From assembly GCA_029366385.1 (NCBI GenBank), contig GCA_029366385.1_4540.1: a stretch of 64,000 nucleotides of DNA; one strand, given 5' to 3'. The translations under genes were made by a program, and so were the position numbers. This stretch comes from a phage. Every line of letters begins with the position of its first letter. The first letter of the stretch is position 1. The notes under the pieces were generated by a model. The model was given only the letters and a program-made list of their open reading frames with translations, did no database searches and had not been told where the DNA came from. Positions 1-64,000 of this stretch are shown piece by piece.

Positions 1-160
1 AAAAAAACTTTAAATACTGTGGGCGCGCAAAATTTTTAAAATTTTCCTTGACTTTTGAGTTTTGTTTTGTATCTAACATTTTAAGATAATTTTCCTAAAC
101 TTTAAATTTTGGTTTTCAACTTTCACTTTTGTAAATTCTTAAAAAGTTTAAATAATTTGA

Positions 161-199
161 GGGATTTTTGAGATAATAGGTAGTGGGAATTTGAGATAA
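161..199. repeat. Imperfect direct repeat GGGA(T/A)TTTGAGATAA x2 (10-bp core TTTGAGATAA at 167-176 and 190-199) in AT-rich non-coding end region
   Basis: Two copies 23 bp apart; further TTTGAG copies at about 54-59 and 156-161; no ORF of 60 aa or more in 1-377. Confidence 0.4.
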
Positions 200-296
200 C
201 CTTTAATCTTATTGGTAAACCTTCAGGAACCCACCTAGATCGAATCCTAGTGATGCAAACTGAAAAAGACAAGGGTTTGTATAGGACAAAATAACA

Positions 297-330
297 GGCT
301 CTCTACGGTGCTGTAGGAGCCTTATTTCTG
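297..330. terminator. Putative bidirectional rho-independent terminator
   Basis: Stem GGCTC(t)CTAC / GTAGGAGCC with 6-nt loop; followed by TTATTTCT on + strand and by a T-rich run on - strand; lies 50 bp past the stop of the leftward gene 378-920. Confidence 0.4.
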
Positions 331-377
331 TGCTACAAAGTGACGCCTTTGTTCTAAAAATGAAAAAAGTTAAAATA

Positions 378-920
378 TCACAAATATCGTCTTTGCGGTA
401 TTTTGTCTGGGAAAAGTATTTCGATCAGTTTATTATGATATTTGCCTAAAAGATTCTGCCCTTTCCAGGTAGCAGGGTTTAGCACCCCTGGTTCATACAT
501 CCCCATTCCAATTCCGTAAACCTTATCGTAGGGGCTTGCTTCAACAAACGTTTTGTATTGGTAAAGGTGTAAGTCTGCATACAAATCTGGATTCTGTACA
601 TATTTCAAGCATAAACCTCGCATAACAATACGCTCACGGTTCTCTTCCCATACATTGTTATCAAAATCCGACACTGCCCTACCCATACGTTTGTAATAAG
701 CTTGGATCTTCTCATCTTTCCGTATCAAACTATGAGTCAGAATAGCCTGTGCAGTGTTGTGATCATTAAAAAGCAAAGCTTTACGCCACATCATGTATTG
801 TTCGACACAATTAAATGTCTGATTGTAACCTGGTTCGGTTTCTGTAAAGGGTGCAATATACCAATTACTAAACACATCTTTATGTGAAAAGAAGAATACA
901 TATTCATCAGTTATTCGCAT
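378..920 (-). CDS. NADAR-domain protein (YbiA-like N-glycosidase / ADP-ribose-processing fold)
   Basis: 180 aa; motifs FFFSHKDVFSNWY..APF, CVEQYMMWRKALLF, W..NRERIVMRGL..KYVQNP, ASPYDKVYGIG align with E. coli YbiA-type NADAR domain by eye. Confidence 0.75.
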   Translation of the reverse strand: MRITDEYVFFFSHKDVFSNWYIAPFTETEPGYNQTFNCVEQYMMWRKALLFNDHNTAQAILTHSLIRKDEKIQAYYKRMGRAVSDFDNNVWEENRERIVMRGLCLKYVQNPDLYADLHLYQYKTFVEASPYDKVYGIGMGMYEPGVLNPATWKGQNLLGKYHNKLIEILFPDKIPQRRYL

Positions 921-1095
921 TTTTCATACTCTCCAAAATTTCACGTTGCCCTTGCTGATAGGCTTTCATCAGAACTACTTTAAGGTTTGTCTCCAAGAGG
1001 TCTTCATTGTAATTATACCGCTCCACAACATATGTCAATTCATCATAAAGATCAAGAACGGGGTAGAATACAGGGTTATCTGCTAAACGTGCCAT
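907..1095 (-). CDS. Hypothetical protein
   Basis: Track ORF 907-1131; start moved to internal ATG (1095) preceded by AAGGAG at 5 nt spacing; stop overlaps start of 378-920. Confidence 0.45.
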   Translation of the reverse strand: MARLADNPVFYPVLDLYDELTYVVERYNYNEDLLETNLKVVLMKAYQQGQREILESMKNANN

Positions 1096-1108
1096 AGTTT
1101 CTCCTTTG

Positions 1109-1474
1109 TTAATCCATCCACCAGTAGCCATAAACTGCGTCTGCGTCGATGAGTTTGTGTTTGTTGTTCCGCATGTAGTCTAAGATAAGTAGACGTTTAT
1201 TGTATCTGGAGAGATTATGACCCTCTTTTCCGCCATAGTCAAAATATTTTGCAAGATCTTTACACTCAAACAAAATCAGTTCGGGAGTTTCTTCGCACTG
1301 GTCTGTCTGGTACACTTGACGAATGATCATGTATACATCGTCGTCTTCCGCTAAATGCTCTACTGGTCCACATCCAGCAGGAACAAATTCATAGTCCCAT
1401 CGGATCAGATGTTTCTCTACTGCTTCAAAGAAGTCCATTCTTTCGTTGCGCATAATTTGAACGTCAACTAACAT
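1109..1474 (-). CDS. Hypothetical protein
   Basis: 121-aa ORF; start overlaps stop of upstream gene (translational coupling). Confidence 0.5.
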   Translation of the reverse strand: MLVDVQIMRNERMDFFEAVEKHLIRWDYEFVPAGCGPVEHLAEDDDVYMIIRQVYQTDQCEETPELILFECKDLAKYFDYGGKEGHNLSRYNKRLLILDYMRNNKHKLIDADAVYGYWWMD

Positions 1475-2676
1475 GTTTCCTCCTGTAATGTTCCACCATA
1501 AAGTTTATAAATATTTTGTATTGATGCCATGCAAGATAACTCCACTGTCTCTGTGTAGCCATCTGGCATAGAATATTTGCTCACTGCTTCCGTGTGAAGG
1601 ACACGCTTACAACGCTTTTCTGCATCTTTGCATTGCTTCACAGTAGGGAAGTGCCACACTTGGCTCTGTTTCATAGTAAACACATTACGACTATTTTGTT
1701 CTTTGATACGGCGATTACTATTATTAGCAATACCAAACTTCAGTGCACAGATAATATCTTGCTCATCGTAAATATAATTAATGTAGGCTTGTTGTTGATT
1801 CATACCTGCACAACCAGGGCAACCACACCCCTTATTTAACCAATTGTTAGCACTACACACATGTTTCCCATGATCCTTGCAACCATATTCAAAATCCCCA
1901 AGTATAGAAGCTTTCCCGATCCACCCCAACCACACGTACCCTCTACGTTCTACGTCACTTTTTGCTCTAAATGTCATCTCTTCTTCAGAATATTTGTAAC
2001 TGGCAGAACAACGACAAGGGCGCATACCCTGTTTTAATGAACTACCTCTACCGATAAAATATCCCGTTCCTACCCCAGCTTTGGAAAACTCATCTATAGC
2101 ACAGATAGGGCAAAATACACTCCAAAGTATTTCGCTCCTCCCAGCTTTTTCCCCTGTATTAGTGAAGGTAGTGCCTTCGGGAAACACACCCGTACTCATG
2201 AAATCTTGTATGTGCTGATCGTCTGAAAGCTTATTGTGTTTACCTATATCCTCTAAACGACAAACTGGACAACCTTGTTTATTATTCTTAAAGTTGTCTA
2301 TGGTAGATGTGTTAAACTCGTGACCCCTATCACAACGTAAGATTACTCGTGTCTTTTTAGCTTTCAGCCATTCTCCGTAGATACCCAAGAAGCGCCAACC
2401 TCTTTTTAACGCTTCTTCTTCACACTCTTTCTCTTGGTCCTCTCTGCTCTTCGTTCTCTTCTCCCTTTTTGTTAATTCACCACAAGAAGGGCAAGACTTC
2501 CCACTTTTAAAGTTAGATATTTTACAAGTATCCCATACACCGTGCACAGGACATTCTATCAGGAGTTTAGTCTCACACCCTTTCCATTCTTTATGGCCTA
2601 AAATTTTATATCCTTTAGAGAGAGCTATGATCTCGCATTCTGCTTTATATTCTTCCCAACTTTTAGCTTTACTCAT
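1468..2676 (-). CDS. Cysteine-rich protein with three tandem zinc-ribbon-like repeats
   Basis: 402 aa; three copies of a roughly 55-aa module ending C-x2-HG-x5-7-I-x-NF-x3-K-x-GCP-x-C (ECPVHG..NFKSGKSCPSCG; RCDRGHEF..NFKNNKQGCPVC; CKDHGKHV..WLNKGCGCPGC). Confidence 0.6.
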   Translation of the reverse strand: MSKAKSWEEYKAECEIIALSKGYKILGHKEWKGCETKLLIECPVHGVWDTCKISNFKSGKSCPSCGELTKREKRTKSREDQEKECEEEALKRGWRFLGIYGEWLKAKKTRVILRCDRGHEFNTSTIDNFKNNKQGCPVCRLEDIGKHNKLSDDQHIQDFMSTGVFPEGTTFTNTGEKAGRSEILWSVFCPICAIDEFSKAGVGTGYFIGRGSSLKQGMRPCRCSASYKYSEEEMTFRAKSDVERRGYVWLGWIGKASILGDFEYGCKDHGKHVCSANNWLNKGCGCPGCAGMNQQQAYINYIYDEQDIICALKFGIANNSNRRIKEQNSRNVFTMKQSQVWHFPTVKQCKDAEKRCKRVLHTEAVSKYSMPDGYTETVELSCMASIQNIYKLYGGTLQEETC

Positions 2677-2694
2677 GATTTCATCCTATAAGAA

Positions 2695-2712
2695 ATGCCC
2701 CTTGCGGGGCAT
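2695..2712 (-). terminator. Putative terminator/attenuator hairpin
   Basis: Perfect 7-bp stem ATGCCCC / GGGGCAT with loop TTGC; on - strand followed by TTTCTTATAGG; sits between stop of 2718-3857 and RBS of 1468-2676. Confidence 0.45.
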
Positions 2713-2717
2713 CTTTA

Positions 2718-3857
2718 TTAGAACACGCTACCCAGTGTGGTGGAACGTTGTGTTACAGGTTCCAGCACCACTCGCAGAGTGTTTCCTGGTGTAGTGCTCA
2801 TAACCAGAATCTTACCACCTTCAATCAGATCACAAGTTAGACCATCAGCCGTTGCACATAGATCAATATGTGGATCACCATCTTCATCCAGGATAACATA
2901 ACTGTTGGTTTCCATTGCTTCCACTTCATCATCTTTCAAACTTTGTAGATAGATGTTCAGGGAACAAGCACCCGACAAAAACTTAGTAGGGGTGAAGTCG
3001 TGCCAGTTATTGATCCAATTCACCTTCAAGGTTTTGCCATTAGCTACGATAGAAGCCACATTCCATTTAGCATCGTTCCCTAAAGAAATACCCATCATTT
3101 CAAGACATTCTTTAAAAGTCATTTTTGGATAGAAATTCAATTCTTCTACAATGCCTTGAATAACATCGAAAGACAACTCTGTGCTAACATCCCATAAACG
3201 TTGGAAGTTATCTACGTGCTTTTTATTTACCAAGTTCTTATCCAAGTAATCTAACATAGTTTCACTAGACAGTTTATCGTAATTGAAACTGTAGTAGATA
3301 CGACTAGGACGGTTTACAAAATATTCCGAGATATAGCCACTATTTTTAGTAAGGATGTAAAGTTTATTTCCACTTCCTGTTCCATCCAACAAGGTCAACA
3401 GTGCTTCCTGATCTTCTTTCTTAGCGTACACTTTATCAAACTCGTCAAATAAAACAACAGCACGATCTGTAATTTTACTCATAAATTCTAAGAATCCAGC
3501 ATCTGTGTAAGGCTGTGTCACCAAAATGGTTGGAATACCTAAACCTTCTGTGGACATTAGGGACATGCTAATCAGTTTAGCTAACATCGTCTTACCACTG
3601 CCCTTTGTCCCTGTCAGTAACACCCCAGTATTTTTACCTTCTTTACTACGACGAGCAAATGTTTTAATAACATGTGCGGCGCGGTCTTTAGTTTCCCCAT
3701 AAAGAGTGTTCGGAAGAGAGAAACTTTCACCACGCACTAAAGAGTAGTTACCGTGCGGATCGCAGTTGACAACCCAAACTCCAGCAGGAAGTTTATTAGC
3801 TTCAACGCCATATTCCTTATTTACAACAGCTACATCTCCAAAAATAGTGTATTTCAT
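2718..3857 (-). CDS. AAA+ family ATPase
   Basis: 379 aa; Walker A GTKGSGKTMLAK, Walker B VVLFDEFDK. Confidence 0.65.
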   Translation of the reverse strand: MKYTIFGDVAVVNKEYGVEANKLPAGVWVVNCDPHGNYSLVRGESFSLPNTLYGETKDRAAHVIKTFARRSKEGKNTGVLLTGTKGSGKTMLAKLISMSLMSTEGLGIPTILVTQPYTDAGFLEFMSKITDRAVVLFDEFDKVYAKKEDQEALLTLLDGTGSGNKLYILTKNSGYISEYFVNRPSRIYYSFNYDKLSSETMLDYLDKNLVNKKHVDNFQRLWDVSTELSFDVIQGIVEELNFYPKMTFKECLEMMGISLGNDAKWNVASIVANGKTLKVNWINNWHDFTPTKFLSGACSLNIYLQSLKDDEVEAMETNSYVILDEDGDPHIDLCATADGLTCDLIEGGKILVMSTTPGNTLRVVLEPVTQRSTTLGSVF

Positions 3858-4213
3858 TAGAACGTTTCTCCTTTTAAAATAATTACTGTAAACTTTGCAG
3901 TTTTTTCACTCTTAATATTCTTGACTAATAAGTATTCTCCTCCAGGGGCATCTTTGTATTGTTTAATAGCTACTATTTCATTTTTGCAAGTAGCTATAAT
4001 CGAATAAAAAGGACGTTCCGTGTTATCTTCTTTTCCTGTATATGCCTCAATATCTTTACACTCTTCTAGAACACCATTTCCAGGTGTATAGTAAAACTTG
4101 TTGCCTGTGATCACAACATCTTTACCAATATCTGTTTTAACTGCTACAAACTTTTGAGCGTAAGTGGTGAAGCTTACGGTAGCCAGCAATGTGGCTAAGA
4201 TTAGTTTTTTCAT
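3857..4213 (-). CDS. Secreted/periplasmic protein (signal peptide)
   Basis: Track ORF 3857-4243; start moved to ATG at 4213 preceded by AGGAGGG; N-terminus MKKLILATLLATVSFTTYAQ is a typical Sec signal peptide. Confidence 0.5.
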   Translation of the reverse strand: MKKLILATLLATVSFTTYAQKFVAVKTDIGKDVVITGNKFYYTPGNGVLEECKDIEAYTGKEDNTERPFYSIIATCKNEIVAIKQYKDAPGGEYLLVKNIKSEKTAKFTVIILKGETF

Positions 4214-4224
4214 AAACTTCCCTC

Positions 4225-4389
4225 CTATTCCCACAACATACAAATCGCAGCGACAAACATATTAGCAATAGCCGCACCAAGAACTATAAACATCGCCAAT
4301 TCAGAACAATATTCACCAACCAAAGGGGATACTATTGCACAAAGTAGTCCCAATGTCAAACACAAGTTGATGATGAAGTTTAAAATCAT
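4225..4389 (-). CDS. Small hydrophobic protein (54 aa)
   Basis: Unlisted short ORF MILNFIINLCLTLGLLCAIVSPLVGEYCSELAMFIVLGAAIANMFVAAICMLWE; AAGGAG 5 nt upstream; fills the gap between flanking genes. Confidence 0.3.
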   Translation of the reverse strand: MILNFIINLCLTLGLLCAIVSPLVGEYCSELAMFIVLGAAIANMFVAAICMLWE

Positions 4390-4416
4390 ATTCTCTCCTT
4401 ACAACCAACCCTTTGC

Positions 4417-4563
4417 CTAGTAGCCTTTAGAAAATCCATCTTCCCATTCTTCGAATTCCTTTTTGTGTGTCATTGGACAGTATGGATTTACTTTATTAAA
4501 CATACCAAACTTGAACCCTGCGGTATACCCTTTCTTAAAAGCTATTGATTCTAAAGAGATCAT
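4417..4563 (-). CDS. Small protein (48 aa)
   Basis: Unlisted short ORF; GAGGAG 7 nt upstream of ATG; directly follows stop of 4577-4828. Confidence 0.35.
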   Translation of the reverse strand: MISLESIAFKKGYTAGFKFGMFNKVNPYCPMTHKKEFEEWEDGFSKGY

Positions 4564-4576
4564 ATTCTTTCTCCTC

Positions 4577-4828
4577 TTAGAACTCGACAATGATTTTGTC
4601 TAAGTGTTCTGCTTCAACTTGGGATAATGTTAACACCTGCACCAAACCTCTGTCAATACCAATTTTAATGACTTGCAAATAATCACCAAAAAGATCTGAT
4701 AAAGAAATAGCATGTTCCGTAACTACAATAACTTCATTACCTTTAGTGTATTCTTTCCACACCCGACCACATTTATAAATGTAATCTTTTTGATCTTCAG
4801 TAATCATTTTAGGTTTGATACTTAACAT
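4577..4828 (-). CDS. Hypothetical protein
   Basis: 83-aa ORF, start overlaps stop of upstream gene. Confidence 0.5.
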   Translation of the reverse strand: MLSIKPKMITEDQKDYIYKCGRVWKEYTKGNEVIVVTEHAISLSDLFGDYLQVIKIGIDRGLVQVLTLSQVEAEHLDKIIVEF

Positions 4829-5166
4829 TACATACTCCCGTATTCTGGTTCAATATTATGTTTACGACAAATGGTATCCCAACGTTCATTACCAAAACTT
4901 CTTCCATGTAGAGCGTTAAATGCGAAATGCTCTGCCAACCACAATACTACATCATCAGGATCTGTGTCAAGAGGAATTCTAAACTCTCGATCATAACGCA
5001 TACGCAGAATAAAATCCTTATCATCTTCAAGGAGATACATGTGACTTTTAGCCCGTGATGCCAAATCAAAGAAAGGAGGCTCATCTTTCCAAACGTGACG
5101 CTCAACTTCAACACCATGATCTACTACCAGAGTAGCGATCACCTCTCTCATTTCTTTACTAAACAT
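4828..5166 (-). CDS. Hypothetical protein
   Basis: Track ORF 4828-5193; start moved to ATG at 5166 preceded by GGAGGT. Confidence 0.5.
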   Translation of the reverse strand: MFSKEMREVIATLVVDHGVEVERHVWKDEPPFFDLASRAKSHMYLLEDDKDFILRMRYDREFRIPLDTDPDDVVLWLAEHFAFNALHGRSFGNERWDTICRKHNIEPEYGSM

Positions 5167-5176
5167 ATTACCTCCA

Positions 5177-5365
5177 TTAACCAATGAGTTCAACTGCTTT
5201 GCAGATGTAGATCCAAACCGGAGTGAGCATAAGAGCTATACCGAATGCACAATTCCACTTAATTCCCATTTCCTCTATTAGAGACATGATTAAGCCAACA
5301 GCACTAATAATCAGATAGATCCCTAAGAAAGCCATTGTGAAGAATTCAGACATATTTAGCTCCAA
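5177..5365 (-). CDS. Small membrane protein (two hydrophobic segments)
   Basis: 62-aa ORF with FLGIYLIISAVGLIMSLI and FGIALMLTPVWIYIC segments. Confidence 0.45.
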   Translation of the reverse strand: MELNMSEFFTMAFLGIYLIISAVGLIMSLIEEMGIKWNCAFGIALMLTPVWIYICKAVELIG

Positions 5366-5712
5366 AGATTATCAAAATAACTAGCGAATAAAAGACGGCC
5401 CTCTAACCGTGCCTTCCTTTGATCTTCAGCATACACGATTTCTGGATTACCACTATCAATAAAAGCATTCTCCATCTTTTCTAAAATATTTAACCACTCT
5501 CTTCTACCTGTCTCCTCTTCTTCATCTGTATACGGCGCACTTCTATTTGGATACAAAACACGCATCAGTTTAGTGGGGATCATGACAAACGTGCTATTGT
5601 TTGCCTTCTCACGGAAGGCTTTAATTCCTGCATAGATTACCTTCCCCAAAGCTGCATCCAAATCCATCAGGTCACTTTCTTCTATTTGAATTTCATCGTG
5701 TACAATTTTCAT
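5356..5712 (-). CDS. Hypothetical protein
   Basis: 118-aa ORF in co-directional overlapping series. Confidence 0.5.
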   Translation of the reverse strand: MKIVHDEIQIEESDLMDLDAALGKVIYAGIKAFREKANNSTFVMIPTKLMRVLYPNRSAPYTDEEEETGRREWLNILEKMENAFIDSGNPEIVYAEDQRKARLEGRLLFASYFDNLWS

Positions 5713-5996
5713 CGTGCCTTCTCCCGATCTGCGTCCAATTTCAACAAGAAGGTTGCATACTCTTCTGAGCCTTGATGCAAGAACATACGATAAGAACTTA
5801 CCAGTTTCTTGGTCGTTGTATAACGTTCCATTTCCCCAACAACACCTCCACCCAGGGTGTAGAGCACAACACCCTCAAACCCAACATGAGTTACTACTTC
5901 AACCAAGTCTGTGTTATCCCAATGGTAGTTAGGTGACACAATAAGATCGCCAACTGCCAGTTTAATGTTTGCTACTTCATTTTGTGAATAATACAT
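5709..5996 (-). CDS. Hypothetical protein
   Basis: 95-aa ORF; ATGA start/stop overlap with downstream gene. Confidence 0.5.
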   Translation of the reverse strand: MYYSQNEVANIKLAVGDLIVSPNYHWDNTDLVEVVTHVGFEGVVLYTLGGGVVGEMERYTTTKKLVSSYRMFLHQGSEEYATFLLKLDADREKAR

Positions 5997-6008
5997 TTGG
6001 TTCTCCTC

Positions 6009-6302
6009 TCACATTAAGACACGTTTTGTATCGATGGGTGCATTATCAAACATGTTAAGAACATTGTCAAGCAGTTTTACTAATTCATTTGTAATTTGTT
6101 CTTTTGAACGGGAGGAAGTGAGCACTTTGCTTTCACCAACGATATGCATAACTTTTATAGGAGCATCTAAAATAATGTTGTGCTGACGATCCTCTTCAAA
6201 AGAAGCCAACCATTTCTCGTTGTTACCGTGTAAGGCTACAATGACACCAAAACCGTTAATTGTCTCAGAAATATTCTTAGTTGCTAAAGTAATGTTCATC
6301 AT
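6009..6302 (-). CDS. Hypothetical protein
   Basis: 97-aa ORF; first gene of leftward block, RBS-like AGAGAGG upstream. Confidence 0.5.
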   Translation of the reverse strand: MMNITLATKNISETINGFGVIVALHGNNEKWLASFEEDRQHNIILDAPIKVMHIVGESKVLTSSRSKEQITNELVKLLDNVLNMFDNAPIDTKRVLM

Positions 6303-6327
6303 CTACCTCTCTTGTTAATGTTCATAT

Positions 6328-6355
6328 ATGATACCTGAAAATAATTTCAGATCAA
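6328..6355 (-). promoter_or_regulatory. Putative sigma70-like promoter for leftward block (TTGATC-N16-TATCAT on - strand)
   Basis: Reverse complement of 6328-6355 gives TTGATC, 16-nt spacer, TATCAT; located in divergent intergenic region. Confidence 0.3.
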
Positions 6356-6358
6356 GTA

Positions 6359-6386
6359 TTGACATGCTTTTTAGTCCTGTTAAGAT
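6359..6386 (+). promoter_or_regulatory. Putative sigma70-like promoter TTGACA-N16-TAAGAT for rightward block
   Basis: TTGACA 6359-6364, TAAGAT 6381-6386; 30 nt upstream of RBS AAGAGGAGA and ATG 6417. Confidence 0.45.
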
Positions 6387-6416
6387 CAACTCATACAAAA
6401 CAAGAGGAGAAAACAA

Positions 6417-6851
6417 ATGCAAAACATCAAACTGACTTGGACCGAAGCTAAAGAAGCAATGAAGGAAGGTAGACGTGTTGAGCACAGTTATTTTTGCGGT
6501 GGTGAATGGTTTGAGATGCGAGATGGTGTTATTCTCGACGAACAAGGTTATAACATGGAAACTTGGTTCAGAGGGGAAGCTTGGCAGGAAGAGGGTTGGT
6601 CTGTAATTGAAAAAGAAGACAGTAAGGAAGAAGGCGTGTTGTCTAATGTAGAACGCAAGATGAGGGAAACAAAGATACCTGCTTTGGATTTTGTATACCT
6701 GGAAGAACTTGTGGCAGCATCTTTTGTAGCAGGAAATCTTTGGAATACACCTGTTAGCCGACTGGAGAACCAAAATAACCCATCTGCTCGTAATCACAAG
6801 CTTTATAAGGGTAAAGGTCACAACAAATTAAAGAAAGGAAAGAAGAAATGA
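6417..6851 (+). CDS. Hypothetical protein, possible DUF2829-like N-terminal region
   Basis: 144 aa; strong RBS; pattern W-TEAKEAMKEGRRV ... W..EEGWSVIE recalls DUF2829; Lys-rich C-tail; antisense track ORF 6315-6821 judged spurious. Confidence 0.5.
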   Translation: MQNIKLTWTEAKEAMKEGRRVEHSYFCGGEWFEMRDGVILDEQGYNMETWFRGEAWQEEGWSVIEKEDSKEEGVLSNVERKMRETKIPALDFVYLEELVAASFVAGNLWNTPVSRLENQNNPSARNHKLYKGKGHNKLKKGKKK

Positions 6852-6994
6852 TCTACAAAAACAAGTTCACTGGTTGTCTCCGTAAATTTATCGATAAGAA
6901 AGGGTATGTTTCTCTTGACAACGGGGTTACATGGACAGAGAATGGCACTTCAGAACAGCTGATCAAAGCTTTGCCTTACTACGAGGAGGTTTAA
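6848..6994 (+). CDS. Small protein (48 aa)
   Basis: Unlisted ORF MIYKNKFTGCLRKFIDKKGYVSLDNGVTWTENGTSEQLIKALPYYEEV; ATGA overlap with upstream stop, stop abuts next ATG. Confidence 0.35.
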   Translation: MIYKNKFTGCLRKFIDKKGYVSLDNGVTWTENGTSEQLIKALPYYEEV

Positions 6995-7318
6995 ATGTCA
7001 AACAGTTTGTTTAGCGTGTCAATTGCACCACGTGTCAACATCCGTTGTCAGTTTGTTACTTTACCTGGTGTAACGCATATCACATTAGAATACGATCCTC
7101 GCTCACGAGACAACCCAATCACAGGGAAAATTGATTGTGCTTATGGAGACTTTGTTATGGATCACCAAACCCTCTTATGCTGTGTGCAACGCTTACAGGC
7201 AGGATCTTTATACATCTTTAAGAAAACAGTGTTCCAAGAGATTGCTCAAGCAGTTGAAAGCGGTATGGAGACTCTTAACGTTATGATTGAAGCAGCCAAC
7301 CAGAAGGAGGTTTTATGA
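6995..7318 (+). CDS. Hypothetical protein
   Basis: 107-aa ORF, GAGGAGG RBS. Confidence 0.5.
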   Translation: MSNSLFSVSIAPRVNIRCQFVTLPGVTHITLEYDPRSRDNPITGKIDCAYGDFVMDHQTLLCCVQRLQAGSLYIFKKTVFQEIAQAVESGMETLNVMIEAANQKEVL

Positions 7319-7572
7319 CACTTTATCACGTAACCACTGAAGGCGATACCGAAGGTCGTACTACGAAAGATTTAGGGTATGTTGAAGCAGATTCCCCTGA
7401 ACACGCAATTAAGTATTTGCATTCCATCGGTAAATATGCGACTTATGAATATACTATCTACAAGGTTGAAGTTAGCCCTATACAAGTGGCAACTCCTATG
7501 GTAGAGTTGAAACATCTTAAGGCAAAAGTAAGACCTGGTATAGTGTCCGATTACAAAGGGGAAGTAAAGTGA
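7315..7572 (+). CDS. Hypothetical protein
   Basis: 85-aa ORF, overlapping start/stop. Confidence 0.5.
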   Translation: MTLYHVTTEGDTEGRTTKDLGYVEADSPEHAIKYLHSIGKYATYEYTIYKVEVSPIQVATPMVELKHLKAKVRPGIVSDYKGEVK

Positions 7573-7781
7573 GTGGATGGATTAAAGTATCTGGTACCGA
7601 GGATGTTCCTATCGGAGAGTGGCTTGTAATCATGGCAAACGGCAAGAAGGGATTCTGTGAAGTTAACAAAACACGCAATGGCACGATAGCTGTTATCAAT
7701 GGTCATTTTTATTTTGACTTGGCACCTGTGATCGCATACCATGCACTACCAACATATGAAGAGGAGATTAACAATGGCTAA
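7569..7781 (+). CDS. Hypothetical protein
   Basis: 70-aa ORF. Confidence 0.45.
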   Translation: MSGWIKVSGTEDVPIGEWLVIMANGKKGFCEVNKTRNGTIAVINGHFYFDLAPVIAYHALPTYEEEINNG

Positions 7782-8097
7782 CAAAGAACCACATGTATAC
7801 ACTGCACTGGTAAAGCACTTGAACAAAGAACGTAACAAGATCATTGCAGATTATCGTAAATTTAAACGTAGTAGTCTAAATCGTAAATACATGCCACATG
7901 CAGCTTTTGACGCTACACGTGCAGTGTTTCGTGCAAAGATTGCAGAAATGGATAATCTGCTTAAGCTTGCACGATTATCTATTCAGGCATCCAAAGTAAC
8001 AGGAGTCACTCACTTCTTTGACTTCGATACTAAAGCACTATATGCACCAGAAGCAGGTGAACAATTGATTTATCTACTTACCAAAAATAAGTGTTGA
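7774..8097 (+). CDS. Hypothetical protein
   Basis: Track ORF 7741-8097; start moved to ATG 7774 after GAGGAG; overlaps upstream stop (ATGGCTAA). Confidence 0.5.
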   Translation: MANKEPHVYTALVKHLNKERNKIIADYRKFKRSSLNRKYMPHAAFDATRAVFRAKIAEMDNLLKLARLSIQASKVTGVTHFFDFDTKALYAPEAGEQLIYLLTKNKC

Positions 8098-8266
8098 CTT
8101 TTTTCAAAAAATATGCTACCCTAACCCCGAAGGGTCGAGCGATAGCGAGTATAGATTATGTAATAGATTAATCTCTATCGTTAGATGTTCGAAGAACAGA
8201 GAGTTAAGTACTTGTTCTTATCGGTAGATGATCGTAAGATCAAGAACAATAATAGGAGAGTGTGTT

Positions 8267-8464
8267 ATGTTAGTCAGTGAAATACTACCTGACTCTAATG
8301 GTAATCAGATCACTATTGATTGGTTTCCTGGTACTGGTACACTAGATCTAACTGCTGAATGGTCTGGTGATATTTATGGAGAAGGTGTATTATCATTGTC
8401 TACAGAACAAATGATCATCCTTCGTGACTTCTTAATTAGTTTAGATCTAGGAGAAAACAAATGA
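8267..8464 (+). CDS. Hypothetical protein
   Basis: Track ORF 8228-8464; ATG 8267 preceded by AGGAGAG. Confidence 0.45.
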   Translation: MLVSEILPDSNGNQITIDWFPGTGTLDLTAEWSGDIYGEGVLSLSTEQMIILRDFLISLDLGENK

Positions 8465-8730
8465 GTAAAACTTCTGTTGAGTTTATCGAGAAATCCCCTG
8501 TTCCAAAGTTATACCGTTTATCTGAAATTGAACCTATGTCTGTTTTCTATTACTACAACTCAGAAGTAAATGAACAAGAACGGGACTACTACTTAGCTAC
8601 AGATACAGGTGCAGTTTGCTTAACAGGTTCTCGTGCAGGAGAATACATTGCAAATAGTCGTTTTAATGAAGCAGATTCCTGTTGGGCTAAGGTTGAAACT
8701 AAGATCGTCATCAACATCATCAATCATTAA
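8461..8730 (+). CDS. Hypothetical protein
   Basis: 89-aa ORF. Confidence 0.5.
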   Translation: MSKTSVEFIEKSPVPKLYRLSEIEPMSVFYYYNSEVNEQERDYYLATDTGAVCLTGSRAGEYIANSRFNEADSCWAKVETKIVINIINH

Positions 8731-8752
8731 GATTAATCTCACAAAGAGTTAC

Positions 8753-8782
8753 TTGACATGTGCAAAGCTCTTTGTGTAGAAT
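8753..8782 (+). promoter_or_regulatory. Putative promoter TTGACA-N18-TAGAAT bracketed by 9-bp inverted repeat
   Basis: TTGACA 8753-8758, TAGAAT 8777-8782; inverted repeat CACAAAGAG (8740-8748) / CTCTTTGTG (8768-8776) flanks the -35 element. Confidence 0.35.
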
Positions 8783-8812
8783 AAAGATTCACTTACTAAG
8801 GAGACTTTATAA

Positions 8813-9010
8813 ATGGCTACAAAGAAACAGAAAATGAAATGTCTTACTCTTACTGAACTGGGTCAAGCTTCCAACTGCGTTACTGTTGGTAAGATTTATT
8901 CTACAGTTCTTGATAAAGACAACAACAGTTTTACTTTCAAAGATGATAACGGAAACCCTCAAGTTGGAATCTACCCTTCCTGTGCTTTTGGTACTTGGGA
9001 AAAAGTGTAA
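8813..9010 (+). CDS. Hypothetical protein
   Basis: 65-aa ORF, AAGGAG RBS. Confidence 0.45.
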   Translation: MATKKQKMKCLTLTELGQASNCVTVGKIYSTVLDKDNNSFTFKDDNGNPQVGIYPSCAFGTWEKV

Positions 9011-9053
9011 CTAATTAGAGGGTATACTTGTAAACAAGATTAAGGAGGCATTT

Positions 9054-9227
9054 ATGGGAGATAAACAAAGTAACATCCGTTACGCGCTTTATGGAAGAAT
9101 GGGTGCAGATTGTGAATGGATGCTTCTGTCGCAACGTATACCCTCTTACAAAGAGGCTCTTGAAAAAAGAGACTATTATAAACAAACATGGCGTTTTGTC
9201 ATTTGTAAACACTATTTGGAGGCGTGA
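9054..9227 (+). CDS. Small protein (57 aa)
   Basis: Unlisted ORF with AAGGAGG RBS; preferred over antisense track ORF 9015-9242. Confidence 0.35.
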   Translation: MGDKQSNIRYALYGRMGADCEWMLLSQRIPSYKEALEKRDYYKQTWRFVICKHYLEA

Positions 9228-9535
9228 TGAGTACATTATCATTAGCAGTTATGGTACATCAACAGTATGAAGAAGCTGTGAAAGATTCAGAAAACCCTTC
9301 TACATTGGTGTTTGAAGATCGGACTGGTCTTAAATGGGTAGAATCTTGTGGTGAACTTTACTTTTGGTATCCACAAGGTTGCACAAGTAATTCTAATCTG
9401 TATAGTTATGAATTGGAGTATCGTGCGCCTGTAGACGAAGATGATAATTACATCATGTATTATGTTAATAATGGTTGCGGTGAAATGTTTAATGTAGTAT
9501 TCTCTAAAGCCTTGAAGTCCGACGAGGAGATGTGA
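9227..9535 (+). CDS. Hypothetical protein
   Basis: Track ORF 9224-9535 (GTG) taken from the ATG at 9227. Confidence 0.5.
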   Translation: MSTLSLAVMVHQQYEEAVKDSENPSTLVFEDRTGLKWVESCGELYFWYPQGCTSNSNLYSYELEYRAPVDEDDNYIMYYVNNGCGEMFNVVFSKALKSDEEM

Positions 9536-9894
9536 TGAGAAAAGTGCTGTTTGCCTTGCTGTTATTAGCCTCTACTGGTGTTTTTGCTCGTGACGGCTTT
9601 AAGGTTGGGGCAGATCGCACTAAATTCTTCACATGGTTCGGAGGTGAAGCACTTTACCAAGACGGTAAAGATAAAATAAAATGTAAGTATGTAGAAACAT
9701 TAAAAGGTGTGGATGATTGGGGCGATGCTTATCAAGCAACAGGCTTCTCTTGTAAGAAACACCTTTACATTGTAGTAAAAGAGTTTCAAGATATAAATAA
9801 ACAACTTTTTATTTTAGTAGATCCTAGTAAATTTAATGAACGGGCAGCTTATGAAGTTGACATGTTCTTAGAATACAAGAAGGAGGAAAAATGA
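9532..9894 (+). CDS. Secreted protein (signal peptide)
   Basis: N-terminus MMRKVLFALLLLASTGVFA typical Sec signal. Confidence 0.55.
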   Translation: MMRKVLFALLLLASTGVFARDGFKVGADRTKFFTWFGGEALYQDGKDKIKCKYVETLKGVDDWGDAYQATGFSCKKHLYIVVKEFQDINKQLFILVDPSKFNERAAYEVDMFLEYKKEEK

Positions 9895-10253
9895 GAGAAA
9901 CGATTGTAGATGTTGTTATTAATGGTCAACGTTATGTGCCTGTTGTAGATAAAGCTGAACCAGATGCTTTAGATGTTGTTTTTGAAGACGATGATCTTGG
10001 CACTGTTACTGTGCGTGAATATTTCAGACGACTGCTCTCTACACTTTGGGAAGAAGAAGACAGTTTCAGTGGAAAACGTCCTTTCGGTAATTCTTGTTGG
10101 CAGTTCGATTTGATTATTGGTTTGATCGATGCTGGGTACCTGGAAGGTAAAGTTTATCGTGACGAAGATGGTGGTATAGAAGATACCGACTATGATCGAG
10201 AAGAAGCAGATAAACTAATTCAAGGTCTGATCGCACGTATGTGTTTAGGTTAA
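9891..10253 (+). CDS. Hypothetical acidic protein
   Basis: 120-aa ORF. Confidence 0.5.
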   Translation: MRETIVDVVINGQRYVPVVDKAEPDALDVVFEDDDLGTVTVREYFRRLLSTLWEEEDSFSGKRPFGNSCWQFDLIIGLIDAGYLEGKVYRDEDGGIEDTDYDREEADKLIQGLIARMCLG

Positions 10254-10254
10254 T

Positions 10255-10623
10255 ATGAAGGTATTAAACTTTTACCATTTAGGCAAAACAATCCCAGAAG
10301 GTGCTGTTTATATTGGTAGAGCAATGCCACACATGGGACTAAAAGCCTCCAAGTTTGCAAACCCTTTTAAGTTAAAAGATGATGAACCACGAGGATCAAC
10401 TATACAAAGGTATAAAGAGTGGTTGTGGGAGCAAATTCGTTGTGGTAAGATCACTCTTGAAGATTTATTAGAGCTAGAAGGGAAAGATTTAGTTTGCTTC
10501 TGCTCCCCTCAACCTTGTCATGGAGATGTATTGATAGCAGCCGTGGCTTGGGCTAGAAAAGAGTGGGACAAAAGGCATCCTACTTATGTAGACAATTATT
10601 GGATTTGGGAGGAGAATTTTTGA
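10255..10623 (+). CDS. Hypothetical protein with NPF and C-x-C-SPQPCH motifs
   Basis: 122 aa; FANPFKL and LVCFCSPQPCHGDVL; family not resolved. Confidence 0.5.
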   Translation: MKVLNFYHLGKTIPEGAVYIGRAMPHMGLKASKFANPFKLKDDEPRGSTIQRYKEWLWEQIRCGKITLEDLLELEGKDLVCFCSPQPCHGDVLIAAVAWARKEWDKRHPTYVDNYWIWEENF

Positions 10624-10973
10624 AAAATATTATTGATGTAGATGTGTTTGGTATCACAACACTACAAGACAAACAAGCAACACTGTATTATCATAAAAAA
10701 GAGGACCAAGCTTACATCTACATCGGGGCAGAAAAGTTTGGTGTTGGAGATATGGTTTTAAATGTTGAAGGAGATCTTCCTTTAGAACAAAAGTTGAAAG
10801 TTTTTCGTTTCACAGGAGATGTTAAACTAGACGGCGTTATCGCAATCCTACAAGAAGACCATTATTATATGGTAACTTTCGTTACTCCTGCTTTCTCTGG
10901 CCTTAATGGAGAAGAAGCCCTTAACGATGTTATTATCTTAAAGATTGGTAATGCTCTAAACGATGTAAACTAA
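10620..10973 (+). CDS. Hypothetical protein
   Basis: Track ORF 10563-10973; probable TTG start at 10620 after GGGAGGAG, overlapping upstream stop. Confidence 0.4.
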   Translation: MKNIIDVDVFGITTLQDKQATLYYHKKEDQAYIYIGAEKFGVGDMVLNVEGDLPLEQKLKVFRFTGDVKLDGVIAILQEDHYYMVTFVTPAFSGLNGEEALNDVIILKIGNALNDVN

Positions 10974-10983
10974 AGGAGGGAGT

Positions 10984-11493
10984 ATGTTCTTTGATGCAAA
11001 TTCTCTTTTTGTATCTACAGCAGGGCAATCTGCTGTTAATGCAGAATTTGAGGAAAGAGAAGAATGGATTGATAATCACAACTATGATCCAAGTAATTTA
11101 AACTGGTGCAGTTTGGATGTTGGTAATCTTAGTAGAGATAATGCACTTAGAGCATACTACTCTGTATATACTGTTGACAATCTTTATCAATACTATGTGT
11201 TTCGTAGTCTTATTGTTAATCTTAATTTAGCTGGACGTTTAAAGAACAATAAGGCATTCACATTGGGACATTATATTCCCTTCCGTAAAGGTGGTGTGCA
11301 TTTTCCATGTAATTGGATTATTCAAACACGAAAAGAAAACAGTTTAGCAGGAGATACCATGCCAAGATTTAAAGATAAGTGGACATGGGAAAAACAAATG
11401 GGATACATTAATGCACATTTGCCACCTAATCTAAAAGAACCTTATGCCAGCAGAGCTAAGGAAATGATGAGGATTGTCAAGAGTTTTTATTAA
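10984..11493 (+). CDS. Putative HNH-type endonuclease
   Basis: 169 aa; LGHYIPFRKGGVHFPCNWIIQTRKEN resembles HNH core (H-x2-P ... GG ... N ... N). Confidence 0.4.
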   Translation: MFFDANSLFVSTAGQSAVNAEFEEREEWIDNHNYDPSNLNWCSLDVGNLSRDNALRAYYSVYTVDNLYQYYVFRSLIVNLNLAGRLKNNKAFTLGHYIPFRKGGVHFPCNWIIQTRKENSLAGDTMPRFKDKWTWEKQMGYINAHLPPNLKEPYASRAKEMMRIVKSFY

Positions 11494-11507
11494 GAGAGGA
11501 GAAATAC

Positions 11508-13100
11508 GTGTCTACACAATTGAGTTTTACACCTACCGACGAACAATACGCTATTGAAAGTGGGTATCAAGAAAATCGTTTCGTTACAATTCAAGCTAAA
11601 TCTGGATCAGGTAAAACGTCAACGCTGTATATGTTGGCTAATGGCACAAATGATAGTATTCTATACTTGGCGTTTAACAAAAGTATGGCAGAGGAAGCTC
11701 GACGTAAAATGCCGCCTAATGTTATGTGCCGAACGCTACATTCAATCTGTTACCAGCGTCTTCCACAAAACCTTCGACACAAATTGTCTCGTCCAGAAGG
11801 TCAATATGTTAACGTAGCTGGAACTGGTAGTGAGATTGCCAAAAAATTCAAGATTCAGAACTTGATTGATAAGAATGGTAAAGTGCTACTGACTCGTGCA
11901 ATGATCGGGTTAATGGTAAAACAAACTTTAGCTAAATATGAGTTTTCTGACGATGAACATATTGGACATAAACATTTTCCTAAAGTACATATGTCAGATC
12001 TTAAACGTAAGAACATCAACGAACAAAAACTTATTAACGAAGTTGTTAAATATGCGAAGCAACTTTGGCGTGAGCGTATTGATCCTAAATCAGAAACCAT
12101 TATGACTCATGACACCTATGTGAAACTCTTCGAATTGAGTAAAGAAGATTTAGGATACGATATTATTTTTGGAGATGAATTCCAGGATGTTAACCCTGCA
12201 TTCCTGTCTATCCTTCGTAATGCTAAATCGGCTAAACGTATTGTTGTTGTGGGTGATGAATTTCAGAGTATTTATCAGTTCCGTGGAAGCCAGAACATGA
12301 TGAAGCAAACGGCTACATATGGGGTTGAGTTGCCTCTGACAGCTTGTTTTCGCTTTGGTCCTAAAGTTGCGGACATTGCTAATGCGATCCTTTCTGATCG
12401 TTCACCTCTGAAGCATCCGCTGGTAGGCAAAGGTTATGATACTGTCACTGGAAGTTTTCATTCTGATGTGGTAGATTATAGTAAACCTTACACCATTATT
12501 TTCCGTAAGAATTTGACCCTGTTGCTCGAAGCTATGGACCGAATCGCTAACGGAGAAGAGATTATTATTAACGTAGATACCAAAGATTTCATTTCTATGG
12601 TTGATAGTGTTAATGCTTTACGTAGAGGTGATTTGGACAAAGTTAAGCATGAGACAGTTCTACCTTACACTTCTTGGGAAGAATTTGTAGAGTGTGCAGA
12701 ATCAGATCCTGATGCAAAACGACTTTTAAACATTGTTGTTTCTGGTAAAGCTAATAATATTGCATACACTTTACGTATGCACCGTAACTCTCCAACGGCT
12801 AAAGTTACTTTAACTACAGCCCACAAATCAAAAGGTTTGGAATGGGATCAGGTTATTGTTGCAAATGACTTCCCTTCTAATTACGATAAGAAGGGTGAGT
12901 GGGTAGGTCTTGAAGAATCAGAACGAAATCTTCTGTATGTTGCACATACACGTTGTATTAAATGTCTGCAATGGAACCGAACTGTTCAAGAGATTTTAGA
13001 CATGCATCGTTTAGGTAAGAGCACGGCTCCTGTATCTGAAGAAGATAAGCTTATAGCTGCCCTTGCTCGTAAGATTAATCAAATCAGAGAGGATCGTTAA
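11508..13100 (+). CDS. UvrD/Rep-like superfamily 1 DNA helicase
   Basis: 530 aa, GTG start; Walker A AKSGSGKTS, DEFQD, GDEFQSIYQFRGS, TAHKSKGLEWDQV. Confidence 0.75.
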   Translation: MSTQLSFTPTDEQYAIESGYQENRFVTIQAKSGSGKTSTLYMLANGTNDSILYLAFNKSMAEEARRKMPPNVMCRTLHSICYQRLPQNLRHKLSRPEGQYVNVAGTGSEIAKKFKIQNLIDKNGKVLLTRAMIGLMVKQTLAKYEFSDDEHIGHKHFPKVHMSDLKRKNINEQKLINEVVKYAKQLWRERIDPKSETIMTHDTYVKLFELSKEDLGYDIIFGDEFQDVNPAFLSILRNAKSAKRIVVVGDEFQSIYQFRGSQNMMKQTATYGVELPLTACFRFGPKVADIANAILSDRSPLKHPLVGKGYDTVTGSFHSDVVDYSKPYTIIFRKNLTLLLEAMDRIANGEEIIINVDTKDFISMVDSVNALRRGDLDKVKHETVLPYTSWEEFVECAESDPDAKRLLNIVVSGKANNIAYTLRMHRNSPTAKVTLTTAHKSKGLEWDQVIVANDFPSNYDKKGEWVGLEESERNLLYVAHTRCIKCLQWNRTVQEILDMHRLGKSTAPVSEEDKLIAALARKINQIREDR

Positions 13101-13352
13101 ATGGCAGGGTATCACATAACAGACATTAAGAAACAACCTTATGGCAGCATAGAAAAGATTAAAGAGGAAGTAGAAGAACTTTTTGATGCTGTTGAGCAGG
13201 ATTGCAAAATAATGCAACTTGTTGAATTGTCAGATATTATAGGGGCTGTCGAGGGAGTTTTAGAACAACAGTTCCCAGATATGACTTTACAAGATTTAAT
13301 CATTATGTCCAACATTACTAAACGCGCTTTCCGCACAGGAGGAAGGTCATGA
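13101..13352 (+). CDS. Putative MazG-like nucleotide pyrophosphohydrolase
   Basis: 83 aa; EKIKEEVEELFDAVE and ELSDIIGAVEGVLEQ resemble the all-alpha NTP-PPase motifs. Confidence 0.45.
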   Translation: MAGYHITDIKKQPYGSIEKIKEEVEELFDAVEQDCKIMQLVELSDIIGAVEGVLEQQFPDMTLQDLIIMSNITKRAFRTGGRS

Positions 13353-13906
13353 ACACAAGTGTGATTGCCGAAGCCATCCAGAGTTATGGACGCTTTGCTG
13401 AAATGTTAGATGTTCCTTATTTAGTGGATGCAGATATTTTGGCATTCACACTGCCACCTGGCAAAGAAGATGCTCCTTTGGGGCATCCTAATGGGAAGTT
13501 TTATGTTGCCAGTGCCGAGCAATCATTCTTGCAAATGGAAAAGGATGGCTACGAGTTTATCGCTGGTCATCCCTACATGGCCCTGACACCATGTTACCGC
13601 ACAGAGGAAGTGTTGGATGATTCTCACTTCAACATCTTCTTGAAGCTGGAGTTGATTGAGTTCTATCCCAGCTTTGGTGAAGTGAAAGAGTATGCCGAAG
13701 AAATGCGATACTTCTTCTGGACCTACTACAAAGTCCAAACAAGAATTGTAGAAACAGAAATAGGGCTTGACGTGGAAGATATGTATGGGTTAGAATTAGG
13801 TTCGTTTGGGATGAGAACTTCTCCACAAGGTCATCCGTATTTATACGCCACTGGTATCGCAGAGCCTAGGGCATCTATTGCAATAAAACGAGGAGGGTTA
13901 TTATGA
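13349..13906 (+). CDS. Hypothetical protein
   Basis: 185-aa ORF. Confidence 0.5.
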   Translation: MNTSVIAEAIQSYGRFAEMLDVPYLVDADILAFTLPPGKEDAPLGHPNGKFYVASAEQSFLQMEKDGYEFIAGHPYMALTPCYRTEEVLDDSHFNIFLKLELIEFYPSFGEVKEYAEEMRYFFWTYYKVQTRIVETEIGLDVEDMYGLELGSFGMRTSPQGHPYLYATGIAEPRASIAIKRGGLL

Positions 13907-15252
13907 ATGTATATACACATAAGCAAGATTTGGTAACAGCGGCAAACAATCGGGGCTTGTTCGATAGGCTTTGCAAAGCTATTGAAATTGCATATGGTTG
14001 GACTAAAGAGACAGATCCTAAACTTACAGGACAATATGCTCTTTTACACGGTTGCACAAATTTTCCATACGTCTGTCACACAGTCGGGACCAATGAATTT
14101 TCTGGAGAGCCGACAGTAGGAGATAATGAGCTACGTTTTACAGGAGATGCAATGCTAGATTTAATTCTTAAGAAAACTAAAATGTTAAAAATTGAAGATG
14201 TTTACACAGACACTGGTAACCTTTCTGAAGAAGAAATTGGAGAAATGATTACTACTTTCAATAATACAACAGGGAAGAGTTTTTGGACTAAAAGCGATGC
14301 TTCCCGTCTTAAACGAGTAGACCCTGCTATTCCAGAAGACGGTAAGAAGTATCGAAAAGTTATCTTTTACGATAAAATGGCAGGTCTGGATGCGCTGCAT
14401 CTTGAGTGTGGAAGCCTTGTGCCTCCGGCTGTCAGAGAACATGAATTTGCAGTTGAGGTTGAAGCACAGGAGTTTAAAGATATGTTTTATACTAAGCATG
14501 TAAGGAAAGTGGAAGATATGGAACAACAAAAAGAGACTTTTGAACCAGAAGACACAGAGCCTACCTATATTCCTAATACAGGTATTCAACCTTGTGAAGA
14601 CTTTGTTCAAGTCCGTTACAAAAATGGTGTTTTAGAAGTATGCAAAGCCAACCACTTTGAATGGGAGAAATACGATAGTGAATGGCAGATTGAAGAATAT
14701 TTTGTTCTCCCAAGAACAGCAAAATACCAAGCCCACATTGGAGGTAAACGCCCTTGTGATGGTCCTGTTGATGTTCTTTTTCGAAATGGGGACCAAGGAA
14801 AAGGTTTGTCGGCAGAGACGCTTTATTGGAGCCACTCTGGAGATGGATCAGACATTGTAGGTTATATTAAACTTAACCCGTCTCCACGTTACCGCAAGCG
14901 TCGTCAGAAGCCGCCAGTAGGTAAGAAGAGTGTCGTTCGTGTCCTCTACACTACACAACAGACCTACACATTTAAAAATGTGGTAGACGTGCAAGTGACT
15001 GAGGAGCGAGTTTATATCCAATATGATCGTGAAGTTACAGAGGGTATCAAAGAATCGGTTACTACCGAAATTGAAAATAAGCTTGTTATGGCGATCATTG
15101 TGGAAGAAAGTAAAGTAGAGAACGGTAAAGCCTACACTGTTCGTGATAGCTTCTTGCGTAATATCGATGGAACTTGGGATTATAATGGACATGATGGGAC
15201 CGCTGTAAAGAACGGTAAGATTATGGGAAGACAATTCCTCTCCAAACAATAA
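13903..15252 (+). CDS. Hypothetical protein
   Basis: 449-aa ORF; antisense track ORFs inside it judged spurious. Confidence 0.55.
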   Translation: MNVYTHKQDLVTAANNRGLFDRLCKAIEIAYGWTKETDPKLTGQYALLHGCTNFPYVCHTVGTNEFSGEPTVGDNELRFTGDAMLDLILKKTKMLKIEDVYTDTGNLSEEEIGEMITTFNNTTGKSFWTKSDASRLKRVDPAIPEDGKKYRKVIFYDKMAGLDALHLECGSLVPPAVREHEFAVEVEAQEFKDMFYTKHVRKVEDMEQQKETFEPEDTEPTYIPNTGIQPCEDFVQVRYKNGVLEVCKANHFEWEKYDSEWQIEEYFVLPRTAKYQAHIGGKRPCDGPVDVLFRNGDQGKGLSAETLYWSHSGDGSDIVGYIKLNPSPRYRKRRQKPPVGKKSVVRVLYTTQQTYTFKNVVDVQVTEERVYIQYDREVTEGIKESVTTEIENKLVMAIIVEESKVENGKAYTVRDSFLRNIDGTWDYNGHDGTAVKNGKIMGRQFLSKQ

Positions 15253-15257
15253 AACTT

Positions 15258-15287
15258 AAAGGCGCACTTTGCGCCTTTTTTGATTTT
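15258..15287 (+). terminator. Rho-independent terminator
   Basis: 8-bp stem AAAGGCGC / GCGCCTTT, loop ACTTT, then T-run; 6 nt after stop of 13903-15252. Confidence 0.6.
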
Positions 15288-15352
15288 CCTCAAAGCTTTT
15301 TTCGGTTGGAAGAGGTAGAATAATAGTTCTACTCACAAAATAAGGATTAATA

Positions 15353-17167
15353 ATGAAAGATTTGTACCAAGATGTTTTTTCTTTTTTAGATCGCACTTCA
15401 GAAACATACACTAGAGAGAATGCAAACAAACCTTCCCACCTCGTTAACACGCATAGGGATCTCTTGGCGGGGATTTTAAGCAAACATATGGCAATGACAC
15501 AGATACTGCCAAAAAACTTGTCAGAATGGCATACAGAAGGTTTTGGACATATTCACGATTTGGATTATCTACTCTCTCCTCTTACAAACTGTTGTCTTGT
15601 TAATTATCAAGATATGTTAGAGAATGGTTTTAAGATCGGAGCCGCACAAATAGAAAAACCAAAATCTATTGGGGTAGCTACTACAGTGCTAACTCAAATC
15701 ATTCAAGCTGTTGCCTCCAGTCAGTATGGAGGTCAGACGTGTGCGCACATTGATAAAGGTCTTAGTCCTTATGTTGAAGCTAGTTTCCTTAAAAACATGG
15801 AGATAACTAAACGTCGCTACGGTTGTTATGCAAGGAAAGAAGCCCTAGAAATGACCGAACAAGATGTATATGATGCTATGCAAACTCTCTTGTATCAGGT
15901 TAATACTTTAATGAGTGTAAATGGACAATCTCCTTTTATTACAATTAGTATGGGTCTGGATACCTCTGTTTTTGGCAGAATGATCACAGCTAACTATCTT
16001 AAAGTGCATAGTAATGGTCTAGGCAAAGATCATGTAACACCTGTATTTCCTAAAGTTATTTTCTTTTTACAAGAAGGTGTTAACATGAAACCTAGTGATC
16101 CTAATTATGACCTTAAGCAACAAGCTTTGGCATGTTGTGCTGATCGCATTTATCCAGATTTTATTTCTGTTCCTTTGAACAAAGAAGTTACGGGATCAGC
16201 AGATGGTACTGTTACGAGTATGGGTTGTCGTTCCTTTTTGTCGTACTATGCCACCGAACAAGGAGAAAAATATGATGGACGATTCAACCTTGGAGTAGTT
16301 TCTATCAACTTGCCTCTGATTGCTGCGGAAGCGAGAAGTAAAGGAGAATCTTTCACCGACCTCCTTAATAAACATATGGAGATAGCCTACGATGCTCACA
16401 TGTTACGTGTAAACCGTATTAAACATACCAAAGCATCTGAAAACCCTATTCTTTTCATGGAAGGGGCTTTAGCGCGTTTAAATGCCAACGATGAAATTGG
16501 TGTTTTGTTTGAAGATGGTTATGCTTCTATTAGTATTGGTTATGTAGGTCTTGCTGAAGCTTTGGAAATCCTTTATCCAGAAGAAAAAGATAAAAAGGAG
16601 CTAGGTAAAAACATTCTGCAACATATGAAAGATGTGTGTGCTGTGTTTAAAGAGCGATCTAAGCTGGCATTTAGTCTCTATGGAACTCCAGCAGAATCTT
16701 TGTGCTATAAGTTTGCAACAGCTTTAAATGAAAAATATCCAGGTCTGGTAGAAAGAGATTATCTTACTAACTCTTTTCATCAACCTGTATGGTTGGTAAC
16801 AAATCCTTTTGAAAAATGGGATTATGAAGCAGGTTTTGCACAGATTAGTAATGGTGGTAACATAAGTTATGTCGAAACACCAAACTTAAAGAATAACTTA
16901 GAAGCTTTGGAGACTTTAGTAGACTACGCTTATGAACATATTCACTATTTTGGTATTAATCAGCCCGTGGATCAATGCTTTAAGTGTGGTTTTCATGGAG
17001 AATTTAAGGCAACGGCTAAAGGGTTTGAGTGCCCTGATTGTGGCAACCATGAAGAAGAAACTATTTCTGTAGTTAGGCGTGTATCAGGGTATCTTTCTGC
17101 TCCTAATTCACGGCCTTATAACAAAGGTAAAATGCAGGAAGTTTTGCAAAGGGAGAAACATCTTTGA
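15353..17167 (+). CDS. nrdD: Anaerobic ribonucleoside-triphosphate reductase (class III)
   Basis: 604 aa; C-terminal Zn ribbon CFKCG..CPDCG and glycyl-radical motif RRVSGYL. Confidence 0.9.
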   Translation: MKDLYQDVFSFLDRTSETYTRENANKPSHLVNTHRDLLAGILSKHMAMTQILPKNLSEWHTEGFGHIHDLDYLLSPLTNCCLVNYQDMLENGFKIGAAQIEKPKSIGVATTVLTQIIQAVASSQYGGQTCAHIDKGLSPYVEASFLKNMEITKRRYGCYARKEALEMTEQDVYDAMQTLLYQVNTLMSVNGQSPFITISMGLDTSVFGRMITANYLKVHSNGLGKDHVTPVFPKVIFFLQEGVNMKPSDPNYDLKQQALACCADRIYPDFISVPLNKEVTGSADGTVTSMGCRSFLSYYATEQGEKYDGRFNLGVVSINLPLIAAEARSKGESFTDLLNKHMEIAYDAHMLRVNRIKHTKASENPILFMEGALARLNANDEIGVLFEDGYASISIGYVGLAEALEILYPEEKDKKELGKNILQHMKDVCAVFKERSKLAFSLYGTPAESLCYKFATALNEKYPGLVERDYLTNSFHQPVWLVTNPFEKWDYEAGFAQISNGGNISYVETPNLKNNLEALETLVDYAYEHIHYFGINQPVDQCFKCGFHGEFKATAKGFECPDCGNHEEETISVVRRVSGYLSAPNSRPYNKGKMQEVLQREKHL

Positions 17168-17634
17168 ATTTTGCAGGATATGAACCTGTAGATCTTATTA
17201 ATGGTGAGGGAGTTAGGTGCTCCCTCTGGGTTAGTGGTTGTAGCCACGGTTGTCGTGGCTGTTTTAACCAAAAAGCCTGGTCTTATTCTTATGGGAAACC
17301 GTTTACTGACGAAAATGTAGAGCAAGTTTTAAAAGATTTGTCAAGACCATTTGTAAAAGGTTTAACAGTTTTAGGAGGAGAACCATTAGATCCGCAGAAT
17401 ATTCACAATGTTAAAAGCCTTATAGAAAAGGTTAGAGACGTTTATGGGTCAAGCAAAGATATAATGGTGTATACAGGATATACTTTTGAGGAAGTGCCTT
17501 TGTATATTAAAAATCTTGTTGACATTATTGTAGACGGAAAGTACGAAATAAACAATCCAACTACAAAACCTTTCAGAGGGTCAGATAATCAAAGATTATG
17601 GACCAAAACGGCAAGTGGTTGGCAATCAGATTAA
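17164..17634 (+). CDS. nrdG: Anaerobic RNR activating protein (radical SAM)
   Basis: 156 aa, TTG start overlapping nrdD stop; CSHGCRGC (Cx3Cx2C) cluster. Confidence 0.85.
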   Translation: MNFAGYEPVDLINGEGVRCSLWVSGCSHGCRGCFNQKAWSYSYGKPFTDENVEQVLKDLSRPFVKGLTVLGGEPLDPQNIHNVKSLIEKVRDVYGSSKDIMVYTGYTFEEVPLYIKNLVDIIVDGKYEINNPTTKPFRGSDNQRLWTKTASGWQSD

Positions 17635-17647
17635 CTTAGGAGGTTTC

Positions 17648-17839
17648 ATGGTTACATATTTTGCTGTAGGAGATAGAGTAGGGACGGCAGGAGAACTGTT
17701 GAAGAACAGTGATCGGGACGTTAAGGAGATTCTTGCAACCCTTGTGGATATTTTACAAAGAAAAGAGTTGCTTTCTGATCGAGATGTTGCTAAATTACTT
17801 GATATCGGAGGAGATGAACTTCAAAGACTTCCATTTTAA
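17648..17839 (+). CDS. Hypothetical protein
   Basis: Track ORF 17615-17839; ATG 17648 after TAGGAGG. Confidence 0.4.
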   Translation: MVTYFAVGDRVGTAGELLKNSDRDVKEILATLVDILQRKELLSDRDVAKLLDIGGDELQRLPF

Positions 17840-17854
17840 GTGAGGAGATAAGTA

Positions 17855-18460
17855 ATGCAACATAGTGTAGTAGTCAACATGCCGAACAGCGGAGATAAAT
17901 CTTTTGGTGTCCCTGCTAAAAAAGTGTGGAAAGCCCATTTTCATCTTACTTTATCTAACGTTAGTTCTGAAGAGTTGATGAAAGCAGCTAAGATTATTGG
18001 TGCCAAATGCACAACAATTGATTTACATCGGGATACAAAGTCTCAACGTGATCGTATGTTAACAAAGTATCAAAGCGATCTCGACACTACTTTAATGTTG
18101 CAATGTGTAGAAAAACTTGAGAATGCAGGTTTCAATGTTGTTCGTTACAAACTGGAACGAATGTTTAAACATGTTGCCTGTGTTCTTTTCATGGATCTAA
18201 GTAAAGAAAATTATGGAGAAGTTCACATTAAGACTTCAGCAAGTGATCCCGAAGTAGAAACAAACTTCTTCCGTATTTCTTCTAATGCTGAAGAAATTGA
18301 TTACCGATTTTATAATGCTCGCTTATATTCCGCAGAAGATAAGTTGCGTTTCAATGAAGCGTATGATATGCTCTTGAACAGTGGGATACAGATAAAAGGC
18401 TACCACATAGAACAAGTTGTGGTAGACAGTAACTTAAATCTTGATGCGTGGTGGGCCTAA
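17855..18460 (+). CDS. Hypothetical protein
   Basis: 201-aa ORF with RBS; contains HFHLTL but no second H-x-T/S motif. Confidence 0.5.
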   Translation: MQHSVVVNMPNSGDKSFGVPAKKVWKAHFHLTLSNVSSEELMKAAKIIGAKCTTIDLHRDTKSQRDRMLTKYQSDLDTTLMLQCVEKLENAGFNVVRYKLERMFKHVACVLFMDLSKENYGEVHIKTSASDPEVETNFFRISSNAEEIDYRFYNARLYSAEDKLRFNEAYDMLLNSGIQIKGYHIEQVVVDSNLNLDAWWA

Positions 18461-18461
18461 T

Positions 18462-19118
18462 ATGACAATAAAACATATCTCTTTTGATGTATGGAACACT
18501 CTTATTTCTGCCAATCAAAACTATGCAGATGCACGTACGCACACTATTGCGACATATGGTAGAATGTCTGAACGTGCCGCAAAAGAAGCATATAAAGATG
18601 CCAAAGAAATTATGGATAATGCTGCACTAAATGGGTGTGCAGAAGGTGTAGCATATGCATGGAATATGTTGGGAAGAAAAATAGGTTTAACCCCTGTAGA
18701 ATCTGCACAAATGCGTTTTGAGTGTGAACAATGGTTTCTTAAATTTCCTCCACATATTGCTTTAGATTTGCCAGTTTGTTTGCTATACTTGTCTGGTAAA
18801 TATGATCTTAGTATTAAAAGCAATACTAATTTTATATCTGGAGATATTTTGCGTCGTGCTTGCATGTTTGATAGTTGGAATTGTTTTGAATTTATGCATT
18901 TTTCAGACGAACATCTGTTGTGTAAACCAGATCCTAGATTCTTTGTTAGGACCGCCACATATTCAAGCATTCCTTTGAAGGCTGAAGAGATCTTACATGT
19001 TGGGGACAGCGAAGAATTTGATGGTAAATGTGTTGACATAGGGATTAACTTCTGTCATATTAAGAACCCTAACGATTTACTAGAGAAACTTAAAAGAGGA
19101 GAAATTGTAAATGCGTAA
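18462..19118 (+). CDS. HAD-superfamily-like hydrolase
   Basis: Track ORF 18441-19118 taken from ATG 18462; motif I-like ISFDVWNTL and motif IV-like LHVGDSEEFD. Confidence 0.45.
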   Translation: MTIKHISFDVWNTLISANQNYADARTHTIATYGRMSERAAKEAYKDAKEIMDNAALNGCAEGVAYAWNMLGRKIGLTPVESAQMRFECEQWFLKFPPHIALDLPVCLLYLSGKYDLSIKSNTNFISGDILRRACMFDSWNCFEFMHFSDEHLLCKPDPRFFVRTATYSSIPLKAEEILHVGDSEEFDGKCVDIGINFCHIKNPNDLLEKLKRGEIVNA

Positions 19119-19938
19119 TCAAACTCAAATTTTTGCAAATAAATTTGATGCCCTGGAAACTGCTACTTTTGATATCAAAGATTATTCAAAATTGAAATTT
19201 GGTAGTAACCAAGCTGCGCGTCGTATGGGTAAAGAATTGGCACTTCAGTTTTTTGCTCAAGTAGCAATGAAACATATTGGGGAACAATTTGTTATCATTC
19301 CTTCTCCTTATAACCATGTGCATAATGCTGCAACAATGATGACAGATCATTTTATTAATTACTTTAATATGTTACAAGCACAATATGATCAAGGTCGTTC
19401 AGCAGAACTGGATATTATTCATCGTAAAGTTAGCTATATCAACGATTATGGTTTCTTGGATAAAGCTAGTCGTAAGAAACTTATTGATGGGGATACATTC
19501 TACTGCAACAAAGAATTCTGGGGTGATAAGAAGCTTGTGTTCATTGATGATGTAAATATCACTGGAACTCATGAAGACAAACTGATTGAGATTCTTGATG
19601 AAAATCAAGTTAAAAATGATGTTTACTTCTTGTATTTTGCAAAATATGAAGGTAATCAAGCAGATACCGAAGCTAAGCTGAATTTTAACTATATTAATAC
19701 ACCAGAAGCGTTTGTTAAAATGATTAATGAAGAATGTGATGCACAGTGTCTTGTTCGTCCTATTAAGTATCTTATGGGCCAAAATCATGAAGACTTCAAA
19801 ATCATTCTTAGCCAATTGCCACACTACTATGTGGAACAACTTTTCTTCGGCTGTTTAGCTGAAGGCTACAATCGAATTGCAAAGTATGCTGAAAACTTTG
19901 AGTTCTTGGATCGTTACACAAAACAACATATTCTGTAA
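19111..19938 (+). CDS. Phosphoribosyltransferase (type I PRTase fold)
   Basis: 275 aa; PRPP-binding signature KKLVFIDDVNITGTHED. Confidence 0.55.
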   Translation: MRNQTQIFANKFDALETATFDIKDYSKLKFGSNQAARRMGKELALQFFAQVAMKHIGEQFVIIPSPYNHVHNAATMMTDHFINYFNMLQAQYDQGRSAELDIIHRKVSYINDYGFLDKASRKKLIDGDTFYCNKEFWGDKKLVFIDDVNITGTHEDKLIEILDENQVKNDVYFLYFAKYEGNQADTEAKLNFNYINTPEAFVKMINEECDAQCLVRPIKYLMGQNHEDFKIILSQLPHYYVEQLFFGCLAEGYNRIAKYAENFEFLDRYTKQHIL

Positions 19939-19947
19939 GGAGGAAAA

Positions 19948-20421
19948 ATGTTGAAGGTTGTTACTGGGAATCTGATCGATGCAGCGAAGAATGGGGAAGT
20001 GAACGTTATTGCTCATTGTTGCAATTGTATGTGTAATATGGGGGCAGGAATTGCTCCGCAAATTAAACGAGCATTCCCTTATGCATATGCGGCAGATTTA
20101 GACACAATGGCTGGTGATCAAAGTAAGTTAGGTTCTTTTAGTTTAGGGGTGCCAGACGAACAATCAGACCCTTTGGTATATAATCTATACGGGCAATACC
20201 GTTACGGATATAATGCTAAAGGTCGTCAGTTGGACTATGATGCCCTATACGATGCACTAATAGCTATGGCTAACGATTTGCTTCTCCGTGACCAAAAATG
20301 TAAGATCGGTTTACCTATGATTGGAGCGGGACATGCCGGAGGTAATTGGGCTATCATCCAAGTGATGATTGAAGAAACTTTAGTAAAAACAGGTCACGAT
20401 GTGACTATTTATAAACTTTAA
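19948..20421 (+). CDS. Macro-domain protein, TARG1/OARD1-like
   Basis: 157 aa; VIAHCCNCMCNMGAGIAPQIKRAFP aligns with human TARG1 [24 protein letters not shown], and IGLPMIGAG..VTIYKL with MPRIGCG..ITVYTL (recalled sequence). Confidence 0.75.
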   Translation: MLKVVTGNLIDAAKNGEVNVIAHCCNCMCNMGAGIAPQIKRAFPYAYAADLDTMAGDQSKLGSFSLGVPDEQSDPLVYNLYGQYRYGYNAKGRQLDYDALYDALIAMANDLLLRDQKCKIGLPMIGAGHAGGNWAIIQVMIEETLVKTGHDVTIYKL

Positions 20422-20433
20422 GAGGAGATTAGT

Positions 20434-20655
20434 ATGGGTGTTTTTGCAGGTATTGTTGCAGTGGTAAGCTTTTTTGTTATTGCTTTTATGCTTAGTTTGA
20501 TTCCAGCTTGGTTACTGTTGCTGGCTTACAACTATGTTGCTGAAGTTATGGGTCATGCAGATATCACTGTCCCAGTAACCTTCTGGACCGTGGTTTGTGT
20601 TTCGTTTATTCTGGCGGTATTACGAGGAATCTTTTCCTCTCATTCAACAAAATAA
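20434..20655 (+). CDS. Small membrane protein
   Basis: 73 aa, two hydrophobic segments. Confidence 0.45.
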   Translation: MGVFAGIVAVVSFFVIAFMLSLIPAWLLLLAYNYVAEVMGHADITVPVTFWTVVCVSFILAVLRGIFSSHSTK

Positions 20656-20658
20656 GTG

Positions 20659-20686
20659 TTGACATAGTTCTTAAAAAGAGTAAGAT
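20659..20686 (+). promoter_or_regulatory. Putative promoter TTGACA-N16-TAAGAT upstream of terC
   Basis: Same -35/-10 hexamers and spacing as the 6359 promoter. Confidence 0.45.
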
Positions 20687-20698
20687 ATATCACATGAA

Positions 20699-20717
20699 GC
20701 GGGGAATAGTTCCCCGC
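20699..20717 (+). promoter_or_regulatory. Leader stem-loop upstream of terC
   Basis: Perfect 8-bp stem GCGGGGAA / TTCCCCGC with loop TAG, between the -10 and the RBS GAGAGGAG. Confidence 0.35.
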
Positions 20718-20734
20718 AAAGAGAGGAGAAAAGA

Positions 20735-21709
20735 ATGCAACTCGGTTTCCCAATTATTGATGTAGTTGTTTTAGTTGGTATTTTAGCATTGTCTATTGGT
20801 ATCGATTTCTTTGGTCATAAAGAGAATAAAGAAATTGGAATTAAATCTGCTTTGCTTTGGTCTGTTTTTTGGATTGCTTTAGCTTTAGGATATTACGCAT
20901 TCATTTGGGTAGAACATGGTAAAGAGTTTGCCGCGCTTTTCCTAAGTGGCTATGTGTTGGAAAAGAGTCTTTCTGTAGATAACCTAATGGTGTTCATGGC
21001 AATTTTTGCAAGCTTTGGAATTAAGAGCACACATCTCCAACATAAGATTTTACTTTGGGGGATTGCAGGAGCCATTGTCTTCCGAGGTATTTTTGTTGCA
21101 GCAGGAACAGCTTTATTTAACCTGCATTGGTCGGTCCAAGTGCTGTTCGGTCTGATTGTAGCTTGGTCTGCCGTTGCTATTATCAAAGGTGGTGACGAAG
21201 AAGAGGATATCGATTACTCTAAACATTGGGCTGTTCGTTTAGTAGGTAAAATCCTGCCTGTGCACAATGCACTGGATGGTGAAAAGTTCATTACCATTAA
21301 GAATGGTATTAAATATGCAACTCCTGCTCTTCTTTGTGTGTTTGTTATTGAGCTTACAGATATTGTCTTCTCTTTTGATTCAGTTCCGGCTGTGATCGGT
21401 GTGACACAAGAACCTCTGCTAGTTTATTCTGCAATGCTGATGGCTGTTCTTGGTTTACGTGCACTTTTCTTTGTGTTAAGTGTAGCTGTGAAATATTTGG
21501 TTCACTTAGAGAAAGCTGTTGCTGTGGTTCTGGTGTTTGTTGGTGCTAAACTTATGTATCATCCGTTCGGTGAAACACTTCATGCCAAGTGGTCATTCCT
21601 CCCGCATGATATTTCCCCTAACGTAAGTCTGATGATTGTTCTAGGCACATTAGCTCTTGGTGTTATTGCAAGCTTTATCTTCCCTGAAAAAGAAGAAGCT
21701 ACTGTTTAA
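20735..21709 (+). CDS. terC: TerC-family integral membrane protein
   Basis: 324 aa, multiple TM helices; motifs EKSLSVDNLMVF and TDIVFSFDSVPAV. Confidence 0.8.
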   Translation: MQLGFPIIDVVVLVGILALSIGIDFFGHKENKEIGIKSALLWSVFWIALALGYYAFIWVEHGKEFAALFLSGYVLEKSLSVDNLMVFMAIFASFGIKSTHLQHKILLWGIAGAIVFRGIFVAAGTALFNLHWSVQVLFGLIVAWSAVAIIKGGDEEEDIDYSKHWAVRLVGKILPVHNALDGEKFITIKNGIKYATPALLCVFVIELTDIVFSFDSVPAVIGVTQEPLLVYSAMLMAVLGLRALFFVLSVAVKYLVHLEKAVAVVLVFVGAKLMYHPFGETLHAKWSFLPHDISPNVSLMIVLGTLALGVIASFIFPEKEEATV

Positions 21710-21715
21710 TAGATG

Positions 21716-21740
21716 AGCCTCCTTCGGGAGGCTATTTTAT
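21716..21740 (+). terminator. Rho-independent terminator (UUCG loop)
   Basis: Stem AGCCTCC / GGAGGCT, loop TTCG, then ATTTTAT. Confidence 0.55.
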
Positions 21741-21751
21741 AGGAGAGACTT

Positions 21752-22102
21752 ATGAGTAATTTTGATGAAATTCAAAAACTTGTTTGGGATTTACCTGGGG
21801 ATGTTGATTACGTTTCAGATTATCTTTCAAAAGTTTACCCTGGGGTAAGCGTTATGATTGTGACCAAAGATCCAATTAACCTTCCTCCTAACGTAGTAGC
21901 TTGTTGTGGAAGTGGTTCAGGAGAGGTAGAACCTGTATCTCGTTGGGAATTAACCAAAGCTGTTTCAAAACGAAACGGCGAAGTTTTGAATATTGATATC
22001 GAACAAATCTGGACTTCTCCAGCCGCCAAGTGGAATGATCCTAATGGTTGGGATTTGTTCTTCTGGGATAATGAAACTGATGATGAGGTATTTTTAAAAT
22101 GA
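21752..22102 (+). CDS. Hypothetical protein
   Basis: 116-aa ORF with AGGAGAG RBS. Confidence 0.5.
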   Translation: MSNFDEIQKLVWDLPGDVDYVSDYLSKVYPGVSVMIVTKDPINLPPNVVACCGSGSGEVEPVSRWELTKAVSKRNGEVLNIDIEQIWTSPAAKWNDPNGWDLFFWDNETDDEVFLK

Positions 22103-22344
22103 AATACTTGTTGGTTGTGTTTGAAAATATTTGTTTTGCAATAGGGTTGTTTGTTGTAATTTTTGTATTGACAAGCGTAATCAACGGCAGTAAAGTGAGT
22201 TTATACCGAGATGGAGAGCAACTTTATTGCTTCTCTGGAGATTTCAAACACAGATGTATTAATAGCCAAAACGAGGAAAGCAAATATGAAAAAACTAGCC
22301 CTGATTTTAATTGGTTGTATCTTTTTAACAGCTTGCGAGGATGA
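22099..22344 (+). CDS. Possible small membrane protein
   Basis: 81-aa ORF with ATGA overlap, but its 3' end overlaps the lipoprotein gene by about 59 nt. Confidence 0.3.
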   Translation: MKYLLVVFENICFAIGLFVVIFVLTSVINGSKVSLYRDGEQLYCFSGDFKHRCINSQNEESKYEKTSPDFNWLYLFNSLRG

Positions 22345-22723
22345 AACAAATCCCGCACAATACCAACAACCTCCTCAACAATACGCTCAACAAGGATCTG
22401 ACGGAGATACAACTATTATCAACAATGGTGGCGGTTCTAGTAGTAGCGGTGTTGGTGAGTTTGCTACAGGTATGTTGTTAGGGCATATGATGAGTGGCGG
22501 TAGTAATCGTAGCAGTGGGGATTATAACGATAACAGAACGATTATTAATAAGCATTATAATACACCTAAACCGAAAACTAATTTTTATGGTAAGCCTAAA
22601 CAAGAGATAAAAACTTATGAAAAGCCGAGACAAACTTTTAAAACAAATAGTAGCTATACAACTCGTAAATCTTACAATAGCCCTTTAAGTAAAAAGAGTT
22701 CATCTCGTAGCAAGCGACGTTAA
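22286..22723 (+). CDS. Putative lipoprotein (Gly/Ser-rich, basic C-terminus)
   Basis: Track ORF 22211-22723 taken from ATG 22286 after GAGGAAAG; lipobox-like LILIGCIFLTAC. Confidence 0.55.
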   Translation: MKKLALILIGCIFLTACEDETNPAQYQQPPQQYAQQGSDGDTTIINNGGGSSSSGVGEFATGMLLGHMMSGGSNRSSGDYNDNRTIINKHYNTPKPKTNFYGKPKQEIKTYEKPRQTFKTNSSYTTRKSYNSPLSKKSSSRSKRR

Positions 22724-22737
22724 TAAGGAGAAAAACA

Positions 22738-23331
22738 ATGACAATTTCTATTCGTACTTCCATCGTAGGTGTTAAAAGGTTGCCTAATGCTTTGCAAATC
22801 ACACGCGCTTTGAGGGATACATTCTCTGCTGTGGACGAGCATAAGATGCTTGATAATCTTTCAAATTGGCCCTATTTCCATTATTTTAAAAATGAAGATG
22901 ACGAGTTTATAGACGCTGTTTCTTATGGTTATGATTTCGGTAAGGAGGTTTCTGCTGAAGAATTTGTAGCTATGGTGTTCCCAAACGGTTTGCCTACTCG
23001 CAGTAAACGTAAAAAAGGACCAAAAAACAAGAAACGTGCTACTAATAAAGCTACCATTTTCTTTACTGATGGCACACAATATACTATTAAAGATTTTGAA
23101 GAGGTATCTTATACAGCAGGTGGGAATCTTTCTTTCTACACCATCAAAAAACAAAACTCTACGTTCAGCCATGTTTCTAACATGATTGAAATGTTAGTAG
23201 AAGATATTGAAAGCGTGGCTGTGTTAGGTATGCATAAAAGCTTTTTAATTACAAATATTTCAGATTTCAGTGCAAGTTTATCTGGCCCTGATTTTGAAGC
23301 CACGACCACGCATTTCGCTTTTAAGGTGTAA
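22738..23331 (+). CDS. Hypothetical protein
   Basis: 197-aa ORF. Confidence 0.5.
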   Translation: MTISIRTSIVGVKRLPNALQITRALRDTFSAVDEHKMLDNLSNWPYFHYFKNEDDEFIDAVSYGYDFGKEVSAEEFVAMVFPNGLPTRSKRKKGPKNKKRATNKATIFFTDGTQYTIKDFEEVSYTAGGNLSFYTIKKQNSTFSHVSNMIEMLVEDIESVAVLGMHKSFLITNISDFSASLSGPDFEATTTHFAFKV

Positions 23332-23334
23332 GTT

Positions 23335-23925
23335 ATGCATACCGAGAGAGACTTGCAACTCTTGTGGTGGGAAGTGATGCAGGAAATAAAAGAAGATTTT
23401 CCTGTTTACTACAACATGTTACATGAAGCAGGATATAAAGCTTGTGTTAGAAACAAAGTGAATAACTCTTTCGGTTGGTGCAACTACCGAGATAAAATTG
23501 TTGTTGTAAATTGGCACTTGCATAAGAACTCCACAAGAGATATGATCGTGGATACAATGAAGCACGAAATTGCTCATGCTATTGATGGTTGTATGGGTAA
23601 GTTTAGTAGACACGGTGCTCATTGGCAAAAACTGGCAGCAGAGTTAGGGGCTAATCCTAAAGCCACTTCCAAAGAGCCGTTGAACCACGAATATAAATAT
23701 GTTCTTGTTCTGGTAGATAGGTTTGCGACAAGATGTGTTAGAGGTTATAATCGTAAACCTAATCGCATGTACCCAGGTAAGCAACCTAATATGTGGTTGA
23801 AATCAGATAAAGAAGGGACCGAAGGAAAATTATGGTTGTATAAATGGGACGATTGGGTTAAAGTAGCTAAAGAGTACGGTGTTTCACCATATATAAGAGA
23901 TGCAGAAGAGGAGAATGAAGAATGA
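23335..23925 (+). CDS. SprT-like zinc metallopeptidase domain protein
   Basis: 196 aa; HEIAHAI (HExxH) followed by HGAHWQ. Confidence 0.6.
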   Translation: MHTERDLQLLWWEVMQEIKEDFPVYYNMLHEAGYKACVRNKVNNSFGWCNYRDKIVVVNWHLHKNSTRDMIVDTMKHEIAHAIDGCMGKFSRHGAHWQKLAAELGANPKATSKEPLNHEYKYVLVLVDRFATRCVRGYNRKPNRMYPGKQPNMWLKSDKEGTEGKLWLYKWDDWVKVAKEYGVSPYIRDAEEENEE

Positions 23926-25034
23926 CAAGTCCATTTTTAAAAGCAGCTACTGGCGGTCAGAAGAAACCTGAAATGAGCGTATTTGCTGCAACAACAGATG
24001 CAAGTAAATCTGTATTCGCTCCAAGCGTGTTAGATGCCAGTCCTGTTTATGCACCAGCGGCACCGCAAGAAGTTCCAGTTTTGCCTTCTATGACCCGACA
24101 AGAGATCGAAGAGATTGGGGCAGAGGCAGGAACAACCTTGCGTTCCTTGAATGCCGAGGTATTAAAACATCAACGTAGTAATCAAGGCGATCAGATGAGT
24201 GAACGACTCACAGCTTTGATTAAACAGGCAAAACAACTTGATCCAAACTCTATTAAACAAAGCAAGGGTATTACTAAACTCATTAAAAAAGTTATGGGTA
24301 TGAAAGAAGATCTGTTTGGGGAGTTTGATAATGTTAATAACCGTATTGAAGAGTTGGTAAAAAACCTTCAAATGGATATTCGCAAAGAAGAAGATTCCTT
24401 GGTATATCTTGAAAAGCTACATCAAGCTATTGGACAATATGCTGCAAGTTTGAACCGAGATATGCAGCTTCTAACAGCAACCTATGAAAAAGAAGAACAA
24501 GCTTTGGCTGCTCTTCCAGAAGATGCAGTAGAACAGCGACAAGTGATCCGAGACACTTTGGATCTTCTGGAGATTCGTATTGCAGATTTAAAAGCATTGC
24601 GCCTACTGTGTGTCCAAATGGGACCGCGTGTACAAGGTATGCAAAAAGTTTCTGCAAGCTTAATGCGATCTGCGCGTAACATAGTAAATAATGTTATTCC
24701 TGCTTACTCTGCTAACTTCTCAATGTATATCGAGAGCTTACGTCAAATGAAAGCAGCAGAGACGCAGAATAACGTTCTTGATGAATTTAACCTAGCAATT
24801 AAACTGGGTAGCGATCTTGCCACACAGAATCAGATCGAAGCAGCAGCACTGGCTAACCGTCAAGTGTTGGATATTGAAACTCTGCGTCACGATCAGGAAA
24901 ACTTGGTTAAGATGTTGGAAGAAACTAACCGCATCAATACGGAAGCCCGTGCTGCTCGTGTTGATTATATTAATGAAGTTCAATCTCTGGAAGACGGGAT
25001 GGTAGCTGCTGTGAAACGAGGGCTTGGTAAATGA
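23922..25034 (+). CDS. Putative TelA-like (toxic anion resistance family) protein
   Basis: 370 aa, long helical protein; resemblance to TelA is from recalled pattern only. Confidence 0.4.
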   Translation: MTSPFLKAATGGQKKPEMSVFAATTDASKSVFAPSVLDASPVYAPAAPQEVPVLPSMTRQEIEEIGAEAGTTLRSLNAEVLKHQRSNQGDQMSERLTALIKQAKQLDPNSIKQSKGITKLIKKVMGMKEDLFGEFDNVNNRIEELVKNLQMDIRKEEDSLVYLEKLHQAIGQYAASLNRDMQLLTATYEKEEQALAALPEDAVEQRQVIRDTLDLLEIRIADLKALRLLCVQMGPRVQGMQKVSASLMRSARNIVNNVIPAYSANFSMYIESLRQMKAAETQNNVLDEFNLAIKLGSDLATQNQIEAAALANRQVLDIETLRHDQENLVKMLEETNRINTEARAARVDYINEVQSLEDGMVAAVKRGLGK

Positions 25035-25228
25035 GAATCCGTATCTATATAATTGATGAGGACATTGGTGTCCGTTATGATGACGAAAAACGATTCGCGC
25101 CGATGGGAGGCATATATCCCCCAAGTGTTCTAGCAGTTTGTCGTGATTGTTATATTTATGAAGGTTGTCGTAACTTCCGTAAATTCGAACTCCTTGCAGA
25201 TATTGACTTCAATGAGGAGGAGGAGTAA
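25031..25228 (+). CDS. Hypothetical protein
   Basis: 65-aa ORF. Confidence 0.4.
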   Translation: MRIRIYIIDEDIGVRYDDEKRFAPMGGIYPPSVLAVCRDCYIYEGCRNFRKFELLADIDFNEEEE

Positions 25229-25401
25229 TGAAAATATTACGAGTGAATATTGAAACTGCTTGGTGTGGATGCAATGAGGTTGTGGATATCGAAATTGAAG
25301 ATGATATGTCTCAAGAGGATATAGAAGATCTTGCACACGAAACCTTTCAGGACTATTGTAATTACGGGTTCCATATTTTAGAGGAGGAAGAGGATGTTTA
25401 A
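25228..25401 (+). CDS. Small acidic protein (57 aa)
   Basis: Unlisted ORF; TAATG overlap upstream, overlaps next start. Confidence 0.4.
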   Translation: MKILRVNIETAWCGCNEVVDIEIEDDMSQEDIEDLAHETFQDYCNYGFHILEEEEDV

Positions 25402-25597
25402 CTACGATAACGACCCTAATATTATCCAGTTAACCCGACAAGAACTGATCACAATCATTGAAGATGCTTTTATTGATGGCTGGAATACACAAGACAATGA
25501 TTGGGGTGGACCCGAAGCTTTTCTGGAACATCATAAAGCTTATGGAGAATTTTGTGAAACCACTGTAGCTCTTGATAATCTGAAGGAGGGTTTGTAA
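25394..25597 (+). CDS. Hypothetical protein
   Basis: 67-aa ORF. Confidence 0.45.
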   Translation: MFNYDNDPNIIQLTRQELITIIEDAFIDGWNTQDNDWGGPEAFLEHHKAYGEFCETTVALDNLKEGL

Positions 25598-26160
25598 TGG
25601 GTTGTTTTAGCTTTTTGTGCAAAGAATCGGGCAAAGCTGCCCTTTCTACTTCTTTCGACGGATCACCTTGTTATCTCTTTCTTTTGAAGGACGGTGTTGT
25701 TATTGAAGAGATGTATGGCAACTATGATAGTTATGGTTGTGTTTTCTCTGGAAAGGAGGATGAAAATGGCGTTCGTGAAAGGTTCGAATGGGCTATGGAT
25801 TGGGGTAAGGTTTGTGATTTAATGCATTCCTCAAATCCAAGGGACGGTATTGCTATGGTGCTGGAAGAGTACTTTACAGGTGAAATCCCTACAGAACAAT
25901 CTGACGGAGATCCTAACCAAGGTTGGGGTGATGGTGAAGAAGATCCAGATTGTTTTTTCAGCACAGAAAAGAATAAGTTTAAACGTGTTGACAACCCTTA
26001 TCACAAAGTGCATAATACTCTCATTGAAACAGAAGATGACAAGATGGAAATTGAAGAAGATGATCCTCTTGTAACACTTCCTATAAGTGAGTTACAAAAG
26101 ATCACTAAGGAAGCTTACGATTTGGGCTTCAAAATTGGTAGAGGAGGTATGCGTGTTTAG
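25597..26160 (+). CDS. Hypothetical acidic protein
   Basis: 187-aa ORF. Confidence 0.5.
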   Translation: MGCFSFLCKESGKAALSTSFDGSPCYLFLLKDGVVIEEMYGNYDSYGCVFSGKEDENGVRERFEWAMDWGKVCDLMHSSNPRDGIAMVLEEYFTGEIPTEQSDGDPNQGWGDGEEDPDCFFSTEKNKFKRVDNPYHKVHNTLIETEDDKMEIEEDDPLVTLPISELQKITKEAYDLGFKIGRGGMRV

Positions 26161-26431
26161 ATTCAATATTCAAGAAGAAAAGTATCAAGATTTACCTATT
26201 GCTTTCGAAGATCTTGGCATAGGGGCCACATTCATGTATTATGATGCCTATGAAGACGCAGGGTTGGATACCTACCGTAACTTGGTGTTCATTAAAAATT
26301 CCACAAACAGTGCGATCTGTATTAATGGATCACTAGCACAACGAGGCTATACTCATTGCATCCCGCCAGATACAAATATGGTGGAAGTAGATTTAGAAGT
26401 TACCAATATTACACTTAAGAAGGAGAAATAA
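26153..26431 (+). CDS. Small protein, paralog A of 27453-27722
   Basis: Track ORF 26087-26431 taken from GTG 26153 after GAGGAGG; shares F-I-E.K...I.DL..G.TF.Y..A.....LD ... EV.L.VT.ITLK with 27453-27722. Confidence 0.5.
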   Translation: MFRFNIQEEKYQDLPIAFEDLGIGATFMYYDAYEDAGLDTYRNLVFIKNSTNSAICINGSLAQRGYTHCIPPDTNMVEVDLEVTNITLKKEK

Positions 26432-26432
26432 T

Positions 26433-27227
26433 ATGTCCGAGAAAATCAGCCTGAAAAAACGTCAAGAAAACCTTGCTTTCTCTCTGAAAAAGAATAAGAA
26501 CCTGAATGAAGGTAAGATTGTTCTTCGTGTAGCATGTGCTCTAGATATTTCTGGTAGTATGCATGGTCTATATTCTAGTGGGGTAGTAAGTGATTTTGTA
26601 GGTAAACTGCTTCCTTTTGGTATGTTGTTCGACGATAATGAACAAATTGACATGTGGGCCTTCAATACGAGTTCTCAAGAGCTTACTCCAGCAACAGCAG
26701 ACGTTTACGATGACTATGTTGGTAAATGTATGCGTAATATTCGTATTGGAGGTGGAACAAATTACGCCCCTGTAATGGCAGATATCTACGATGAGTATTT
26801 TGGCACTGTTACCAAATATGTTACCACTAAACAAGTGGTACAAGAGGAGGCTCCAAAGAAAGGCTTCTTTAATCGTCTGCTTGGTAAAACTGAAACAGTA
26901 TCTGTAGAGCGTGAAAAGGTTGTAGCTGTATCTGAACCAGGTGCTGACGTTACCCCTGGTGTTGTATTCTTCCAGACGGATGGTGAGAATGGTGATCCTA
27001 GTGCTGTTCGTCGTCTTATTGAAGAGAATAAGAATAAGCCTATCTATTGGTTCATGGTTGGCGTTGGTAATGAGAAGTTCAGCTTCCTGAAAGAACTGGC
27101 AAATGCTTATGATAATGTTGGTTTTATTGGCATTAAAGATTTAGACTTGACAGATTCAGAGCTTTATGACAAACTCTTATCTGAAGAGTTCGGAGAGTGG
27201 GTTGTTAAAGTAGGTGCTAAAAAATGA
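26433..27227 (+). CDS. von Willebrand factor A (vWA) domain protein, TerY-like, with TerD-like N-terminal segment
   Basis: 264 aa; MIDAS-type ALDISGSM; N-terminus MSEKISLKK resembles the TerD N-terminus. Confidence 0.65.
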   Translation: MSEKISLKKRQENLAFSLKKNKNLNEGKIVLRVACALDISGSMHGLYSSGVVSDFVGKLLPFGMLFDDNEQIDMWAFNTSSQELTPATADVYDDYVGKCMRNIRIGGGTNYAPVMADIYDEYFGTVTKYVTTKQVVQEEAPKKGFFNRLLGKTETVSVEREKVVAVSEPGADVTPGVVFFQTDGENGDPSAVRRLIEENKNKPIYWFMVGVGNEKFSFLKELANAYDNVGFIGIKDLDLTDSELYDKLLSEEFGEWVVKVGAKK

Positions 27228-27472
27228 TCGACGAGCTTGCCTCTCAAGTCGTAGAAAATTATTGGCGCGAGAGAGAAGCTTTCATTATGCGCAGTCTCAA
27301 AGAATATTTCATTGGGACTGTGCGGATGGAAGATATTGTAAGTAGAGTAGAGATTCATGTATGGCCTGATTATGAAGAATGGGTTGACAAAGAAAATGAA
27401 AATGCTATAATTCTTCGTATATACAAACCGGAGATAACATTAGGAGGAAGAAGTGTTAAACTTCGAAATTGA
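27224..27472 (+). CDS. Hypothetical protein
   Basis: 82-aa ORF. Confidence 0.45.
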   Translation: MIDELASQVVENYWREREAFIMRSLKEYFIGTVRMEDIVSRVEIHVWPDYEEWVDKENENAIILRIYKPEITLGGRSVKLRN

Positions 27473-27722
27473 TGAGCAAAAAATAAATAAACGATGCCTT
27501 ACCATTAAAGATTTGGATGTAGGAGATACTTTCGTCTATGAAAATGCATTTGACGAAAATGGTTTAGACCTTAGTGAAGTCATTGTTTATTTAAAAGTAG
27601 ATGATGGGGAAAATGATTATTCTGCTGTAGAACTAAACCATCATGCACAATTAGTAGCAATCCAAAACACATCTAAGCTTTTGGAAGTAGAATTGACTGT
27701 AACTGGTATTACACTTAAATAA
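27453..27722 (+). CDS. Small protein, paralog B of 26153-26431
   Basis: 89 aa, GTG start after AGGAGG. Confidence 0.5.
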   Translation: MLNFEIDEQKINKRCLTIKDLDVGDTFVYENAFDENGLDLSEVIVYLKVDDGENDYSAVELNHHAQLVAIQNTSKLLEVELTVTGITLK

Positions 27723-27737
27723 TAGAGGAGACAAAAG

Positions 27738-28340
27738 ATGACTGATAAAATTTCCCTGAAAAAAGGCTCTAGCGAAAAAATTTCCCTGAAGAAAGTTGCT
27801 CCGGCTCTGAAAGAACTGCGCCTGGAATTCTCTTGGAAATCTGATTCTAAACTGGATCTGGATGTAAGTGCACTGGTTTGTCGTCACAATGCCGCTGGCA
27901 ATCCGGAAATGCTGTCTGCACGTCATCTGGTTTGCTATGCTAACAAGTTTGATCCTGAACGTTCTACCTTCGCTGGTGACGATGTTCGTGATGGAACTGG
28001 CAGCATGGAGCAGATTGATATTACTCTGGCTAAAATCTCTCCTGATGCACAAGAGATTGCCTTTGTTCTGACCATTGATGATGATACAGGTCTGAAACGT
28101 TTTGGTCATGCTTCTGAAGGTATGCTTAAAATCTTCGACTCCGAGCGCAATGTGGAAATTCTGGATTTTGACTTCCTGGCTCCTGAAGTAGCTGGCAACA
28201 CAATCTGCCACGTGGCTTCCTTGGTTCGTGAAGATGGGGAATGGAAACTGAAAGCATATGGTGTAGGTAAAGCTGGTCTGGATATTTGCGATGTGGTGAT
28301 GGCCTTCGGTGGTAAAAAAGAATGGTATGAATGTCCATAA
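27738..28340 (+). CDS. terD: TerD-domain stress protein
   Basis: 200 aa; aligns by eye with enterobacterial TerD (ISLKKG..ISLKK, FVLTIDD, DGEWKLKAYGVGKAGL); CTG/CGT/GGT-rich codon usage. Confidence 0.85.
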   Translation: MTDKISLKKGSSEKISLKKVAPALKELRLEFSWKSDSKLDLDVSALVCRHNAAGNPEMLSARHLVCYANKFDPERSTFAGDDVRDGTGSMEQIDITLAKISPDAQEIAFVLTIDDDTGLKRFGHASEGMLKIFDSERNVEILDFDFLAPEVAGNTICHVASLVREDGEWKLKAYGVGKAGLDICDVVMAFGGKKEWYECP

Positions 28341-28355
28341 TTAACAAATGATTTT

Positions 28356-28375
28356 GAGGGGGAGAAATCCCCCTC
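28356..28375 (+). terminator. Stem-loop with GAAA tetraloop (terminator-like or RNA processing site)
   Basis: 8-bp stem GAGGGGGA / TCCCCCTC; 16 nt after terD stop; no long T-run. Confidence 0.4.
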
Positions 28376-28404
28376 TTGCAATAAAGCCTCTATCGTGTTA
28401 TACT
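28376..28404 (+). promoter_or_regulatory. Putative promoter TTGCAA-N17-TATACT with extended -10 (TGt)
   Basis: TTGCAA 28376-28381, TG 28396-28397, TATACT 28399-28404. Confidence 0.4.
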
Positions 28405-28436
28405 AGAAATTCGTTAACTTAAAAAGGAGGCAAAAT

Positions 28437-28958
28437 TTGCTGATAAAAAACTTTGTAACAGTTGCGTTACTATCCTTAACTGCTTTTACATTTACACCTG
28501 TTGTGGCGAAAGCCGAAGCTGCAAACGTAAAAACCGCTAAAGTAGTTCACAAATGTACAAAGCAATATAATGATAAAATTCTATTAGCTTGTGCAATTTA
28601 CGCAGAAGGTCGCGGTCTGGGTAAAAAAGGAATGAATGCCGTTGGGAATGTGGTAATCAACAGAAGAAATGATGCCTACTTCCCTAACACAGTCAAGGGA
28701 GTCTTGTTCCAGAAAGGGCAATTCTCATATGCGAAAACTTTTAACGTGACAGAGAAAGATAAATGGCAGGAAGCAAAAGCAATAGCGGAGCGTTTACTTT
28801 ATTTAGAGAAACATTTTCCTGAATTGCGGTCTGTTTTAGATGTTACTAAAGGTGCTCTATACTTCAAGAAACGGAATATAAGGACACACTGGGAGCGTGA
28901 TATGCGTCTTGTTTATCGAGATAAAGTGCATGGTTTCTATCTACCAAAGGGGAGTTAA
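28437..28958 (+). CDS. Secreted SleB/CwlJ-type cell-wall hydrolase
   Basis: 173 aa, TTG start after AAGGAGG; signal peptide; CAIYAEGRG..GMNAVGNVVINRR..FPNTVKGVLFQKGQFS matches the SleB-type hydrolase pattern. Confidence 0.6.
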   Translation: MLIKNFVTVALLSLTAFTFTPVVAKAEAANVKTAKVVHKCTKQYNDKILLACAIYAEGRGLGKKGMNAVGNVVINRRNDAYFPNTVKGVLFQKGQFSYAKTFNVTEKDKWQEAKAIAERLLYLEKHFPELRSVLDVTKGALYFKKRNIRTHWERDMRLVYRDKVHGFYLPKGS

Positions 28959-28959
28959 A

Positions 28960-29244
28960 ATGCAAGAAGATAATACTGTTGTTGTAGCAAGTTACCTGGT
29001 TGTCGGTCTTACCGAAGAGGACGTATACTACACCCGTAAACATTTGGAAGCATACGCTACTTTGTTTATGGAAGATGAAAAGGATGTAGATAAATATAGC
29101 ATTGATATGATCAACGACAGTATTTATCCTTGTGTGGTTCTTAAAGTAGATGCTGTGCTGTGGGAGCGTTTTGCAAGGACTCATGATGCTGTAGAATGCT
29201 CCACAGTAATGTCTCAAAACAACATTTTAGGGGAGATTCACTGA
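28960..29244 (+). CDS. Hypothetical protein
   Basis: Track ORF 28897-29244 taken from ATG 28960. Confidence 0.45.
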   Translation: MQEDNTVVVASYLVVGLTEEDVYYTRKHLEAYATLFMEDEKDVDKYSIDMINDSIYPCVVLKVDAVLWERFARTHDAVECSTVMSQNNILGEIH

Positions 29245-29474
29245 TGGGAGAAGTCATTGAAGTAAATTTTCGCACTAAACAAAAAGTGCAAAAATATGTT
29301 GTTATTAAAAACATTTGCGTTGTCTGCTTCAATACTGTAATATACGATTCACGACGCGGAGAAAACGAAAATGAACCTTACATTGAAATTTCTAAGAACA
29401 AAGGTCAATGTATTTGTAAGAACTGTGCAGTAGCTATTAAGGAGGTTGTAAATGAAAACGCTTGGGACCAATGA
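29244..29474 (+). CDS. Hypothetical Cys4 zinc-ribbon protein
   Basis: Track ORF 29196-29474 taken from ATG 29244; CVVC ... CICKNC. Confidence 0.45.
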   Translation: MGEVIEVNFRTKQKVQKYVVIKNICVVCFNTVIYDSRRGENENEPYIEISKNKGQCICKNCAVAIKEVVNENAWDQ

Positions 29475-29643
29475 AACTGGCGAGATCTCTCTTCAAGAAG
29501 TGACAAACGACAAGCTGATTAAACTACGGGATGTAGCTCGTGACCATCTCCAAGAATCTTTTAAAGAATATATGGAAGCACGAGATCGTGTCATCCAAAT
29601 CCAACAAGAAATGATTAAACGTGGGATTGTAGCTGACAGTTAA
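29452..29643 (+). CDS. Hypothetical protein
   Basis: 63-aa ORF. Confidence 0.4.
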   Translation: MKTLGTNETGEISLQEVTNDKLIKLRDVARDHLQESFKEYMEARDRVIQIQQEMIKRGIVADS

Positions 29644-29659
29644 TATAACGGAGGGGAGA

Positions 29660-30223
29660 ATGATTTATTATATTACTCCCTATCTGACAGGAAATATCGG
29701 CAAGGCTATCAATGAAGCTATTGCCGTTCTTCCAGATGATAGTTGGGTGTGCTTAAGAGATACCGATACAATGTTCCTCCTGCCTGATCAACCATCTATG
29801 CTTGAAGAGCTTGTTATGTCAAACCCGCCTTTTGATGTAATAGGTGCAACTTGTAACAGGTTAGGTAGTGGTTATCAGCTTTTCTCTAACCAAATTAACG
29901 ATGATCCAGATATTCTAAACCATATAGAATATGCTAAGATTGCAAGAGAATATCATAAAGTGAGTGTTGAAGAAGTTCCTTTCGGAACACCTCTGGCAGG
30001 TTTCTTTTTGCTTTTTAGAAAATCATTGTGGAATGAAATTCCTTTCGAAGAAAAATCTATCCAATTCGACTTAATTTTCTCTCGCACTTTACATGAAAAA
30101 GGAAAGAGGTTAGGATTGATGCGGGGAATGTATCTGTTTCACATTTACAGATTAGGTCAAACAAATCCTCAACGGTCTATACATCATTTATTACACTGTC
30201 ACGATCACAGTAAAACTATTTAG
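29660..30223 (+). CDS. Putative glycosyltransferase (GT-A-like)
   Basis: 187 aa; N-terminal ITPYLTGNIGKAINEAIAVL ... CLRDTDTMF resembles GT-A nucleotide-sugar binding region. Confidence 0.4.
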   Translation: MIYYITPYLTGNIGKAINEAIAVLPDDSWVCLRDTDTMFLLPDQPSMLEELVMSNPPFDVIGATCNRLGSGYQLFSNQINDDPDILNHIEYAKIAREYHKVSVEEVPFGTPLAGFFLLFRKSLWNEIPFEEKSIQFDLIFSRTLHEKGKRLGLMRGMYLFHIYRLGQTNPQRSIHHLLHCHDHSKTI

Positions 30224-30231
30224 GAGAGAAA

Positions 30232-30915
30232 ATGGAAAATATTAAAATCGGAGTGGGTGTTATCACTGTAGGTGTCCGTCCACTTAAAGACTACCTTGTA
30301 ACAGATCCACATGCAGATTTTCGAGTATTCAACGATCCAGATCGTAAAGGTGTAGCTTACGCCAGGAATGAACTTATGCACCAGTTTTATGAAGAAGGTT
30401 ATGATTATTGGTTTATTTTTGACGACGATTGCTACCCAATCATGGAGGGATGGGAAACATATTTTGTAGATCAAGCTGTCTCTGGAGGATGGGATTTCTT
30501 TGGTATGCCGGAGTATTTCAAAGATAAAGTTGTTGGGAGTAAAGGAGAAGTTATTCTCTGGGAACTTGCAATGTGTCAATTTGCAATGTATTCTCGTGCC
30601 GTTGTTGAGAAGATGGGTTATTTCCGCCCTTACACTCACGGCTATGGTTTTGAAGATGCTGAATGGGTACACCGTTTGAAAGCTGCTGGTTTGAATCAGG
30701 GCATTCAGGCAATACCTTGTCCACTTCGTATCATGGCTTATATCCACCCAGACGATGTTTTTGGAAACAATCTTATGCCTTTTGCTAATCTGACAAAAGA
30801 AGAGAAAGAAGTTGCTATTGGCATTAACTGGGAAGAATATAAAGCGTCTTTAGAAGATATTAAAAATGGGAAAATCCGAATTTCTTATGAGGAGGCACTG
30901 GCACATGTCAAATAA
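30232..30915 (+). CDS. Glycosyltransferase family 2-like
   Basis: 227 aa; GVGVITVG ... GVAYARN ... YWFIFDDDCYP (DxD). Confidence 0.55.
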   Translation: MENIKIGVGVITVGVRPLKDYLVTDPHADFRVFNDPDRKGVAYARNELMHQFYEEGYDYWFIFDDDCYPIMEGWETYFVDQAVSGGWDFFGMPEYFKDKVVGSKGEVILWELAMCQFAMYSRAVVEKMGYFRPYTHGYGFEDAEWVHRLKAAGLNQGIQAIPCPLRIMAYIHPDDVFGNNLMPFANLTKEEKEVAIGINWEEYKASLEDIKNGKIRISYEEALAHVK

Positions 30916-31852
30916 AAAATGGACTAAACTGAAAATTGATGCAAAACCTCACAGTGGTTGTGATTATCATCGTATTGTTATACCATTTAACAACAATAAT
31001 TTTCAGCCTAAGAAAGATGTTGTCGTGTTTAACCGTATTCATTCTAAAGGGGCAGAATATGTTCTGTCCCTGAAACGTCAAGGTGTTAAGATTGTTGTAG
31101 ATTTAGATGATTTCTACCAACTTAATCCAGAACATTATTTAGCAAGTTTATATGAGTCAAACACTCATGCTATTGTAGCTATGGTTAAGCTTGCCGATGT
31201 GGTCATTGTGACTACGGAATATTTGGCATATAAGATCCGTCACTTAAATAGGAATGTTGTTGTGATCCGAAATGCACTTCCTTTTGATAGCGGACAATTC
31301 ACTTTGTCAAATGATCGTTCATCCGGTACCCCTGTTGTATGGGCTGGCGGTGCTAGTCACGAACCCGATTTACGACTAGTCTCTAATACTTTCGATGATG
31401 AACTTCTTACTATTGCAGGATATGAAGCATCGCAGAGTATCACAGGGCAAGAGTGGATTAAGATCCGTAGAAATTTACCAAACGCCAAATATAAAGCTGC
31501 TGTAAAAGATTTAGATAATTACATGAGTGTTTACGAAAGTCATGCTATTGCTATAGCTCCTTTGGTAGACAATGATTTTAATAATTGTAAAAGTAATCTC
31601 AAAATCCTTGAAGCTGGGGCAAAAGGTATTCCGATTGTTTGTTCTAAGGTATTACCTTATTTTAACCCTGTAGATGCTCGCGCTGTTGCTTACGCAGAGA
31701 ATAAAGCTGAATGGCATTACGAAATTGTTAAGCTTCTTCGCAATCCGAACTATCGGGAAGATCGCGGCTTGTTCTTAGCGGAACATGTTCGAACACATTA
31801 TAATCTGGCAGATGCAAACGAATTGCGACGCCAGGTTATTGAAAGTTTGTAG
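30905..31852 (+). CDS. Putative glycosyltransferase (GT-B-like), paralog of 31860-32804
   Basis: Track ORF 30866-31852 taken from ATG 30905 after GAGGAGG; KSNLKILEAGAKGIPIV. Confidence 0.5.
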   Translation: MSNKKWTKLKIDAKPHSGCDYHRIVIPFNNNNFQPKKDVVVFNRIHSKGAEYVLSLKRQGVKIVVDLDDFYQLNPEHYLASLYESNTHAIVAMVKLADVVIVTTEYLAYKIRHLNRNVVVIRNALPFDSGQFTLSNDRSSGTPVVWAGGASHEPDLRLVSNTFDDELLTIAGYEASQSITGQEWIKIRRNLPNAKYKAAVKDLDNYMSVYESHAIAIAPLVDNDFNNCKSNLKILEAGAKGIPIVCSKVLPYFNPVDARAVAYAENKAEWHYEIVKLLRNPNYREDRGLFLAEHVRTHYNLADANELRRQVIESL

Positions 31853-31859
31853 GTGAAGT

Positions 31860-32804
31860 ATGGGACAAATAATTCTTGACAATCGTAACGGAATCAATTA
31901 TAGTGTCTGCGATTTCCATAGGGTAGTGCTGCCTTACTCAAGGCAGTTCTCTTCACAACCTAAACACAACGTTTTCGTTTTTAACGGAGTGCCAACAAAA
32001 GGTAAAGAGGGCTTTTTAGCCCTTAAAAACCTGGGCTTTAAAATGGTTATGGATTTGGATGACTCTTTAGTTATTCCAAAAGGACACATGTTAGAAGGTA
32101 TTTTTGAATCAGGTATTCGTGAACATTTAAAATGGTTTTTAGAGCACAGTGATCTTGTTACAACTACGACACCTGCCTTGCAAGTTGAACTTTCACAATA
32201 CAATGATAATGTGCACATAATCCCTAATGGACTTCCTTACGATGAAGGTCAATTTGTGTTGACCCGTGATCGCTACTCCAAAACTCCATTAGTCTGGGCT
32301 GGAAGTGAAACACATAAACAAGATTTGGCTATCTTGCCCGATTTTGGTAAAGATCTTACAATATGTGGTTTTCGTAGGGATTCTGAAGTTTTAAGTAGTC
32401 GTGAATGGTCTTTAATCAGGGAAAATGTAGCACCAACTTGTGTTTATGAAGGTGTAAGACCATATGCCTACTACATGGAATCTTACGATGGTCATCAAAT
32501 CAGTCTTGCACCATTGATCGATAACGTGTTTAATAATGCAAAAAGCAATCTTAAAATTCTTGAGGCAGGTGCTAAGGGTTTACCTTTAATCTGCTCTCCT
32601 CGTGAGAATTATCATACACAAGAGTTTAAAGATTTGTTATTCTTTGCTGAAACACCTTCCGAGTGGAAAGATATTACGGAATACTTATTAAGTGCTCCCG
32701 ATGTTTGCATGGAGAAAGGATTAGCATTAGCTAAGTATGTCAGGACTCATTATCACATTGATGTGTTGAATGAGCGTCGTAGACTTTTATTTGAGGAGCT
32801 ATAA
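31860..32804 (+). CDS. Putative glycosyltransferase (GT-B-like), paralog of 30905-31852
   Basis: 314 aa; CDFHRVVLPY ... MDLDD ... KSNLKILEAGAKGLPLI collinear with upstream paralog. Confidence 0.5.
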   Translation: MGQIILDNRNGINYSVCDFHRVVLPYSRQFSSQPKHNVFVFNGVPTKGKEGFLALKNLGFKMVMDLDDSLVIPKGHMLEGIFESGIREHLKWFLEHSDLVTTTTPALQVELSQYNDNVHIIPNGLPYDEGQFVLTRDRYSKTPLVWAGSETHKQDLAILPDFGKDLTICGFRRDSEVLSSREWSLIRENVAPTCVYEGVRPYAYYMESYDGHQISLAPLIDNVFNNAKSNLKILEAGAKGLPLICSPRENYHTQEFKDLLFFAETPSEWKDITEYLLSAPDVCMEKGLALAKYVRTHYHIDVLNERRRLLFEEL

Positions 32805-33082
32805 TGATTAACACTTTTGATTTTGAATACACCACTCGTAACGGGAAAGCCTTGGTCGTGGAGGTGGATTACTATTATGAAGAACCTAATCCACTTTCTC
32901 GTGAAAGCGATTGGGATTACCACGGAGGGCTTTTAATTGACGGTATTCGTTTTTATGAAGGATCTACAGAAGTTTTTGAAAAAGATTTAAATATAACTGT
33001 AGCAGAAATTGCTTTCCAATTTAGAAAGCACATGGAAGAACTAGAAGCAGAATATATGATGGAGACTAACGAACCATTTTAA
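32804..33082 (+). CDS. Hypothetical protein
   Basis: 92-aa ORF. Confidence 0.5.
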   Translation: MINTFDFEYTTRNGKALVVEVDYYYEEPNPLSRESDWDYHGGLLIDGIRFYEGSTEVFEKDLNITVAEIAFQFRKHMEELEAEYMMETNEPF

Positions 33083-33094
33083 CAGGAGAACAAA

Positions 33095-34873
33095 GTGTCG
33101 CACATTATAACTAAATATGGATTTGATGTTGATCTTAGCAAGGAAGGACATACAGGTTGTCCGCGCTGCATGAAAAATGGCAAGGATCGCTCTCGTAATA
33201 ACCTGATGGTTTATGGATTAGATTCTAATGGAGAGCATAAAGGTGCTAAGTGCTTTGCGTGTGAATACACTATTCCTAGCGTAGAATGGTTACGAGAAAA
33301 TGGTGAAGTTTTAGAAGAAGAGGAGGAGATTGTGGGTTCGGAATTTAATAAACAGATTCATCGTAAAATTGTTCAAGAAACATCAACCAACCCACGTGGT
33401 TATCGAGGCATTAAAGAAAAAGTTTCATCTTTCTATGGTGTTCGTTATGAATACCGTCAGGAAGGGGATCAGATGGTAGTAGAAAGTTGTTTATATCCAA
33501 CTACCATCGGTAAAGAATTGGTTGGTTTTAAGCGTCGTATTCATCCTAAAGATTTCAGTAAACCTATTGGTCAAGTAGGTAAAGATGTAGATCTTTTTGG
33601 ACAAATTCGTTTTGCAGATCGTTCTCATACTGTTGTAATTACAGGTGGTGAACACGATGCTCTGGCAGCTTATCAAATGCTATCTGAAAACTTGGACAGT
33701 AAATATGAGCTTCCAGCCGTAGTAAGTGGCACAACTGGTGAAACCAGTATGTATAAACAAGTTCAGGCACAATATCCTTTCTTTGAAAAATTTAAGAAGA
33801 TTATTGTTTGCATGGATAACGACAAAGCAGGTAACGAGGCATTTGAAAATATTGTTAAGGTGCTGCCTCGTAACAAAGTCTACCGTATGCAGATGGATCT
33901 TAAGGATGCCAATCAGTATCTGGAAGAAGGCCGTGCAAAAGATTTCGTAAAAGCTTTTTGGAGTGCTCGTCTATACACCCCAGCAGGTGTTTATGCTTCT
34001 AATGTCTTGTATGAAGCTGCATTGGAATGCTTGGAATCCAAGATGATTACCTTGCCTCCTTTTATGCGTGTTGCTGCAAACATGTTGGGTGGTGGTTTAG
34101 TAGAGGAAGAGATTACAGTCATCCTGGCAAAGACCAGTATCGGTAAAACTTTGATGGTGAACGAGATCACCAAACATATTATTGTTGCACACCCAGAACA
34201 TACCCTAGGTATTCTGTCCTTGGAAGCGACTTATAAAAAGTATTCTCGTAACCTGTTATCCTCTTTCCTACACATTCCTCTACACAGGAAAACACCGGAA
34301 GAGAAATTTCAAATCTTGGAAGAGAATAAAGAAAAAATCCTAGATTTTTACGAAAGAGAAGATGGATCACCACGTTTTTACGTGTGTGATGATCGTGGAG
34401 CAGATGTGGAGTCTATCAAAGAAAAAGTTTTGGAGATGATCATCTATTTTGGAGTAACAATTCTTGTTATCGACCCTTATTCTGATTTGCTTTCTGGTAT
34501 GGATGTTCAAGCCCAGGAAGAGTTAGCAACATGGTTGAAGCGAATCATGAAAGAGTATGCTATAACTATTATCGTCATCTCACACGTTAAGAAGTCAGCT
34601 AATGGTGGCAATGAGCACTTAACAGAGGACGATGCAATGGGTAGTAGTTTCTTGGCTAAAGGTGCTGGTATTACCTTGGCTTTGGAACGAGATAAGGCTG
34701 CTGAAGATCCTGTAGAACGTAATACAACTCATTGCTTTATCCTAAAAAACCGTGAGTTCTCGGAGACTGGTCCAGCAGGGCAGTTTTACTATGACATTAG
34801 AACTGCAACTCTTCACGACAAAGAGCAGTATTTTAACAACCCTGCTAACTTACCTACGGATAGCAACTACTAA
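33095..34873 (+). CDS. Bifunctional DNA primase/helicase (T7 gp4-like)
   Basis: 592 aa, GTG start; N-terminal Cys4 zinc finger, TOPRIM-like region, DnaB-type Walker A AKTSIGKT. Confidence 0.85.
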   Translation: MSHIITKYGFDVDLSKEGHTGCPRCMKNGKDRSRNNLMVYGLDSNGEHKGAKCFACEYTIPSVEWLRENGEVLEEEEEIVGSEFNKQIHRKIVQETSTNPRGYRGIKEKVSSFYGVRYEYRQEGDQMVVESCLYPTTIGKELVGFKRRIHPKDFSKPIGQVGKDVDLFGQIRFADRSHTVVITGGEHDALAAYQMLSENLDSKYELPAVVSGTTGETSMYKQVQAQYPFFEKFKKIIVCMDNDKAGNEAFENIVKVLPRNKVYRMQMDLKDANQYLEEGRAKDFVKAFWSARLYTPAGVYASNVLYEAALECLESKMITLPPFMRVAANMLGGGLVEEEITVILAKTSIGKTLMVNEITKHIIVAHPEHTLGILSLEATYKKYSRNLLSSFLHIPLHRKTPEEKFQILEENKEKILDFYEREDGSPRFYVCDDRGADVESIKEKVLEMIIYFGVTILVIDPYSDLLSGMDVQAQEELATWLKRIMKEYAITIIVISHVKKSANGGNEHLTEDDAMGSSFLAKGAGITLALERDKAAEDPVERNTTHCFILKNREFSETGPAGQFYYDIRTATLHDKEQYFNNPANLPTDSNY

Positions 34874-34892
34874 GGGCTTCGGCCCTTTTATT
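34872..34892 (+). terminator. Rho-independent terminator (UUCG loop)
   Basis: Stem AAGGGC / GCCCTT, loop TTCG, then TTTTATT. Confidence 0.6.
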
Positions 34893-34903
34893 AAAAATAC
34901 CTG

Positions 34904-34932
34904 TTGACAACTTTGCGGAAGGGACTTATACT
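34904..34932 (+). promoter_or_regulatory. Putative strong promoter TTGACA-N17-TATACT
   Basis: Consensus -35, 17-nt spacer, near-consensus -10; about 35 nt upstream of ATG 34966. Confidence 0.5.
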
Positions 34933-34965
34933 TGTCTCATCAACCAAACAAGAGGAGAAGTAAAA

Positions 34966-35397
34966 ATGCGTATGACAATCGATCTGAATGCAAAAGTTAA
35001 AGCTGCTGGTGCTCTGGGTGCTGGTGTTATTAAACACAAACAAGCGTTGGCATTTGCCATCCCACACATGATTGTTGAGGATCATCCTGAAGAGTTTGCT
35101 GTAAAAGTTGTTGAGAACAATGTCTCTGTTATTGAACATCTTCCAACTGGACGTTCTTACCGTGTTGTTTCTTCTAAAGGTTTTCGTTTCGATGTAAGCC
35201 CTTCTTTCACAAAAGGTGCTGGTCGTAGTAAAGTGGGTATTCTTTCTTACAAATATTATATCGATAAAGTTGCAGATGGTGTTGCATTCTGTCGTGTAAG
35301 TGAAGGTAAAGTAGATATCATCTTTAAAAATACCAAAAACATGGTTATTTCTGATGATGGTAAAGTTGACCTCACTATTGAGTTCGCTAACAACTAA
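34966..35397 (+). CDS. Hypothetical protein, probably abundant
   Basis: 143 aa; own promoter; codon usage visibly skewed to GGT/CGT/GCT/GTT. Confidence 0.55.
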   Translation: MRMTIDLNAKVKAAGALGAGVIKHKQALAFAIPHMIVEDHPEEFAVKVVENNVSVIEHLPTGRSYRVVSSKGFRFDVSPSFTKGAGRSKVGILSYKYYIDKVADGVAFCRVSEGKVDIIFKNTKNMVISDDGKVDLTIEFANN

Positions 35398-35406
35398 GGA
35401 GGACTA

Positions 35407-36201
35407 TTGAGCAAGTTGAACACACTTGATCAATATTACACTAACCCCGCTTATGCGGGGTTCTTATGTGATAAGATCAAAGAAATTTTTGGAGAGGAAG
35501 CTAACTACGTAGAACCATCTGCGGGAGAAGGAGCTTTCTCTTCTTGTTTTAAAAACATAACTTCTTTTGATATTGACCCTAAGTTTGAAGATTGTATTGA
35601 GGCAGATTTTTTAGCTCAATCTGTTGAGTCTGTTGGTAGTGTAACGGCTTTTGTTGGTAATCCTCCATTCGGAAAAAACGCTAGTCTTGCCATTAAGTTC
35701 TTTAACCATTGTGCTGAAATGCTGGATAACGAAGGTGGTATTTGTTTTATCTTACCTCGCACATTTCAAAAAATCTTTTTTGCACACAAACTAAATCCTT
35801 ATATGCATCTTCTTCACGAAGAAGAGTGTCCCAAAGGATCTTTTATTCTTCATGGAGAACCTTGGGATGTTCCTTGTGTATTCCAAATATGGATTAAACG
35901 CAGCCAGAAGCGTTCTCCCGTTGTTTTAGGAGAGAATCGACTGTTCGTATTAGGTAACAGCAAAGACTACGACATAGCTGTTAGGAGAGCCGGAGCAAGC
36001 GCAGGTAAAGTGCTAACAGAAGAAGATTCTTTATCTGAAGCATCTACCTATTTTTTAAAAGCCTTGACTTCTGATCTTAAAACACGTATCATTGAGGCTT
36101 ACCCGTTACTTAAAACTGAAGCTAGTAAAACTGCGGGAGTAAGAAGTTTAAGTTTAAAAGAACTTCAGTGGGTTCTGGAGAACATTAGAAAGGAGGAATA
36201 G
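35407..36201 (+). CDS. N6-adenine DNA methyltransferase
   Basis: 264 aa, TTG start after TAAGGAGG; LDQYYTNP, VEPSAGEGAF (AdoMet motif I), GNPPF (motif IV). Confidence 0.7.
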   Translation: MSKLNTLDQYYTNPAYAGFLCDKIKEIFGEEANYVEPSAGEGAFSSCFKNITSFDIDPKFEDCIEADFLAQSVESVGSVTAFVGNPPFGKNASLAIKFFNHCAEMLDNEGGICFILPRTFQKIFFAHKLNPYMHLLHEEECPKGSFILHGEPWDVPCVFQIWIKRSQKRSPVVLGENRLFVLGNSKDYDIAVRRAGASAGKVLTEEDSLSEASTYFLKALTSDLKTRIIEAYPLLKTEASKTAGVRSLSLKELQWVLENIRKEE

Positions 36202-38798
36202 TGAGTAAGTTTACATGGGATATTGAAGCAAATGGATTGTTGAATAATGATACTATTGATTATTTAGCTAGTCCTTATCGTCTCAAAGACACATTTCAAA
36301 TGCACTGTATTGTCTTAGAGAACCATGAAACAGGAGAAATAGTAGCTTTCCACGATGGCCCTAAATACATTTTTGATGGTCGTCCTTATGAAGAGTCAGA
36401 TGATAAATATACATATGTTCTTAAAGAATATGTGGCGCAAGATTACACACATTTTCAACTAAAAGATTTCCCAGATTTTATTAATCATGAAGGTTATTTT
36501 AAAGACAAGCCTGAATATTTGGTTGAAATGGCTGTGGCACACAACGGTATCAACTATGACTGGTTGGCTACAAAACTGTTTTATGGATTAGATTACAGTG
36601 TTAAATATAACACGTGGGGTAAAAGCAAGGTAAAACTTATTGACTCCTTAATTTTGAGTAAAGTGTTAAACCCAGATCGAAAGATTGAGGGCAAATCAGG
36701 ACATAGCTTGGCAGCACTTTCTCGAAAGGCAGGCGGGGATGTAAAAATAGATTTCCGTAAAGAGATTCCAGAAGAAGATCGATTTAAGACTTTTGCTGCG
36801 GATATGCTTTATTACTGTATCTATGATAACAAAGCCAACACAAGTGTATATAATTACCTCATGGAAGAATGGGGTGATTATGATAAATGGGAAGGTCCAT
36901 TTGAACTTGAACAACGTGTAGCAGACATTATTACACGCCAGGAACACCGTGGGTTTGCTTTTAACATGAAACAAGCAGAAGAGAACCTTGCTTTTTTGGA
37001 TGCAGAAATGGAGCGTCTTCGTTTACTCGTTGAGCCTATTTTGCCACCTAAACCAGCAACAAAAGGTTATCTTAAAGCTTTTATTCCACCTAAGTTGCAA
37101 ATTAAAAAGAACTTAGAGCCAACTAACCATATGATCAATTTTGCTAAAAAACATGATGGTCATTTGGAAGAGAAGGATGGAGATTGGTGGTTAGTTATGC
37201 TTGGGAAAGAGTGGAAACTGCCAGTTGCAGCAGATGAACCTCTATGTGATCCTAACATCCCTGCAACATTGAACGATACAACCCATATTAAAAACTGGCT
37301 TGTAGGATTAGGTTGGGTACCGTCTGAATATAAAGATAAAGACTTGACTCTTAAATCTGGCACCAAAATTAAAAAGAGCGAGGAAGAACTTCAGAAAGGT
37401 ATTCGAGCTTACGTTGAGCAAACTCTATCTTCTAATTTTTGTCAGGATCGTTGTGATCATCTGGAGTGCACACCGGAAACCTTGGAAAGGAAGATTCAAG
37501 AGCGTATAGCAAAAGGTAAAGGTCGCGGTCTTAAAGTATTGACTAACCCATGTTTTACCAAAGGTCAGGAAAAAGAAATTTGTCCTAACCTGCAAGCTTT
37601 GGGTGAGAAGTTTCCTTATGCTACACAGATTGTAGAATACTTAACGTATAAGCATCGTAGGAACTCTATTTTAGGTGGCGGTGCTGATTGGGAAGAAGAT
37701 GAAGAAGATCAAGAATACGATAAAGGTTTCTTAGCCGCAGTAAGGGCGGATGGTCGTATTCCTACCCCAGCAGCTACATGTGATGCTGCAACCTCTCGTA
37801 TGAAGCATAGGTCTGTAGCTAATATTCCTCGTGTCACATCTTTGTTTGGATGGGAGATGCGTAACTTGTTTGGTGTAGAGGTTCCTAAATACTTCCAGAT
37901 CGGTTATGACTTCGACTCTTTGGAAGCAAAGATTGAGTCGCATTATTGTTGGCGCTACGAACCGGAGCCTCATGAATACTGTAACGCTCTCTTGTTAGAG
38001 AAGCCTAACGATGTTCATACCATGATGGCAAAACGTATTACAGATACTATTGGGCGTAAATTTGAACGTAGTCCGGCGAAATCTGTTAAATACGGGATCA
38101 CTTATGGTGCACAAGCAGACAAGGTTGCTAAAACAATTGGTAGCGATAAATACACAGGGCAACTGGTGTTCGATGCTTTCTGGGAAGCTGCATTCCCACT
38201 GGCGCGTCTTAAAGAACGTTTAAACGATTTCTGGGTTAAGACTGGTAAACAGTATGTTTTGGGTATTGACGGTCGTAAGGTTCCTACTCGTTCTGCTCAC
38301 GCGATTCTTAACTCTCTGTTCCAAAGTGGTGGGGTTATCTGTGCTAAACGTGCAATGGTTATTTATGACGACATGATCGAAGAAGAAGGGCTAAGTGTTG
38401 ACTTCTTTAAAGATGACTGGAAGAATAAAGACTTCGTGCAACAAATGATTGCATACCACGATGAAGCCCAGCTTGAAGTTTCTCGTAACCTTGTAGAATT
38501 CAAATGGTTTTCACCTGAATCATTAGGTTGGAAGAAAGTAGACGATCCTGAAGAACAAAAGAAAATTGATAAAGAATGTCTTGCTAAAGTCGAAGAATGG
38601 AAGCATAATAAGGAAAAAGAGACAGGGCAAATTTGGGCTAACATTCATGAATCTCCCAAAGGTGGATGGTTTACAGCCTATAGTCGGGCAGGTGAACTTG
38701 CTGCTTTAGCTGTTACTAAGGCTGGAGAATTTTACAATCTTAACGTTCAGCTTACTGCCGGATATGATGTGGGTAATTCCTGGGCATCCTGTCATTGA
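36201..38798 (+). CDS. Family A DNA polymerase with 3'-5' exonuclease domain
   Basis: 865 aa, GTG start; Exo I WDIEANGL, motif A DFDSLEAKI, motif B RSPAKSVKYGITYG, motif C YHDE. Confidence 0.9.
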   Translation: MSKFTWDIEANGLLNNDTIDYLASPYRLKDTFQMHCIVLENHETGEIVAFHDGPKYIFDGRPYEESDDKYTYVLKEYVAQDYTHFQLKDFPDFINHEGYFKDKPEYLVEMAVAHNGINYDWLATKLFYGLDYSVKYNTWGKSKVKLIDSLILSKVLNPDRKIEGKSGHSLAALSRKAGGDVKIDFRKEIPEEDRFKTFAADMLYYCIYDNKANTSVYNYLMEEWGDYDKWEGPFELEQRVADIITRQEHRGFAFNMKQAEENLAFLDAEMERLRLLVEPILPPKPATKGYLKAFIPPKLQIKKNLEPTNHMINFAKKHDGHLEEKDGDWWLVMLGKEWKLPVAADEPLCDPNIPATLNDTTHIKNWLVGLGWVPSEYKDKDLTLKSGTKIKKSEEELQKGIRAYVEQTLSSNFCQDRCDHLECTPETLERKIQERIAKGKGRGLKVLTNPCFTKGQEKEICPNLQALGEKFPYATQIVEYLTYKHRRNSILGGGADWEEDEEDQEYDKGFLAAVRADGRIPTPAATCDAATSRMKHRSVANIPRVTSLFGWEMRNLFGVEVPKYFQIGYDFDSLEAKIESHYCWRYEPEPHEYCNALLLEKPNDVHTMMAKRITDTIGRKFERSPAKSVKYGITYGAQADKVAKTIGSDKYTGQLVFDAFWEAAFPLARLKERLNDFWVKTGKQYVLGIDGRKVPTRSAHAILNSLFQSGGVICAKRAMVIYDDMIEEEGLSVDFFKDDWKNKDFVQQMIAYHDEAQLEVSRNLVEFKWFSPESLGWKKVDDPEEQKKIDKECLAKVEEWKHNKEKETGQIWANIHESPKGGWFTAYSRAGELAALAVTKAGEFYNLNVQLTAGYDVGNSWASCH

Positions 38799-38847
38799 TC
38801 TAACATATTGTTTTATAAGGGGCTTCTGCCCCTTTATAGGAGGAGAT

Positions 38848-39039
38848 ATGCATTACGATTTAGATTGTCTTGGTATGCCTTACCTACCAGATGCATTTGA
38901 AGGCGAAGAAGAACGTGAATGGGACGATGGTGATATTCGTTGTTGGTCTTGTGGTAAAGATATGTCTTATGAACAGCATATGCACAACGATGGCTACTGC
39001 ATACATTGCTATAATGAAATTGATCTGGAGGAAGATTAA
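38848..39039 (+). CDS. Hypothetical Cys-containing small protein
   Basis: Track ORF 38764-39039 taken from ATG 38848 after AGGAGGAG. Confidence 0.4.
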   Translation: MHYDLDCLGMPYLPDAFEGEEEREWDDGDIRCWSCGKDMSYEQHMHNDGYCIHCYNEIDLEED

Positions 39040-39206
39040 TGGGAAATGGTATCATGATTTGCTATAAAATTGTGCGTATTGTGGGAGACGAAGTTACCAC
39101 TCGGTATTTTATGATAGAGTCTCAAGCCGATGAGGTTTACAACGACTGGCTTGAAAAAGGTGGATACGATTTTGTATCTAAAGAAACTTTCCGTTTAGAG
39201 GTATAA
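39039..39206 (+). CDS. Small protein (55 aa)
   Basis: Unlisted ORF with ATG overlapping upstream stop; fills the gap before 39217. Confidence 0.35.
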   Translation: MGNGIMICYKIVRIVGDEVTTRYFMIESQADEVYNDWLEKGGYDFVSKETFRLEV

Positions 39207-39216
39207 GGAGAAAACA

Positions 39217-39435
39217 ATGCGTAAACTAGTGAGCTTTAATGTTTCAATTCTTATTGATGAACAAAATGAAGATGTTATTAAAGGTCTTGCAAATAAGATT
39301 GAAGGTGGAATGACGGAAGCAGAAGTATGGGAAGAATGTGCTCGACTTTATGAGGAAGGTGTTATTGAAGTCTTGGGAGATGAGATTAATATGGACGATA
39401 TTGTTAAAGTAACTGTGGAGCGTATCAATGACTAA
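39217..39435 (+). CDS. Hypothetical acidic protein
   Basis: 72-aa ORF. Confidence 0.45.
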   Translation: MRKLVSFNVSILIDEQNEDVIKGLANKIEGGMTEAEVWEECARLYEEGVIEVLGDEINMDDIVKVTVERIND

Positions 39436-40024
39436 ATCAAAACAAATCAATATTGCCAAAGAAATTCTTACCGTATTAAAGATCGCTGATCCTAATTCTG
39501 TCTTGGCTGGCGGTGCTGTTCGTGATTGGCGTATTCTTGATATTGCTGGACGTGATCTGGATTTTTACACGTCTCTTCCTGCACATCGATCAGAAGAGCA
39601 AATACAAGACTTGATTGCATCTGCTTTGATGGGAACTAATATTCGTAAACTAGGAAACAAAGAGGCTTCTGATAACTACGAGGGTGTTACTGGTCTTAAA
39701 CACGTTTTTGAATTTGAACGTGATGGTCAGCTTTGCAACCTTATGATTATGGACCCAAATGTAATGACAACCTTTCTGAATGAGTTTGATCTGTCCATCT
39801 GCCAGGCTGCATTTGATGGAAAGGATTGTTATTACTCTAAAGATTTTGAAACAACTTTGGAAACAGGGATCTGCTTCTTGCACAAAGATGTTAGAGAAGA
39901 TGCCAAACATGTTATTAAAATCGCTACACGTTTTCCATATCTTCGTTTTGTTAAAGAGGTTAAGGTTCCACGTCCACCTCAAGTAGATACCAAATCGGAA
40001 GAAGAAGATGATATTCCTTGGTAA
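39428..40024 (+). CDS. Nucleotidyltransferase (Pol-beta superfamily, CCA-adding/poly(A) polymerase head-like) with SSB-tip-like C-terminus
   Basis: 198 aa; LAGGAVRDWRILDIAGRDLDFY resembles GGAVRD..DxD of tRNA nucleotidyltransferase heads; ends SEEEDDIPW. Confidence 0.5.
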   Translation: MTKSKQINIAKEILTVLKIADPNSVLAGGAVRDWRILDIAGRDLDFYTSLPAHRSEEQIQDLIASALMGTNIRKLGNKEASDNYEGVTGLKHVFEFERDGQLCNLMIMDPNVMTTFLNEFDLSICQAAFDGKDCYYSKDFETTLETGICFLHKDVREDAKHVIKIATRFPYLRFVKEVKVPRPPQVDTKSEEEDDIPW

Positions 40025-40031
40025 TTAAAGC

Positions 40032-40061
40032 TTGACAATATTAAACATTTTATGATAGGAT
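40032..40061 (+). promoter_or_regulatory. Putative promoter (TTGACA, extended -10 TGaTAGGAT)
   Basis: TTGACA 40032-40037, 18-nt spacer, TAGGAT 40056-40061; ATG at 40070 leaves almost no leader. Confidence 0.3.
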
Positions 40062-40069
40062 AGCATTCA

Positions 40070-40462
40070 ATGACTGAACGTTCTAAGATAGCTGTTGAAA
40101 CTGTTTATGGAAACTATACCAGTTTGACACTAGTTGAGAAAAATGTTGTAGGTCTTGACAACTCTTTTTATTTTCAAATTTTGGTTATTCAAGGTGGAAA
40201 CAAGAAGCTAACTGCTCGTGTTGAAACATCTGAAATAATTGAAACCACTGTTACAAACAAAGAATTCATTTCACTGCAAGATACAATCCGAAACGTTATA
40301 GACGAAGAAGGCAAAGCTGCCACAATTAAACTCGGAGGTTTCCCAGTGCAAATAGTTCATTTTCCTAATGGTGAAATTGGAGTTGGAATAGGTAAAGGTA
40401 AATACCTGTTAGAGCAAGATGATATGGAAAGACTCCGCTCTTTCTGTGCAAAATTAATGTAA
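40070..40462 (+). CDS. Hypothetical protein
   Basis: 130-aa ORF, no obvious SD. Confidence 0.5.
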   Translation: MTERSKIAVETVYGNYTSLTLVEKNVVGLDNSFYFQILVIQGGNKKLTARVETSEIIETTVTNKEFISLQDTIRNVIDEEGKAATIKLGGFPVQIVHFPNGEIGVGIGKGKYLLEQDDMERLRSFCAKLM

Positions 40463-40478
40463 TGTAGAGGAGATAATA

Positions 40479-41366
40479 ATGTCCGTAATTAATACTGAAA
40501 CTGATCGTAAAGGCAAAACCGTAACTTATGCAACTGGTATCGTAGACTACGTTAAACTGGATAAATTCGCTGAACCTAAAACTTTTCATTGGGAAGGAAA
40601 AACGATTGTTTCAACTCACCGAGCTTCTCTTGTTCTGAAAGAGAAAGGTGCTAAACCAGATGAGAAAGGTGTTTGGATTTCTCTTGGTGACATTGAACTG
40701 AAAGAAGGTTATGAAAACCTGCAAGTCAAAGAAGGTGATAATTGGATCACTATTGAAAAAGGTGTAGAAGTAAGTATTGATATTGATCGCGTTGATAATA
40801 AAGGCGGTAAGACTTACTACAATACTAAAAAATCTCGTATTACAGTATTGTCTACCGATGGTGTTCAGAAGTCTAACAAATCTTCTGGCAATAAAGGTTC
40901 CAACGATGCTGCTCCTAAGCAGTCCTATAAAAAACGTGATACTGTAGGTCTGGAAACTGGTCACGCAGTAAATGGTGCACTGGAACTGATTCGTAATGGT
41001 GTTAAAGGCGATGCTTTCGATATCGCTGGGGTTGTTCAATCTGCAACTGTCACGCTGAAATCTGAAATTGCTGAATCTCGTGGCGTTGATATTAATGATT
41101 ATGATCTTGGGGCATCTGTTGGTCACGCTATTCTCAATGCTTGTAAAGACCATACCATTAAGACTGTATCTGTAGAAGATCTGATTGACTCTGCTCGTAA
41201 AGTTCTGGCTCTGTCTGATAAAGTTGCTGCTGCCATTCGTGGTTCCGCAGAACAACCTAAGAAAGAAGAGAAGAAAGAAGAGAAGAAACCTGAACCACAA
41301 CCAGAACCAACTCCAAGTAATCAAGAAGAACCTCCAATGGACTTCGACGATGATATCCCATTCTGA
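40479..41366 (+). CDS. SSB-like protein with enterobacterial SSB C-terminal tip
   Basis: 295 aa; last 12 residues EPPMDFDDDIPF match my recollection of the E. coli SSB C-terminus; Lys/Glu-rich linker; biased codon usage. Confidence 0.5.
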   Translation: MSVINTETDRKGKTVTYATGIVDYVKLDKFAEPKTFHWEGKTIVSTHRASLVLKEKGAKPDEKGVWISLGDIELKEGYENLQVKEGDNWITIEKGVEVSIDIDRVDNKGGKTYYNTKKSRITVLSTDGVQKSNKSSGNKGSNDAAPKQSYKKRDTVGLETGHAVNGALELIRNGVKGDAFDIAGVVQSATVTLKSEIAESRGVDINDYDLGASVGHAILNACKDHTIKTVSVEDLIDSARKVLALSDKVAAAIRGSAEQPKKEEKKEEKKPEPQPEPTPSNQEEPPMDFDDDIPF

Positions 41367-41398
41367 TCTTATTGATTTATAAAGAGTCTTTATAAAAG

Positions 41399-41430
41399 AA
41401 AAGGGAACCTTTGCGGGTTCCCTTTTTTAT
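41399..41430. terminator. Strong bidirectional rho-independent terminator between convergent blocks
   Basis: Stem AAAGGGAACC / GGTTCCCTTT, then TTTTTT on + strand and A-run (T-run on - strand) on the other side. Confidence 0.6.
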
Positions 41431-44105
41431 TAGTCGTAATATTTCAAACCTGTAATGAACTTCGATCCCCAATCCGCACTTGCGGCGGTGAACGTCAACA
41501 TCCAAGTTGTAGCTGTACCAGTGAAGACCTCTCGTTGCACAGTACCATCAGTGTGGTAAATGTCCACGCCAGTATGTCCATTCTTAGGAATAGTGAAGGT
41601 AACAGCACTGGTAGTGTCTCGTGCATAAGAACAAACAAATGGTGTCCCCGCCCAAACTGGATTTGTCATATCACCCATCTCAAGCTGTGGAACCCAAGCA
41701 ATAAGACCTGCCGTACCATCTCCTGCAAAAGTGTCTGATCCACTTGCATTCAAAGCTATAATCTCATAGGTTATAGATGCTTGTTTGGCAACTGTCACTT
41801 TGTGTAGAATTACACGATACCAACCATTCCCCATATTGATTATGTTTGCATCTGCACCTGTAAATGTTCCAGCTACAAGATCATAAGTCCCTTCGTTAAT
41901 CTCATCTCCTGAAGTCAATTTGAGTTTCACTTTAGTGATCCCATCTGGCTTCAAGAATACGGATGCCGCCCAGTGCTTACCTGCTGTAATATCAGAAGCT
42001 GTATTCACTGCTGATAAAATATGTTGTCCTGAAGTTGTAGAAGGTGTTAACTTGTAAGTGTTAGCTGTAGTTCCAACCGGAGAGTTGATTGTTGATGCTG
42101 TGACTGTCAAGTTCGTCTTCAACCACGGGGAAGCTGTTGTCAAGTTATTGTTGATAAAGATATGTGTACGGTTGGCTGCTACAACACGTCTACCTTGTGG
42201 AGTTGTACCAACATATTCTAAAGGTGCTACGGGAGCAGAACTCTCTGTAGGTACAAGGATATCTCCAGAAGCCCTGGCATAACGGTTACTCCTGTTGACC
42301 TTTACATCCGCCGGAATAGTTTCTTGCGTCAAATCATAGTCCATCACAATCACCACAGCATTCACTGTGAGATAAGAACTATCTTCGGCAGTTACCACAC
42401 CTTGATAAGTTGCTCTACAACCGATACGACAACCTCCATCAGCAACCGCTGTAATAACGCCTGTAACGGGGTCAACTGTTGCTACCGTAGGGTCATTAGA
42501 GAAATACTCAACAACCATACCAGGTAAGCTTGCTGCTCCTGTTGGCGTTATTTCTGCTACCATTGTTTGTGTTGTTCCTACATCCATCGCAGATAAGCTA
42601 GGGGTGTAAACACTCAATGTTGAAGCATATCCTCCAGAGGTATCTGATAAAGTTGTTCCTTCAGCATTTAAGGCTGTCATACCTGCATCAAAACCACCTT
42701 CTGCATGGAAAGTCATTAAACCAGTAGATGATATTGTCATGTTTGCAGGGGCAGAAGAAGTGTATTTAATATTGAAAAGTTTACCTCCTTCTGGGCTAAC
42801 AGAATGTGTCAACTGTTTAGTTCCACCTACAATACAAATTCCTAAAGAATCTGTAGTTAAACCAGTTGCCAGAATATCACCCGTAATCACGGAGCTTGCT
42901 ATTGGTGTGAATTTATTATAGTTTAGACCACTATTGAACAGATACGAGGCTTTCCCATCTTTCCAAATACCGGAATAATACATATCTCCATTATAAACGA
43001 AAAAGGTTCCTTGATAACCTAATTGGTTAGTAACATCCATATTCAGCGTATGAACGCTTGTGAGCTTGTTTATATCCCAAGAACCCACTCCTTCAGGTTT
43101 AACTGGTTTTCCCACTTGAAGTGGATCTCCGCTCGCAGAATCATACCCCAAACCTAAGTTTGCAGTGTAGTTCTTACCAATAGCCCACAAGGAATTATTG
43201 ATCCCAACGAAAAAAGAGTGGCGGCTTGGTGGAAACTTCCATGTTGAGAAACCTGCTGCAAAGGTATCCAGTTTAGTGTAGGTTGTTTCTGTATTAGACC
43301 TAACATATAAGTAGTTTACTGTACCCGTGCCACCGGAGGTATCTCCTACAACTATTGTCTGGGAAACTGTATTGATGTAATCTTTGACATACACTGTTTC
43401 AGTAGCTGATATCTTGGCATTGACAAAAGCTGTTGTTGTGTTATTATTACCTGCTAAACCTTTACTGGCTCCACAAACACGCAAGGTTCCCGCATTATTG
43501 ACATAAGAGCATTGGTTGTAACCTGCATCAAAAGCAACTGCTGAACTTGTTATCTGACGAGGAGTAGAAACTTCGTTAGTAGTACTTGCACCTAAACTGC
43601 CTACTGTGTTTTGACCAGATCCGTAAAGAACACCACTATTCATTAACCAGAGAGTGTTGTTATATCCTCCCTTAACTTCTTTAAGATTGGCTAAAGAGAT
43701 AGTTCCCGTTATTACAGATGGAAAGCTGGTCCAAGTGGTTACACATGCATCCGTACCACCTGCTGCTATAGATCCTACTAATCCTGCTGTCAATCCTGAA
43801 TATTGCCATCCCCCACTGTTAGTTTTAATAACAAAACAACGATCTGCGGTAAACACATCCGCTACTACAGTAGAAGCCAAGTGGAAATTATTGAATCGTG
43901 CACTACGAGTTCCATCTGCAATCTCACCAAAAAGGTTTGCGCCTTGAGTAAACAATCTACCATCATTAAGCAAAATTGCTAAACTGCTGTTAGAATTACC
44001 AGCATTATCTGGGTAATCTAAAGTGATTACTTTTTTAACAATACCCGCTGGCAGAGGAACGACACCAGTGCTGGTCATAATAGTAAATATTGGAATTGGA
44101 AACAT
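41430..44105 (-). CDS. Tail fibre / receptor-binding protein with Ig-like (Big_2-type) segment
   Basis: 891 aa; Ser/Thr/Gly/Asn-rich; TTQTMVAEITPTGAAS..VEYFSNDPTVATVDPVTGVITAVADG resembles a bacterial Ig-like domain. Confidence 0.55.
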   Translation of the reverse strand: MFPIPIFTIMTSTGVVPLPAGIVKKVITLDYPDNAGNSNSSLAILLNDGRLFTQGANLFGEIADGTRSARFNNFHLASTVVADVFTADRCFVIKTNSGGWQYSGLTAGLVGSIAAGGTDACVTTWTSFPSVITGTISLANLKEVKGGYNNTLWLMNSGVLYGSGQNTVGSLGASTTNEVSTPRQITSSAVAFDAGYNQCSYVNNAGTLRVCGASKGLAGNNNTTTAFVNAKISATETVYVKDYINTVSQTIVVGDTSGGTGTVNYLYVRSNTETTYTKLDTFAAGFSTWKFPPSRHSFFVGINNSLWAIGKNYTANLGLGYDSASGDPLQVGKPVKPEGVGSWDINKLTSVHTLNMDVTNQLGYQGTFFVYNGDMYYSGIWKDGKASYLFNSGLNYNKFTPIASSVITGDILATGLTTDSLGICIVGGTKQLTHSVSPEGGKLFNIKYTSSAPANMTISSTGLMTFHAEGGFDAGMTALNAEGTTLSDTSGGYASTLSVYTPSLSAMDVGTTQTMVAEITPTGAASLPGMVVEYFSNDPTVATVDPVTGVITAVADGGCRIGCRATYQGVVTAEDSSYLTVNAVVIVMDYDLTQETIPADVKVNRSNRYARASGDILVPTESSAPVAPLEYVGTTPQGRRVVAANRTHIFINNNLTTASPWLKTNLTVTASTINSPVGTTANTYKLTPSTTSGQHILSAVNTASDITAGKHWAASVFLKPDGITKVKLKLTSGDEINEGTYDLVAGTFTGADANIINMGNGWYRVILHKVTVAKQASITYEIIALNASGSDTFAGDGTAGLIAWVPQLEMGDMTNPVWAGTPFVCSYARDTTSAVTFTIPKNGHTGVDIYHTDGTVQREVFTGTATTWMLTFTAASADWGSKFITGLKYYD

Positions 44106-44118
44106 TTAAACCCTCCAT

Positions 44119-44143
44119 AAAAAGAAAGCCCCTTTCGGGGCTT
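44119..44143 (-). terminator. Rho-independent terminator (GAAA loop on - strand)
   Basis: On - strand: stem AAGCCCC / GGGGCTT, loop GAAA, then TCTTTTT; follows stop of 44147-46171. Confidence 0.5.
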
Positions 44144-44146
44144 CTG

Positions 44147-46171
44147 TTATCGTGTTACAACAACCATGTCCACGATATCACCCACACCAGGATACGTTAA
44201 TTGCAAAATTGTTACTGCGTTAGCAGTAGTTGCTATTTCTGTATCATTTAGTGCTCCATAAGACGCATCTAGTGTAACCGTGTGTCCCGTTGTATCTTGA
44301 ATCAAATAAATCATTGCTGAAAACGCTTTAGGTTTTGTAGAGCCAGTGACACCAGGCCATGCTCCAACTGTCAGAGCGTCAGTTACTGTAACAACATACA
44401 TATTGGAAGTTCCAGAAGGAGTCCAAGATGCTCCAGAGTTGGCAGTAGTTGTTTCAAGTTCCATGAAACCTGCTGTAACTCTAGTTGGTGTTATAGCTTC
44501 CGTAGGATCTGATCCTGATATTTCGATCCAGTTTCCATCAGAACGACCATACGTCAAGCCGTCTTGAGGGGCTTCTGGTATACTAGGAAGAGTTCCTATA
44601 AGTGTCCACGTAGAAGAATCTGTTTTCTTAAACACTGCTCCAGTGGTAGTATTGAAGGCGTAATCATTGATAACACCGTCTCCTGCGACTGGATTAGTTG
44701 TTGCTACAAACCACTGTGCGCCGTCCTTACCGTTGGTCCCATCAGTACCGTTGGTTCCATTTGTTCCAGGATCACCCTTATCTCCTTTATCCCCTTTATC
44801 CCCTTTTTCACCTTTAATACTTCCCATGTCAACAAAAGATGCGGAATTGGTGTCCTGATCGTAAGTATAGATGTAAAGATTACTAGTGTCTTCAGTTAAG
44901 TAAGCATCACCATAGTTATTGTAAACAGGGAGAGCTTCACTGTTCGGAACATGACCTTTAGCTGTAATTGATGTTCCTCCAAGACTGCCAACATTCATCC
45001 ATTCCGTAGCATCTTGAACCCAAACATACAAATCATTATTAATTTTATATGCATCACCTACTTCTCCAGTAGGAGGAAGTTCAGCTTCACTGTTCAGAAC
45101 CCCGATAATCTCTAAGCCTGATCCTGTTGCACCCACTGGTCCTTGTGGACCTAGTTCACCTTGTGGACCTCGTTCTCCTTGATCACCCTTGTCTCCTTTT
45201 GGACCTTTAAGTGAGGCAATAAAATCTACCTCTGTCCCTTCATTACCAGCATCCAGCCAACTTTGATATGCAGATTTCCCTTCATCTCCATCTGTTCCAT
45301 CAAGACCGTCTTTACCTGCCTCACCTTGTGGACCTTGAGGACCAACAATATTACCCATGTTGACCCAAGCTGTCCCGTTAGAGACATAAAGATTACCATT
45401 GATAGAATAAGCTTGGCTTACGTTTTCAGAGTTAGGTTGTGGTAAGTTACTTGTAGAAGGCAAATCCCCACGATAATCAAAACCGTTGGCGTTAACACCA
45501 GGTGCTCCCTGTGGCCCTGTAGGACCAACATCGCCTTTATCACCTTTTATAGAGGTAAGAAAATCATAAACAGATCCTGTATTACCATCTGCCAACCATA
45601 CCTCGTAAGCTGATTTACCTTCTGGCCCAAGAGAAGAAATAAGTTTCCAAACAGAACCATCCCAAGCGTAGATTACATCACCTACGATATAACCATCCCC
45701 TGCAACGTTACCTGTAGATGGTAGTTCACTAGTGCTTGCTAATGATCCTTTAATATTAAGTTGAGCACCAGTATCCCCTTTCAAAGAAGCAAGCCATTGT
45801 GCTTCTGTTCCAACAAAACCATTATCAAGTGCGATCTGATAAGCCGATTTACCAGCTTCAGGTATTGTTTCCGACAGATCATCAATCTGTTGCTGCATTG
45901 CCGTAAATTTGGCATTGATAATTGCTATATCATCAGCGGTCCCAACACTTTGCCATGCAAGGGAAGAAATACCACCTGTGGTGGCTGGCGTAGAGTTTGC
46001 TGGAACTACTTTAGGAAAAGTTCCTTTCCATTGGTAATAATTCCCTTCTGCTGCTAACAGCAAAACTTCACGGGAATTACGTAATGTAAAACCTGCCTCA
46101 AAGCTGCGACGTTTTCGATAAGTAGCTTCTACCAGATCGGCTATCGCACTATTAGGTCTTGTTAAATTCAT
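44147..46171 (-). CDS. Tail fibre protein with collagen-like Gly-X-Y repeats
   Basis: 674 aa; runs such as GEKGDKGDKGDKGDPGTNGTNGTDGTNGKDG, KGPKGDKGDQGERGPQGELGPQGPVGATG, GPTGPQGAPG. Confidence 0.65.
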   Translation of the reverse strand: MNLTRPNSAIADLVEATYRKRRSFEAGFTLRNSREVLLLAAEGNYYQWKGTFPKVVPANSTPATTGGISSLAWQSVGTADDIAIINAKFTAMQQQIDDLSETIPEAGKSAYQIALDNGFVGTEAQWLASLKGDTGAQLNIKGSLASTSELPSTGNVAGDGYIVGDVIYAWDGSVWKLISSLGPEGKSAYEVWLADGNTGSVYDFLTSIKGDKGDVGPTGPQGAPGVNANGFDYRGDLPSTSNLPQPNSENVSQAYSINGNLYVSNGTAWVNMGNIVGPQGPQGEAGKDGLDGTDGDEGKSAYQSWLDAGNEGTEVDFIASLKGPKGDKGDQGERGPQGELGPQGPVGATGSGLEIIGVLNSEAELPPTGEVGDAYKINNDLYVWVQDATEWMNVGSLGGTSITAKGHVPNSEALPVYNNYGDAYLTEDTSNLYIYTYDQDTNSASFVDMGSIKGEKGDKGDKGDKGDPGTNGTNGTDGTNGKDGAQWFVATTNPVAGDGVINDYAFNTTTGAVFKKTDSSTWTLIGTLPSIPEAPQDGLTYGRSDGNWIEISGSDPTEAITPTRVTAGFMELETTTANSGASWTPSGTSNMYVVTVTDALTVGAWPGVTGSTKPKAFSAMIYLIQDTTGHTVTLDASYGALNDTEIATTANAVTILQLTYPGVGDIVDMVVVTR
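44777..44812. repeat. Short tandem DNA repeat (CCTTTATCC units) encoding KGDKGDKGD
   Basis: Visible on + strand as TATCTCCTTTATCCCCTTTATCCCCTTTTTCACC inside the collagen-like gene. Confidence 0.5.
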
Positions 46172-46207
46172 TTATCTCTCCTATCATTAGACCATTCTAT
46201 TGGAAGA

Positions 46208-46226
46208 AGAGGGGGAATCCCCCTCT
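46208..46226 (-). terminator. Stem-loop between tail genes (terminator-like)
   Basis: 8-bp stem AGAGGGGG / CCCCCTCT, 3-nt loop; shares the GAGGGGG/CCCCCTC core with hairpin 28356-28375. Confidence 0.35.
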
Positions 46227-46232
46227 ATTCCA

Positions 46233-49200
46233 TTAGGTTGTTGGCACATCTACTACTGGCGTTGGGCGAATAACCGCAGTATTACCTACAGAAACATTAC
46301 TGGAATCATTAGGTATGGTTTTAATTCTAACTCCAGCACTTGTAGGCGTTACAATTGGATCTGCAATGTCTATTTTAACTGGGTTAGTCCACGTATCATT
46401 ATCTTGATAAGGTGCACGAGTAATAACTGTGTCCAAATCTGCTCCACCTACGCCAGCACCAGGAATACGGATACGTGTCCCTGCTGACAGAGGGTAATGA
46501 TACAACCAAGAAGCATTTGTTGCTGTCCCGTTAGGAGTCAAGTTCTGTGTCAGGAAGGTATCTCCTGCCTGTGTAGCTCGAATACCGAAAGCTGGGATAT
46601 CTGGAATATATGCCCCACTTGTTGTTACAAGGAAGAACGTATTATCCGCCTTGACTATCATATCACCTTTGTCAAACTCTTTCCCTGTTGGGAAATGCAT
46701 TCCATCAATGTTTCGACTAGGATTAGGCTCTAAGTAATAAACTTTGCCCGTTGTCCCTACAATAGCTCCAATACCACCTGCGATATTGGTATACATATTA
46801 GCTTCAACATTACAGTTGACACGATGAATATCCGAGTAACGGCAACGGCTCCACTGTGGACGACCAGTAACCATCGTCTTGCCATCTGGGTAACAGTTTA
46901 CGTTAACCATTTCAAGAACAGATTTTTCTCTACGGAAGAATCCATCATAAAATGTTCCTGGACCAGATTCAGGTTGACCAACACAATCGAAGATATTACA
47001 GGTGATGTTAGACATTGAAAGCCAAGAAGCTATACCGAACAACTGCAATGCAGCGCAACGAATATTTTCAAAGCTAACTCTGTTTTCATAACCTGGCCCA
47101 GCGGAAACTCCCGCAAAAACACGCCCAGTTTTGGTGTGAATGTTACGAACAGAATAGTTAAAACATGGGTTTGAAGGTCTACCCTGTGCCGGAACTACCG
47201 GATTACCCTCTTCGTCCAGAACTGCGTTAGTTCCCCACTCCAAATAAATCATACGGATATTACTTGCAAGTGTGCTACCGTCTGTTTTAGGCTCTCCATA
47301 AACACCGTCAATCGTAAAATCTTTACTTCCATACATTACAACTGCGCCAGTTGCCAAACCTGTCCCAACAGATACGGTTTGATCTGGATCGCCATGAATG
47401 TTTTCGATAGAAATATTACGACCAACTTCTACGTGGACAATCTGACGGCAACGTTTTGCAAAAACGTTACGAATTGTAATATTCTTGCAATATTGATCAT
47501 CAGGGATTCCGTAACCATATGGTCCTTTACCAGCTACACCGATACCGATACCCCAGTTGGACAGAGGAATAGGAGCGTTAGTCCCATCGATATTAGACAG
47601 GTAAATATTCTCAATCACACAACCATCATCATAATGTTTATTGATGACGTTCAGTTCTATCGCATCACCTTGCATGTCCATGAAGGTAAGGTTACGGAAG
47701 ACACCGCGTGTTACTGGTTCTCCTGTCCCTTGTTGAAGGATGCCATATAACCCGTTTTTAAAAGTACAATTATCAATTTCAAAAGTACCTGATATTGGGT
47801 TGCCTTGGAATACCAAGCTACCAACTTGACCTGCGCGAGGAGCACCGTCCCACAAACAATCGAACATGCGCACAGCACCACCCCAATACATAACACGAGA
47901 GTTACGGAAAGTTGTGCCTTCTACTGTAGCATTTTGCACACGATAGTCGCGTTGACCACGGAACACACCCCCACGCAAAGTGATACCTTGAATATCAAAA
48001 GAGCTTGTCGTGAAAGTCATATCGCAACCGTAAGCATCGAGAATCTTGCTTTTCGAAGCTTTTGCTGCTAACAGTGCCGCTTGGAAAGCTGCTTCTGGTG
48101 TGGTATATGTTGTTGTGTTGTTAGCAAATTCTGATAAGTAGACAACATCGAATAAATCGTTGTATGTTCCACCACGAGGGGTTAACAGTCCTTCTGTATT
48201 GGTCAGAACCCATGCATTTGGACCTAATCCACCGCTTGTCTCCAATGTATCGGAGGCCAAAATACTTTTTGGTAAACTTCCAGCCCAACGATAACGACCA
48301 GCGCCACGTCCAATCGTCTGATTTTTAGCTGTCAGAGTTACATTATTACCAAAGCTTGTAGGCAAATGAACAAACTGTCCACGCTCAACAGCCAGTGCAG
48401 AAAGGTCTACAGATCCTCCAGAATAAGTCATTACTCCAGAAACAGACAAGGATGTTAAAGTTCCTGTGATGTTAGGAGGTAATGTGTAGGAAGACTGTGC
48501 TACCGGATCATACAGAGCTTTAATCCCTGTTAACGATTGACCTGCTGTTGCGTAAGCCACCTCATCATCTAACAAACCATACTTACGAGCAATAGTTTGC
48601 AGAGGGACTTTATCCATGCTTTCTGTTAGTTCTTCCGTTTTTGTTTCTAAACTAACAAGACGGTTCTCTAGATTAGGATCTGTATCTGCTGAAGCTACGA
48701 TTTTACCAATATAAGCAAAAAGCTTGTTTGGCAGTCCTGTTGCAGGATCGTGTCCCAAAGGTTCAGATAAGATGATCTTACTATCTTCTATACGGAAAGC
48801 TTCCCCCAGAACCTGAATAACACCATTGATCGTAACAATAGCACTATCAAAGATGTAAGGAGGACTAATTACTGTTTCATAACCAGTTGCACCAGAGTAT
48901 ACCCACGGGGTGACTTCTGTTGCTAATTGTTCTGTTTTCAGTCCCCACAATACCCAGTTGTTATCTCCTACTGGAGTCCCTTGCATAGGGATTGGGTTAA
49001 CCAATGTAGCGTTAGGAGCATAGTAATAACCGCTCAATACTCCATTCTGGAAATAACGAAGTTGGTTAAAAACTGTTTCGTTTGTGCCTTGCGCCCAATC
49101 CAATGGGCTTTTAAAGAAAAAGTTGTCAACAAGGGCTTTTCTCAGGGTTGGTATCAACCCTGATTCTGTTTCAATACTCTCTGTAGCACTTCCATTAATA

Positions 49201-49286
49201 ACATCATGGAGTTGGTTAGATGAGAAAATAACCAGATCTACGCCCTGTTCGAGAGACGTTGCTGGATATGTTGGGAATGTTGCCAT
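46233..49286 (-). CDS. Tailspike protein with parallel beta-helix (pectin-lyase-like) repeats
   Basis: 1017 aa; repetitive N-I-x-I/V-x-N coils (NITIRNVFAKRC, NISIENIHGD, NYSVRNIHTKTG, FENIRCAAL). Confidence 0.6.
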   Translation of the reverse strand: MATFPTYPATSLEQGVDLVIFSSNQLHDVINGSATESIETESGLIPTLRKALVDNFFFKSPLDWAQGTNETVFNQLRYFQNGVLSGYYYAPNATLVNPIPMQGTPVGDNNWVLWGLKTEQLATEVTPWVYSGATGYETVISPPYIFDSAIVTINGVIQVLGEAFRIEDSKIILSEPLGHDPATGLPNKLFAYIGKIVASADTDPNLENRLVSLETKTEELTESMDKVPLQTIARKYGLLDDEVAYATAGQSLTGIKALYDPVAQSSYTLPPNITGTLTSLSVSGVMTYSGGSVDLSALAVERGQFVHLPTSFGNNVTLTAKNQTIGRGAGRYRWAGSLPKSILASDTLETSGGLGPNAWVLTNTEGLLTPRGGTYNDLFDVVYLSEFANNTTTYTTPEAAFQAALLAAKASKSKILDAYGCDMTFTTSSFDIQGITLRGGVFRGQRDYRVQNATVEGTTFRNSRVMYWGGAVRMFDCLWDGAPRAGQVGSLVFQGNPISGTFEIDNCTFKNGLYGILQQGTGEPVTRGVFRNLTFMDMQGDAIELNVINKHYDDGCVIENIYLSNIDGTNAPIPLSNWGIGIGVAGKGPYGYGIPDDQYCKNITIRNVFAKRCRQIVHVEVGRNISIENIHGDPDQTVSVGTGLATGAVVMYGSKDFTIDGVYGEPKTDGSTLASNIRMIYLEWGTNAVLDEEGNPVVPAQGRPSNPCFNYSVRNIHTKTGRVFAGVSAGPGYENRVSFENIRCAALQLFGIASWLSMSNITCNIFDCVGQPESGPGTFYDGFFRREKSVLEMVNVNCYPDGKTMVTGRPQWSRCRYSDIHRVNCNVEANMYTNIAGGIGAIVGTTGKVYYLEPNPSRNIDGMHFPTGKEFDKGDMIVKADNTFFLVTTSGAYIPDIPAFGIRATQAGDTFLTQNLTPNGTATNASWLYHYPLSAGTRIRIPGAGVGGADLDTVITRAPYQDNDTWTNPVKIDIADPIVTPTSAGVRIKTIPNDSSNVSVGNTAVIRPTPVVDVPTT

Positions 49287-49289
49287 TAA

Positions 49290-49625
49290 TTACCCCTTAT
49301 TCTGTGTACGTTTAACTATGTCATCTAGCATCATTTGGATAGTCGCATTCTTGAGGTCCATAATCTTTTCAATTTTTTGCTCAAGGGTGTTATTATTTGC
49401 CATTAATGTAGAGTTAATTTGATTTAGCATCTGGGTAAGTTCTGCTTTAGTTGCATAAGTTGATTCAACAAAGACCAACTTCTTCTCTAGCTCTCGACTT
49501 TTCTCCTCCATTTCCTCAAGATCAGAGCCGAATTTATCCATTTTTTGTTTGAAAAAGAACCAGATGACTCCGATTAAAGGGATTATTGCATCCTTTGCAA
49601 GTCCCCATGCTTCTTGAAATTCCAT
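49290..49625 (-). CDS. Small protein with N-terminal TM segment and coiled-coil
   Basis: 111 aa; IIPLIGVIWFFF hydrophobic segment. Confidence 0.45.
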   Translation of the reverse strand: MEFQEAWGLAKDAIIPLIGVIWFFFKQKMDKFGSDLEEMEEKSRELEKKLVFVESTYATKAELTQMLNQINSTLMANNNTLEQKIEKIMDLKNATIQMMLDDIVKRTQNKG

Positions 49626-49634
49626 AGTGATCCC

Positions 49635-50180
49635 TTATTCCGTCGGTAATGTAGGCCAATCTATAGTGTAAGGATAATCTTTTTGAAGCGGAACACGATT
49701 TAGTTTAACCACATAAACTTGAAGATTTTTAAGATAAGCTAATTCTTCTTCAGTAGCCATTTCTAAATCTTTAGCATACTGTAAAGGTGTTATAAGTGCT
49801 ACCGCTGTTTCTTGTAAAGAGCGAATTTTTGCACTAGCTTGTGTCATCAACTCTTCACGGGAATACTCTTTATCCTTAAGAGTTAAGGTTTCTAAATCCA
49901 GAACCTTGTTTCTAATATCCTCAAAAGTATCTATATTAAAGTCTACTTGTGCTATAGAAAGATCTTCAGGGCAAAGTAGGGTAGGATCAGTATTCCAAAA
50001 CACAATACGATTTTGATCATCAAAAACGACTTTCATTTTATCGTTATTGAATTCTGTGCTACGTAAATCATACCAATCGTAACCTTGATCGCAACGAAGA
50101 AAAAGAATGTTCTCTGCTTCTACCAATTCTTTTAGTTCAGGATCTTCAGGAATATATTTTTTAAAGTTTGTAAATATCAT
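49635..50180 (-). CDS. Tail fibre assembly chaperone (Tfa-like)
   Basis: 181 aa; C-terminal ITPLQYAKDLEMATEEELAYLKNLQVYVVKLNRV ... DWPTLP matches the Tfa-family pattern; sits directly downstream of fibre gene. Confidence 0.6.
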   Translation of the reverse strand: MIFTNFKKYIPEDPELKELVEAENILFLRCDQGYDWYDLRSTEFNNDKMKVVFDDQNRIVFWNTDPTLLCPEDLSIAQVDFNIDTFEDIRNKVLDLETLTLKDKEYSREELMTQASAKIRSLQETAVALITPLQYAKDLEMATEEELAYLKNLQVYVVKLNRVPLQKDYPYTIDWPTLPTE

Positions 50181-51242
50181 TTAGCCTCCAATATCGTACC
50201 AGTTTCCGTTAACGTTGCGCTGGAGGCGTTTGAAGTAAACCCCACCGATGTTATCCGCAGAGCTACGTCCTGTTTCCTGTACGATAATACCAGAAAGAAC
50301 ATAACCAGAAGAACAGATATAAGTCCAAGAAACCTCGTTCCCTGGTGGATAATACACACCTTGGCTAGTATAACGAATATCTCTTACAAAGGTTCCGTTA
50401 GCATAGTTGTAGTTATTTGTAATCTGACTTTGATGATTACTTTCTACATTGTTTATACGAGAAGAGAGGTTGTTGTTAACATTATTCAAGTTGTTTTGAA
50501 CAGTGTTAATATTCGTCTGCAATGTGTTCTGAAGGGAAGTCAAACGAGAGTTCAGATAATCTAAACGAACTAAAGCATTTCCGTTAGAAGTATCTTGTCC
50601 ACTGTTTGATCTTGGATTATCTATTAGAACATAACCTGCATCATATAAACGAACACCTGCCGATACACTACCTGTGCTAGGATTTCTACGATAAATATAA
50701 AGCTGACCTCCGCTTTGATACTCGGCAGAAATCTCACCATTTGTTTGTCCTGCAAAGTTTTTGAAGAACAGTGTTGCAGGATCTGTTGTGGAAGTACCGT
50801 TAACATAAACATCGCCACCATAAATAGCACCACCCGCATCACGTTTTACCAACACGTTTGGTGTTACTGTTGAACTAGTGGCATCTGTAATGTTTGCCGA
50901 CAAGTGATTATGACTGTTATCTTGAACCTGGATAGATAAAGTAACTTCTTTGTTACCGTTCCAAGTAGCCTCACCAGTAGCATCACCTGCCATTGTAATC
51001 TTAGTTCCCACTAAAGGCAAGTAGGTATTAGGTAAAGTTGGAAGAAAGTCATCCACCAAATAGCGAATCCATAAACCGATATTATTAAGAATCCAGTTCA
51101 TTTCTTCGCAAGTCATGATTTGACCATAATCCATACCAATTGTGCGGATGGTTTCTTTAGGTCTAATTTTGTTTGTGTTTAAAGTTCCTGGGAGCGTTAC
51201 AGTTTGTGTAGCCCAGTCAGGATAATATATTGGCTTCGCCAT
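50181..51242 (-). CDS. Tail fibre protein (distal/tip)
   Basis: 353 aa; Asn/Ser/Thr-rich with NNLNNVNNNLSSRINNVESN; followed by Tfa-like gene. Confidence 0.55.
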   Translation of the reverse strand: MAKPIYYPDWATQTVTLPGTLNTNKIRPKETIRTIGMDYGQIMTCEEMNWILNNIGLWIRYLVDDFLPTLPNTYLPLVGTKITMAGDATGEATWNGNKEVTLSIQVQDNSHNHLSANITDATSSTVTPNVLVKRDAGGAIYGGDVYVNGTSTTDPATLFFKNFAGQTNGEISAEYQSGGQLYIYRRNPSTGSVSAGVRLYDAGYVLIDNPRSNSGQDTSNGNALVRLDYLNSRLTSLQNTLQTNINTVQNNLNNVNNNLSSRINNVESNHQSQITNNYNYANGTFVRDIRYTSQGVYYPPGNEVSWTYICSSGYVLSGIIVQETGRSSADNIGGVYFKRLQRNVNGNWYDIGG

Positions 51243-51251
51243 TTAAACTCC

Positions 51252-51881
51252 TTAATCTATTTGCTTGAGAAGCGTACACATGCGTCCTGTTTCATCCCCA
51301 GTAGATTCCATGTACAGGGAACCTAAACCACCAATACCATGAGGCGGTTTGGTAGCATAATAAGAACTAAAACCAAAAGCTGATCCTGCTTTTGCTCCAA
51401 GACGGTAGCTACTGATAATAGGGAAAACACTTAGCAACTGCTCTAAAGCTTGATCAGATTGAAGACACAGGTTGTAGAAAAACACATCAAAGGTTTTATT
51501 CAAACCTACGTAAGTATTAAGCGTTTCACGCTCTGTTCCTGTGAAACGGGCGAAGATATCAATTATGTCACCACGAGTCCCCGATGAGGCTACGCGGTAA
51601 GCCCTGATTTTTAATATTGTTCTATACTCTTCATCATCAGAGCCATTACGTTCGATCCCCATTTCTTCCCCTAGAATATCTAGGTATTTGCCTGTGGCTG
51701 TAGAGATCAAGCGGTGTTTAGCAAGATAGATCATTGCCTGATCTATCTTTTGCTTTTCACTGGATACGATGTAGAGGAGCTTGACAATGTTAGGAGAAGA
51801 TTTAAAATCTTCAATCAGAAGGTTTTTAACATCTTCATTGATACTGGCCCAAGTTGTTACATGGTCAACACTCACTGCCAT
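51252..51881 (-). CDS. Structural protein, baseplate-associated (unassigned)
   Basis: 209-aa ORF in baseplate gene string. Confidence 0.45.
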   Translation of the reverse strand: MAVSVDHVTTWASINEDVKNLLIEDFKSSPNIVKLLYIVSSEKQKIDQAMIYLAKHRLISTATGKYLDILGEEMGIERNGSDDEEYRTILKIRAYRVASSGTRGDIIDIFARFTGTERETLNTYVGLNKTFDVFFYNLCLQSDQALEQLLSVFPIISSYRLGAKAGSAFGFSSYYATKPPHGIGGLGSLYMESTGDETGRMCTLLKQID

Positions 51882-51883
51882 TT

Positions 51884-53371
51884 TTACACTCCATACTCGT
51901 AAGAAATGTTATCAAGGTCAAAAGAAGGGACAACATTATAAGCAGGAACTATATTATTCTCTGTATATTTACTGTCATCCTCAGTATTAAGTTTAACATA
52001 AACACGAAGAGAAGTCAAGCGTCCAAAAGCAAGTGCTGCATAAATAACACCTTTGATTTGATCGTTCGTTACTGAAGAACCTAACTCAAAGTAAGCTTGC
52101 AGGTTTTGTAAAGCTTCTACGATGTTTTGTTTTTCTGTTCCACTTAAAGTTGTTCCGTTGACAGTTTGATAAACAAGTTTTACGGAATACATAGCAGAAG
52201 CACCAGGGGAGAAGCGAATAATTTCCTGTCTTCCATCTTCTGTTGTAACTGTTATGTTAGTTGTTCCGTGTGTCAAAGTGTTGATTGGTTTGGTTTTATA
52301 GATAACATTTGCAATTTCTTCTGCACTGCCACCATAAACTATAGTCTGGAAAGTCATAGCTGGAGCATGTTCTTGATCATGTAATGTAGGGTTATCATAA
52401 ATCTTCACCTTAGTAACACCATCTGTAAGCAACAGAGCTTTTACAATAGCTGCTCGTGTCCCTGCGTTAGCTTCATCAACGTTGTCATTAAAACGAGAGC
52501 GGAATTCTGCGTCTGTCTCAACATCTCGACCAGGAGAAAATGAATAGAAGTTACCACTGTCAAGATAACCTGTAAAGGTAGAAGATATCCCTGTAATAGA
52601 CTCGACACCAACAGGATTGTATCCTTTCTCTGCTGCAACTACCGGAATCTCACTCCACTTGGTTCCAACCGGAACACTAGCATAAAATTTAATAGGAGTT
52701 ACCAGCCCCACTGGAGTATCACTGGTTAAAGAAGTAAAACCAATTGATAAGTTACCTGAATCAGAAAATACAAGACTACGATCAGCTTCTGTTAAATTCG
52801 CCTTGATAAAAGTTTCAAGATCGGCTATAAATGTAGAAGAACCAGGTGCAAGTGTTTTACTGTTTAATCCTCCGTCTACCGCACTTTGTGCATAAAAAGT
52901 AATATTTGGAACACCTGTAGCAGTTGCATTAGCACGAGAGATTTGATAAGCTGCAATCTTAGCATTCAACATAGTTGGTGTGCTAACATAGTAGTTCATA
53001 TCACTGTCAGAGTTGAAGTAAATATCCGTGCCTAGCTCGTAAGTCCAAGCTGCTTTGTTATTACTTTTAACATATGCATAACCTGTACTTGCTGCCGCCC
53101 CTGCTCGATAGAAACCACGTTTAGAAAAGATTTCATCAAGATAAATACCTTCTGCACCATCCAGTGTTTGAGTATTATAAACCCCTTGCATACCTTCCCA
53201 CAATGTGTAATCTGTGTATGCAATTATTCTAAACAGTTGTCCGATCACAGTATCTTCCGAAGTGGCTGCATCTGCACCAAATGTGTTTTTTACTGCTGTC
53301 ATGTAGTTGTTTAAAACATCGTCAAAAGTCGGGATTACAAATCCCGCATCTGTCAAACCATATTCGTCCAT
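51884..53371 (-). CDS. Baseplate J-like (wedge) protein
   Basis: 495 aa; N-terminal region TLDGAEGIYLDEIFSKRGFYRAGAAASTGYAYV resembles Baseplate_J family. Confidence 0.5.
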   Translation of the reverse strand: MDEYGLTDAGFVIPTFDDVLNNYMTAVKNTFGADAATSEDTVIGQLFRIIAYTDYTLWEGMQGVYNTQTLDGAEGIYLDEIFSKRGFYRAGAAASTGYAYVKSNNKAAWTYELGTDIYFNSDSDMNYYVSTPTMLNAKIAAYQISRANATATGVPNITFYAQSAVDGGLNSKTLAPGSSTFIADLETFIKANLTEADRSLVFSDSGNLSIGFTSLTSDTPVGLVTPIKFYASVPVGTKWSEIPVVAAEKGYNPVGVESITGISSTFTGYLDSGNFYSFSPGRDVETDAEFRSRFNDNVDEANAGTRAAIVKALLLTDGVTKVKIYDNPTLHDQEHAPAMTFQTIVYGGSAEEIANVIYKTKPINTLTHGTTNITVTTEDGRQEIIRFSPGASAMYSVKLVYQTVNGTTLSGTEKQNIVEALQNLQAYFELGSSVTNDQIKGVIYAALAFGRLTSLRVYVKLNTEDDSKYTENNIVPAYNVVPSFDLDNISYEYGV

Positions 53372-53613
53372 TAGTCATCCTCTTTGGTAGATTGTGATCT
53401 GCCCCAGCGTAAATCAATAAGATTTTTCATGAGGCGAGAAGGAGTTATCATGAAAACAAAAGCCCAACCCATCCATTCAGGAATTTCTTTTTCTATTCCT
53501 AAAAAGATAAACATGCCTGTCATGGTTAGCATTCCCAGTGCGTTCCACACTTTAGTAGAACTGATTTTGTTGTTTGGATAAGTACAAAACATTCCGATTA
53601 AAAACTTTCTCAT
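53371..53613 (-). CDS. Small membrane protein
   Basis: 80 aa, two hydrophobic segments. Confidence 0.35.
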   Translation of the reverse strand: MRKFLIGMFCTYPNNKISSTKVWNALGMLTMTGMFIFLGIEKEIPEWMGWAFVFMITPSRLMKNLIDLRWGRSQSTKEDD

Positions 53614-53918
53614 GGTGCGTTCTCATTACTTTTTAAATCACGATATACAGCTAATTCCCCAAGGTCTACAGAACCCGCTGAATGCACAAGTACATCAGCA
53701 CTAAGACTAATGGCAGTAATACCTGGGGCAATATCAGCAGGTAGGGAATACGCCCTTTGCGTCTCCTTATCATAGATAACCTTATACCCACCCAAATCCA
53801 CACCAACTGAGAAGTAAACAACCTCAGATTGTTTAACTCCAAAGTAACGGGCTACTGCTTGTTTATTGGTTAAGATTCCGGTTGAACCTTTACCACCTTG
53901 GGAGAACATTTCGTTCAT
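53610..53918 (-). CDS. Hypothetical structural protein
   Basis: 102-aa ORF. Confidence 0.45.
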   Translation of the reverse strand: MNEMFSQGGKGSTGILTNKQAVARYFGVKQSEVVYFSVGVDLGGYKVIYDKETQRAYSLPADIAPGITAISLSADVLVHSAGSVDLGELAVYRDLKSNENAP

Positions 53919-53970
53919 AACAACCTCTTTGTTTTTCTAAGTAATGCCCCCTACAAAGAGGGGCTAAGTA

Positions 53971-55647
53971 TTATGAATGTAACCTAACATCAGCCGATAC
54001 AATGGAAGAAGCAAGGGGAACTAACGTACCATTACTATTGTAGAAACGTAAAACTAAGTTACGACCAACAACCTCTGGTAGACACACAAACCCTGCCGTT
54101 GATGCTGGGGTTACAGTACAGTTCCGGACCGCATTAGTAGTAACGTGATTTTTGAATACAACAGTAATCTCACCAGTACCGGTATCAGTAACAGAACTGA
54201 ATAGTGAGTTGCTATCTGTTATGGTGATATTTCCGTTGTTGTTCACAATACGACCGAATCGTTCCCAGTTAACGGTAAGGTTAGTTACATTATCCAGCCC
54301 AAAGAACATAGTATCTCTAGGGGTATCTATGTTCAGCACTGATATATCAGAGCAAGTTCCCTGAAATCGCAAGAATGGTTGGGTAACACTACCAGCGTTT
54401 ATCGTATCAGTGACCCCATCAATGGTTAATTGTGAGCAGGAGCCTAGCAATATTGGTGTAGACGCACCGTTACCTGCTATTTTAATGTTCTCGATACGTG
54501 AACGCTGACAACTCAGGGATATCGGGATTAAGCCATTGGTCGTAGCCGTAACTCCTGATTTAGTTTGCATATCAAAGGAGACACCACTAATCAGGAGGTT
54601 GTTAAGAAGAGAACTATCAGCAGGTGTACCACTAATACCATAGACAGTGTCGCTTCCATACTGGAGAACTTGCAAATGCCCATTCTTTATTTGAGTATCT
54701 CTAACTTCTCCGTCATCAGTGTTTAGTGCTACACCACCGTTACCACCTTGCAGCAGGAACCCATCTACCAATACTCGCTTACTATGGCGAATATTAATAA
54801 ACCACATATTACGGTCATCGACGCCTGAATAGCGACCTATAATATTTTTTGCAATAATATCCTCACAGTACGAACCATCTGACTGTACTACGGACACATA
54901 CAGAGCATGGCGACCTAAGTCTCCCTTTGCCTGGTCAGCCTCAAAATTAATACCGTCAATGAGAACTCTCTTACACCCGCCAAGAAGAACTCCATACCCG
55001 CCAGCAACAACATCAGAATGGTATCTATTACCTCTAGAATGCACATCCCTAACAACTGAGTCTGCAACTCTTGTTAGCTGCACGGAGCCTGTATAGCCAA
55101 ATGTATTAATACCAATCATTGAAATATCTGAGCAGTCATTAGCATTAACAGCATACGCCACATTACCCCCAGTTGTAGGGGCATTCACAATTAAACCAGA
55201 AACACGTATATCTCTTACTTTAACTCCGTTCTTTCCATTAATATTCACAGCTTGCGTTTTTGTAGTATTGGAGACTAAACCGCCTACCCCTTGAATTACT
55301 TGGTAGTCAGCCACAGGCGATATTACTGTTGCGATATTAATATCTTTTGCAATCTGCACATCCTGACCATTCGATAGAACTGTTTGGATATTATTGGAAT
55401 ACCCATCAGGACGACGGTCGATAGCATCTAAATCTTCCTGTAAAGTCCCCCGGTGGTTAGTGCCGATAATGGATAAACCTGAATCTGCTCCATCTGTATC
55501 TTTCAACTGGGTGGCTAAAACCACCCCAGTGTCAGTAAGAAAGTTGGAAACTGTGCTTTTAACAGTCTTATCAGGTTGGTCTAAAACCAGGTAATCAGAA
55601 CCATTAACTTTTGATGTTTCGGGTAAATTAGTAATTGTAGTTGACAT
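53971..55647 (-). CDS. Tailspike protein (beta-helix)
   Basis: 558 aa; beta-helix-like repeats (VKVRDIRVSGLIVNAP, ISMIGINTFGYTG, LIDGINFEAD, FINIRHSKRVLVDGFLLQGG). Confidence 0.5.
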   Translation of the reverse strand: MSTTITNLPETSKVNGSDYLVLDQPDKTVKSTVSNFLTDTGVVLATQLKDTDGADSGLSIIGTNHRGTLQEDLDAIDRRPDGYSNNIQTVLSNGQDVQIAKDINIATVISPVADYQVIQGVGGLVSNTTKTQAVNINGKNGVKVRDIRVSGLIVNAPTTGGNVAYAVNANDCSDISMIGINTFGYTGSVQLTRVADSVVRDVHSRGNRYHSDVVAGGYGVLLGGCKRVLIDGINFEADQAKGDLGRHALYVSVVQSDGSYCEDIIAKNIIGRYSGVDDRNMWFINIRHSKRVLVDGFLLQGGNGGVALNTDDGEVRDTQIKNGHLQVLQYGSDTVYGISGTPADSSLLNNLLISGVSFDMQTKSGVTATTNGLIPISLSCQRSRIENIKIAGNGASTPILLGSCSQLTIDGVTDTINAGSVTQPFLRFQGTCSDISVLNIDTPRDTMFFGLDNVTNLTVNWERFGRIVNNNGNITITDSNSLFSSVTDTGTGEITVVFKNHVTTNAVRNCTVTPASTAGFVCLPEVVGRNLVLRFYNSNGTLVPLASSIVSADVRLHS

Positions 55648-55655
55648 TTTTACTC

Positions 55656-57809
55656 CTATATATAAAATTTTTGTGTTGTTACTAAATCTTCTCCAGATTT
55701 AGTAGCTAATGTAATTCCACTTATGGTGGCAATCTCAACATTTACCTGTTTAAGAGTGATATCCTGTAAATAAGCGTTCAAAGGCACGTTACCCATATAG
55801 AAAACTTGGGATTGAGAATTAACTACCGTGATAGAATCGTGCATTATTTGAGGATAGGCCCATATATATTGTGTAAGTCCATTGAACTTATTGGCGTTCA
55901 ACACTATGTTACCTATAATCATTTTCCAAAGATACGTGCGGTAGTTTGATTCAGGATCAAAACCATACAAAGGTGCAAGAGTAGCATCTGGAACAAAACC
56001 TGCAAGATAGTGAATATCAGAATATTCAAAACCTAATTTTTCATGTGGTATGGTAATTGCATCAAATGCTTTCATCATTTTACCTTCCAGAAGCCAGTCG
56101 TAACACTCTGAACAATAAAAATCAAAAGCTTCAGGAATGTAGTAATCAGACGGAAAGTTAACTTTCTCCATCAAACCGTTGCCGATAATTGATGGTAAGA
56201 ACGGAAGCAATGTTACCTTGGCTCCTGGGTAAGTTGCTCTAGTATCTGTTGCAAACTTTGTAACTCTTAATCCTAGTTTACGAGACAAAAATGCATAGTA
56301 TTCGTCAAACGGCGTTCCTGTTTTATAATTATCTATTGTTCCTGCATCTTGTGCAAATAAACCTGTTTCTGTGTTGAATGCCAGTTTGGTAGTGTAATCA
56401 TATATGCAAGGCATTTTACTTGCTGTATTATACCACCACCAAGGCTCACCAATTTGAATGACAACTGGAATATTATTAGCTTGCGAAATAGATGCTATTT
56501 TATTAATAACATTTTGCAAATATTCCATACCTTCGTCAATAGTTGGAGACAACACATAACTAGGAGGTTCATACCCTGTTGCTGCAAGAGCATCGTTCCA
56601 ATCATGCTGGACCCATTCTACAGGACAAACTGTGCTCATCAATTCAAAACTTAAAGAGTTCATTATTGTGTAGCCCTTCTCGTTTGCTATAGAATGGAAG
56701 CTGTTAAGCCAAGCTTCTGTAGCCGGATTCAGGAAAACAGATTTATTTAAAGCCCAAGATGTTCCATTCCATGAGAACTCATAATAGTGAGACATTCCGT
56801 TATAATGGTTAATCATCCCACGATAACCTAGTGCATATGTATTATAAATAACTCTCTCTGGAGTCAGGTTATACATATCATCATAAGATGTGCACATGCG
56901 AATATCATGTTCAGGCTGGACAAGGTTGCTGACTTTCATCATACTGTAACCAGAAGTAGGTTCAAGAAGAATGAAAGTAAACCAAGCCTCTTGACTGGCA
57001 ATAGGTACAATCTCTTCTATTTCTTCATACCTTGCTGTAATCAAAGAGAAGAAAATATTATCTACAGCACTCATATCCAAAGGAATATCATTATTAGGGC
57101 CAGAAAAGATATTACCAAAATCTAACTTGATTGTGGCTGTTTTACCATCTTCTGAAATATCTGAAGCGTAGAATCCTAAACTGACATAATGAACACTTTT
57201 ATCCAGGAGAGTTACAGTCAAAGTCGGCACCAAAGGTTCTTCTTTAAAACCTGGCATGTTTTGACTAATTTCCATTTTAAACCAAAGTTTCTCTGAACTT
57301 AAATCTGTGTGAGGCAAATACCCAACACCTTTATGGTCATATTTGTCAACTGTGCTCCAGATAACCCCTGCCAAACCTGCTGTTGTTCTGTTTACAAATC
57401 TTGCAGTAAAAGAGTCTCCATGAGATACAATAGAACAACTTTCCGTTGCTTGAGAATCTATTGTCCAATACATAGGAGAGAACATTTTAACGTCTTTTGT
57501 AGTCCAAGTTATTGGAGTAGTATTTTCTTGGATAGTAGTTATAATACAATTGATGGTTGTTTCAACCATCATGTTATTTTGACTAATCCCTGAAACTTGG
57601 AGGGAGAAGTTAAGATCTATTGAGTTCTTTGGTCGTTCAAATACTTCAACCACAATAGTAGCAGAATCAGCATCATCAGGGAACACAAGTGTTCCCGATT
57701 TTGCAATATAATCTCTACCAGCGACTGCTGTTCCGTCAACAGTCGTGTAGTTAAATGAACTCGCATTTACTCTCTTGTCTCGCGTGACAGTAAATATAGC
57801 TTGTTTCAT
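55656..57809 (-). CDS. Large tail-associated protein, aromatic-rich (possible carbohydrate-active domain)
   Basis: 717 aa; no motif assigned. Confidence 0.45.
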   Translation of the reverse strand: MKQAIFTVTRDKRVNASSFNYTTVDGTAVAGRDYIAKSGTLVFPDDADSATIVVEVFERPKNSIDLNFSLQVSGISQNNMMVETTINCIITTIQENTTPITWTTKDVKMFSPMYWTIDSQATESCSIVSHGDSFTARFVNRTTAGLAGVIWSTVDKYDHKGVGYLPHTDLSSEKLWFKMEISQNMPGFKEEPLVPTLTVTLLDKSVHYVSLGFYASDISEDGKTATIKLDFGNIFSGPNNDIPLDMSAVDNIFFSLITARYEEIEEIVPIASQEAWFTFILLEPTSGYSMMKVSNLVQPEHDIRMCTSYDDMYNLTPERVIYNTYALGYRGMINHYNGMSHYYEFSWNGTSWALNKSVFLNPATEAWLNSFHSIANEKGYTIMNSLSFELMSTVCPVEWVQHDWNDALAATGYEPPSYVLSPTIDEGMEYLQNVINKIASISQANNIPVVIQIGEPWWWYNTASKMPCIYDYTTKLAFNTETGLFAQDAGTIDNYKTGTPFDEYYAFLSRKLGLRVTKFATDTRATYPGAKVTLLPFLPSIIGNGLMEKVNFPSDYYIPEAFDFYCSECYDWLLEGKMMKAFDAITIPHEKLGFEYSDIHYLAGFVPDATLAPLYGFDPESNYRTYLWKMIIGNIVLNANKFNGLTQYIWAYPQIMHDSITVVNSQSQVFYMGNVPLNAYLQDITLKQVNVEIATISGITLATKSGEDLVTTQKFYI

Positions 57810-57817
57810 TTTACCCC

Positions 57818-60694
57818 TTACTCGGTAACGTCCACACTAATGTTTGCCATTGTCAAAACAGTAAGTGCAGGAATATTGCTCGAATCCAAAACAGGTAATG
57901 CATTTTGGGGATTAAGTTTTTTGTATAAAGCATACAACCCAAAACCACGTAACAACTCTCCAGCGTGGAAGCCAAAGAAGACTCCGTTATCACTATCTGG
58001 TCTAGGAGCAGCACTCCAACAACCATTCATAACGTGATTAGGACCAAGAACAATATAGTTTTCCTGAATAAGTTCAAAACAGCGGTCTGCTACTATTTTA
58101 ATGTTAGGAATTTCTGAATCATATCCAGCCATCCCCATTATAGCACATCCCGCCATAAAGAGCGCAGACATGTGACTTGTAAAGTCATCTACAGGCGCAG
58201 CCACTTCTCCATTGGGATAAAATATTGTTGGTGTTCTTCCTTCGTTGTTATCTTGGAACCACTTCAGGTAGTTGATCCAGTTTTTACAAACTGTTAAAAG
58301 TTTTTCAGGAACTTCGGCTCCTCGTCGCTTTAGTTCGTATACCGTATGACACGCACAGAAGAATGCTCGTGCTTCATAACCATCCCAAGCTTTATCGTTC
58401 CAATGATACATTGTGAACTCATTTTTGTTTCCATATTTATGAGCATCCCAACGATCCCAAACATAAGCTTGTGCCATTGGCCCAGGCATTACAGGGGCAA
58501 ACTTATTATAAAACCACATTTGTGAATCATATAAAAAGTCTATACTGTTGTTCATACGAACCCAGTCAATATCTCTCCCTTTAAAACAATATAAGGATGG
58601 GTATTGATAACCTGGGTAAGGAATACCACGCCAACCGTCATATAATGCTGTGTTAGGATCACTAATATTGGAAAATGGAATGATTCCTGGAGTATAATTC
58701 AAACTGTCAAGTTTGTAGTCCAGTATTGTACAATCTCCAAGTTTTGCTGTATAAGGATTTTCAGATGAAACTGTAACCCTGAAATACATTGTGTAATCAT
58801 CACCAGCGGCTGAAGAATACAAAGATGGGATATCGTTAACGCAATAAAAGTCGATTGCCCCTGTCAAGCCATTTGCAGGTTCAGAATCCAATGCAATGTT
58901 CATCTGATCAACAGCAGTCAAGTTTATTGACGAAGGTTTTGTCTCTGTGTCATTGTGATTAGGTTGCCAAGTACTTAATTTGAAATCAGCAGGACTTAAA
59001 GCTTTAGTAACCCATGCAGAATTTGTTTTTTCTAACATGGCCCACCATCTCCAACCTGCGGAATCCGTAATAGTGATGTTAAAATCATCTGCGTATGAAC
59101 GATACGTAATAGATTTTAAATTGGTTGTTTTAGTTGGTGTTAACCAAAACCCAATAGTAAAACCACCATCTGAATCCATATTAGCAGAAACTATCTGATC
59201 ACTATTTGTCCCAGCAATACCAGTTGCATATTTATATTGTATCACAGTATTGCTTCCCCAGTCAACAATGATTCTAGGTTCAGCAATAATATATACACCA
59301 CCTCCAGGAGGTTCAGTGCGCATAAAACTGGATAAAGGTATATCCATCTTAGTCATATTAGCTGCACCAAGAGGTAAGCCACAACGATATGTCACTGTGT
59401 CTGTTTCACTCTTAGTCTTGCTTAATTCTAACTCTGGACGGAAAAGAACACCTTCCCCTGCATCATCTACGCCTTGAAACTCAATACGCAGTTTTGAATT
59501 CTGATCCACTCTGAACCAAACTGCCTGTTGTTCTAGAGTTGTTTGTGCTGAAACATCTTGGCGAATTACTGTGTATCCTAATTCGTCACGAGAATATTTA
59601 GGTGTTGCTGTAGATGGGTATGAGTAATCATACGAGATACCATCTGTAAAAGGAATTATTGCTGTCGTAGATCTACGGAAGAATTTATCAAACATATCAA
59701 TGTTTGAGTAGTCTTGACACAACAATAAAGAAGATTGCCAGCAAAGCCAGTATTTTCTCTCTCCTGTGATCTGATACATCAAGTAGTTTGCATCACACCA
59801 CCACGTTTCAGCATCGGAAGCATTATCTTGATAGCCTAACTCTACCGGAACGTTTACAGGACGGTTATGCCACATCTCATTACGCTTAAGCAGATATCCA
59901 CCGTGTTCTACAGGATTGCATGTAGCGTAGTTGAATTTATAGTCCCCGTTCACAGAAGCATTTTTAAGTTGCACTGTTCCATATTCTGCAAAGCTATGAC
60001 CAGTAGATAAAATGTTACCATCCCAATCAACTTTACGTCCTAGACGGTCTATAATCCATTCAACGTCCCACTGATCTCCATATTCTTTCCAGTTGGTTGA
60101 ACCATCTGGGTTAGTTGCATAAACTGTTGCGTTAACGGAGTTCCAACCAAGATTGCCATTGAAAGCAAACCAAGCTTTATCTAAGTATTCCCCCCAATGC
60201 GGTGCACCTTTAGGAATAACAGTCCTTCCGTTAATCCAAGTCATCATGCTACCTTTGAACCCGCCGTGCGTAGGATACCCATCATCTGTGAGAGGGTAAT
60301 GTGCTAAACGTGGTTCTTTACCATTGATGATCCAGTTGGGACGATATTTAGCTGGAGGATCAGGAATAGGTTGGCCCCCGAAGAAGTGATCTATGTAGGC
60401 TTGCCAATACTTCTCGGCAGATTCAAGATATTTTTTATCCCCTGTAGCCAAATATGCATAAGCAAAACCAGTGATAAGCACAGATTGACCTTCGGTAGTA
60501 GCGTCACCGTTTGGTTGCCCTTCCTGCGCTGTCCAGTTAATAAAGTGTCTGTTGTTCGCCAATACGTTTTGTGGGTTGATAATGTAATGCTGAACCGTAG
60601 GATCTATGGTAAGCCCAGTATTTCTTTCCAAAAACTGAACCAACCCTTCAATCAACTGAAACGTGTTGTCAATATTGTGCTTAACTTTTGACAT
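57818..60694 (-). CDS. Large tail-associated protein, possible glycoside-hydrolase-like receptor-binding protein
   Basis: 958 aa; Trp/Tyr-rich; function inferred from context only. Confidence 0.45.
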   Translation of the reverse strand: MSKVKHNIDNTFQLIEGLVQFLERNTGLTIDPTVQHYIINPQNVLANNRHFINWTAQEGQPNGDATTEGQSVLITGFAYAYLATGDKKYLESAEKYWQAYIDHFFGGQPIPDPPAKYRPNWIINGKEPRLAHYPLTDDGYPTHGGFKGSMMTWINGRTVIPKGAPHWGEYLDKAWFAFNGNLGWNSVNATVYATNPDGSTNWKEYGDQWDVEWIIDRLGRKVDWDGNILSTGHSFAEYGTVQLKNASVNGDYKFNYATCNPVEHGGYLLKRNEMWHNRPVNVPVELGYQDNASDAETWWCDANYLMYQITGERKYWLCWQSSLLLCQDYSNIDMFDKFFRRSTTAIIPFTDGISYDYSYPSTATPKYSRDELGYTVIRQDVSAQTTLEQQAVWFRVDQNSKLRIEFQGVDDAGEGVLFRPELELSKTKSETDTVTYRCGLPLGAANMTKMDIPLSSFMRTEPPGGGVYIIAEPRIIVDWGSNTVIQYKYATGIAGTNSDQIVSANMDSDGGFTIGFWLTPTKTTNLKSITYRSYADDFNITITDSAGWRWWAMLEKTNSAWVTKALSPADFKLSTWQPNHNDTETKPSSINLTAVDQMNIALDSEPANGLTGAIDFYCVNDIPSLYSSAAGDDYTMYFRVTVSSENPYTAKLGDCTILDYKLDSLNYTPGIIPFSNISDPNTALYDGWRGIPYPGYQYPSLYCFKGRDIDWVRMNNSIDFLYDSQMWFYNKFAPVMPGPMAQAYVWDRWDAHKYGNKNEFTMYHWNDKAWDGYEARAFFCACHTVYELKRRGAEVPEKLLTVCKNWINYLKWFQDNNEGRTPTIFYPNGEVAAPVDDFTSHMSALFMAGCAIMGMAGYDSEIPNIKIVADRCFELIQENYIVLGPNHVMNGCWSAAPRPDSDNGVFFGFHAGELLRGFGLYALYKKLNPQNALPVLDSSNIPALTVLTMANISVDVTE

Positions 60695-61167
60695 TAAATA
60701 ACTCCTGCTAAAACTAAGCTACCTGTCCAAGTTGCTCCATTATCATAACTGATAAACTCAAAAGTGTCTGTTGCACCTTGACGATAACTCAAAACTGGGG
60801 AACGACCAAAACTCCATTTTACAGAAGAAGGCCATACGACTTTATTTGCACCACTTCCTTGACGCAAAGCTAAAGTAAAGTTTAAAACTGCATTTGTTGC
60901 TACTGGAATATTAGTAAAACTAATTGTGCACGTTGCAGAAGATAAAGTTGCTGAAAAATATTCTGCCGAACTAATATCTAATGCCAAGGTGCTAGTTACT
61001 GTTCCCCGTGCATTCAGACGGTTTCTAGTTACCCCTGCACCACTCAACAACACTTTCAAAGAAGTTTTCTTTGTTATTCCAGCCTGATCTGTTACAAAGA
61101 AATCTGTATCAGACACAGAGGTTGTTTGTGTAAGATCAGAAATTTTGATCGTAGTTAAATCTGCCAT
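60694..61167 (-). CDS. Hypothetical structural protein
   Basis: 157-aa ORF, start/stop overlap with neighbours. Confidence 0.5.
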   Translation of the reverse strand: MADLTTIKISDLTQTTSVSDTDFFVTDQAGITKKTSLKVLLSGAGVTRNRLNARGTVTSTLALDISSAEYFSATLSSATCTISFTNIPVATNAVLNFTLALRQGSGANKVVWPSSVKWSFGRSPVLSYRQGATDTFEFISYDNGATWTGSLVLAGVI

Positions 61168-61793
61168 TACTCTTCTACTCCTGTCATAGCTGTTATACCG
61201 AAATTATTGTTTGTAGCTAATGCATCACCTTTTTCGTTAACCATGATTCTTTCCACTGCTGACTCTGTAGACCATTCATTCCACCAAGTAGAGTAGGTAT
61301 CACGTGGCAAACCAACAAAGTTGATAAAGCGATAAAGTCTATTCGAATTCTCAACAATACTGTAAGCTTCACAAATGATCGCTGCATTGTCTTCACCAGC
61401 TTCAGGGTAAATAAACTCTTCAGAAGGTTGAGTATTGAATATAGATGTTACTGTATCTGCTCCAACTGTGACCATAACTGTCATTGAGTAATAACGTTGA
61501 TCCATGTCATAAGCAGATTTATAACTGTTTATTGTATCTATGTAAACGTTTTTGGCAATCTCTGCTAAAAATATTCTGTCTACAATATCTTTCTTTCTAG
61601 CAACACCAATAATCTCTTGTAAGTAAGGAACACCGAAGTTAGTATTTAAAAACCACTCCCCACGATACGTGTTCAGAGTTATCCCAAGAGTTTGTGCTGC
61701 AATTTCTGTTCTGGTTGTAGTGAGGACCAAATCCCCATCATCCATGATGAGGTCGTTGTTTGGTCCAAGTTTTAAGTCAAAAGGGATTCCCAT
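61167..61793 (-). CDS. Baseplate protein (gp25/gpW-like or DUF2634-type)
   Basis: 208 aa; N-terminal GIPFDLKLGPNNDLIMDDGDLVL..EIAAQTLGITLNTYRGEWFLNTNFGVPYLQEIIG. Confidence 0.5.
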   Translation of the reverse strand: MGIPFDLKLGPNNDLIMDDGDLVLTTTRTEIAAQTLGITLNTYRGEWFLNTNFGVPYLQEIIGVARKKDIVDRIFLAEIAKNVYIDTINSYKSAYDMDQRYYSMTVMVTVGADTVTSIFNTQPSEEFIYPEAGEDNAAIICEAYSIVENSNRLYRFINFVGLPRDTYSTWWNEWSTESAVERIMVNEKGDALATNNNFGITAMTGVEE

Positions 61794-61794
61794 G

Positions 61795-62529
61795 TTAGGC
61801 TCCTGTTGGTTTTAAGGACTCGGCACTTGAGCTACCGCTCTGAATGTTACGAACCGTGTGCGTGTGAGTATGGAATCCGATGCCATTACCATCTGTCATC
61901 AAACCGTTCTGATCTATTTTAAGACCATTGATATCTGCTACTCCGCCTTTGAAAGTTAAATTACCACCTTTTAGATCCAAAGTCCCTGTGCCATCTGTAA
62001 TAGTAATACCGGAGGTAGTAATATCTATTTTCATCCCTTGACTATTCCATATTGAAATATTACCTGTAGGGTCGAAAGAAGCGTACGTGTTTTTGTTATT
62101 AGAAATAACTACCTTTTCAGAATCTACAGCTTCTGTTGAATCTGTTCCTGTAGCTATTTTAGGAATAAAACAAATAGGGTATAATCCACAAGGCTGCATA
62201 AAAGTGGATGATGAAGAAGTTTCCCCACTAGTTTGCAGTGCATTAGAAGGATCTCGTTCAGAAAATATAACGGTCCCTAAATCTCCTGATTTAATAGGGA
62301 ATGAGATTCTTCCTGTCCCACCACCATTAACCATGAAAGGAACATCTTCGAAAGTTGGATAATCTATTTCATCTTCACTAGATCGTGTGTTTTTAACAAT
62401 AGATTCTAAGGTGACAGTCTTAGCACCATAATTAACGCCAGTCACACGGACTGGCAGGGCTGTGTGGACTTCTGCTAATTGTTCTGTCATTAAGCCACGC
62501 ATTGCTGTGACAAAATTTAATGCGTCCAT
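61795..62529 (-). CDS. Baseplate central spike protein (gpV/gp45-like)
   Basis: 244 aa; PVRVTGVNYGAKTVTL..VPFMVNGGGTGRISFPIKSGDLGTVIFSERD resembles the gpV OB-fold; C-terminal repetitive region ending FHTHTHT. Confidence 0.5.
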   Translation of the reverse strand: MDALNFVTAMRGLMTEQLAEVHTALPVRVTGVNYGAKTVTLESIVKNTRSSEDEIDYPTFEDVPFMVNGGGTGRISFPIKSGDLGTVIFSERDPSNALQTSGETSSSSTFMQPCGLYPICFIPKIATGTDSTEAVDSEKVVISNNKNTYASFDPTGNISIWNSQGMKIDITTSGITITDGTGTLDLKGGNLTFKGGVADINGLKIDQNGLMTDGNGIGFHTHTHTVRNIQSGSSSAESLKPTGA

Positions 62530-63539
62530 TATTTCTCCTTAGTCATTATTTCAGACACGGATACACATTCCACTTCAGTAACCCACTCTTTACCTTCTTT
62601 ATCCCCATTGTGGGAAACAGAGACTACTTTAAATGGACCATCATAATCTCGGCTTTTTAACCAGATTGTTTTTTCTGGTAAGATTGCACCATTCATTTGG
62701 CATTTAAATTTAACACCGTCTGTAGGTTTCTTTGCCTTCTTAGAGGATTTGGTAACTTTTTTAGTAGGTTTAATATCATTGTGGAATGGTTCTGGGCTTC
62801 CTATTAAACCAGTTTCAGGACTAATGTAGGCGCTACGTGCACTAGACATTTGTGAACGAGGAGTGACATAAACAGATCCATCTTGTATTGACACATTGTG
62901 ATCAATACTCTTACAAATATGTTCTAGGTAATGTGAAGTGTTCCCACACATAGCTGTTGCTGAAGACAGGGTTTGGTCATTGTCTACATGTATATTACCT
63001 TCTGTAGTCCCTAAATCCTTTACCAAATCTGTCACAACACGTTTGATTTTAGTTCCTTTTGGATAACTGCGGCTTGTTCTTGCTTCTGCAATGTTAATAC
63101 CACCATCCAAACAGTGTAAAGTAGTTTTCCTGTCTACAGAGTCAAAGGTATCACTAACCCACTGGATAGTTCCTTTGAAGATCATAACCAACTCTTCACC
63201 TTCGTATCCTACCGCTAAAGCAACAGCCAAGTTATTTCGGATACCACGGTTTATATAGTTAACAGTATCATCCGAAAGGTTATAAACTACAATCTCTGCT
63301 TGGTTAGGATCTTTGTTATTATCTTTCTTAATACTGAAGGTTATTTGATGGTCTTGCAACAAATACAAATTAGAAGAGGATTTTTCTGTTGTCCCTAACT
63401 TGGTATCCAAATCTACTGTAGATTTAAATGCCGAGTTCTTAGTTCTCTTCTGTATTGTGTTTGTGGCAGAACCAATTAATAATTTGTATGCCCTGTTTAA
63501 ATTAGGGGCAGGAGCTTTTGTATACTCTCTTTCTGCCAT
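62529..63539 (-). CDS. Hypothetical baseplate/tail structural protein
   Basis: 336-aa ORF. Confidence 0.5.
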   Translation of the reverse strand: MAEREYTKAPAPNLNRAYKLLIGSATNTIQKRTKNSAFKSTVDLDTKLGTTEKSSSNLYLLQDHQITFSIKKDNNKDPNQAEIVVYNLSDDTVNYINRGIRNNLAVALAVGYEGEELVMIFKGTIQWVSDTFDSVDRKTTLHCLDGGINIAEARTSRSYPKGTKIKRVVTDLVKDLGTTEGNIHVDNDQTLSSATAMCGNTSHYLEHICKSIDHNVSIQDGSVYVTPRSQMSSARSAYISPETGLIGSPEPFHNDIKPTKKVTKSSKKAKKPTDGVKFKCQMNGAILPEKTIWLKSRDYDGPFKVVSVSHNGDKEGKEWVTEVECVSVSEIMTKEK

Positions 63540-63548
63540 ATTACCTCC

Positions 63549-63962
63549 TTACGCCTGATTAGGTTTGTTATCAATATAAACCAATACAAAACGTTTATCT
63601 CGACCTGTAGTCGTATACCCAGGACGACCATTAATCTTGACTGTATCTACTATATATAATTGACCATCTGGCACACTTTCAAGATATTTGTAAGGTTTAA
63701 GAAGATCTAAACCATTTGTAACTTTAAAAGTAATACTTGGATCGTCTCCAGATAGCCCTATTTGACATTGCCAAGACTCGTCCCTAGTGTTCCACCTTAA
63801 ACGAATGTCATAATCAACTCCATCTAAAGTTACCGTATAAGTTTGATCTGGATATTCATCTGTTTTCAAATACCACGCAAAGTATGTTGAATGATCTTGT
63901 AAATATACTGCACTATAACCAGAATTGCTTGTAGATCGGGTTGTCTTAGAATATGTCGCCAT
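63549..63962 (-). CDS. Hypothetical structural protein
   Basis: 137-aa ORF. Confidence 0.5.
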   Translation of the reverse strand: MATYSKTTRSTSNSGYSAVYLQDHSTYFAWYLKTDEYPDQTYTVTLDGVDYDIRLRWNTRDESWQCQIGLSGDDPSITFKVTNGLDLLKPYKYLESVPDGQLYIVDTVKINGRPGYTTTGRDKRFVLVYIDNKPNQA

Positions 63963-64000
63963 TATTAATTCCCCGTATTAGTTGGTGTTCCAGTGGATGA

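Follow-up and report, generated by a model that had tools for sequence, protein, structure and literature searches.

Whether a NADAR-domain protein encoded by a phage shields the DNA of that phage from ADP-ribosylating host immunity, or serves instead in the disposal of reactive metabolites, is the question raised by a gene near the start of a 64,000-nucleotide stretch of phage DNA (the window). The first 4.3 kb of the window share 96-98% identity with several Escherichia phages, among them anhysbys, ESCO5 and ukendt, and the source is, as judged from its sequence, a phAPEC8-like E. coli phage of the genus Phapecoctavirus (Stephanstirmvirinae). A literature search for Phapecoctavirus together with NADAR returned author-name matches only and no paper linking the two.

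The NADAR gene and the leftward block

An open reading frame (ORF) on the minus strand, with its ATG at 918-920 and its stop at 378-380 in the ORF list, lies exactly where the original prediction had placed a NADAR protein. It is, as was also proposed, the final gene of a leftward block that extends from ~6821 down to 378, while rightward genes begin at 6995. The features of this region are:

286-322, minus strand: terminator-like hairpin and U-tract identified by RNA folding, 56 nt beyond the NADAR stop
378-920, minus strand: NADAR-domain CDS, 180 aa, Pfam NADAR 124 bits, predicted AdfN-type guanine-ADP-ribose glycohydrolase
929-934, minus strand: Shine-Dalgarno-like GGAGAG read from the sequence, with an 8-nt spacer to the NADAR ATG
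1468-2676, minus strand: CapR/T5orf172-like endonuclease, 402 aa, between the AAA ATPase and NADAR genes
5709-5996, minus strand: small gene with a Phage_tudor domain (PF24144), in the same leftward block
6009-6302, minus strand: small DUF7325 gene, in the same leftward block

A Pfam search, which had been suggested as a check of the domain assignment, was positive. PF08719 (NADAR, DUF1768) matched the 180-aa protein at 124.2 bits, compared with a gathering cut-off of 35.1 bits (E 7.8e-36), over residues 11-161 and model positions 3-154 of 163, a match far beyond chance. The protein also matched PHROG 1017, which is listed as being of 'unknown function' (E 5e-52).

The GGAGAG element sits within the 3' end of a small upstream ORF (907-1131, minus strand) that shares 14 nt with the start of the NADAR gene, and this overlap, together with the placement of the ribosome binding site, suggests that the two genes are translationally coupled. 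In ESCO5 and Schickermooser, the ORF upstream of the NADAR gene is annotated as a 59-aa CDS that overlaps by 4 nt and whose 3' end is in another frame; the ESCO5 counterpart of 907-1131 is found at NC_047776.2 3917-4096. This mismatch points to either an indel or a difference in start or stop calls between genomes that are otherwise 98% identical. Downstream of the NADAR gene, a hairpin at 296-322 (GGCUCCUAC...GUAGAGAGCC, with one bulge) is followed by UGUUAUUUUGU at 286-295. The minus strand of 270-380 folds with -26.8 kcal/mol (z -3.96), and none of 200 shuffled sequences was equally stable. A consensus terminator scan downstream of the gene gave no match, having missed the hairpin at 296-322 because of its bulge. 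The structure at 286-322 is terminator-like and would close the leftward transcription unit. A T-loop-like string near 230-260 was considered as a tRNA and rejected, since scanning the window for tRNAs gave no hits.

Among the neighbors of the NADAR gene, the product of 1468-2676 contains three CapR homology repeats (PF21817), has a C-terminus with weak resemblance to T5orf172/MUG113, and matches PHROG 681 ('endonuclease'). Its counterpart is a 325-aa hypothetical protein in Bas61, and its length also differs in Schickermooser and WPEC6 (1461 nt). In many Phapecoctavirus records, the match to the 4.3-kb region is split in two, with 79-89% coverage, and the gene resembles a variable insert of the mobile or homing-endonuclease type. 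The Phage_tudor and DUF7325 domains farther upstream are recently defined phage domains.

The NADAR gene is present in all 71 of the phage records that share the region, at protein identities of at least 80%, and the protein of Phapecoctavirus 536P1 is 100% identical. Homologs were found in 719 phage records, many of them from large myoviruses of Staphylococcus (233), Listeria, Enterococcus and Bacillus. Their names in these records are mostly 'hypothetical protein', while the BASEL phages carry 'putative YbiA-like N-glycosidase' and several records use 'GTP cyclohydrolase II' (RefSeq ESCO5, NC_047776.2 3378-3920; AV123; KMB37; and Staphylococcus and Enterococcus phages). Other relatives are called 'DNA methyltransferase' (phage Eryne) or 'swarming motility protein' (Lactobacillus phage Lpa804). 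Database naming of this family is thus inconsistent and misleading; 'GTP cyclohydrolase II' probably stems from the RibA-NADAR fusions behind TIGR02464 ('ribofla_fusion'). A labeling problem of a different kind concerns the records MG065650, MG065639, MG065645, MG065656 and MG065689, deposited as 'Campylobacter phage' B15, A150, A145, C3 and A110a (host C. jejuni), which are 98-99% identical to E. coli Phapecoctavirus or Justusliebigvirus genomes. These five records are probably mislabeled or derived from contaminating coliphages.

Fold, active site and selection

An AlphaFold2 model of the NADAR protein, built from a 50-sequence alignment, had a mean pLDDT of 95.7 and a pTM of 0.89. Foldseek comparison of this model with the PDB gave only two significant matches, the NADAR protein of Phytophthora nicotianae with bound ADP-ribose (8BAU; TM 0.78, E 2.8e-9) and E. 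coli YbiA (2B3W; TM 0.68/0.72). The G. lovleyi DarG1 structure was absent among the significant Foldseek matches. A phmmer search of the PDB recovered 8BAU alone, so that YbiA surfaced only through the fold search. The 8BAU protein, which like the stand-alone bacterial NADARs is a cellular protein, is ~28% identical to the phage protein and shares with it an extended YbiA-like fold.

Schuller et al. (2023, PMC11543638) described the ligand contacts of 8BAU, in which the distal ribose is flanked by E43 and E125, the phosphates are touched by K50, R79, W89, R93 and W133, Y84 stacks on the adenine and K75 is close to the site. They also mutated the E. coli C7 enzyme and found that the equivalents of the E43, K50 and E125 positions are needed. 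Residues were mapped from the phmmer alignment to 8BAU, with a chain numbering offset of +2, as follows (8BAU, then phage protein):

Catalytic and ribose-flanking positions: E43, E40; K50, K47; E125, E127
Phosphate-contacting positions: R79, R81; W89, W91; R93, R95; W133, Y135
Adenine-stacking position: Y84, F86
Other positions: K75, K77; D130, D132

In the same alignment, D86 of 8BAU corresponds to N88, and the ADP-ribose contacts are therefore kept except for Y84F, D86N and W133Y. E40, K47 and E127, the last of which lies within a VEASPYD motif, align with the catalytic reference residues of PnNADAR (E43/K50/E125) and of the C7 enzyme (E88/K95). Conservation of the catalytic residues had been named as a further check of the original prediction, and these residues are in place. 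E40, K47, G80, W91, E127 and D132 are invariant in the 50-sequence alignment, down to ~40% identity, and the catalytic and ligand-binding residues are unchanged in five Phapecoctavirus orthologs. Pairwise dN/dS values among these orthologs were 0.03-0.19, and the gene is under strong purifying selection. Considering the model and the sequence together, the gene is intact, selected and catalytically equipped.

Amino acid variation among the Phapecoctavirus orthologs is confined almost entirely to residues 52-72 and 85-90 and takes two allelic forms, NDHNTAQAILTHSLIRKDEKIQ...SDFDNNV and KDHAIAAAILDHSTIRDNERKQ...SGFNNNM. The second variable stretch flanks the adenine-stacking F86, and the variable residues form the helices and loop beside the adenine- and phosphate-binding site. 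This allele pattern suggests recombination or tuning of specificity.

Tested relatives, proposed function and alternatives

A tblastn search of phage genomes led to phi92-like phages, Escherichia phage EmilieFrey among them, which encode a group of proteins with ~59% identity. GenBank locus tags equate PaulScherrer with Bas60, EmilieFrey with Bas61 and JohannJBalmer with Bas62, all of which belong to Justusliebigvirus, a sister genus within Stephanstirmvirinae. The NADAR proteins of these three phages are 98.9-100% identical to one another (98.9% for Bas61 vs the tested Bas60 protein). The Bas60 protein was named AdfN^Bas60 by Johannesman et al. (2025, PMC11825919), who found that it neutralizes DarT1 in uninfected E. 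coli without other phage factors and that RB69, T5 and Bas25 were able to plaque on a DarTG1 host when it was provided, whereas DarTG2 was not countered. DarT1/DarTG1 neutralization has been shown for the NADARs of Bas60, Bas32 and T4 only (PMC11825919).

The NADAR protein of the window is 59% identical to bas60_0111 (QXV83846.1; 101/172, E 1e-69), and identity, E value and synteny all mark it as an ortholog of AdfN^Bas60; the orthology comparison covered AdfN^Bas60 and AdfN^T4. In both phages, which belong to the same subfamily, the gene is found downstream of an AAA ATPase gene and is the last of its block, and both proteins are stand-alone domains that share the VEASPYD motif around the catalytic glutamate and have neither an N-terminal extension nor an adjacent toxin. 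They differ at 41% of positions, the Bas60 type has a beta-hairpin insert (residues 27-40) that is 6 residues longer, and a different gene lies between its ATPase and NADAR genes, where the window has the CapR/T5orf172-like endonuclease and two small ORFs.

The relationship with the T4 protein is of another kind. AdfN^T4 (gp30.3) is likewise a phage orphan NADAR that counters DarTG1 and is accompanied by a Tk.4-type macrodomain in the same genome. However, it is only 18% identical in alignment, with no detectable pairwise similarity (BLASTP E 4.3) and thus no orthology, it has a histidine at the position of the catalytic glutamate found here, and its full activity depends on another T-even factor (PMC11825919). 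The NADARs of T4 and of Phapecoctavirus are, by this comparison, independent acquisitions. DarG1 of E. coli C7 or G. lovleyi is a member of the same superfamily with the same predicted hydrolysis of guanine-ADP-ribose, but it adjoins DarT1 and possesses an N-terminal extension and a key acidic aspartate, D171 (PMC11543638), whereas the phage protein is of the glutamate type, begins directly with the core domain (residue 1-11) and lacks both a DarT1 operon partner and such an extension. A Pfam scan of its neighbors detected no ART toxin; in accordance with the orphan character of AdfN proteins, it is phage-encoded and surrounded by small ORFs without known function, the CapR/T5orf172-like endonuclease and the AAA ATPase.

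The nearest non-phage relatives, at 41-48% identity, either stand alone or are found in phage-like gene surroundings. Two of them, P0104 and P0055, were examined as the closest bacterial homologs, and neither has an ART neighbor: P0104 is located in a phage-like neighborhood with a Gp3-like domain protein and ORFs of no known function, and P0055 stands alone in a myxobacterial genome. Therefore, there is no evidence of a toxin-antitoxin origin for this NADAR clade. The ART-free bacterial relatives also fit the published tree, in which the Bas60 type groups with non-DarT-associated bacterial NADARs and outside the YbiA-like group (PMC11825919).

The original prediction regarded the protein as part of a counter-defense against ADP-ribosylating immunity, and this view is supported by the tested, syntenic and 59%-identical AdfN^Bas60 and by the presence of the catalytic residues. 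As the Phapecoctavirus ortholog of AdfN^Bas60, the protein is probably an orphan-antitoxin-type NADAR hydrolase that would undo DarT1-type ADP-ribosylation of guanine in phage DNA, with both the chemistry and the anti-DarTG1 effect attributed to it by analogy with tested relatives. In the proposed mechanism, a DarT1-type toxin of the host would ADP-ribosylate the N2 amino groups of guanines in single-stranded phage DNA, leading to a block of replication. The NADAR enzyme would then bind the ADP-ribose moiety of the modified guanine, with K47, R81, W91 and R95 contacting the phosphates, F86 stacking on the adenine and E40 and E127 flanking the distal ribose, as predicted by homology to 8BAU. 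Hydrolysis of the bond between base and ribose would release ADP-ribose and restore guanine, allowing replication to proceed.

A very different role was suggested by the name under which related proteins are classified, that of a housekeeping N-glycosidase of the YbiA/COG3236 type, which would destroy reactive riboflavin intermediates during infection as a form of metabolite damage control, with no part in immunity. The phage protein scores 113.1 bits on NCBIfam TIGR02464, 'riboflavin biosynthesis intermediates N-glycosidase' (cut-off 73.7), a model that YbiA also passes, the two share their fold and the E/K/E triad, including the YbiA-subfamily glutamate E127, and public records offer 'GTP cyclohydrolase II' and 'YbiA-like N-glycosidase' as names. 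Alignment with such N-glycosidases had been put forward as an observation that would overturn the counter-defense reading, but it proved non-discriminating, being true also of the AdfN^Bas60-type protein from Bas61, with 109.8 bits on the same model. TIGR02464 membership was accordingly rejected as an argument for a riboflavin role. YbiA itself hydrolyzes guanine-ADP-ribose in vitro using the same catalytic residues (PMC11125620), and, given this activity and the score of the Bas61 protein, the two 'families' are inseparable by sequence model or by residues. Apart from the TIGR02464 threshold, the marks of YbiA/COG3236 membership (closeness to K-12 YbiA, a compact core, and rib linkage or fusion among the scanned neighbors) were absent. 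Identity to E. coli YbiA is ~29% in a partial alignment of 96 aa only, and YbiA has an N-terminal extension, reads VEHTEND where the phage and Bas61 proteins read VEASPYD, and lacks the extended segment of the phage protein (137-151), including the 11 residues 137-147. No riboflavin (rib) genes were found among the scanned neighbors, and the published tree, which does not place the Bas60 type in the YbiA-like group (PMC11825919), also speaks against this role, which is considered very improbable.

What tempers confidence in the anti-DarT1 function is the behavior of NADARs in vivo. E. coli YbiA and T4 gp30.3 both hydrolyze guanine-ADP-ribose in vitro but fail to rescue uninfected cells from DarT1 (Cihlova et al., 2024, PMC11125620), which sets YbiA apart from the Bas60 type, and the C7 NADAR does not rescue cells from YarT (PMC11125620). 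In vivo specificity is thus narrow despite conserved activity in vitro, and this is the main reason why the anti-DarT1 reading is held as probable and no more firmly. Given the 41% divergence and the differences in the adenine loop (85-90), the enzyme could prefer a toxin or substrate other than that of AdfN^Bas60. The enzyme might apply the same chemistry mainly to the product of a toxin other than DarT1, with DarTG1 neutralization being incidental or absent; RNA guanine-ADP-ribose, cytidine-ADP-ribose and a YarT/pierisin-like ART of an undescribed defense system are conceivable targets. NADARs also reverse guanosine-ADP-ribose on RNA (PMC11833690), and some, including those of the YbiA type, reverse cytidine-ADP-ribose (PMC12945103). 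The strong in vivo specificity of toxin-antitoxin pairs, the abundance of homologs in the myoviruses noted above, and a 121-bit match to PADLOC PDC-M42C are compatible with such a target. On the other hand, the closest tested protein neutralizes DarT1/DarTG1 (PMC11825919), and guanine-ADP-ribose has been a substrate of every NADAR tested so far (PMC11125620, PMC11833690), making a different main target unlikely. In a bolder version, prompted by the two allelic forms, the protein would not simply be a DarT1 eraser, and its alleles would be arms-race specificity cassettes tuned to different ADP-ribosylating toxins or substrates, which could include cytidine-ADP-ribose, guanine-ADP-ribose on RNA or some enterobacterial ART defense yet to be discovered, e.g., PADLOC PDC-M42; this proposal is regarded as distinctly doubtful. 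It is extremely improbable that the protein acts by binding alone, sequestering a toxin or an ADP-ribose-containing signal without hydrolysis. Another phage NADAR, as cited by Johannesman et al., reportedly has no need for enzymatic activity, but the invariance of all catalytic residues under strong purifying selection and the ability of the tested relative to work without binding partners (PMC11825919) argue for catalysis.

NADAR proteins are also found in database models of defense systems. PDC-M42C, matched here with E 1e-35, is the NADAR protein of an uncharacterized candidate anti-phage system, and NCBIfam NF053876, 'DS32_2 NADAR family anti-phage protein', gave a weak match. NADARs thus appear on both the defense and the counter-defense sides.

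A second, candidate ADP-ribose-directed protein and what the pair means

The original prediction pointed to a TARG1-like macro domain elsewhere in the genome, in a region with the following features:

15353-17634: NrdD/NrdG, followed by the run below
17855-21709, plus strand: co-directional run around the macrodomain gene, including an ORF of no known function (PHROG 22504)
18441-19118: HAD-like hydrolase
19111-19938: ComF-like PRTase_3 (141 bits)
19948-20421, plus strand: macrodomain CDS, 157 aa, homolog of T4 Tk.4/AdfM and S. coelicolor SCO6735
After the macrodomain gene: 73-aa membrane protein
20735-21709: TerC

A macrodomain is indeed encoded at 19948-20421, as revealed by a Pfam Macro match just above threshold (23.0 bits, cut-off 22) and by matches to PDB entries for SCO6735 (5E3B, E 9e-13), the DarG macrodomain (5M31, E 1e-7) and TARG1/OARD1 (E 2e-6), as well as to DarG models of PADLOC (E 7e-11) and NCBIfam (E 1.5e-9). 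The assignment to the TARG1 catalytic type did not hold. The catalytic lysine of TARG1 and DarG in the 'TKK' motif, presumably TARG1 K84 and TaqDarG K80, is absent, with Q and Y at the aligned positions ('NLYGQYRY'), and it is likewise missing from SCO6735 ('NMIGQHGM') and Tk.4 ('NLYTQFQP'). The protein is 34% identical to T4 Tk.4 over 144 aa (BLASTP, E 7e-22), with which it shares PHROG 335, and by these comparisons it resembles the SCO6735/Tk.4 type more closely than it does TARG1 proper. In T4, tk.4 is the single gene required on DarTG2 hosts and has been renamed adfM (2025 preprint, 10.1101/2025.11.20.689424), and SCO6735 was reported to hydrolyze thymidine-linked ADP-ribose (PMC11833690). 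The macrodomain protein is, by analogy with these relatives, a candidate thymidine-ADP-ribose glycohydrolase directed against DarTG2, and if it acts on thymidine-ADP-ribose as predicted for a Tk.4/AdfM-like protein, it would together with the NADAR enzyme provide cover against both DarTG subtypes. The proposal that two ADP-ribose-removing folds in one phage indicate counter-defense is borne out to the extent that this macrodomain is homologous to the anti-DarTG2 protein of T4. Because T4 carries both AdfN and AdfM, two erasers in one phage have a direct precedent, and both Justusliebigvirus and Klebsiella phage KB57-like genomes carry the pair as well. The macrodomain gene lies 19 kb from the NADAR gene and is functionally related to it but not linked.

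The surroundings of the macrodomain gene leave room for an additional function. The combination of PRTase, HAD and TerC genes recalls the Ter-associated 'nucleoside-like metabolite' neighborhoods that Anantharaman, Iyer and Aravind are said to have described in 2012. Because the macrodomain gene is embedded in this HAD/PRTase/TerC run, a role in nucleotide-metabolite reactions is possible, and the protein may have a metabolic role besides, or instead of, its anti-DarTG2 role. In some Vibrio phages, a macrodomain homolog adjoins a ribose-phosphate pyrophosphokinase gene. Identification of the neighborhood with the NARP3 NAD+ pathway was rejected, as NARP3 consists of PnuC and NadR.

The concept of anti-DarT NADARs, their mechanism and a 59%-identical ortholog have already been published for the sister genus, and the practical gain from the present analysis lies in re-annotation and host-range prediction for therapy-relevant phages rather than in a new question. 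Misleading names, such as 'GTP cyclohydrolase II', 'DNA methyltransferase' and 'hypothetical protein', are corrected. The AdfN family is extended from Justusliebigvirus to its sister genus Phapecoctavirus, which provides a second lineage besides T4 in which a NADAR and a Tk.4-type macrodomain eraser co-occur. Phage-therapy work directed at pathogenic E. coli makes use of Phapecoctaviruses, including 536_P1, ESCO5 and phAPEC8, and the presence of a likely anti-DarTG1 enzyme together with a likely anti-DarTG2 macrodomain helps to predict their host range on strains that carry DarTG systems.

Follow-up and report, generated by a model that had tools for sequence, protein, structure and literature searches.

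A probable homing-endonuclease-type gene with a predicted four-module zinc array and a GIY-YIG-type nuclease domain in a Phapecoctavirus

What is the function of a 402-aa, cysteine-rich protein encoded beside an AAA+ ATPase gene in a phage of Escherichia coli? The question arises from a 64,000-nt contig (GCA_029366385.1_4540.1, assembly GCA_029366385.1; this whole stretch is called the window below), which is the DNA of a Phapecoctavirus, one of the E. coli myoviruses related to phAPEC8. An earlier note, made from the letters alone, had described the protein as three tandem zinc-ribbon-like repeats in which it recognised no standard named domain, possibly with a nucleic-acid-binding or host-takeover role alongside the ATPase. 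The analysis reported here points instead, with a probability that we put at roughly 70%, to a gene of the homing-endonuclease type, free-standing and belonging to the T5orf172 branch of the GIY-YIG nuclease superfamily; its product would combine a zinc array with a C-terminal nuclease. The observations that carry this reading are the domains that the protein contains, the fold of its nuclease part, the conservation of candidate catalytic and metal-binding residues, an insertion polymorphism and a mosaic pattern among related phages. The locus is organised as follows.

1468..2676, minus strand: complete endonuclease gene (ATG 2676-2674, TAG 1470-1468; ORF list)
2718-3857, same strand as the endonuclease gene: AAA+ ATPase gene (Pfam AAA, 8.7e-7; PHROG 2376 ATPase, 3.9e-111)
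2695..2712, minus strand: GC-rich hairpin with a 7-bp stem (ATGCCCC/GGGGCAT) and the loop GCAA (sequence; terminator scan)
1472..1484, minus strand: ribosome-binding site (AGGAGGA, 1484-1478) and ATG (1474-1472) of the downstream gene (sequence; ORF list)

The 402-aa reading frame at 1468-2676 is confirmed by the ORF list, and its product matches PHROG 681, 'endonuclease' (4.5e-75); the homologous genes in the RefSeq records of ESCO5, ukendt and anhysbys are likewise labelled 'endonuclease'. No paralog was found among all ORFs of the 64-kb window, and NCBIfam gave no useful match to the protein. The downstream gene encodes 121 aa, and its ribosome-binding site and start codon are located inside the 3' end of the endonuclease ORF, giving a 7-nt overlap. 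Within the protein, four predicted zinc modules of two types precede the nuclease domain.

2449..2676, minus strand: zinc module 1, type A, residues 1-76 (predicted ligands C42, H45, C62, C65)
2227..2448, minus strand: zinc module 2, type A, residues 77-150 (predicted ligands C115, H119, C136, C139)
1990..2226, minus strand: zinc module 3, type B (CapR-core), residues 151-229 (C189-x2-C192 ... C221-x-C223)
1789..1989, minus strand: zinc module 4, type A, residues 230-296 (predicted ligands C266, H269, C286, C289)
1468..1788, minus strand: GIY-YIG/T5orf172-type nuclease domain, 106 aa, residues 297-402 plus the stop codon

The three repeats first seen by eye are significant. In local alignments of segments compared with 300 shuffles, unit 1 (residues 1-76) aligns with unit 2 (77-150) with a score of 102 (z = 17.2), while the third copy (230-296) reaches z = 5.7 against unit 2 and z = 3.9 against unit 1, and none of the shuffles attained any of the three scores. 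Consistently, a search with an HMM of the unit detects it exactly three times in the protein (9-66, 80-140 and 233-290), in copies that are in register with the units of homologs through three invariant Cys and a His located 3-4 residues past the first. The word tandem applies to copies 1 and 2, which are adjacent, but not to copies 2 and 3, which are parted by a 79-aa zinc module of the other type (151-229); it is this type-B module, with its pairs C189-x2-C192 and C221-x-C223, that explains the additional Cys pairs reported previously. The proposed motifs fared unevenly: G-[WY]-x-x-L-G is present in all three copies (GYKILG, GWRFLG and GYVWLG), C-x2-HG occurs in copies 1 (CPVHG) and 3 (CKDHG) whereas copy 2 has C-x3-H (CDRGH), and I-x-NF-x3-K-x-GCP-x-C is matched exactly by copy 2 only and nearly so by copy 1 (SCPSC), whereas copy 3 has a degenerate form of it. 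At the DNA level, repeats inside the gene are limited to short matches of 15-17 nt, indicating that there was no recent internal duplication.

These units do correspond to named domains, namely Pfam CapR (PF21817) and the overlapping DUF723 (PF05265) and DUF4379 (PF14311), and with such a clear match to a well-characterised family the claim of novelty fails. The CapR model matches the whole protein in four stretches with 80.6 bits (E 9.6e-23), a result confirmed segment by segment; its gathering cut-off, 24.2 bits, is exceeded by the whole protein and by modules 1 and 3. Module 3 contains the best stretch (157-224; 6.4e-10 and 39.5 bits when scanned alone), followed by the module 1 segment (7e-8, 33.0 bits), which also matches DUF723; alone, module 2 matches DUF4379 (6.9e-4) without a CapR match, and module 4 matches CapR below the cut-off (1.1e-3, 19.6 bits). 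The CapR domain was defined by two conserved Cys pairs, CxxC then CxC, separated by 24-26 residues (Netter et al., 2021, PMC8096241); module 3 has both pairs in this order with a gap of 28 residues, two over the published range. Across 36 homologs, the predicted zinc ligands of module 2 (C115, C136 and C139 among them) and all four Cys of module 3 are invariant without exception, and the ligands of module 4 are at least 90% conserved.

The type-A units share the ligand pattern C-x2-3-H ... CPxC, the second pair being C-x2-C. In the predicted structure, the first ligand pair is found at a beta-turn and CPxC at the N-terminus of a helix, which fits the 'treble-clef-like' description of the earlier note; the units differ from a classical zinc ribbon, in which both ligand pairs are carried by beta-hairpin knuckles belonging to a three-stranded sheet. 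The AF2 model of the whole protein is confident throughout (mean pLDDT 90.4; 84-93 for module 1), and a single-unit model of module 2 has a pLDDT of 88. When type-A and type-B units are compared profile to profile with hhalign, the probability is 8.7% and only CPxC is aligned, out of register, whereas the Pfam CapR model matches both types in register. A Foldseek search of the PDB with the full-length model returned nothing at E <= 1e-3; its weak top matches, tandem dsRBD proteins (TARBP2, Loqs, R2D2), were taken to reflect repeated alpha-beta-beta-beta-alpha units and not homology, and sequence and profile matches in the PDB were a chance RING (E 0.6) and spurious designed repeat proteins. 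The units are predicted Cys/His metal-binding modules. A nucleic-acid-binding role, as the earlier note had suggested, is plausible by analogy, as they match Pfam CapR, a domain that binds DNA in the CapR protein of the PLE satellite.

The repeats do not make up the whole protein, since residues 297-402 form a separate domain, a nuclease that had been overlooked. This domain displays the three-stranded sheet and the beta-beta-alpha-beta-alpha-alpha order of the GIY-YIG fold, and Y298, N300, K313, G315, I316, R323, Q327, E353, D372, G373, E376 and T377 are invariant in it. Y298, K313-x-G315-I316, R323 and E376 are unchanged in 36 homologs, down to 26% identity, and Y298, R323 and E376 (in D-G-x-T-E) are also invariant in a set of 18 sequences reaching a 28%-identical member. 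These last three residues are candidates for the catalytic Tyr (strand 1), Arg (helix 1) and Glu and, judging from order and position, would be equivalent to Y6, R27 and E75 of I-TevI. In Pfam terms the assignment is marginal: the isolated domain scores 19.5 bits with T5orf172 (cut-off 20) and 20.8 bits with MUG113 (cut-off 22.3), both just short of curated membership. Among the 18 family members, T5orf172 is matched at E <= 0.01 by 7 (best 7.9e-5) and MUG113 by 5, the only other Pfam family being DUF1802, in one member. As far as the account given by Barth et al. (2023, citing their reference 13) goes, Glu-dependent endonuclease activity is known for only one T5orf172 protein.

The presence of a nuclease domain and of domains that already have names also bears on the suggestion that a novel zinc-ribbon repeat protein acts with the neighbouring ATPase in nucleic-acid handling or host takeover. 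The neighbour is indeed an AAA+ ATPase gene, as had been noted; the two genes share a strand with only 41 nt between them, and homologs adjoin the ATPase gene in records of the sister genus Justusliebigvirus as well. However, a terminator-like hairpin separates the genes: it closely follows the stop codon of the ATPase gene and precedes the endonuclease start by 18 nt, and in the record of vB_EcoM_ASO2A the stretch matching the 3' end of the ATPase gene bears a 'terminator' annotation. Phages phiWec188 and phiWec190 moreover lack the endonuclease gene, and their ATPase gene directly precedes the downstream gene; homologs of the protein occur in addition in many phages that are unrelated (Vibrio ICP1, Klebsiella, Aeromonas and jumbo phages), the matches there being annotated as endonuclease or hypothetical. 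A partnership with the ATPase is thus largely refuted, and we regard it as barely credible.

The same two phages reveal how the gene is inserted.

1484..2686, no strand: stretch of 1203 nt absent from phiWec188 and phiWec190 (blastn junctions)

The blastn junctions show window positions 1483 and 2687 directly joined in the empty site, which is identical in phiWec190, so that the hairpin, itself identical in phiWec188, is followed at once by the ribosome-binding site of the downstream gene. The inserted 1203 nt comprise the ORF and its own ribosome-binding site and nothing else, i.e., the gene alone is present or absent between conserved genes, as is typical of homing genes. The empty site is seen in 2 of 72 related records and the site is filled in about 70, which means that the element is close to fixation in the genus and that few naive targets are left. 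EP57, considered as a second clean empty site, was rejected, because its deletion removes the intergenic region along with the gene and joins the ATPase gene to the downstream ORF; many ORFs of this 130-kb record are fragmented.

Identity along the locus provides a second signature of mobility. In the one pair analysed in detail, the window and ECO340P2, only 2 of the 1209 nt of the gene differ (99.83% identity), as against identities of 98.2% for the ATPase gene and 96.7% for the downstream ORF; identity remains at 95.8-98.3% over about 1.3 kb beyond the ATPase gene and then drops to 79% about 2.5 kb away on this side, while on the downstream side it drops to 72-91% about 340 nt past the gene. 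Such a gene-centred peak with decay into the flanks is what co-conversion would leave. In ukendt, the gene is 99.9% identical and the 6-kb region 96.4%.

A third signature is the mosaic structure of the gene itself. Across phages, flanks that are 97-99% identical and nuclease domains that are 93-98% identical accompany swapped arrays with only 47-64% nucleotide identity; in phAPEC8, for instance, the array shows 47-62% identity, whereas the nuclease domain and both flanks show 97-98%. Other alleles differ by gain or loss of whole units, with the module orders A-B-A, A-A-B-A and A-A-A-B-A present at the locus; in the A-A-A-B-A allele of nieznany, the nuclease domain has diverged too. MRostami-2023b was discarded as an example of N-terminal domain swap, the array region being a run of N in that record.

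Near-fixation is also how a domesticated gene would look, and a domesticated or neofunctionalised relative of homing endonucleases, kept because it benefits the phage rather than for homing, is the alternative that the filled site in about 70 of 72 records and the Justusliebigvirus neighbourhood bring to mind. Possible roles, by analogy, would be to cut competing phages or satellites (marker exclusion, as with Odn against PLE) or to bind DNA sequence-specifically and repress, as in PLE CapR or I-TevI autorepression, and relatives with such roles are documented: CapR, Odn, and the RepA_N-T5orf172 proteins of Inny, Muut and Mt1B1_P17. In agreement with this view, eight records have an intact ORF with 98-99.9% identity, and homing and domestication look the same from sequence alone (Barth et al., 2023). 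Nevertheless, a mobile element is what the presence/absence polymorphism points to, as do the gene-centred identity peak and the swapping of arrays between near-identical genomes; the conservation of the catalytic residues argues against a pure DNA-binding repressor, and no PADLOC defence model matches the protein. The gene is split by a frameshift in at least one record and may thus be dispensable, although a sequencing error is possible, given that this record has a split ATPase gene as well. Overall, we consider domestication unlikely, while granting it a real chance.

Near-fixation could also be the end point of a homing endonuclease that no longer cuts and is decaying as an inactive remnant, which would be in line with the split version in KKP 3954, the deletion in EP57 and the sub-threshold Pfam scores of the nuclease domain. 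Against this stand the full-length ORF with all predicted zinc ligands intact, the preservation of Y298, R323 and E376 noted above, the confident AF2 model, and the two nucleotide differences from ECO340P2 despite diverged flanks, and decay therefore appears very improbable.

On the preferred reading, the protein is a 'beads on a string' enzyme made of four independently folded zinc modules and a nuclease. The three type-A units and the CapR-core unit would constitute a DNA-recognition array, and the C-terminal 106 residues the catalytic GIY-YIG-type domain. During mixed infection, the array would bind a long asymmetric site at or near the junction of the ATPase and downstream genes in a relative devoid of the allele, and the nuclease domain would then cut close by; recombinational repair templated by the carrier genome would place the gene, together with some neighbouring DNA, in the genome that was cut. 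By swapping, losing or gaining zinc modules, the same nuclease would acquire new targets. No target site was located, as the only genomes without the gene are 74-87% identical in the flanks and hence too diverged to pick out immunity substitutions.

A more far-reaching version, which we find doubtful, is that the array is an exchangeable targeting cassette in which each unit of about 65 aa reads a defined DNA sub-site, i.e., a natural modular code reshuffled by phages; if true, this code might be deciphered and used for programmable nucleases. Modular recognition has already been proposed in general terms by Barth et al. (2023), whose view that the homing endonucleases of phages evolve through the shuffling of DNA-binding modules finds a natural example in this locus. 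With an empty site, several array variants and a near-constant nuclease in E. coli phages that are easily grown and crossed, it makes a convenient system for testing T5orf172 homing and for asking how zinc modules read DNA. The main gain is a correct annotation: a homing endonuclease of T5orf172/GIY-YIG type, with four zinc fingers of the CapR type.

How does the protein compare with known systems? At the level of the fingers, a profile of the type-A unit matches 30,053 cluster representatives in a library of 1.84 billion proteins, with up to 15 units per protein. Module 2 (DUF4379) and module 1 (DUF723) connect the array to the treble-clef arrays of PF14311 and PF05265: of CapR, DUF723 and DUF4379, each of the six long-array proteins checked matches two or more, and four of the proteins match the full set. 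Unlike the window protein, none of these six, which include arrays of 8-14 units, has a nuclease domain detectable by Pfam. On the nuclease side, the structure-specific GIY-YIG (URI) nucleases SLX1 and At-HIGLE resemble it at the level of the fold, with only 12-16% sequence identity; these are repair enzymes of eukaryotes that carry a RING/PHD partner domain and lack CapR fingers.

Closer in lifestyle are the Seg genes of phage T4, which are free-standing between conserved genes and spread by co-conversion. Seg proteins and I-TevI share the modular architecture, in which the GIY-YIG catalytic domain is linked to a distinct DNA-binding region, but their nuclease is N-terminal and that of the window protein C-terminal, and they bind DNA through NUMOD/helix-turn-helix modules in place of a predicted zinc-finger array. 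No sequence similarity to I-TevI is detectable in PDB sequence searches.

Exchangeable DNA-binding domains joined to a T5orf172-type nuclease are also found in Odn of ICP1 and in the RepA_N-T5orf172 proteins of Inny, Muut and Mt1B1_P17 (Barth et al., 2021, 2023), some of which occur in the same phage subfamily as the window. These proteins carry a satellite-derived RepA_N domain and are proposed anti-satellite weapons, whereas a zinc-finger array is present here. Mt1B1_P17, itself a Phapecoctavirus, appears in Barth et al. (2023) only in a genome table and, in the main text, only through its RepA_N-T5orf172 protein; phAPEC8, ESCO5, ukendt, anhysbys and the name 'Phapecoctavirus' are absent from the supplementary text of that study.

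CapR of the Vibrio cholerae satellite PLE, the only protein for which zinc-dependent, sequence-specific DNA binding by the CapR domain was shown, depends on four cysteines for this binding (Netter et al., 2021, PMC8096241). Module 3, the best Pfam CapR match, has the same CxxC ... CxC arrangement, with the slightly longer spacing given above; PLE CapR is a 15.5-kDa stand-alone repressor without nuclease, while module 3 is one of four modules fused to one.

The closest parallel is provided by the T5orf172 proteins of ICP1 with CapR-homology domains, Gp165, Gp174, Gp121, Gp53 and Gp130, which are putative homing endonucleases (Netter et al., 2021, PMC8096241; Barth, Dunham and Seed, 2023) and for which homing is without experimental demonstration (Barth et al., 2023). 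Gp165 is collinear with the 402-aa protein, with 28% identity over 266 aa (E 1e-23). In both cases, an N-terminal array of CapR/DUF723/DUF4379 fingers is followed by a C-terminal T5orf172/GIY-YIG-type domain, the genes are free-standing between phage genes, and alleles differ by whole repeat units. The differences are that the host and lineage are here E. coli and Stephanstirmvirinae, that the nuclease domain falls just under the Pfam T5orf172 cut-off, and that ICP1 carries several such genes whereas the closest relatives of the window gene have a single copy per genome. Since T5orf172 homing endonucleases with repeated CapR/DUF723/DUF4379 fingers have been described (Netter et al., 2021; Barth et al., 2023), the protein is best seen neither as a novel zinc-ribbon protein nor as an ATPase partner, but as a further, ordinary member of this class of selfish phage genes.

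The window is part of a Phapecoctavirus genome (phAPEC8-like E. coli myoviruses, subfamily Stephanstirmvirinae), and over its first 6 kb it shares 96-98% identity with ESCO5, anhysbys and ukendt. The sign of the GC skew flips at ~6 kb (about 6300) and at ~41-42 kb (about 41400), where the coding strand switches too, so that the window falls into three transcription blocks, on the minus, plus and minus strand in turn; the minus-strand ORFs at 41-61 kb are large, up to 1017 aa, and may be structural genes. The gene studied here has the following surroundings:

378-920, minus strand: NADAR-domain gene, downstream, 180 aa (Pfam 7.8e-36; PHROG 1017)
1109-1474: 121-aa gene of unknown function, downstream, overlapping the endonuclease ORF by 7 nt
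1468-2676, minus strand: endonuclease ORF from the ORF list, 402 aa
2718-3857, minus strand: ATPase gene, upstream of the endonuclease ORF (Pfam AAA 8.7e-7; PHROG 2376 3.9e-111)

The 379-aa AAA+ neighbour has weak and generic P-loop matches in Pfam and a weak PADLOC match (mad8, 4.4e-5); its gene is kept across Stephanstirmvirinae and is labelled 'FtsH-like protease' or 'ATPase or Zn metalloprotease' in other records. The NADAR gene is labelled 'GTP cyclohydrolase II', 'YbiA-like N-glycosidase' or 'hypothetical' in related phages. Since NADAR proteins are known to reverse DNA ADP-ribosylation, a counter-defence role for the 180-aa protein is conceivable by analogy.

The 402-aa protein had been described in the earlier note as three zinc-ribbon-like repeats, and the repeats themselves are borne out. 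In segment-versus-segment local alignments with 300 shuffles per comparison, z was 17.2 for residues 1-76 versus 77-150, 5.7 for 77-150 versus 230-296 and 3.9 for 1-76 versus 230-296, the observed score being equalled by 0 of 300 shuffles in each of the three comparisons. An HMM of the ~60-aa unit, referred to as type A, likewise finds exactly three copies (9-66, 80-140 and 233-290). The units of homologs line up with these in register; three of the Cys never vary, and a His follows the first of the three by 3-4 residues. The motif string initially proposed was a composite: G-[WY]-x-x-L-G is present in all three copies, and C-x2-HG in copies 1 and 3, copy 2 having C-x3-H instead. The description also missed or blurred both a 79-aa module of another type (type B, residues 151-229, with C189-x2-C192 and C221-x-C223), which separates copies 2 and 3, and the non-repeat region 297-402. 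AlphaFold2 modelling of the full protein from a 36-sequence alignment gave a mean pLDDT of 90.4 and a pTM of 0.51, as would be expected for well-folded beads whose mutual orientation is undefined.

These modules belong to named families, contrary to the initial view that no standard domain could be recognized. With the full-length protein as query, Pfam gives the CapR homology domain (PF21817) in four stretches (80.6 bits, E 9.6e-23). Taken alone, module 1 (residues 1-76) matches CapR (7e-8) and also DUF723, module 2 (77-150) DUF4379, a 'probable treble clef zinc finger' (6.9e-4), module 3 (the type-B module) CapR (6.4e-10), and module 4 (230-296) CapR (1.1e-3). Types A and B are alike in predicted topology and the Pfam CapR model matches both in register, while direct comparison of their profiles by hhalign gave a probability of 8.7% and recovered no collinear alignment. 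Module 3 may be either a type-A unit that has diverged or a module in its own right. Searched against 1.84 billion proteins, the type-A profile retrieved 30,053 cluster representatives, of which 12,409 reached E <= 1e-10; the number of units in one protein was as high as 15. Of six representatives checked, four matched CapR, DUF723 and DUF4379 alike and the other two matched two of these three; the type-A unit is therefore a member of a large named zinc-finger group. In the metagenome library, four proteins of 1000-1100 aa (P0078, P0080, P0088 and P0145) consist of 14-15 consecutive type-A units, and no Pfam nuclease domain was detected in the two that were scanned, P0078 and P0080.

The main Pfam matches of the C-terminal domain are to MUG113 (20.8 bits, cut-off 22.3) and T5orf172 (19.5 bits, cut-off 20), both of the GIY-YIG superfamily and both just below the curated cut-offs. 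Among 18 family members, T5orf172 is matched by seven and MUG113 by five, the sole other Pfam family being DUF1802, in one. Twelve residues (Y298, N300, K313, G315, I316, R323, Q327, E353, D372, G373, E376 and T377) are invariant in 36 homologs down to 26% identity, and, judging by their order, Y-I ... K-[FL]-G-I ... R ... D-G-x-[TS]-E probably corresponds to the GIY, YIG, Arg and Glu elements. The whole protein falls into PHROG family 681 'endonuclease' (4.5e-75). In addition, modules 1-2 (residues 1-150) match positions 119-247 of the 607-position profile of PHROG 559 'HNH endonuclease' (7.4e-12), which indicates that the finger modules are common to GIY-YIG-type and HNH-type phage endonucleases. 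The protein is very probably an endonuclease combining CapR fingers with a GIY-YIG-type domain; that it might be a decayed remnant is improbable, as all key residues are conserved.

Several observations indicate that the gene is an element that was inserted and can be exchanged. An empty site is found in phiWec188 and, identically, in phiWec190, where window positions 1483 and 2687 are adjacent; there the ribosome-binding site (RBS) of the 121-aa gene comes immediately after the stop codon of the ATPase gene and a GC-rich hairpin. The insert is 1203 nt long and comprises the endonuclease ORF and its own RBS. Its junctions (2684-2687 / 1478-1484) carry the similar RBS-ATG strings AGGATGAAATCATG and AGGAGGAAACATG, whose likeness leaves the boundary ambiguous by a few bases; this short repeat might have provided the microhomology through which the segment was inserted or lost. 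These two phages also contradict the suggestion that the protein is a partner of the adjacent AAA+ ATPase or acts in host takeover, an idea that we regard as very unlikely. The 41-nt spacer between the ATPase and endonuclease genes has no promoter-like site, which, together with the hairpin directly upstream, suggests that the gene may be expressed by read-through from the ATPase gene. The junction is empty in only 2 of 72 matching records. The record of vB_EcoM_EP57 (OR544956.1, 130.7 kb; 1836-3341) lacks both the endonuclease gene and the hairpin, and its ATPase gene runs on in frame into the 121-aa gene to give a 501-aa CDS; as many ORFs nearby are fragmented, either a real deletion or a poor assembly may be the cause.

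Several alleles occupy this locus. The order A-A-B-A is shared by the window, ECO340P2 and phAPEC8, the array of the latter being 47-62% identical in nucleotides versus 98% for the nuclease domain and 97% for both flanks. In tuntematon the order is A-B-A (nuclease 93%, flanks 98-99%), and in nieznany A-A-A-B-A, with a diverged nuclease domain and flanks at 98-99%; in family members at other places, the number of type-A units ranges from one to five. The similarity of other alleles by blastn breaks off approximately 333, 485-552 and 758-780 nt from the 3' end, i.e., at about residues 291, 218-240 and 142-150, near module borders. Identity to ECO340P2 peaks in the endonuclease gene, at 99.83% (2 differences in 1209 nt), versus 98.2% for the ATPase gene and 96.7% for the downstream ORF; identity is 95.8-98.3% through ~1.3 kb past the ATPase gene, drops to 79% ~2.5 kb off on that side, and is 72-91% from ~340 nt past the endonuclease gene on the downstream side. 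In KKP 3954 (OR067838.1, 2601-3592) the gene is broken into one CDS for A-B and another for A-nuclease, and the ATPase gene is likewise broken up, reflecting either a frameshift-inactivated allele or sequencing errors. In MRostami-2023b (OQ031492.1, 'UNVERIFIED') the array is a run of N between sequenced nuclease part and flanks, the repeat region having apparently failed to assemble.

We favour, with a probability of about 0.7, a homing endonuclease. In a co-infecting genome without this allele, the array would bind a long site and the GIY-YIG-type domain would cut; recombinational repair would then copy the gene and adjacent DNA into that genome. Exchange of modules would retarget the enzyme. 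That the protein is still homing is less certain than its identity as an endonuclease. That the element is close to fixation fits the main rival equally well, namely a domesticated relative that acts in competition between phages or between phage and satellite, or that regulates by binding DNA. We consider this rival possible but unlikely. The locus merits a second look, as in easily handled coliphages it offers an empty site alongside several variants of the array, joined to a nuclease domain that hardly changes.

By tblastn, the family is present in 399 phage records, 142 of them from Vibrio phages, many of which are ICP1 isolates where the match is annotated 'putative homing endonuclease'. 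The region is also matched at the DNA level by 'Campylobacter phage' B15, C3 and A150 (host C. jejuni), 'Acinetobacter phage vB_AbaM_ABPW7' and 'Pseudomonas phage PsgM04F' (protein identity 57.7% to B15 and 44.8% to C3), records that look like mislabelled or contaminant Stephanstirmvirinae genomes. As for novelty, the repeats observed in the earlier note stand and their interpretation does so in part, while the claim to something new does not: the domain already has a name and is widespread, the architecture has been described before, and in RefSeq the gene carries the annotation 'endonuclease' in near-identical phages. CapR itself is the repressor of the capsid operon in PLE, a satellite of Vibrio cholerae; it binds DNA, loses that binding when its four conserved cysteines are mutated, and was recognized as a DNA-binding domain domesticated from ICP1 homing endonucleases (Netter et al., 2021; PMC8096241). 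The present protein and Gp165 of ICP1, a putative homing endonuclease, are collinear (28% identity over 266 aa, E 1e-23). Nearly all T5orf172 homing endonuclease genes (HEGs) bear CapR, DUF723 or DUF4379 zinc fingers, often several as 'beads on a string', and through recombination between the repeats units are lost or duplicated and domains exchanged; the same study states that homing of these genes has yet to be verified by experiment (Barth, Dunham and Seed, 2023; PMC10448857). The architecture of the 402-aa protein is exactly that of the T5orf172 HEGs described in this study.

Follow-up and report, generated by a model that had tools for sequence, protein, structure and literature searches.

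A putative early protein of Phapecoctavirus with a probable, insertion-less Tad2-like domain at its N-terminus

The gene at 6417..6851 (+) of the window, i.e., of the whole stretch of 64,000 nucleotides of phage DNA that was analysed, encodes a protein whose residues 1-66 very probably belong to the Tad2 superfamily, as judged from profile-profile comparison and from the comparison of a predicted model with known structures; both significant profile-profile similarity and the core fold of the superfamily were found. Canonical binding of gcADPR or of cyclic dinucleotides by this protein is unlikely, because the Tad2 insertion, the Asn of the GWNG motif and the S-x-T-D motif all appear to be missing. 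A Tad2-derived family without canonical pocket or insertion offers a candidate for a ligand specificity, or for a use of the fold, that is new, since sponges have repeatedly revealed bacterial immune signals, having served as tools in the case of 3'cADPR (via Tad1/Tad2) and of His-ADPR (via ModTad2).

The window is part of a Phapecoctavirus genome (Stephanstirmvirinae), its bases 5000-9000 matching Escherichia phages ESCO13 and vB_EcoM_3A1_SA_NWU at 100% identity and further close relatives, e.g., phAPEC8_ev052, at ~97-99.9%. The open reading frame at 6417..6851 is complete (ATG start, 144 aa plus stop; PHROG phrog_22208), and its orthologs, with 62-99% identity, occur in Phapecoctavirus genomes and in metagenomes. 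Its upstream neighbour is a leftward gene 114 nt away, and 6303-6416 is consequently a divergent intergenic region. The top-scoring + strand promoter-like site found there by a consensus scan is of the sigma-70 type and lies at 6359..6386, with a -35 TTGACA (6359-6364), a 16-nt spacer and an extended -10 TGnTAAGAT (6378-6386), in which TG stands upstream of the -10 TAAGAT; its consensus score is 10/12. A Shine-Dalgarno sequence, AGAGGAG, can be read at 6403..6409 (+), 7 nt before the ATG, and is invariant in a three-way alignment. In the relative L006, whose protein is ~76% identical, the -35, the TG, the -10 (there TATGAT) and the ribosome-binding site are kept, and the flanking bases vary. 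Conserved orthologs, ribosome-binding site and promoter together leave practically no doubt that this is a real gene. Early expression is likely: the sigma-70-type promoter points to transcription by the host RNA polymerase, from which early synthesis would follow. A literature search for phAPEC8 transcriptomics gave nothing relevant and no expression data. Atd1, the anti-TIR protein listed for Phapecoctavirus in AntiDefenseFinder, was considered as an identity and rejected, as it is a different gene with a MazG-like (p)ppGpp pyrophosphatase product.

The protein belongs to two PHROG families, neither of which is annotated with a function and in whose PHROG v4 description a link to Tad2 is absent. 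The HMM of phrog_22208 matches residues 1-144 (E 1.2e-99), and phrog_3474, a family of 64 positions, matches residues 4-65 (E 2.1e-30). The N-domain, which is predicted to adopt an insertion-less Tad2-like fold, can be delimited to residues 5-66 (6429..6614, +). According to tblastn, residues 1-65 form a module present in 482 of 50,697 phage records, or ~1% of sequenced phage genomes, from phages of Klebsiella, Escherichia, Salmonella, Citrobacter, Erwinia and other hosts, and the C-terminal half is essentially limited to phapecoctaviruses. Within the 64-kb window, neither a paralog of the N-domain nor a canonical Tad2 was found elsewhere. When 1.84 billion representatives were searched exhaustively by phmmer with residues 1-70, 91 clusters were returned, mainly standalone proteins of 60-70 aa, and 67 of these clusters make up the family alignment (A1). 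The phrog_3474 N-domain is a separate family with its own signature, consisting mostly of standalone phage proteins. The signature comprises A11 (93%), G18 (96%), H23 (88%), F26 (93%), E30 (96%), E42 (91%), G44 (87%), an aromatic residue at 50/51, W56, G60 (93%) and W61 (97%); positions 31, 50, 51 and 56 are aromatic in 87-99% of the family. The conserved polar positions are His23, Glu30 and Glu42, and the conserved aromatic ones are 26, 31, 45, 50/51, 56 and 61. In two members (P0044 and P0091) the N-domain is genuinely duplicated in tandem, with the His, Phe, Glu and Glu kept in both copies, a hint at two N-domain copies acting together. No publication that characterises the phrog_3474 N-domain family was found in the literature searched.

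The original prediction had seen in the N-terminal part a resemblance to DUF2829, and had named a profile search as the way to check it. The resemblance stands as far as fold and homology of the N-terminal ~65 residues are concerned; formal membership of PF11195 does not, and the profile search gave no significant match when an HMM was set against the sequence and a significant one when profile was set against profile. Pfam returned no match at E<=10 for the full-length protein or for the domain alone, so that the 25-bit gathering threshold of PF11195 is not reached. Searches of PADLOC and NCBIfam also gave no matches, phmmer against the PDB yielded nothing relevant, and a word-indexed homolog search returned close orthologs only, none with Pfam labels. 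When the 67 members of A1 were scanned one by one, 24 touched PF11195, all of them below threshold (best E 2.9e-4; the one member with a displayed score reached 18.7 bits against the required 25), and no other Pfam family recurred more than twice. Of the 45 family proteins that the A1 profile returned, none carries a precomputed PF11195 label; in the positive control, 120 of 120 listed ModTad2 relatives carry it. The family profile matched just one ModTad2 among the PDB sequences, non-significantly (E 0.86) and confined to helix alpha1, and a plain Tad2 HMM aligns essentially the first 20-45 positions of family members only. Strong stand-alone sequence similarity to Tad2 is limited to alpha1-beta1.

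It is the comparison of profiles that extends the similarity further. With hhalign, A1 was aligned to a reference alignment of ModTad2 relatives (A3) at 88.6% probability (E 2.6e-6) over 36 columns, covering alpha1, beta1 and slightly beyond; with a broader reference, made of 113 PF11195 proteins and the SPO1 and Spt Tad2 sequences from PDB alignments, the domain-trimmed query profile reached 93.1% (E 3.2e-7) over 64 columns. Controls with the query profile reversed and with ten column-shuffled profiles scored 0.8% and at most 1.1%, respectively. A large survey of Tad2 required an HHpred probability >0.9 to PF11195 for inclusion, and relative to this cut-off the N-domain family is borderline, its values of 88.6% and 93.1% having been obtained against home-made Tad2 profiles and not against the PF11195 model. 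Annotation by Pfam threshold overlooks a considerable part of the Tad2 superfamily in coliphages of the therapeutic type. Another annotation of the gene can be set aside here: in GenBank LR597654 (phAPEC8_ev052) the product of the identical gene is called a tRNA methyltransferase, which is almost certainly a misnomer. That product name is the one thing that speaks for it, all other records say hypothetical, no methyltransferase or other enzymatic match was obtained in Pfam, NCBIfam, PHROGs or the PDB, and the only structured domain is Tad2-like.

Structure prediction agrees with the profile comparison. In an AlphaFold2 model of the full-length protein (82-sequence alignment), residues 1-66 form a block with pLDDT 75-89, the remainder being at 48-68, and the N-domain modelled alone reaches pLDDT 89.1 and pTM 0.74. 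The latter model contains a helix (8-16), three strands (20-23, 32-35 and 38-41), a second helix (55-58) and a last strand (61-64), with the strands 32-35 and 38-41 joined by a three-residue turn, Arg-Asp-Gly. The comparison with Tad2 structures that had been suggested together with the original prediction came out in favour of the resemblance: among 350,542 PDB chains searched with Foldseek, the top 12 matches are all Tad2 chains (SPO1, Spt and Mod), with probabilities up to 0.99 and TM scores normalised to the target of 0.57-0.61, at E-values that are non-significant (best 0.1). In BFVD, the family's own members are followed by proteins of 60-63 aa labelled 'DUF2829 domain-containing' (33% identity, E 5e-4 and a TM to target of 0.75) and by 'Thoeris anti-defense 2-like' proteins. 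Short viral proteins of the 'DUF2829 domain-containing' type, such as A0A8S5RI74 and A0A2K9VAK2 of Klebsiella phage KpS110, resemble the N-domain in size (60-63 aa) and in predicted fold (TM to target 0.74-0.75, 20-33% identity), but they are recognised by the Pfam/InterPro model and the family of the 6417..6851 protein is not. Insertion-less forms are therefore to be counted inside the annotated family or at its margin.

The nearest known system is Tad2 itself (PF11195 'Tad2-like', formerly DUF2829), represented by SPO1 Gp34.65, ModTad2, HgmTad2/AcrIIA7 and SptTad2. SPO1 Tad2 is an 89-aa homotetramer in which protomers pair via alpha2 and beta2 and the dimers interlock along alpha1; gcADPR is held between protomers and contacts W25, N26, W73 and D79, as well as I63, T65, D67, H71, S76 and T78 (10.1101/2023.05.01.538930). 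Between beta2 and the next core strand Tad2 carries an insertion, of 24 aa in SPO1 and 41 aa in HgmTad2, whose helix alpha2 builds the V-shaped (V/X) dimer and which in HgmTad2 and SptTad2 forms a pocket for cyclic dinucleotides (10.1101/2023.11.15.567273). Residues invariant in the Tad2 alignment are, in ModTad2 numbering, F6, G16, R21, G23, W24, N25, G26, W72, D83 and W84. Compared with Tad2, the query N-domain is ~25-40 residues shorter and is without the 24-41 aa beta2-beta3 insertion; its family has H-x-(Y)-F-x-x-x-E and a non-conserved stretch in place of R-x-G-W-N-G and S-x-T-D, and conserves Glu30 and Glu42 as residues of its own. In the protein studied here, the N-domain is followed by a 78-aa C-terminal extension, which no Tad2 possesses.

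Query residues were mapped onto SPO1 Tad2 by profile alignment, the confidence of which is low beyond beta1. H23 falls on R22, F26 on W25 (the aromatic is kept, being Phe in 93% of the family), C27 on N26 (variable in the family, mostly Thr) and E30 on M30, and the Arg-Asp-Gly turn stands where SPO1 has the insertion (residues 36-59), a gap of ~24 residues. Further on, F51 (or W50) falls on W73, again with the aromatic kept, S76-T78 face a gap in the query, E54 falls on D79 (acidic in only 39% of the family), W56 on L81 and G60-W61 on D84-W85, the alignment of the C-terminal half of the domain being of low confidence. The family thus seems to keep the scaffold and two stacking aromatics, with the polar ligand residues swapped for His, Glu and Glu, and its conserved residues would sit where Tad2 builds its gcADPR pocket, namely on the beta1-beta2 loop, at the end of beta3 and in the passage from beta4 to the helix. 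Of the set W25/N26, W73, S76, T78 and D79 (SPO1 numbering), by which a gcADPR sponge can be recognised, most members are missing. A beta2-beta3 insertion with helix alpha2 was likewise not found (a turn in the model, a gap in the profile), and with it the 35-41 aa insertion that makes the cyclic-dinucleotide pocket of HgmTad2 and SptTad2 is absent. It may be added that, with the dimer element of Tad2 (alpha2 in the insertion) absent, the Tad2 quaternary structure and its interface pocket may not form, which counts against a sponge of any kind.

The original prediction of a Tad2-type Thoeris sponge is not borne out by these comparisons, the family being sub-threshold for PF11195, the gcADPR residues mostly missing and the insertion replaced by a three-residue turn. 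As a canonical Tad2, the protein would sequester the Thoeris signal 1''-3' gcADPR (3'cADPR) as a homotetramer and so block the activation of ThsA. No structure matches better than Tad2, whose Pfam signal is also the sole recurring one, aromatics are kept at both Trp positions (F26, W50/F51), Glu54 lies opposite D79, and the gene is placed for early expression. Against this, the protein has no PF11195 match at any reported E-value, the insertion that helps to form the dimer is missing, and R-x-G-W-N-G and S-x-T-D are not conserved. The HgmTad2 substitutions W21A/N22A and S90A/T92A/D93A markedly reduce gcADPR binding, and ~99% of Tad2 proteins are predicted to have a conserved, working gcADPR site (10.1101/2023.11.15.567273). 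Such a role is therefore very improbable.

The position of the gene had also been taken to fit an anti-defence role, and this part of the original prediction has gained support, both from the sigma-70 promoter described above and from the immediate-early location of homologs elsewhere. In a T5-like phage (Epseptimavirus), the annotated left terminal repeat contains a 65-aa homolog together with A1 and A2. The left terminal repeat of T5 is the first-step-transfer, pre-early region. In an N4-like metagenomic contig, the homolog stands directly after Phage_N4_Gp1/Gp2 matches and ahead of the phage RNA polymerase. That an immediate-early location recurs in three unrelated phage types (phAPEC8-like, T5-like and N4-like) fits host takeover or counter-defence. 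Elsewhere, homologs are found between nrdG/glutaredoxin and gp55 (T4-like Jiaodavirus), between DNA polymerase and ligase (a FelixO1-like phage) and amid unannotated small ORFs (Bas81 and two other contigs). Around the standalone homologs of Bas81, PKO111, EcSzw_1 and two metagenomic contigs, no gene could be recognised as anti-defence, an observation that speaks against a sponge. Nor does a known anti-defence gene adjoin the homolog in any of the other phages named.

A small-molecule sponge of some kind, with a remodelled pocket and used in counter-defence, can be proposed tentatively for the N-domain, as the most likely of the readings considered, on the basis of its standalone size of 60-70 aa, its tandem duplications, its behaviour in fusions, the residues on its pocket elements and its early placement. 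The protein would be made early from the host-type promoter, its residues 1-66 forming a minimal Tad2 fold in which alpha1, a small beta-sheet and the C-terminal helix are kept and the insertion is reduced to the Arg-Asp-Gly turn. The N-domain would act as a homo-oligomeric binder in which His, Glu, Glu and the aromatics form the remodelled pocket, and would remove or mask a small host molecule early in infection; this ligand would differ from 1''-3' gcADPR, the canonical Thoeris signal, and from the cyclic dinucleotides that the insertion holds in some Tad2 homologs. The plausibility of such a sponge comes from the plasticity of Tad2 specificity, homologs being able to bind 3'cADPR, His-ADPR, N7-cADPR, cyclic dinucleotides or cUMP, and from tests on 84 sponge homologs, 19 of which had no inhibitory effect on any of seven systems. 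The N-domain family is acidic (median net charge -4, and -7 in the protein of 6417..6851). Known sponge pockets are almost always positively charged (10.1101/2025.07.12.664507), and an acidic domain with two Glu and one His as conserved polar residues is at odds with this. A bolder suggestion, to be considered rather unlikely, is that phrog_3474 represents a distinct and previously unrecognised sponge clade, a 'mini-Tad2', whose pocket of His, Glu, Glu and aromatics would capture an immune or stress signal that no known sponge binds. If this were true, the signal could come from a defence system uncharacterised in Enterobacteria, and the exchangeable C-terminal modules could contribute a further counter-defence activity, so that these early inhibitors would act in two ways.

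That the open reading frame is longer than typical DUF2829 members and has a Lys-rich tail had been noticed before, and the observation is confirmed and extended by the 78-aa extension with its conserved basic tail of net charge +9. The extension begins with an acidic/charged linker (residues 66-90; 6612..6686, +; pLDDT 48-68), which varies in length and sequence among orthologs (alignment A4). It is followed by a conserved helix motif, D-F-x-x-L-E-x-x-x-x-A-x-F-x-x-G (residues 91-106; 6687..6734, +), reading DFVYLEELVAASFVAG, in which A101 and G106 are invariant and E96 nearly so (A4), and of which residues 92-105 are modelled as helical by AlphaFold2, at low confidence. The protein ends in the basic tail HKLYKGKGHNKLKKGKKK (residues 127-144; 6795..6848, +; also written KGKGHNKLKKGKKK), which every full-length ortholog has and in which hardly a residue changes. 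Helix motif and tail recur in three family members (P0026, P0028 and P0046) whose N-domains are 43-47% identical and whose intervening segments differ; because it is kept in such company, the tail is a sequence motif, beyond a compositional bias. Its sequence occurs once in the window. As a widespread portable targeting peptide the tail was rejected, a back-translated scan of IMG/VR having returned one ortholog and one chance internal match. The C-terminal half is probably a lineage-specific add-on for localisation or a second interaction.

The tail is also the basis for reading the protein as a host-takeover factor, in which the tail, possibly with an amphipathic helix, would bind DNA, RNA or anionic lipid and the N-domain would modulate or oligomerise. 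The strong conservation of the tail across N-domains of 43-47% identity argues for it, as do the charge-bipolar character of the protein (head -7, tail +9) and the SEC-C-like basic zinc motif at the end of another family member. This is P0092, which terminates in CSCGSGLKFKNCC (TIGR04102 motif match, E 1.3e-6); apart from the SEC-C motif, Pfam scans of the extensions of longer family members showed no known domains. The tail is confined, however, to a small subfamily, most N-domain proteins being without it, no nucleic-acid-binding fold was detected, and the sister genus Justusliebigvirus has an unrelated globular domain at the same locus, for which reason the tail is unlikely to be the core function. 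Overall, the host-takeover reading is improbable.

The exchange of C-terminal modules bears more directly on what may be regarded as the main and a serious rival to the sponge, an adaptor or protein-binding role in which the N-domain 'head' recognises a host macromolecule or oligomerises and carries interchangeable C-terminal modules, inhibiting a host protein stoichiometrically. At least three unrelated modules are found on the one N-domain (helix plus basic tail, phrog_11295 and the SEC-C-like zinc/basic motif), and it can be observed that varied C-terminal modules on a constant N-domain suit an adaptor or targeting role equally well as a sponge. The adaptor would also be in keeping with the acidic nature of the N-domain, as many phage protein-inhibitors are acidic, and with the loss of the canonical Tad2 ligand residues; in addition, the DUF2829 protein AcrIIA7 has been reported as a Cas9 inhibitor, by a mechanism that is unknown (10.1101/2023.11.15.567273). 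Most family members, on the other hand, are bare domains of 60-70 aa with no cargo, His/Glu/Glu and the many aromatics on pocket-forming loops look more like a small-ligand site, and tandem duplication is more typical of symmetric oligomeric binders. We consider the adaptor somewhat unlikely.

Fusion as such is familiar among sponges: Tad2-Acb4 and Tad2-Sequestin/PF21825 proteins are known, and sponge domains are often fused together (10.1101/2025.07.12.664507). As in those proteins, a small domain of anti-defence type occurs here alone, duplicated or fused to small modules, but the partners (basic tail, phrog_11295 and SEC-C-like motif) are not known sponge domains, and Pfam scans gave no match to Acb4 or PF21825 in the 6417..6851 protein or in longer family members. 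In the Justusliebigvirus protein inny_188, the N-domain is fused to a C-terminal phrog_11295 domain of 110 aa, and inny_188 occupies the syntenic spot as the first gene past the divergent promoter region. This fusion nominates a second uncharacterised gene of the window, 4828..5193 (-), which encodes a phrog_11295 protein of 121 aa with no Pfam or PDB match. Since Justusliebigvirus combines a homolog of it with this N-domain in one protein, the product of 4828..5193 is a candidate functional partner of the N-domain. In BLASTP it matches inny_188 residues 73-183 with 61% identity over 112 aa (E 4e-51), and the phrog_11295 protein of this gene is found in 136 phage records.

The gene at window 6417-6851 (+ strand) encodes a basic C-terminal tail, K-G-K-G-H-N-K-L-(K/Q)-K-(G/R)-K-K-K (window 6795-6848, + strand), which is conserved and recurs in P0026, P0028 and P0046, relatives found with the Tad2-like N-domain, and upstream of it lies a likewise conserved helix motif, D-F-x-x-L-E-x-x-x-x-A-x-F-x-x-G. 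Both elements are kept in these relatives despite differing spacers and N-domains that are just 43-47% identical, and their conservation across such diverged domains suggests, at the level of sequence, that the tail has a specific binding function. Outside these proteins, the tail motif is nearly absent from IMG/VR.

Other members of the N-domain family display different architectures. The 108-aa P0092 ends in a SEC-C-like metal-binding motif (residues 81-106, CSCGSGLKFKNCC; TIGR04102 motif match, E 1.3e-6), a further basic C-terminal appendage on the N-domain. In P0044 (175 aa) and P0091 (182 aa) the N-domain is duplicated in tandem, and the retention of the His/Phe/Glu/Glu signature in both copies of each hints that at least two copies make up the functional unit.

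A gene fusion links the N-domain gene to a second uncharacterised early gene, window 4828-5193 (- strand), a phrog_11295 member whose 121-aa product has no match in Pfam or PDB. In the Justusliebigvirus phage inny, a phrog_11295 homolog is fused C-terminally to a Tad2-like N-domain (locus L008, 1501-2052, + strand), and the fused segment shares 61% identity with the 4828-5193 product over 112 aa. In the window, the two genes belong to two divergently oriented operons, one to each arm of the pair. The surrounding region consists throughout of an array of small early-type ORFs, with Pfam matches to Phage_tudor (5709-5996, - strand, E 2.9e-26), DUF7325 (6009-6302, - strand, E 6.5e-24) and DUF7247 (6995-7318, + strand, E 1.4e-46), all newly defined families whose function is either unknown or described in loose terms. 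According to published work, phapecoctaviruses carry a gene for Atd1, which is a MazG-like pyrophosphatase acting on (p)ppGpp and reduces the toxicity of TIR effectors (PMC11724313; 10.1101/2022.06.09.495361).

A gene identical to that at 6417-6851 is labelled 'tRNA methyltransferase' in phAPEC8_ev052 (locus L001, 7418-7852, + strand omitted in no record; GenBank LR597654.1, VUF54565.1), which looks like an annotation error because neither profile nor fold evidence supports it, and the label could propagate. Host labels may be unreliable in several GenBank records of ~146-150 kb that carry this Stephanstirmvirinae region and are assigned to non-Escherichia hosts, including Campylobacter (MG065689.1 and MG065656.1, 'Campylobacter phage A110a' and 'C3'), Klebsiella, Acinetobacter, Pseudomonas and Serratia. 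For the Campylobacter-labelled records, the intergenic region matches at ~74% DNA identity, and the partner protein is 61% identical at the protein level, just as it is in E. coli Justusliebigvirus phages.

The tail-motif scan also led to an unrelated IMG/VR contig, L007, in which an intein-like insert seems to split a 766-aa glycosyltransferase-like ORF (8084-10384, + strand); its marks are the LAGLIDADG-type segment 'LIGLYLAEGCV' and, at the terminal junction, '...SSSNS'.
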